A program made the position numbers and the translations under genes. Below the pieces are notes generated by a model. It had not been told where the DNA came from. It did not search any database and saw only the letters and a program-made list of their open reading frames with translations. This document shows positions 1 through 19,187 of a stretch of 19,187 nucleotides of DNA, one piece after another (the stretch's first letter is position 1; the number at the start of each line of letters is the position of its first letter). Origin of the DNA: Candidatus Asgardarchaeum abyssi (GTDB taxonomy: Archaea > Asgardarchaeota > Asgardarchaeia > Asgardarchaeales > Asgardarchaeaceae). Location: the NCBI GenBank assembly GCA_040225955.1, contig JBECUL010000042.1, positions 1-19,187 on the forward strand, given 5' to 3'.

Positions 1-77
1 CAAAAAGGAGTGCGGCGGAAAAAATAATTTTTTCGCAACCAATACGGATTTTTCACCTAATTAATGCGGAAGTACTG
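1..77 (+). mobile_element. End of an ISH3-family IS, probably internally deleted; terminal repeat TGCGGAAGTACTG at 65-77
   Basis: Frame 3 reads KRSAAEKIIFFATNTDFSPN*, containing the FATN motif typical of ISH3/IS4-like transposases. The 13-mer at 65-77 (reverse complement CAGTACTTCCGCA) resembles CAGTAC-type ISH3 ends and recurs exactly at 10293-10305. Confidence 0.7.
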
Positions 78-201
78 TACAAAATCAGAGACTTTATTAG
101 GGCATGTATAAGGATGCATCTAGTCATCTATTCGAGCTCTCTCATCATCTCTGATTTCTGGATTCTCATCAAATAAACTGCAGTTGCTGCGCATATTCCT
201 C

Positions 202-1479
202 TCATGATTTAGATAAAAGCCACTTATATGCAGGCATGAACTCTATTTCCTTTCCATCACGTTTTATCTTCTCTTCGTATTCCCAAGTCAAAATATATCC
301 CTTGTGGAGGCCCAATCGTTTTAAACCGAGCAGCAGGCCTTCAATTTCTCTTTTACGGGTATTTTTGTCTTCTGGATCGTAGCATACATTAATTAGGCTG
401 TTGATGGTTATTCCCTCTTTTATTACAAAATCGATTTCTCTCTTATCTATCTGATAGTAAAAGGCTTCGAATCCCCTTCTTTTTATCTCTAAGAAAACAA
501 GATTCTCAAGCATAGGGCCTAGGTTTTCGGATATTTTAAACCCAATAGCATTTGCAATTCCTGTGTCGATGGCATATATCTTCTTAGGCATAATTATCTG
601 ATCTTTCACTTTTTCGGAGTATGCATTAACCCGAAATATTAGATAAACTTGCTCTAGAAAGTCCATGTACCGTTGTATCGTTTCAAGTCCCATGCCAAAG
701 ATGTTTCTAAGCTTTCTATAGGTCACTCTTTGTCCTGAATTTGATAATAAATAATACGCCAATTCTCTAACTTTCGAGTACACGGCATTATATCTACTGA
801 CCACATCTTTCGTTATAATGTCCTCAAAATATTCAATCAATATTCTTCTATGGAGGCTTTGAGGAATTGAAAATAACTCAGGAAAGCCACCTTGCCCCAT
901 ATATTCTCTGAGATAACCTCGAATTTTCGCCTTTTCCTCGGTTCCAAAATATGCAACTCTTTCTCCTTTAAAAAATAAAAATTCCCTAAACGAAAGAGGG
1001 TATATTTCCAGCGATATTTTCCTTCCAGTCAGTATTTTAGCGTAGTCAACTGGAATGAAATATGAGGATGAATCCGTAATGAAAATATTTGCCTTCTTTA
1101 GGTCGACTAAACGTCTAACTAAACTTATCCAATCTCGGGCATTATGAACTTCGTCCAAAAAGAGAAAGATTTCCTTAGGCTTTTTGAGTTCAATATATTT
1201 TTTGTATAGTTCCTCCAGAGGAGACGCTGATAATCGAACATCATCAAAATTCAAAAGCAGTATATTTTCTGGCTCAGTCTTTGTGAGTAACCTATCGATA
1301 ATTTGATACAGGAGCGTACTCTTTCCAGATCTTCTAACGCCAGTTATAATTTTAACTTTATTCAAGTGAACTGTTTCCTCAACATGCCTTAGAATTTCTC
1401 TATCTTTTCCTCTCAGTCTTTCTTCTACTCTGCGCTCACGCCACCAAGGATTCCAGTCTTCTAAAGCTTCAACTGCCAT
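202..1479 (-). CDS. AAA+ ATPase, COG1373 type (AAA_14 + DUF4143)
   Basis: N-terminal NPWW, Walker A GVRRSGKS, Walker B LFLDEVH, GGFPE, PKKIYAIDTG, LENLV and EIDFV motifs. SD-like AGGTGG upstream. Confidence 0.93.
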   Translation of the reverse strand: MAVEALEDWNPWWRERRVEERLRGKDREILRHVEETVHLNKVKIITGVRRSGKSTLLYQIIDRLLTKTEPENILLLNFDDVRLSASPLEELYKKYIELKKPKEIFLFLDEVHNARDWISLVRRLVDLKKANIFITDSSSYFIPVDYAKILTGRKISLEIYPLSFREFLFFKGERVAYFGTEEKAKIRGYLREYMGQGGFPELFSIPQSLHRRILIEYFEDIITKDVVSRYNAVYSKVRELAYYLLSNSGQRVTYRKLRNIFGMGLETIQRYMDFLEQVYLIFRVNAYSEKVKDQIIMPKKIYAIDTGIANAIGFKISENLGPMLENLVFLEIKRRGFEAFYYQIDKREIDFVIKEGITINSLINVCYDPEDKNTRKREIEGLLLGLKRLGLHKGYILTWEYEEKIKRDGKEIEFMPAYKWLLSKS

Positions 1480-1493
1480 CTGACCACCTTTCG

Positions 1494-1535
1494 GTTCAAA
1501 TTATATTTATATTTGAACTATTGACGGTTCATATT
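1494..1535. promoter_or_regulatory. Candidate operator upstream of the COG1373 gene
   Basis: Inverted repeat GTTCAAAT (1494-1501)-N9-ATTTGAAC (1511-1518), plus a third half-site GGTTCATAT near 1527-1535. Confidence 0.4.
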
Positions 1536-1658
1536 TATTAAGTTATCTTTCAGCAAAAAATGTGAAAAACTTCTTGAGAAATGCTTATGATTCTATTAAT
1601 AACGTACTTTGCTTGAAAATAAATAATACATGAACAAAAAATAACAAAAAATTAGCTT

Positions 1659-2965
1659 CTATATTGTTTTTAAAAGAGAGTCTATTATATCTCTGAGCCT
1701 TCTTGCATATTTTTCGAAAGTATAAACTCTTACAATTCCTAGAAGTCTTGTTGAAATTTCACGTATCATGGATCCCTTTCGCATAGCGATATCTATGGGT
1801 TTATTTTTATTATCATATACTAAGATTGAATATTGTTTCTCTTCATACTCTTTAGAGGGTATAAATATATATGGGGCTTGTTTAATATCAATGCGTGGTT
1901 CATCAATAAATACACCATCCTCCGGGATTTGAGCTTTACCCAACTGCTCTATGAAATCTCTTCGGTTTTTTAGTTCTCTAAGAAAGTGAAATTCGCTACT
2001 GAATCGCTCATCCATTTTACTTATGCTCTCTTCAACTTCACCAACAAGTTTTATCGGTTCTCTATAAAGAATCATTTTAATTAGTTTTCTTACTTTTTCA
2101 TCAATTTCCTTATTTTTTAGAAGAGATCTAAATTGAGAAATTAACCATATATCATCCTTGTCGGTTAATTCTTCTTCTATGTTTTCTTTAATTGCTGGAT
2201 ATTGAATTATGCCGTTAGATAGTAATTCTTGCATAACTTTGCTAACCATTATTTCAAACGCACGCTTTGTTTTATGAATATACACTTGCCGATACATGTA
2301 AAAACGGGCAAATACGAATTCTTCGGCTACATAAATACCCTTCCTAGAAACTATGAGATGCCCTTCATCTGTAGAAGTTAGGGATATGAGAAGTCTATCT
2401 AGATCATAGATACCATATTTAACACCGCAAAACAGTGAATCTCTAAGAAGGAAATCTAACCTATCGGCATCTAGCTCAGAATGTATTAACTGGGATCCTG
2501 ATGGATACTTTATGTTTGACCCTCGAATGTAGTCAACTATGTCGCCTATATCACTATTGCTAAATTCATCTTTTAAATATCCCGTAAAGAAGTCCTTTCG
2601 ATTATTGCTTTAGTATATTCTTCGTGACCTCCTCTAATTTTTAGTATCTTTTCCATAACTTTTTCAAATGTGTGAGAAAGAGGAAAATGCCCAATGTCAT
2701 GTAATAGTGCAGCCATCGCAATTTTTTGACTTTCTTCTTCAGGAATTTTAAGATTTTGAGTTATCTGTTTGGCTATTTTCATAACACCTAGAGAGTGGCC
2801 AAATCGTGTATGAGTTGCTCCATGGAAAACATAATGAGCTAGCCCCAGCTGTTTAATCCTACGTAACCGTTGAAACAGTGGATGCTCAATTATTTTTAAT
2901 TCAAGAGGAGTTACTTCGATGAATCCATGTACAGGGTCTCTAAAGTATTTAAGGTCATCCGTCAC
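1659..2965 (-). pseudogene. HD-domain phosphohydrolase (COG1078, YwfO/SAMHD1-like), split by a 1-nt frameshift at about 2575
   Basis: RDPVHG, FQRLRRIKQLG, HTRFGHSLG and LLHDIGHFPLSH lie in 2573-2965. The shifted frame continues LKDEFSN...ELDADRLDFLLRDS...GVKYG...ARFYMYRQVYIHK directly into ORF 1659-2297. Confidence 0.9.
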
Positions 2966-3498
2966 TACGATCCCCGTAGGAGATTATTTTTCTTCATTAA
3001 ATTGTACATATTGCGAATTTCATGTTTATTGAATTTATACCCCTTAATGCCTTGCAAGACCTTAATTATTTCATCAACACCCTTTTTCTCCAAACCAGAG
3101 GTATAATTTAGTATGAAATGTATCGAAGCTGCCAACTCCAATTCTCTTGGATTAAAATCTTTAGATATCTCTTCTAACTTTTCTAAAATTAAATCTACCT
3201 TATCCTTTGTTTCTTCGTCGATCGAGATGTCTTCCTCACTTAAACTTTTTTTAATTTTCAATTGCGCAGACGAAACAACAGGAGGTAGTTTATATTCCAG
3301 AATATCTTCAGCTATTAGAAAATCAACATCGCTATCAAGTTCTTTACTAAATGGACCGAAAAGTCACCATCTAAACCTATATGAAAGAGGAACACCACCT
3401 TCCTCCACGAAGTATATGATTTTCTGAAGAGCCTTTCTACCCTTTACAGTGCCCAATCTTTTAAGCACATAAAGAACCACAGAGATGTCATCTAGCAT
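2965..3498 (-). pseudogene. YwgA-like winged-helix protein with an in-frame TGA at codon 45 (3364-3366)
   Basis: From ATG 3498: MLDDISVVLYVLKRLGTVKGRKALQKIIYF...YRFRW*LFGPFSKELDSD..., in frame with ORF 2965-3261 (ELELAASIHF). Its TAG overlaps the GTG start of the HD gene. Confidence 0.8.
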
Positions 3499-3632
3499 TG
3501 TAACAACGCCTCACATAGAAATTTAATTCCTCCCATTAGTACCTAAATTATTATATTTTGGGTTACTTTTTCCTTATTTTATTTATCATAAAAATTATTA
3601 TCTTCTAAAAGACACAACCAGAATTCTTAATA

Positions 3633-3926
3633 TTAGTAATTTTTAACGCATTTAAACCACGATAAAAATGAAAATATCATCCGGTGCTTCAATAGAGAGA
3701 CACACATAATTAGTAAAGTTGCGAGGTCATGCGTAAATGAAAACGAGCCGCATTTTTCTAGTAGTTTCCCTTTTAAGAAAAATTTAGCTGCCTGGTGCGC
3801 ATTAAAGCATACAAACCAATACTTATTCCTATCAAGGGCACTTTCAGCCTCCTCCAGGAATTCTCTACCCTTTGTAACCAGTCGCTCGAACTCATGTCTA
3901 TCACGCTTTCTAACTTCGAATTCTAA
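3633..3926 (-). pseudogene. HEPN-domain protein remnant (COG2250 type)
   Basis: Hand translation gives ...GREFLEEAESALDRNKYWFVCFNAHQAAKFFLKGKLLEKCGSFSFTHDLATLL..., matching the CF.AQQA.E..LK...THDL..LL pattern. No start codon (TTA at the expected place) and the C-terminus degenerates. Confidence 0.75.
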
Positions 3927-4361
3927 TTTTCCTTTTCCCCTCTCTTATACAACTAGTATGATGAGAAAACAAATATAAAATCTTTTTAGGATGCTGATGA
4001 CACTACATAAGACAAGCAGAACCAGAATAAAACGCTCTCTACTTTGCCTGCTCAACAAAACACGGAAAGGGTATTTAAGCACCTCGGCTCGATACAATAA
4101 CTCATATTAAATAACCCATTGCAACAAAAATCCATATCTGCTCGTCACAGAAAACTTGATTTCACCTACCCGCAACCAATCCGTTATAATTCAAATCTCT
4201 ATCTATTCATATAACCACTTATTTTACATTCACCTTCAACCTCCTCGAAACTATAACTCACAAAAACCACACCCCAGCCAATTTAATAGTGTATTACACC
4301 AGTAAAAAGAAATCTAATAGCTTATTTTTTGAAAATAAGTTAGAAAAAACCTCTATTTTAA

Positions 4362-4378
4362 GAAAAAAGCTTATATAG
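4362..4378 (+). promoter_or_regulatory. Candidate BRE/TATA promoter for module copy 1
   Basis: GAAAAAAGC-TTATATAG lies upstream of SD GGAGGTG (4431-4437) and ATG 4443. Confidence 0.5.
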
Positions 4379-4442
4379 TAGTTTTTAAATAGAAATAAGT
4401 AATTAGATTGGAAATTGTGGATTTTGAATTGGAGGTGTTAAT

Positions 4443-4943
4443 ATGAGTGGAGGTAGAAGGTATAATGGGCCGACGGGCCTGGGTGTATGGTTACAGAGGA
4501 CTCATAGAAGGAGGAGAAGGACGGAGCAAGAACTTAGAGTTAGGAGGATGTTAGAGGAGCTGAGAGTGGAGTTTGAGGAGCAGTATGCGATTATGTTAGG
4601 GTATAATGAGGGGAGGCCTGGAGTGAGGAGGGGGGAGGGAGTGAATTGGGCAGTGGTAGATTTTTTCATAAGGGGGAAGAGGAGGGACATAGTATTAGAA
4701 TGTGGGCAATACAACATGGGAAAGAGTAGAAATCACTTGATGGAGAGAGTAAGGATAAAATCACGGGAACTCAACTTGAGATTTTTTGAGATGAAGTCAC
4801 GCTATGATTTAGTATGTGTGGCGTTCATAGAGGCGCCGGTTGTGGATCTTAAGGAGTACATAGCTCCGAGAATACCATATGCAGATTTTGTGGTGGATAG
4901 CCTTTCTGAGCTTAAGAGAGTTATCAGAAAACTGACTAGATGA
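4443..4943 (+). CDS. Vsr/DUF559-like (restriction endonuclease fold) protein, copy 1
   Basis: Pattern TEQE...L...F..QY.I...VVDFF...IVLEC. Strong SD. About 80% identical by manual alignment to 13278-13784. Confidence 0.7.
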   Translation: MSGGRRYNGPTGLGVWLQRTHRRRRRTEQELRVRRMLEELRVEFEEQYAIMLGYNEGRPGVRRGEGVNWAVVDFFIRGKRRDIVLECGQYNMGKSRNHLMERVRIKSRELNLRFFEMKSRYDLVCVAFIEAPVVDLKEYIAPRIPYADFVVDSLSELKRVIRKLTR

Positions 4944-4954
4944 GATGATGGATT

Positions 4955-5422
4955 TTGCCTAGGGATGTAGAAAGTAGATTGTTTGACAGGATTGCCGAGC
5001 AAACCACATTAAGTGTGCAAATTTATAGTACTTTAAACACTCTTAGGAGGTTACTTTCCGAGAAGAGGGAATTTTTAGATTTTTTAAGGGGGATACTGGG
5101 TTGGGAAAAGGGTTCTGTTTTCAAGAAAAAAGTAAGGAACAGAAAGGGTGGAAGAACGTACCGCTACTATTATCTGCGGATTAGTAATGGTGGAAAGAGA
5201 TATGATATATATCTTGGAAGATATTGCGATGAGCTAAAACATATAAGACGTCTTGCGCGAAAAATATCAAGTATAGATAGGAGGATAGACAAGGGGCTAA
5301 CAGCAATGCGGGAATTAGTAGATATATTAAGGGAGCTGGATGATACTGCTAAGAGAATGTTAGAATTAATTAAGAGTAAAAAGGAATTTAGGAGACCTAA
5401 ACTACTATCAATGAATAGTTAG
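4955..5422 (+). CDS. Coiled-coil protein with a central beta-sheet DNA-binding-like motif (DUF6788 / SSV1 D-335 N-terminus-like), copy 1
   Basis: GSVFKKKVRNRKGGRTYRYYYLRISNGGKRYDIYLGR flanked by long amphipathic helices. Paralog at 13799-14242. TTG start. Confidence 0.6.
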   Translation: MPRDVESRLFDRIAEQTTLSVQIYSTLNTLRRLLSEKREFLDFLRGILGWEKGSVFKKKVRNRKGGRTYRYYYLRISNGGKRYDIYLGRYCDELKHIRRLARKISSIDRRIDKGLTAMRELVDILRELDDTAKRMLELIKSKKEFRRPKLLSMNS

Positions 5423-5600
5423 GTTATCAAGAGGGATGGATGGGATGATAGATTTGCTTAAGATGTAGGAAGTAAGTTGTTTGATGGGTACTGGCTGGAG
5501 AGGAGTTATTTTTTATGAAAGTAACTATTAAATATATCTTTTTATCTAATTTGTTAATAATTTCTTTTTGTTGCCATAACATTTTCTAGGGAGGTTTTCC

Positions 5601-8513
5601 ATGAGCAGCTTGCAAATGAATCCAGATGAGGTTTTATCACCCTTGCTGAGAAAACTCTATAAATCAACGAAAAATGTTGCTAAGGGCAAAAAGAATAGAC
5701 ATCACAATCGGTTTACCGTATATGACTTACGAGAAAAATTTATTGAAAAATGTTACCCTGATGAGCAAGCTAATAAAAAAATCTTTAGATCACCTATTAG
5801 TTGCTTTAAAGAAGTTCTACGAAACTTTATTAAGGAATATAAAAATGATGGGGATAAATTTCGAGAGTGCATCAATGTTTTGATGAAAAATCTCGAATTT
5901 TCTAATGATCGAGAAGATTCGAATGAATTAGAGCTTAGCGGCGAAAAGCTAAAGACTATTATAAGTAAAACTATAAAAATATCAATAAAGAAAAGTAAAA
6001 TATTTCCTCATACCTCTCGCAAAGACCTTATAAAAAATATTGACAATACGATTGAAAAAATTATAAAAGATGACAAGAAAAAATATTCTTTTAAGTTAGA
6101 AGAGCTAGTAGAAGAGATATCTATTCGCTACGAGAGTAGTAAGGAGACATCCAGTAAAAGAGTATCTAGCGAAAAAAGTATTATTAAAAAATATAATCTT
6201 ACATTTGAATTTATTTTTGGTTTTGATCGTGAGAAAAAAGACCCTAAGGAAAAATCTATATTGATAGAGTTTCGAAATATATCAGTAAGGTTACCAAACT
6301 ATGATATAATAAATATAATGGAGAAGAAATTACTTGATGAATTATTTAATAAAAAACTCAATAGGGAATTATCAAAGTTCGTGTTCAAATTTATACATGC
6401 TTTACTCTACTTTTTATATCAAAATTTAGAAAATCCTACAAAATTAATTAACGCTCTACAGATAGAGAGTGATAAGGATATTAAAAATTACCTTAGAATT
6501 TTACTTTTTCATTTCCACTCAATAGATGGACTGATTTGGGCTTGTTTTAAGCACGAGGTTTGCAAGAGTTGTATTGCAGCTAAAGAATATACTCTATCAA
6601 CTGGGAGAGAAAAAATAATACGTGACCCAATGTACGGTGATATGATCTTTGAACCTGACGAGATTGTACTCATTGATACTTGTTATATGCAAAGATTAAG
6701 GCGTATTAGACAAATGGGTTTTCTTGACTTCATCTTTCCAGATGCTGTTAACACAAGGTTTGACCATTCTCTAGGAGTTGCACATATCGCTAAGAGAATA
6801 TATAGTCTACTTAAAAAAAGAGGTTTATTTAAAAAAATTTTTTCTGATATAGTTGCTAATAGTGAACTATGTAAAAATCTTAAGGAGAAAGAAAAAGAAA
6901 GAATTATAAATTTAGTAACTAAATTGGAAGAAAAAGTGGTTACATATGCTGCAATTCTCCATGATATAGGTCATGTTCCCTTTTCTCATACTGGGGAAGG
7001 CTACTATAACATACTCATAGAAGGAAATAATAATTCGAGGAATAACTTAAAAAAGTTGCAACTAAATGAACTACGACATAAAATTTTAAAAGAGAAACCG
7101 CACGAGGGAAATGGGTTTTTTCTTATTGTTGAACGAAAGAAAACCCTTACCACGCCTGCTGGATTAAATGCAATACCCATCACAAAAAATTCTAAACTTC
7201 GAAAAGAGGCTATATTTAAAAATTGTTTATACATAACTTTAAAAAAACTTTTTGAATATTATCTGACTCAACAAATAAAAAAATTAAATCTAAATATCAA
7301 AATTAAAGAAAATGCAAAAGAGACTATATTAGATCTTTTAATTGCTAGAGTTGCATTGTATATTATAAATTTAAATAAAGATAAACTCTTTGAGAATGCA
7401 AAAGAATACCTCAAAGAAATAAAATATCCCATAGAATCAAAAAACGACAAGCTATGTATGGAAAATGAGATGTTTATGAGATGTCTATATATTATTAACA
7501 AGGAACTTACAGAGAATGCAGATCATTATCCATTTCATGAAATAATTAATGGCGAGTGGATAGATGCAGATAAATTAGACTACTATTTCAGAAATGCATA
7601 TTTTTCGGGACATGAATTCATAATTGGTCATAGAGACCGAATCATCAATTCTATAAGTATATGTAAAAATGCTAATGGAAAATATTTTCTTTCCGTATAT
7701 GGAAAATCTATAGATACTGCTTACTCTCTCATTTTCAATCGTTATTTTCTGGATAAAGCCATTCATTCCCATCCATTAAACTTAGGTATGGAACACATCA
7801 TGAAACGTTTATTAAGGGAATATAAAGAATCTCTGATAAAAAAGAAAATTGTCGATTTATCAAAAGTTTATGAAGAATGGAAGAGACTACTCAGAAATAA
7901 TGATATTGAATTTATTAGTTTATTATTAAATGAATTTATTAAAAATCGACTTTTTGATAAAGCTGCAGAATTATTTAAGCTAATGCATAGGTCAAAATTA
8001 AAAACATTTACTATAATTGAGTTATTCACACTAAACAATAATAAAAAATTAAAAAAAGTATTAAATGACTTAGAGGAAAAAATTAAAAAAAACGACAAAA
8101 AACATTTATTCATTTATATAAGAGAGGAAAGATCACCGACAGAATCTTTGAATGCCTTTTCTAAGATAAGATCTTTTATGCGTACTAAGGGTATTTCTGA
8201 CCTAACTTGTGAAGACGAAGAGAGCTACTTAAAAACCATACATAATCCTGGTGAGAAGGAAACTATTCTAGCTAGGTTGTTCATCTATATTGATATGTCC
8301 CATTTATTTGATATCATGAAGTCCACGAATGAATCTATATACAATATATTAGATAAACAAAGAAAATGTATAAATGAAATAGTAGATAAGCTGAATAAAA
8401 ATAAAGAAGATTATGAAATAAAAATCAGAACAATTAGACCTTTATTAGGGAACCGTTCAAACTTTCTTTCAATGCAAAAAAGATGCCACGAAAATAGGTC
8501 TGAAAAACGATGA
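5601..8513 (+). CDS. Large HD-domain dNTP triphosphohydrolase-like protein (SAMHD1/COG1078-like core with a ~340-aa N-terminal extension)
   Basis: IRDPMYG, MQRLRRIRQMG, TRFDHSLGVAH, ILHDIGHVPFSH, HE and DADKLDY motifs. SD GGAGG. The last ~25 codons overlap IS-derived sequence. Confidence 0.88.
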   Translation: MSSLQMNPDEVLSPLLRKLYKSTKNVAKGKKNRHHNRFTVYDLREKFIEKCYPDEQANKKIFRSPISCFKEVLRNFIKEYKNDGDKFRECINVLMKNLEFSNDREDSNELELSGEKLKTIISKTIKISIKKSKIFPHTSRKDLIKNIDNTIEKIIKDDKKKYSFKLEELVEEISIRYESSKETSSKRVSSEKSIIKKYNLTFEFIFGFDREKKDPKEKSILIEFRNISVRLPNYDIINIMEKKLLDELFNKKLNRELSKFVFKFIHALLYFLYQNLENPTKLINALQIESDKDIKNYLRILLFHFHSIDGLIWACFKHEVCKSCIAAKEYTLSTGREKIIRDPMYGDMIFEPDEIVLIDTCYMQRLRRIRQMGFLDFIFPDAVNTRFDHSLGVAHIAKRIYSLLKKRGLFKKIFSDIVANSELCKNLKEKEKERIINLVTKLEEKVVTYAAILHDIGHVPFSHTGEGYYNILIEGNNNSRNNLKKLQLNELRHKILKEKPHEGNGFFLIVERKKTLTTPAGLNAIPITKNSKLRKEAIFKNCLYITLKKLFEYYLTQQIKKLNLNIKIKENAKETILDLLIARVALYIINLNKDKLFENAKEYLKEIKYPIESKNDKLCMENEMFMRCLYIINKELTENADHYPFHEIINGEWIDADKLDYYFRNAYFSGHEFIIGHRDRIINSISICKNANGKYFLSVYGKSIDTAYSLIFNRYFLDKAIHSHPLNLGMEHIMKRLLREYKESLIKKKIVDLSKVYEEWKRLLRNNDIEFISLLLNEFIKNRLFDKAAELFKLMHRSKLKTFTIIELFTLNNNKKLKKVLNDLEEKIKKNDKKHLFIYIREERSPTESLNAFSKIRSFMRTKGISDLTCEDEESYLKTIHNPGEKETILARLFIYIDMSHLFDIMKSTNESIYNILDKQRKCINEIVDKLNKNKEDYEIKIRTIRPLLGNRSNFLSMQKRCHENRSEKR

Positions 8514-9087
8514 TCCACGCAGCAGTGGAAAACATTTCGATTCAAAAAGCAATGCCCCCTAAACCACCAACATTAATAATGATATTTTACAGTATAATCT
8601 CTCTAGACTCAGATTTAATGACGCCGAAATGGATATAGTATATCAAAAATATAATCGCGCATCTAAGAAAGCTTATTAAAAAATTTCATTTATAGTTAAC
8701 TTGATAGACCATCGGTTCTACGAGCTTATTTAAATCCATACACATTACATTACAAAATAAATGTATGTTTCATTATATCGTGATATTGATTGCGGCATAT
8801 AAGGTAGCAATTTCAATAACCGTATTTCCTCAGCTGGACAGTGTAACAAAGCCTCTCGAGCTATTAAGTCTCTAAAGATTAAAATCATCTATATGGACCG
8901 TGGATTTTATTCGATCAGCGTGATTAAGTTACTCAAAAGACTTAAGCTAATATTCATTATCTATTCGGCTGAGATACATTGTATGAAACTAGTTCTGAAG
9001 AGCATTCTTAAAGATGAGTCTCTTCATAAGATAGATATGAAACAAAGAATAGTAGTTAAGTGCAGAGTTGCTGGTTTACCTGCCTGA
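8439..9087 (+). mobile_element. Degraded ISH3-family DDE transposase fragment (N-terminal half)
   Basis: Across frameshifts it reads FIREPFKLSFNAKK / MIHAAVENISIQ ... SLKIKIIYMDRGFYSISVIKLLKRLKLIFII, with the DRGF catalytic motif. Many stops. Boundaries are approximate. Confidence 0.75.
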
Positions 9088-9138
9088 TGGACGAAAGAAA
9101 ACAGAGCTAGTCCATAGTAATAAGTTCCAGAGTTGGTG

Positions 9139-10281
9139 TTAAGGAGTTAGAAGATGAATTGGCATTCCAGAAAATGCCTCCCAGTGTTTATAATCTTTAA
9201 TCAAGATATTTAAAAGTTCTTTCTCATCTTTAAACAAAGAGATGTGAGATGGATTATTCTGAGCAAAGTACTCGATAAATGGACTTGGCCTTTTCGAAAA
9301 TGGATAATAGATATAAATAGGCTTACCCCATCTATATGCATACGCTATTTCACTCATAACACCCGCAGACACATTCGGTGAGTGATGATAAACAACAATT
9401 GCATGACTATTAAATACCATATTAAAATCACGCTTAACAATTTGTTTTCTTAGAATATTTGTTGCATTTTCTATATCATCCCTATTTAATACTATCTGAT
9501 TTTCGCCTTGTTTAGGATCATGGAAGTCTATTTTTATAACTTGGGCATTACTATTCTTTTCGATTTGGTTATCGTACTCATTTACAATTCGCCAATCATC
9601 AATAGTTCCAGGATCTAAAACTATAAAGTATCTACTTAGCGCTCGAGCAAAATTTCGGGTTCTTTTAAAGACATCCTTTTTTGATTCAAAGCCAGTCATA
9701 GGATAACTTAAGTATACTCGTTTCTTTCTTGAATCGTTAAAGAGAATATCAATGAATGTTTCTGAAGGATGATTTCTTGAGAATTGTAAAATATACTCCA
9801 AACTAAACGATTCAATATTTTTTGATAATTTTGTAATTATATTTTCGATGTATCTTATGGCTTCTTCTCGCCACTCTGCTAACTTAGTTATACGTACTTT
9901 GTTTTCATCTCTATCAAAACGAGGAAACCAGTCGGGATCATTAATTATCCTTTGACGAACATTTAAAACATTGTCAATTATTATTAATATCTTTTTAGGA
10001 TTTAGCATCTTTATTATGTCATCATCAAAACCTTCAACTTGTTCACCATTCCATCTAAAAAGAGATGGGGTGCTTACTATGTGGGTCTTTTTGTCACTCT
10101 GGATTATCTTCTTTACTATTAATTCAAATGCAGCTCGCTGAAACTCACTTATTAATTCTTTATTTCGGATGGCAAATTCTAGCACTGTTTTTCTATCTAT
10201 AATATATCCTCTCTTTGAAGCCACCTTTTGAAAATTCATGGAGGACTGAGGCGGATCTTGGTGTCTAGGGAGCGTACTCAT
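9139..10281 (-). CDS. Adenylate/NMP kinase-like domain (P-loop missing) fused to a nucleoside 2-deoxyribosyltransferase-like domain; 5'-truncated chimera
   Basis: The N-half HIVSTPSLFRW...GFDDDIIKMLNPKKILIIID...RQRI resembles archaeal AdkA-like kinases. The C-half RVYLSYPMT...LDPG...RDFNMVFNSHAIVV...SAGVMSEIAYAYRWGKPIY matches NDT/RCL motifs. No Walker A is present. Confidence 0.75.
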   Translation of the reverse strand: MSTLPRHQDPPQSSMNFQKVASKRGYIIDRKTVLEFAIRNKELISEFQRAAFELIVKKIIQSDKKTHIVSTPSLFRWNGEQVEGFDDDIIKMLNPKKILIIIDNVLNVRQRIINDPDWFPRFDRDENKVRITKLAEWREEAIRYIENIITKLSKNIESFSLEYILQFSRNHPSETFIDILFNDSRKKRVYLSYPMTGFESKKDVFKRTRNFARALSRYFIVLDPGTIDDWRIVNEYDNQIEKNSNAQVIKIDFHDPKQGENQIVLNRDDIENATNILRKQIVKRDFNMVFNSHAIVVYHHSPNVSAGVMSEIAYAYRWGKPIYIYYPFSKRPSPFIEYFAQNNPSHISLFKDEKELLNILIKDYKHWEAFSGMPIHLLTP

Positions 10282-10305
10282 TTCGAAAATAGTGCGGAAG
10301 TACTG
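10240..10305 (-). mobile_element. ISH3-family left end with the first codons of a probable transposase
   Basis: Minus strand CAGTACTTCCGCA-CTATTTTCGAA-ATG followed by MSTLPRHQDPPQSS. The terminal 13-mer is identical to 65-77. Confidence 0.6.
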
Positions 10306-10691
10306 TTAGAGACATCAGATATATATACAGGGAATGTCATTGTACATAATATCATTGAGACTGATAATGGATGTGTGAAACATATGATTGAGCTGAAGGG
10401 ATGAGAATTTCGTAATGAGATCACAATTCGTTATAGACGGACTTTTGTGAGATATCACAGCTGATTTTTGATGTATTCACAAATTAGTTAAGCATTTAAC
10501 ATCCTTCAGTTGTGTAGAGTTAGAGTCTATTCTTTATGATGTTGATTTTCATAAAGCTCTGTATAGTACGTCACGTGCCTTCAAGAACACACTAAAAGAA
10601 TAAAACGCTGTTATGAAAAGATGCAAGATGTTTCCAGTTAAGCCTAATTAGAAAAATTACATAACTATCATCAAAATAAAGTAATAAGGTA

Positions 10692-10754
10692 TCAACCCCC
10701 TCGGGGCATCCGAGGGGGTTGAATGCCCTACATGGGCAACACACCTACACGGTG
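10692..10754. ncRNA. Candidate structured RNA/DNA element: three consecutive hairpins
   Basis: TCAACCCCCTCGG-GGCAT-CCGAGGGGGTTGA (13-bp perfect stem), TGCCC-TACAT-GGGCA and CACC-TACAC-GGTG form a GC island inside very AT-rich DNA. Confidence 0.45.
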
Positions 10755-11744
10755 ACCTGCGCATTTTTATTTATAATTCTTGAAATATAAAAAATTAACT
10801 CTATCTATTGATTTTTTTGAACTTTTTAAATCTCGATATATACTTCCTTTTTCAAAAATAAAAATTTTTTGAATTTTAGCAATTTAATTGTCAAAATTTA
10901 ATTAAAATAATGAAAAATATTAATAATGAATACTCCGCATTATAAACAATTTTGATATCAAAGGAGAATAGTTAAAGAGCAAATATTCTATCCTCTATCT
11001 CGAACTCTTAATTACATTATTCTGTATTATAGATAGATAGTTTGATTAGATAGAACCAAAATAAAACTAACAATTGTGATAGTGTATAAGTACTTATAAG
11101 AATAGTCACAGAATTATAAATGAAAATGGCGCCACAAATTGATAGGTTGCGGTGAACGTTTTATCTACAAATTTTGAATTACACTGTATCAGAAGCTAAG
11201 TAGTTTAATCCCATTCTTAATAATTCATCGTGCAGTATCCTAAAATAGAACTTATTAGTGCTAAAGACGCAATAAAGATGCAATTTAAACTTTTATCTAT
11301 CATAATGGTTTGTGCATGGAAAATAAGGTGAATCTAATTGAATATGAACTAATGGTTTACCTAAAAATTAAAGAGTTAGTAAATAATTAATTGGGTTGAT
11401 CGTTAAGAAAAAAGGCATTGGTAAAACTATTACGATTTTCTATTATAACAAAGAGAATTTATGATATAGTAATATACTGGCATGTTTTCAAAAGACTCTT
11501 TTAAATTAAAAGGATTAAGATAAAAGTAGATATCATCTAAAGCACAAAATTGAAAGATACTGGAGCTTACTAATTTCAATCCTATCAGCAATTCTCTTTA
11601 CAACACTTAGGCTCGCTATAGGCATCTTACTATAACAGTCTCAACTTCTTATGATAAAAAGAAAATAGTGACTATTTTAAAAGCAAAAGCCCTCTGATAC
11701 CCATTACGAACCTTGACCCATGCTGATTTTAAGAAAAAAGTTTC

Positions 11745-11928
11745 CCCAGAGGGTTTAAGCCCGATTGGGCTTTGGGCTCTGGGTACCCATTAACATACCC
11801 TCTGCTAGAGGGTGCTTATTTTATGAGAGGAAGAAATATTAGAAATATGCTTCTGGGATGATTTATACCCTATCGGGTACTGGGTGTGGCGGCACCCGTT
11901 AGATCTCACTCCCTATGGGGAGAGAGAT
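11745..11928. other. Cluster of five GC-rich hairpins
   Basis: CCCAGAG..AAGCCC-GATT-GGGCTT..CTCTGGG (11745-11783); ACCCTCT-GCT-AGAGGGT (11797-11813); TACCC-TATC-GGGTA (11866-11879); GGGTG-N6-CACCC (11882-11897); ATCTCaCTCCC-TATG-GGGAGaGAGAT (11903-11928). Confidence 0.6.
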
Positions 11929-12657
11929 TACTTTTTGAGAGAAGAGTTAACATCTTATTGTTTAAAGGGAAATGGGGGCGTATTTTGGAGAGAGAATTGT
12001 GTAAATTTTAAAACATATGATTTAGGGTTTACTGATAGTTTAAGGAGTTGGCTCATTGGTAGTGTTGATGGTATTTTGTTTTGTGAATTAATTTATTTTG
12101 AAAGCTATGGTGATTTGATTTTAATTGTTAATGGAAACTGGTTATTTAGTGGTTTATTTGAACTTGGAGTCCTACTAAAGGACAGAACCGTTTTTTCACT
12201 TTTTAGCCGGATGCATTGGTCTTTTGGTTATGAAATGGCATTTTCCTTCGTGTTTTGGAATCTGATTGCATCGATATTTTTGAGGAATAGCTATCTTCTT
12301 GATTTGAAGAGAGCTTTAGGAGACCGTTTAGCTTATCTTGGTAGTACAAGGTTGTCAATTCTTTTCGGGCATAGGGATCTTTTTGATCTTTCGAGAGAGG
12401 TTAGAGAGATTTTAGCTGGTCTTGATTGTGAATGGGCGGCAATTTTTCTGGGGTATAGGGATTTTTTCGATTTGGGGATTGGGGTTAGAATTGATTTAGG
12501 CTGGTTTGCGGGGGACTTTTCAAATTTTGGATTTGGGGGCGGGATTTATTTTATTTTGTGGAGGGCGATTAGAATTGATTTAGAGTTTGTTGTCGGATTA
12601 AGGTTTGCGAGCACGGTTTTTCTGTTTTCAAAAGGGTACCTTTTGAAAGGGGGTTGA
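11884..12657 (+). CDS. Hypothetical protein (F/G/L/D-rich); start uncertain
   Basis: 257-codon ORF with the G/T-rich codon bias of this block. Its stop overlaps the next start (TTGATG). Internal near-repeat HRDLFDL/YRDFFDL. The GTG start lies inside a hairpin. Confidence 0.5.
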   Translation: MWRHPLDLTPYGERDYFLREELTSYCLKGNGGVFWRENCVNFKTYDLGFTDSLRSWLIGSVDGILFCELIYFESYGDLILIVNGNWLFSGLFELGVLLKDRTVFSLFSRMHWSFGYEMAFSFVFWNLIASIFLRNSYLLDLKRALGDRLAYLGSTRLSILFGHRDLFDLSREVREILAGLDCEWAAIFLGYRDFFDLGIGVRIDLGWFAGDFSNFGFGGGIYFILWRAIRIDLEFVVGLRFASTVFLFSKGYLLKGG

Positions 12658-13265
12658 TGGATTTTGAGGGGGCTGAGGAATTATCTTCTTGGGTTCTTCC
12701 GTTTGGAGATTTGGATGTTTCTGTATTGAGTGGTGATTTACCGAGGGAGAACTGGATATTTGGTCTTGATTTTATGTTTTTGCTCATCGATGAGCGTATG
12801 AGCCACATTGTCGGGGTTGATAGTTCTTGGGGAAAAGAAAATAGCCTATATGCCAGAGGGCTCGGGTTTTCATATATTTGGGTATCACCTCCAGAAATAA
12901 GAAGTTGTGACGGATATAAAAATTACGAGGAAGTTTATTTCCCTAGGAGGGTTGGAAACTCCCTTTGCGGCGACTTCTATTATTGTGGGAGTTGGGTTCT
13001 TTCGGTGCCTTGCAAGCTTTTTGTTTTGCGGATGGGACCTAGATTTTTTCCAGCTAGCTTTAAGATGAGAGTTCGGGAATTGGAGTTTGAGAGCCGGATT
13101 TATTTCACCTTGCGGAGAGCATATAGTTTTGTTTTTGCGGAGGTAATGTTTGTGGTCCTGTGGCTTTTTGTTTTCAAGGTGATATCATTTTCTGCAATGC
13201 CCATTTCATGGTTCTCATATTTTATGGTTCTCCACCCTCGCAATACTTTAAAAATGATAGGTTAG
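12654..13265 (+). CDS. Hypothetical protein with a hydrophobic C-terminal segment (start TTG 12654 or ATG 12657)
   Basis: 203-codon ORF with SD-like AAAGGGGG, coupled to the upstream ORF and ending at the SD of the next gene. Confidence 0.55.
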   Translation: MMDFEGAEELSSWVLPFGDLDVSVLSGDLPRENWIFGLDFMFLLIDERMSHIVGVDSSWGKENSLYARGLGFSYIWVSPPEIRSCDGYKNYEEVYFPRRVGNSLCGDFYYCGSWVLSVPCKLFVLRMGPRFFPASFKMRVRELEFESRIYFTLRRAYSFVFAEVMFVVLWLFVFKVISFSAMPISWFSYFMVLHPRNTLKMIG

Positions 13266-13277
13266 GAGGTGATTGGA

Positions 13278-13784
13278 ATGATATCGGATAATAATAGGAG
13301 GTATTCTGGACTCGTCGGATTGGGGGTGTGGCTGCAGAACACACATAGGAAAAGGAGAAGGACGGAACAGGAGATTGAAGTGAGGGAAATGTTAGAGGAG
13401 CTGGGAGTGGAGTTTGAGGAGCAATATGCAATTTCATTGGGTTACAATGATGGACGGCCCGGCGTTAGGAGGGAAATGGGGGTTAACTGGGCGGTTGTTG
13501 ATTTCTTCATAAGGGGAAAGAAGAGGGATATAGTTCTCGAATGCGGCCGCTATAAGATGGGCAAGAGCAGAAACCACTTGATGGAGAGGATAAGGATAAA
13601 GTCAAGGGAACTAAATTTAAGATTTTTCGAGATGAAATCAAGGTATGACTTGGTATGTGTGGCGTTCATAGAGGCACCAGTTCCTGATCTTAAGGAGTAC
13701 ATTGAGCCGAGGGTACCATACGCGGATTTCGTAGTTGATAATTTTGAGGATTTGAGGAGATTGATAGCAAGACTTGTTGAATGA
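13278..13784 (+). CDS. Vsr/DUF559-like protein, copy 2
   Basis: Same motifs as 4443-4943. SD GGAGGTGA favours ATG 13278 over GTG 13269. Confidence 0.7.
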   Translation: MISDNNRRYSGLVGLGVWLQNTHRKRRRTEQEIEVREMLEELGVEFEEQYAISLGYNDGRPGVRREMGVNWAVVDFFIRGKKRDIVLECGRYKMGKSRNHLMERIRIKSRELNLRFFEMKSRYDLVCVAFIEAPVPDLKEYIEPRVPYADFVVDNFEDLRRLIARLVE

Positions 13785-13798
13785 TGAGCTGAAGAGAA

Positions 13799-14242
13799 AT
13801 GGTTGTGAGTAAGGGTTTTTCACAAGAGCTGCTCGATAGGATTTCGGAGCAAACATCGCTAACAATACGGATAGGAAACTTGATTGGTGAACTGATGAGG
13901 TTAATTGCGGAAAAGAAAGATTTTCTAGATTTCCTGAAATCAAAGCTTGGTGATGGTAGAGGCTCGATATTTCTGAAGATGGTAAGGAACAGAAGAGGAG
14001 GCAATGTCTACTACTATTACTATTGGAGATTTTCGGAGAACGGGAAAAGATACGATGCATATTTAGGAAGACACGGATATGATAGTAAAATTTTGAATTA
14101 TTTTTCAAAGAGGGTAAACAACCTGAGCAGAAAATTGGATGAGATCGTAAGTACTATGTATCATCTCATGGGGATTTTAAGAGAGTTGGATGACTTATCA
14201 AAAGAACTGCAAGAGCATATGAATGAGAAGGAGGAGTATTAA
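13799..14242 (+). CDS. Coiled-coil / beta-sheet DNA-binding-like protein, copy 2
   Basis: GSIFLKMVRNRRGGNVYYYYYWRFSENGKRYDAYLGR. Roughly 40% identical by eye to 4955-5422. Confidence 0.6.
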   Translation: MVVSKGFSQELLDRISEQTSLTIRIGNLIGELMRLIAEKKDFLDFLKSKLGDGRGSIFLKMVRNRRGGNVYYYYYWRFSENGKRYDAYLGRHGYDSKILNYFSKRVNNLSRKLDEIVSTMYHLMGILRELDDLSKELQEHMNEKEEY

Positions 14243-14247
14243 GGTGG

Positions 14248-14277
14248 TTAGGTGCAGTGAGAAATAAGTGCACCTAA
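14248..14277. terminator. Inverted repeat between convergent genes (terminator or protein-binding site)
   Basis: TTAGGTGCA-N12-TGCACCTAA, 5 nt after the stop at 14242. Confidence 0.4.
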
Positions 14278-14339
14278 TCATGTTTTATCGTACCACCACG
14301 GATTATATGGTTCCAATAGTCTCATAGCATCATTAATTC

Positions 14340-14624
14340 TCATTGTCGTCCCTCACTCAGTTCACGTACTGCTTTCCATAAGAGAGCTACCTCCTTTCCA
14401 ATACGCCCAAGCTCCCTATTTGTTCTCTCTATCATCTTCTCGAGGCGATTTATTCTTCTGGTAATATTAGCCATATCTGTAGCCTTGCCCTCTTCAACTA
14501 ACTGCTTGAGCAACATATTTTTTATATAGAGGTTTGGACTCTTAAATCCCTCTTTTTCAGCCAATTGCTTTATTTTTTCGAATAGCTTCTCATCGATTCT
14601 GAACTGAATTACTCTGGAGACCAT
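14340..14624 (-). CDS. Ribbon-helix-helix (CopG/Arc/MetJ-like) protein with C-terminal coiled coil
   Basis: RVIQFRIDEKLFEKIKQLAEKEGFKSPNLYIKNML fits the beta-strand + two helices pattern, followed by heptad-like ITRRINRLEKMIERTNREL. Confidence 0.8.
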   Translation of the reverse strand: MVSRVIQFRIDEKLFEKIKQLAEKEGFKSPNLYIKNMLLKQLVEEGKATDMANITRRINRLEKMIERTNRELGRIGKEVALLWKAVRELSEGRQ

Positions 14625-14634
14625 GTCATATCAC

Positions 14635-14706
14635 TGTATACAATCTGTATACAGAATGTATATATCTCTTTCTATTAGTATACAATTTGTATACTAATTG
14701 TATACA
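14635..14706. promoter_or_regulatory. Phased palindromic GTATAC array over the RHH gene promoter
   Basis: GTATAC at 14636, 14647, 14658 (GTATAT), 14678, 14689 and 14700: two triplets with 11-bp spacing. Minus-strand AAAGAG-ATATATAC BRE/TATA-like motif at about 14658-14671. Confidence 0.75.
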
Positions 14707-14839
14707 TTTTTAGCCATAACCAGATGTTCAAAATATTTGCTTAATGCACTTAAACATGATTTCTGTTTAGAGGCCAAAGAGGAAAAAACTTTATTATATA
14801 TTTGCCTACTAACTCTATTCAGAGAATCAAAACTGCCAT

Positions 14840-15169
14840 GTGATGCAAATGCTCTTAGTTTATAAAGATGAAATTATCAAGCAAATTGTTCAAGACTACG
14901 TGAATACGGATGAAAATCTCTTAGCGGTTATTCTTTACGGGTCTGTAGCGAGGGGGGATTTTAAACCGGATAGCGATATAGATTTGTTACTCATAACCAA
15001 AAATGTAAAGAAAACAAGAAAATTATTCTCTGACTTCCGTGAAGAAGTTTTTACGAAAACAAATGTTATAATTTCCGCGGTTTACGTAACTCCCGAAATG
15101 TACAACGACCCAAAAAATCCATTAATGAGAAGAATAAAAGCAGAGGGGATGGTTCTTTGGAAAAAATAG
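14840..15169 (+). CDS. Minimal nucleotidyltransferase (MNT), antitoxin-like
   Basis: AVILYGSVARGDFKPDSDIDLLLI motif, ~109 aa, overlaps the HEPN gene. Confidence 0.92.
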   Translation: MMQMLLVYKDEIIKQIVQDYVNTDENLLAVILYGSVARGDFKPDSDIDLLLITKNVKKTRKLFSDFREEVFTKTNVIISAVYVTPEMYNDPKNPLMRRIKAEGMVLWKK

Positions 15170-15564
15170 AAGATATACGGGAATTAGTAAAGGTCTACTT
15201 GGAAAAGGCAGAAGAAAAACTTAGGAGCGCAAAAGTTTTGTTAAAAGAAAAATTTGTTGATGACGCAATTAGCAGAGCGTATTACTCCGCATTCCTTTCA
15301 GCAAAAGCTCTTTTACTGCTACTCGGGTCGGATGTTAAAACGCATTCTGGCTTAATTACAATGTTCAACCTGAAGGTTGTTAGAGGAGGACTTCTTCCTA
15401 GAGAGATTGGAAGGTATCTAAGTGAGTTATTTGAGGCTAGGCAAACCTCGGACTATTCCCCTATCTCTCTTTTTGACATAGAAGATGCAAAAGAGTATAT
15501 TAAAAAAGCGGAACTACTTTTGTCTGCAGTAAAAGAGATCATTTACAAAAGGATAGGAGTTTAA
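15157..15564 (+). CDS. HEPN-domain protein (COG1895 type), partner of the MNT
   Basis: AISRAYYSAF, KALLLL, KTHSG and LFEARQTSDY motifs. Confidence 0.9.
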   Translation: MEKIEDIRELVKVYLEKAEEKLRSAKVLLKEKFVDDAISRAYYSAFLSAKALLLLLGSDVKTHSGLITMFNLKVVRGGLLPREIGRYLSELFEARQTSDYSPISLFDIEDAKEYIKKAELLLSAVKEIIYKRIGV

Positions 15565-15631
15565 TGCTTACCTAATATTGCATTATTAGCAAAATTTTCA
15601 CAGAAATAAAAAGAAAAGAGAAAATGTGTTG

Positions 15632-16081
15632 TTAGGGCTTAGCTACTTTGAATTTCCAGTAGATTTCGAGACTAAGAACCCATGCAGCATATTGCATAAA
15701 CCCAAGTACGAGGGTTCCTATGATGAAATAGAAATAAAATAGCAATGATGGTTCCAAAAGATAGATATAGTTTCCCTTTACCAGGGATTCTGTCAGAAAT
15801 AGGCATATGTAAAATATGAAAGCTACCAATGTAGGTACAACCGGGGTTGCATACTTTCTATTAAGCGTTACCACCTTGTAAAAAATAATTGAGAGCACAG
15901 GAGGAACTATTAAAATCATGGCTACGTTCCACAATATTTCCCTTATATCATAACCCAGGATTGGAATGTTGTGCGACATGTAATATGGAAGTGCTACGAA
16001 GAGTGGGATCATGAAAAATACAGAGGCCACATAGCCAATTAATGTAATTTCCTTAAATGTTAGCTCCCCTTTAATAAACAT
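15632..16081 (-). CDS. Integral membrane protein, about 4 TM helices, unknown function
   Basis: Four long hydrophobic segments. SD-like GGGGGT just after the upstream stop. Confidence 0.75.
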   Translation of the reverse strand: MFIKGELTFKEITLIGYVASVFFMIPLFVALPYYMSHNIPILGYDIREILWNVAMILIVPPVLSIIFYKVVTLNRKYATPVVPTLVAFIFYICLFLTESLVKGNYIYLLEPSLLFYFYFIIGTLVLGFMQYAAWVLSLEIYWKFKVAKP

Positions 16082-16095
16082 GTGCTCATACCCCC

Positions 16096-16902
16096 TTATT
16101 TGACGATAATTTCATCTGTTTGTGCATTTAACACTTCCATAGGAATATATAAATACTCATATACTTTGTTTCCTGAATTATCATGCCCTATAAGCAATGC
16201 AGTTATTTTATGCCAGTCTAAAGTAACACCAAAGATAATACTAAAGCTTTCAGAATATGTTTCTTTGAACTCATTATACTCTTTTAAGGTTTCAAGGAAT
16301 TTAACTATTTTAGGAATTGTTGTTTCATTAAAAATATTTTTATAGGATATAATTTTTAAAGTATTATTAGTAATTAATGAGATAGGAGTTGATAATAACA
16401 TCATGCTACTAGTCGATACGTACCAGCTTTTGGAGGTTTGCCAGGTCTGTACAGGTATCCAAAAATATCCATATTCTATATACACAGTAAATTCAAGAGT
16501 TGTTGTAAATATACCGCTAGCAGCATATTTGACCTTCACGTAACATAGGTTATTTGACCCACTATCATCTATATAGCCCCAGAACCAATTAAATCTCCAA
16601 GCAACGCCATAAACATCTACTATGTATGGACTATCATAATAATCAACAATAAATACTGTTTTTGGAATTATCAGTGAAATCATATATCCGTCCATCCCAT
16701 TCATCTCAGACCAACTTACATAAGCTCTAATTGTATCTAACTCATTAACTGCAGGGGATGTATTTGTATGTGATATTGATAGTGATGCTGTTCTAGCTGC
16801 AATGACATTGGAACTTAAGAATGCTACGGATATTAGGATAGAAAACATTAAAGCAAGCATTAAAATTTTATATCTACATTTATACTTGTCCATGTTTTTC
16901 AC
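16096..16902 (-). CDS. Secreted beta-rich protein with signal peptide (start may be ATG 16893)
   Basis: KYKCRYK plus hydrophobic stretch ending VIA. Aromatic, beta-strand-like domain. SD GAGGTG precedes the second Met. Confidence 0.75.
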   Translation of the reverse strand: MKNMDKYKCRYKILMLALMFSILISVAFLSSNVIAARTASLSISHTNTSPAVNELDTIRAYVSWSEMNGMDGYMISLIIPKTVFIVDYYDSPYIVDVYGVAWRFNWFWGYIDDSGSNNLCYVKVKYAASGIFTTTLEFTVYIEYGYFWIPVQTWQTSKSWYVSTSSMMLLSTPISLITNNTLKIISYKNIFNETTIPKIVKFLETLKEYNEFKETYSESFSIIFGVTLDWHKITALLIGHDNSGNKVYEYLYIPMEVLNAQTDEIIVK

Positions 16903-16921
16903 CTCTATTATCGTTCATTAT

Positions 16922-17479
16922 TTAGGAGGATATATGAATTGTAATATATGTAGAAGCTCTAAATTGAGGGATCAGTATGCGTGCATTGCCAACATAGTAT
17001 ACCCATACCTGATACACTTCTGCGTAGACAACTATATCACCAGATCGTATATAGATGACATCTATGTAAGGTCTTGTTTCACTTCCACTTCCATATACCC
17101 CTCCAGGTGGGAGAAATACCCAATTTACGTACTGGTATCCTCCTTGAAAGTATATTGACGGGGAGTCGTAATAATTTATAAGTTGGGCATATGCCGCGCA
17201 GTACCTGATAATTATCATATATCCATCGCTCCAAGGCCACTCCCAATAATCGACTCTTATATATATGTGGCCACTATCCCCTACATGCGGATATAGGTTG
17301 TCTGGAATTATATATATCTGAGTTCTTGTACTTAGTGGTTGCACCAATACAGCGGTACCCGTAGTAACTGTTATGAAGGGAAAAATTGCTGCTATAAGTA
17401 GAAAAATTAGGAGAAGCCGCTTTCGCTTTCCTATACTATAATTTAATAATAGATTTAGCCAATATCCCCTTTCTCTAAT
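16922..17479 (-). CDS. Secreted beta-rich protein, paralog of 16096-16902; apparent ATT start
   Basis: The frame stays open 44 codons upstream of TTG 17347 and encodes GKRKRLLLIFLLIAAIFPFITVTTG (signal peptide-like). GGAGGTGA sits 6 nt before ATT at 17479. Confidence 0.65.
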   Translation of the reverse strand: MRERGYWLNLLLNYSIGKRKRLLLIFLLIAAIFPFITVTTGTAVLVQPLSTRTQIYIIPDNLYPHVGDSGHIYIRVDYWEWPWSDGYMIIIRYCAAYAQLINYYDSPSIYFQGGYQYVNWVFLPPGGVYGSGSETRPYIDVIYIRSGDIVVYAEVYQVWVYYVGNARILIPQFRASTYITIHISS

Positions 17480-17820
17480 AGTAAGTCACCTCCATGATAT
17501 TATGGAGGTATGCGAAAAATTTTCAAAATATAATAAAAAATTGTAATTTCTGATATATATATTAGTATTACAAGTGTAATCCCGCTTCAAAAACCTCTAT
17601 CTATACAAACAAGTGTCTTTAAATTGAAAGAAAGTAAGCAATTATTATGATAATTTTCACGTAAATACAGCAACATAATTAATTAGGATTTACCACAACA
17701 TTTAGTATCGTTTGTCGTAAATGTGTTAAATAAGACACCAATGACTTTGCATATTACCTATAGTGAGTAGCCAAAATTTAGTTGGTACTCGGGATGCAAT
17801 GAACTTTTTCTTTTGATACT

Positions 17821-19099
17821 TCATATCTCACCGATTTTTCCAAAGTCATTTAAATCGAAAAGCAAGTAATTTTTGCTGATTTCTTCTTTCTTCTCGATGT
17901 ACTTGGCCACGAGACTGTATATTATTCTCTTGTTTTCAAAGTATTTGCTCTTTCTCTTGAGATCCTTAATGATTCTCTCAGTCTCTGAGCTGACAAGCTC
18001 TTTCCACTTTATCTCTGTTAGGATTAACGTTTCATCGTCTGATGCTATGAGGTCTATTTTCTCATTTTTGTGCCACCATCGACCAATCTTCTTAATTTTT
18101 ATTGGCAACTCATTCCTACGACTTAACTCTATGAAAAACTCTTTTACTATTTGCTCAAATATGTATCCGAGATACGTGTTAAAGTTTTTCTCGAAATCTG
18201 AAATCGCCTCATCATTGAAGCCAGTCTCGATGTCCTCGAAGTATTTTGAAACGAAACGGAACCAGAAGTTGAAGTAGTTATCTCTAATTCGGTATATTCC
18301 GCCTTTTCTTTTCTTTGAGAATATGGGAAACTCCCGCTGAACAATTTCCAGGTCTCCAAGAACTTTTAAGTACTTTGACACATTCTTTGCTTCCATGAAA
18401 CAGTAGTTTGCAATTTCGGATACCCGTGTGTAACCGTGGGATATTGCTTCAGTTATCGCATAATATGTTTCTGGCTCATCAAATTCCTCCTCAAAAACCT
18501 CTTTAGCTTCTCTGAATAGGAAGCTACTCGGATCGAAAAAGTTGTTAATTATCTCCCTTTTCACATTCTTTCCTGAGAAGAACTCTAAATATCTGGGAAC
18601 TCCACCAGTCACAGCATAAATTTTAACTAAACTTTCTATGGAGGCCTTTGGAAACCACTCCATGAGATGCTTAAATTTTAGTGGTTGCAGAAATAATGTT
18701 GCATGACATCGACCGTATAGAGGGCTTGTATATTCATAAAAACTTCTTTTCAGCATACTAACTGCGGAGCCAGATAAGATCAAAAATACGTTTGTTTCTT
18801 TCAGTATTTCGTCAATTATTGTTTGGAATTCCGCTAAAACATCTGTCTCCTTTACCAGATATGAAAATTCATCCAGTGCTATAACCAACCGTGTATTACC
18901 AATTTGCTTTACTATGAACTCAAAAGCGTCACTAAATGATTTGAAGTTTGGTACAGGGATCCCAAAGAATTTCGCAATTGCTCTATTCATCTTATTTAGG
19001 TTCACTGCAGCTTTTCTTTTTTCGAACTGTATTCTTATCCCATTTTTGTTTTTCATGAATTCCAAAATCAGTCTGCTTTTTCCTATTCTCCTTCGTCCA
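17821..19099 (-). pseudogene. Archaeal ATPase, COG1672 type (ATPase_2 + DUF234), 5' end cut off by an IS insertion
   Basis: In-frame GRRRIGKSRLIL starts at 19098, directly after the IS end. Walker B IALDEFSYL, LYGR, TGGVPRYL, DNYFNFWFRFV and WW...IDLIA...EIKW motifs. The usual N-terminal F..RE.EL segment is absent. Confidence 0.88.
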
Positions 19100-19187
19100 T
19101 TGACCTCCTCCCCGCACTAAAGTGCGGGGAATCCTAAGATTCCCCGGCGGGGAGGTTCGACCATCCTCCACCGGGAAAAATCCCAGT
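19100..19187 (-). mobile_element. Right end of an IS200/IS605-family (TnpB-type) element; omegaRNA/reRNA-like region
   Basis: Minus strand TCCCCGCAC-TTTA-GTGCGGGGA-GGAGG-TCAA: subterminal hairpin then TCAA, typical of archaeal IS605 right ends. Further stems at 19126-19145 and 19143-19175. Confidence 0.82.

Follow-up and report, generated by a model that had tools for sequence, protein, structure and literature searches.

Two copies of a gene pair for a predicted PD-(D/E)xK nuclease and a coiled-coil protein on an Asgard archaeal contig

ARAMP (Asgard RAMP) systems, reportedly described by Makarova et al. in 2020, are CRISPR derivatives that lack an array and have a Cas1 of a distinct type. 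Cas4 is a PD-(D/E)xK nuclease that is paired with Cas1, and in the XisH/XisI system of cyanobacteria XisH lies beside a small partner gene, is often present in multiple copies and is tied to an element driven by a serine recombinase. [quoted passage not shown] Asgard Cas1 (aCas1)-TnpB transposons and IS607/IS605 TnpA-TnpB elements are covered in PMC10691335 (section 9), whose text says nothing of a small restriction-endonuclease-like gene within these elements. Asgard ARAMP systems and Cas1-TnpB elements have both been catalogued in the literature, and no paper on their mechanism or on experiments with them was found.

We analyzed a stretch of 19,187 nucleotides from Candidatus Asgardarchaeum abyssi (the window), which carries two copies of a gene pair, here called gene 1 and gene 2. 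Similar to ARAMP, as described in PMC8730458, relatives of gene 1 in three loci (L032, L052, L059) are followed by a protein of approximately 240 aa, a RAMP protein and a further gene, in an operon divergent from a giant Cas1-like gene. The window differs in that no match to RAMP, Cas1, OrfB_IS605 or Cas12f1-like TNB was found among its ORFs. An ARAMP locus has Cas7/Cas5-like RAMP genes and a distinct Cas1; RAMP and Cas1 are both found beside relatives of gene 1 in other genomes. The 10 TNB matches in the genome all lie away from contig C42. Other relatives resemble the aCas1-TnpB and IS607/IS605 elements, as they take the position of tnpA directly 5' of tnpB, with gaps of 0-4 nt in L019 and L020, or adjoin a Cas1-like gene (L011, L019). 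The window pair differs from these in having no TnpB. Such elements combine a tnpB gene with a serine or Y1 transposase, and gene 1 lacks both the serine-recombinase motifs that mark IS607 TnpA and the HUH motif that marks Y1 transposases. Because Cas1, RAMP and TnpB are missing from the window, the function of the pair is not directly transferable from the contexts of its relatives.

The gene pair and the age of its copies

The pair was found twice on the + strand, intact in both places (4443-5422 and 13269-14242), with 11-14 nt between gene 1 and gene 2:

4443-4943, + strand: gene 1 copy 1 (P0001, 166 aa), predicted PD-(D/E)xK-fold nuclease with E30, D73 and E86-C87
4955-5422, + strand: gene 2 copy 1 (P0002, 155 aa, TTG start), N- and C-terminal coiled-coil segments flanking a basic Tyr-rich beta motif (residues ~53-90)
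13269-13784, + strand: gene 1 copy 2 (P0003, 171 aa from a GTG start), with an internal ATG at 13278
13799-14242, + strand: gene 2 copy 2 (P0004, 147 aa)

The ATG at 13278, previously taken as the start of gene 1 copy 2, lies inside the longer GTG-start frame from 13269. In pairwise comparison, the gene 1 copies were 80% identical over 164 aa (E 5e-100) and the gene 2 copies 43% identical over 145 aa (E 3e-43), and the motif GS.F.K.VRNR.GG..Y.YYY.R.S..GKRYD.YLGR was present in both gene 2 copies. GC skew ranged from +0.40 to +0.53 at 4501-5500 and at 12001-14000 and was about 0 to -0.27 in the rest of the window. These values agree with the sequence-only reading, which had reported the same intact pair twice in one orientation and in G-rich DNA, with nucleases about 80% and partners about 40% identical and the motif retained. 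Its observations that gene 1 is more conserved than its partner and that the nucleases differ by many synonymous changes also held, the former by far and the latter more strongly than claimed (pS = 0.71, pN = 0.14).

The dN/dS comparison that it had proposed gave a dN of 0.155 and an omega of about 0.07 for gene 1 and a dN of 0.53 for gene 2, with dS saturated in both. Since synonymous sites are saturated and the omega of gene 1 is about 0.07, the two copies are old paralogs under purifying selection rather than products of a recent duplication. Between gene 1 and its counterpart on a 97.7%-identical contig, 8 synonymous and 2 non-synonymous changes were counted.

Fold of gene 1 and the partners of its family

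Gene 1 was modelled with AF2 from a 17-sequence alignment (pLDDT 90.2, pTM 0.85), superseding a model from 7 sequences (pLDDT 55.5) whose fold search was uninformative. The order of elements in the model (H28-39, E44-55, E66-76, E82-89, H96-118, E123-130) is the alpha-beta-beta-beta-alpha-beta core of the PD-(D/E)xK superfamily. The best VIA-align matches were Can2 (Z 11.3), PspGI (10.7) and Cdn1 (9.5), followed by AF1548 (9.3), XisH (8.9) and Bax1 (8.8), and the best Foldseek matches were likewise restriction-endonuclease-like nucleases. Across the 17 sequences, which reach down to 22% identity, the sole invariant residues were L37, E30 in helix 1, D73 in strand 2 and E86 in strand 3, the three acidic residues standing at the canonical metal-binding positions in the model. 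This agrees with the superfamily, whose members have acidic residues on strands 2 and 3 and frequently a Glu in helix 1. The canonical lysine of the (D/E)xK motif, expected two residues past the strand 3 acidic residue, is absent, as gene 1 reads E86-C87-G88 and distant members read E-C-(W/T/S/V). Some active PD-(D/E)xK members, Vsr among them, also do without this lysine, so its lack does not bar membership of the superfamily, and it does mean that nuclease activity is not guaranteed. We are confident in the model of gene 1 as a PD-(D/E)xK (restriction-endonuclease-like) fold protein, which would act as a small metal-dependent DNA endonuclease.

The superfamily includes Vsr, and the nuclease-like character proposed for gene 1 in the sequence-only reading was therefore upheld, in contrast to the specific kinship with Vsr and DUF559. 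Gene 1 had no Pfam match even at E <= 1, DUF559 and Vsr included, and in the structural search Vsr (1cw0) ranked 24th (Z 7.5), below Can2 and PspGI. Likeness to this group consists of the fold, the match to NGO0050 (3hrl, Z 8.5) and the lysine missing from both Vsr and gene 1; gene 1 differs in its invariant helix 1 Glu and has no DG..H histidine motif, and an E.DG..H-type motif is absent from its alignment. XisH (2okf) is also a small PD-(D/E)xK-fold protein, matched with an rmsd of 3.1 over 116 residues, but shares no sequence similarity with gene 1, belongs to another host lineage and has in XisI a partner that gene 2 does not resemble. No match to gene 1 was found among the sequences of solved structures. 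As for whether the pair maps to a described family, no family in Pfam, NCBIfam, PHROGs or PADLOC matched gene 1 or gene 2 at or above threshold.

The gene 1 family is unannotated, mostly confined to Asgard archaea and very rare: it accounts for 13 clusters in a set of 1.8 billion representatives, and a profile search of the phylum found it in 15 of 400 Asgard genomes. A single-protein search of 60 relatives had given no matches, unlike this profile search, and the related-locus search found no relatives in public genome-contig and viral-contig collections. A relative of gene 1 is nearly always followed, on the same strand and mostly after a gap of a few bp, by TnpB, an HTH-LAGLIDADG protein, a RAMP operon beside a giant Cas1-like gene or, in a narrow clade only, gene 2. 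This next gene was TnpB in L012, L015, L019 (4-nt gap), L020 (adjacent), L042, L049 and L050; TnpB behind a recombinase remnant in L003/L011/L013; an HTH-LAGLIDADG protein in L016/L017; and the RAMP operon in the three loci named above. A Cas1-like gene adjoins the relatives in L011, L019 and L059. The earlier suggestion of a tie to mobile-element or defence nucleases thus fits the wider family, which borders TnpB, LAGLIDADG and RAMP/Cas1 genes.

Gene 2 is the next gene in a narrow clade only, and there in all loci that reach past gene 1, namely both window copies, L008, L024/L025 and L026; the linkage on which the sequence-only reading depended therefore recurs outside the window. At least 20 loci have a gene 1 relative without gene 2, and such relatives reach 58% identity. 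As relatives head operons with CRISPR-derived or transposon nucleases, gene 2 occupies the slot of those nucleases. Kinship of gene 2 with the ~240 aa protein that fills this slot in the RAMP loci was rejected (hhalign probability 0.7%). One small nuclease family thus appears to span ARAMP-type, Cas1-TnpB and LAGLIDADG-linked loci of Asgard archaea, and in one clade a coiled-coil protein of 150 aa takes the place of the large effector. Through this family, mobile and defence modules of Asgard archaea that are not otherwise related can be compared, and the pair is a simple two-protein system for probing nuclease function; for annotation, the family is newly defined and is so far not covered by any model in Pfam, NCBIfam, PHROG or PADLOC.

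For the coiled-coil protein encoded by gene 2, with its basic Tyr-rich beta motif, comparison with the sequences of solved structures gave coiled-coil noise only. Copy 1 alone had matches below threshold to Arm-DNA-bind_5 (E 0.062, 14.3 bits; cut-off 22.6) and Arm-DNA-bind_3 (E 0.092, 13.3 bits; cut-off 27). The resemblance to DUF6788 and the SSV1 integrase suggested earlier was not recovered beyond these two, as DUF6788 was not listed in the Pfam search even at E <= 1. A complex prediction of gene 1 with gene 2, run without controls, scored 0.00, a value that speaks neither for nor against binding.

Genomic setting and readings of the pair

The neighbourhood is a defence-type island with a PDC-S01 ATPase, a dGTPase-like HD protein and an MNT-HEPN pair:

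1659-2297 and 2573-2965: the two parts into which an HD gene is broken
14340-14624: RHH gene
14840-15564: MNT-HEPN pair

The decay that had been noted among the neighbours is thus real for some of them, such as the broken HD gene. The reading that we tentatively favour is that the pair branched off from a nuclease family associated with Cas1 and TnpB and was retained in the chromosome, with gene 2 as a DNA-binding adaptor. Each copy would be an operon complete in itself, with two closely spaced genes behind a BRE/TATA promoter of their own, copy 2 having a terminal hairpin as well. Gene 1 would supply a small metal-dependent PD-(D/E)xK DNA endonuclease of a rare family. In its relatives, the nuclease leads the operon and the second slot is taken by the RNA-guided nuclease TnpB, by HTH-LAGLIDADG, or by the ~240 aa protein and RAMPs beside the giant Cas1-like gene; two loci with TnpB elements also have a Cas1-like gene or an IS607 recombinase remnant. 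In the window and its close kin, this slot is held by gene 2, a predicted oligomerising coiled-coil protein with the basic Tyr-rich beta motif. As adaptor or regulator, gene 2 may bind DNA, contact gene 1 physically and so direct or restrain the nuclease. On this view the two genes would encode a two-component nuclease that is inherited vertically and acts in mobile-DNA conflicts. TnpB and LAGLIDADG proteins are nucleases themselves, so the label of targeting partner may be too simple for the second slot.

In a bolder version, Asgard systems built on Cas1, TnpB, LAGLIDADG or RAMP proteins would all share the gene 1 family as a general helper nuclease with swappable DNA-targeting partners. Gene 2 would be a new protein-only targeting subunit, and the pair a minimal two-component, site-specific (homing or defence) nuclease evolved from RNA-guided elements. 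We regard this as unlikely. It is quite unlikely that gene 1 is a domesticated helper of Cas1-type integrases, a Cas4-like end-processing nuclease that normally works with Asgard Cas1, with the window copies orphaned, the partner lost or acting in trans and gene 2 an unrelated regulator. The Cas1-like genes adjoin relatives in three very distant loci and Cas4 sets a precedent for such a pairing, but the Cas4 cysteine cluster is absent from gene 1, in many relatives' loci no Cas1 is visible beside TnpB or LAGLIDADG, and a search of the 93%-complete genome for relatives of the L011 Cas1 recovered a 38-residue tail and nothing of full length.

A toxin-antitoxin or addiction module, with gene 1 as toxic nuclease and gene 2 as antitoxin, kept in variable islands by post-segregational killing or abortive infection, would suit a small multi-copy operon of two genes in which gene 2 evolves faster, set among TA-type and defence neighbours (the MNT-HEPN pair, the RHH gene and the PDC-S01 ATPase), and the structural matches include XisH-like PD-(D/E)xK proteins, whose genes come in small pairs. 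This option, raised in the sequence-only reading, now appears rather improbable, as the profile scan found no recognisable antitoxin DNA-binding fold (RHH, HTH, AbrB) in gene 2 and the many relatives without gene 2 (up to 58% identity, many distant), followed by TnpB, LAGLIDADG or RAMP genes instead, indicate that gene 1 is tolerated without this partner; a type II toxin would be expected always to occur with its cognate antitoxin. That the pair is currently mobile, transposing or homing alone or with unseen ends and inserting here repeatedly around 8 kb of cargo, is very unlikely. The family does sit in mobile contexts, and of the four copies in the genome two are at the ends of contigs. A class B gene 1 segment is 95.5% identical in two left-hand contexts (L003 and L011), and in L003 it stands in place of the central part of an IS607 tnpA gene, which contig C44 has in intact form, but the TnpB/IS607 parts attached to it can account for this class B signal. 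The earlier proposal that the two copies bracket cargo as ends of a recently mobile element is not supported for the window: their synonymous divergence is saturated, copy 2 has a syntenic ortholog in a sister genome near a DUF234 ATPase gene that is 85% identical in DNA, and a check of the flanks, which it had suggested, found only a promoter block of roughly 130-240 nt in common outside the genes, with no terminal repeats or target duplications in a repeat scan.

Leaders, G+T-rich stretch and 3' hairpin

The leader of copy 1, a putative promoter judged by the archaeal BRE/TATA consensus, aligns with the regions upstream of gene 1 in L004/L012, L003 and L008. The signals around the two operons are as follows:

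4200-4442, + strand: upstream leader of copy 1
4321-4339, + strand: palindrome CTTATTTTTTGAAAATAAG in the copy 1 leader
4361-4369, + strand: BRE-like element AGAAAAAAG in the copy 1 leader
4370-4377, + strand: TATA-like element CTTATATA in the copy 1 leader
4431-4437, + strand: GGAGGTG ribosome-binding site of copy 1
11731-11823, + strand: promoter block of copy 2, with BRE-like AAGAAAAAAG (11731-11740) and TATA-like GCTTATTTTA (11814-11823)
11884-13265, + strand: G+T-rich stretch of ~1.4 kb between the promoter block and gene 1 copy 2
14248-14288, + strand: hairpin TTAGGTGCA (14248-14256) / TGCACCTAA (14269-14277), then a T-tract, 3' of gene 2 copy 2

In copy 2, a hairpin-rich insert of ~73 nt separates the BRE-like and TATA-like elements. 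The G+T-rich stretch has no equivalent at copy 1 and its counterpart in L008 is a frame of 543 codons. It contains two long open frames (11884-12657 and 12654-13265), which exceed the length of every shuffle. Its substitutions look neutral (5 synonymous, 15 non-synonymous) and it is poorly conserved. Repeat and tandem-repeat scans found no CRISPR-like array in it and an Rfam scan returned nothing relevant. A decayed Cas1 was considered for the G+T-rich ORF and rejected, no similarity being found. A shared element end 3' of gene 2 was also rejected, only the short hairpin being in common. This hairpin is kept in L008, L010 and L026 with weak covariation, and together with the T-tract it likely marks the end of the transcript.

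The two gene pairs and their products

The window constitutes contig C42 of an Asgard-type archaeal MAG (2.6 Mb, 189 contigs, 93% complete). A gene for a small, predicted nuclease of the PD-(D/E)xK fold (gene 1) is followed in two places by a gene for a coiled-coil partner (gene 2). All four reading frames share one orientation and are unbroken, as the sequence-only reading had described:

4443-4943, + strand, gene 1 copy 1, intact
4955-5422, + strand, gene 2 copy 1, intact
13269-13784, + strand, gene 1 copy 2, intact
13799-14242, + strand, gene 2 copy 2, intact

The earlier estimates of about 80% and 40% identity between copies were close to the measured values of 80% for gene 1 and 43% for gene 2, in which the quoted Tyr-rich motif is kept. 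Both modules are G-rich as reported, with a GC skew of +0.4 to +0.5 over each and values near zero or negative elsewhere in the window. The many synonymous changes seen between the gene 1 copies were also borne out by Nei-Gojobori counting (pS 0.71, pN 0.14, omega ~0.07), which gave a dN of 0.53 and a saturated dS for gene 2. The metagenome contig L010, which is 97.7% identical, differs from the window at 8 synonymous and 2 non-synonymous sites in gene 1 and at 4 and 3 in gene 2. Given the intact frames, the identities, these substitution measures and the L010 counts, gene 1 and gene 2 are real genes that evolve under purifying selection, and their copies are old paralogs.

Gene 1 belongs to an extremely rare family. 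No model matched it in scans of Pfam, NCBIfam, PHROG or PADLOC, and the family comprises five clusters in a database of 5.8 billion proteins, with 13 matches among 1.8 billion representatives in an exhaustive HMMER search. It was present in 15 of 400 genomes of the phylum (8 of 85 genera), and the nearest relative outside this genome came from a "Candidatus Asgardarchaeia" assembly. The pLDDT of the AF2 model rose from 55 to 90.2 once distant relatives were added (pTM 0.85), and nearly all matches in structural searches were restriction-endonuclease-like nucleases: the Can2 nuclease domain (Z 11.3), PspGI (10.7), Cdn1 (9.5), VC1899 and AF1548 (both 9.3), XisH (8.9), Bax1 (8.8), NGO0050 (8.5), I-Bth0305I (8.1) and Vsr (7.5). 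Foldseek returned a weaker list of proteins of the same kind. Across the family alignment E30, L37, D73 and E86 are invariant, and Q29, C87, F114, P142 and D148 nearly so. The model places E30 on helix 1, D73 on strand 2 and E86 on strand 3, where the metal ligands canonically lie; the Lys that is usual in the motif is absent, the sequence reading E86-C87-G88. Because of these structural matches and modeled active-site positions, the initial description of a Vsr-superfamily nuclease holds at the level of fold, but a specific kinship with Vsr/DUF559 is not supported, since other nucleases score up to Z 11.3.

The gene 2 family forms six clusters in the whole protein database, including a stand-alone paralog of 109 aa elsewhere in the same genome (L007). 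Its Pfam signals were restricted to sub-threshold Arm-DNA-bind_5 and Arm-DNA-bind_3 (E 0.06-0.09), and DUF6788, to which it had been likened, was unmatched in the Pfam scan. The gene 2 profile matched only coiled-coil proteins among solved structures, over residues ~84-135. We infer that gene 2 encodes a putative DNA-binding protein.

Inheritance of the pair and its upstream regions

Within the close clade carrying the pair (class A), gene 2 comes next in every locus that extends beyond gene 1, so the pair is linked elsewhere. These loci are copies 1 and 2 of the window, L009, L010 and L014 as population variants of them, L008, L024 and L025 from the sister lineage, and L026.

The pair had been proposed as the core of a mobile element inserting repeatedly and bracketing cargo. 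Outside the genes, the window copies have in common one upstream block only, with a palindrome and a BRE/TATA-like promoter, which also precedes gene 1 in L008 and in L003 and L004, the other two gene 1 copies of the genome; for copy 2 and L008 it is set back 1.4-1.7 kb upstream and precedes a G+T-rich open frame. Downstream of gene 2, a short hairpin alone is common, restricted to copy-2-type loci. Terminal repeats and target duplications were looked for and not found, and nothing marked the intervening HD-dGTPase-like and kinase-NDT genes as composite-element cargo. The sister genome contains an ortholog of copy 2 in synteny; a DUF234 ATPase gene close to it shows 85% DNA identity, while the sequence upstream of the module there is unrelated to the 5.6-11.7 kb segment of the window. 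Because only the promoter block is common, repeats and duplications were not found and copy 2 is syntenic, the pair is read as vertically inherited in a variable island. The window is a defense-type island.

Signs of recent mobility are confined to the tnpB-attached gene 1 segment (class B), which occurs in two different left-hand contexts and is 95.5% identical between them. Contig C44 carries an intact IS607-type element (L028, G000:C44:108-752, minus strand) with a 214 aa serine recombinase and a tnpB start; in L003 (G000:C11), a gene 1 segment stands in place of the middle of this recombinase gene. At its left edge the gene 1 segment carries the final ~30 nt of a Cas1 gene, an indication that Cas1-linked elements have recombined with IS607-linked ones.

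The palindrome CTTATTTT-N-AAAATAAG (window 4321-4339) lies ~30 nt upstream of the BRE/TATA. In a comparison with the upstream regions of L003, L004 and L008, it was kept before gene 1 in 4 of 5 loci, some without gene 2, and is a candidate operator. The copy 2 promoter contains a hairpin-rich segment of ~73 nt (11741-11813) between its BRE-like and TATA-like parts, with CCC/GGG arms, among them the palindrome GGGTACCC; it is absent from the other copies and looks like a small insertion.

Copy 2 of gene 1 is separated from this promoter block by the G+T-rich stretch (11884-13265; counterparts L008:2268-3899 and L024:1-960). One frame is open far beyond any shuffle, for 257 + 203 codons in the window and 543 in L008. 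No codon periodicity was seen in this frame, and its 5 synonymous and 15 non-synonymous changes correspond to neutral evolution relative to it. Its two conserved patches occur in swapped order between the two genomes, and at half of the positions that differ from L010 the window has G where L010 has A. The stretch could be a transcribed leader that is free of constraint and subject to strand-biased deamination, a frame that only translational coupling holds open, or a protein that evolves very fast.

Partners of the wider gene 1 family

Outside class A, other genes occupy the gene 2 position. The 58%-identity paralogs L003 and L004 are followed by TnpB-like genes, as are their metagenome counterparts (L011, L012, L013, L015), and a 46-residue IS607 serine recombinase remnant lies between gene 1 and tnpB in L003, L011 and L013. 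Distant relatives (22-36% identity) have the following arrangements:

TnpB downstream: L019 (4-nt gap), L020 (adjacent), L042, L049, L050
HTH-LAGLIDADG protein downstream: L016/L017 (overlapping), L022 (weak)
Tandem gene 1 paralog downstream: L023, L052
Gene 1 fused into a longer protein: P0027, L033, L038

The domain fusions (L033, L038; proteins P0026, P0027) include one of 555 aa with a SAP domain, one of >644 aa (1106 aa open frame), one of 483 aa and one of 295 aa with an N-terminal extension.

Cas1-like genes neighbor gene 1 in L019 and adjoin it in L011 (HTH-Zn-Cas1, Pfam E 4.5e-8). One genus and a few other lineages show a RAMP cassette, in which gene 1, a ~240 aa protein (4 nt overlap), a protein of the RAMP superfamily and one more gene form an operon divergent to the gene for a giant protein. 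The giant protein of the complete example, from another Asgard genome (G103), has 996 aa and aligns with a Cas1-like protein along the helical motif of Cas1. This array-less cassette (L059, G103:C21:72135-78335) has its Cas1-like gene divergent to an operon that starts with the nuclease of the gene 1 family and continues with genes of 242 aa, 299 aa (the RAMP protein) and 294 aa; it is inserted between RNase P subunit and ribosomal protein L15e genes on one side and a subtilase gene on the other.

The TnpB/Cas1-like layouts match the Cas1-TnpB elements of Asgard archaea in PMC10691335, and the RAMP + Cas1-like layouts match ARAMP systems as far as these are summarized in PMC8730458. The gene 1 fold and its surrounding systems (ARAMP, aCas1-TnpB, IS607) are of already known kinds. 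In the literature, the primary ARAMP paper aside, we found no description of the gene 1 family as a common component of these systems, or of its pairing with gene 2.

A two-component toxin-antitoxin module had also been suggested; it is argued against by at least 20 loci that have a gene 1 relative but no gene 2. The best-supported reading is a predicted gene 1 endonuclease with a putative DNA-binding, oligomerizing gene 2 partner. Gene 1 would be an active endonuclease working with whichever gene comes next, and gene 2 a protein-only partner that may both bind DNA and oligomerize.

Other features of the window

The 970 aa HD protein (5601-8513) matched the PADLOC dGTPase model (E 8.5e-13) over the HD core only, and the AAA_14/DUF4143 ATPase (202-1479) strongly matched the candidate defense family PDC-S01 (E 6e-104). 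At the window edge (19087-19182, minus strand), a sub-threshold match to the Rfam HgcC family RNA was recorded (36.4 bits against a gathering value of 50, E 2.8e-5). Two further features follow the second pair:

14340-14624, minus strand, RHH gene
14840-15564, MNT-HEPN (nucleotidyltransferase + HEPN) toxin-antitoxin-type pair

Between them, at 14634-14706, repeats of 11 nt and palindromes form an array.
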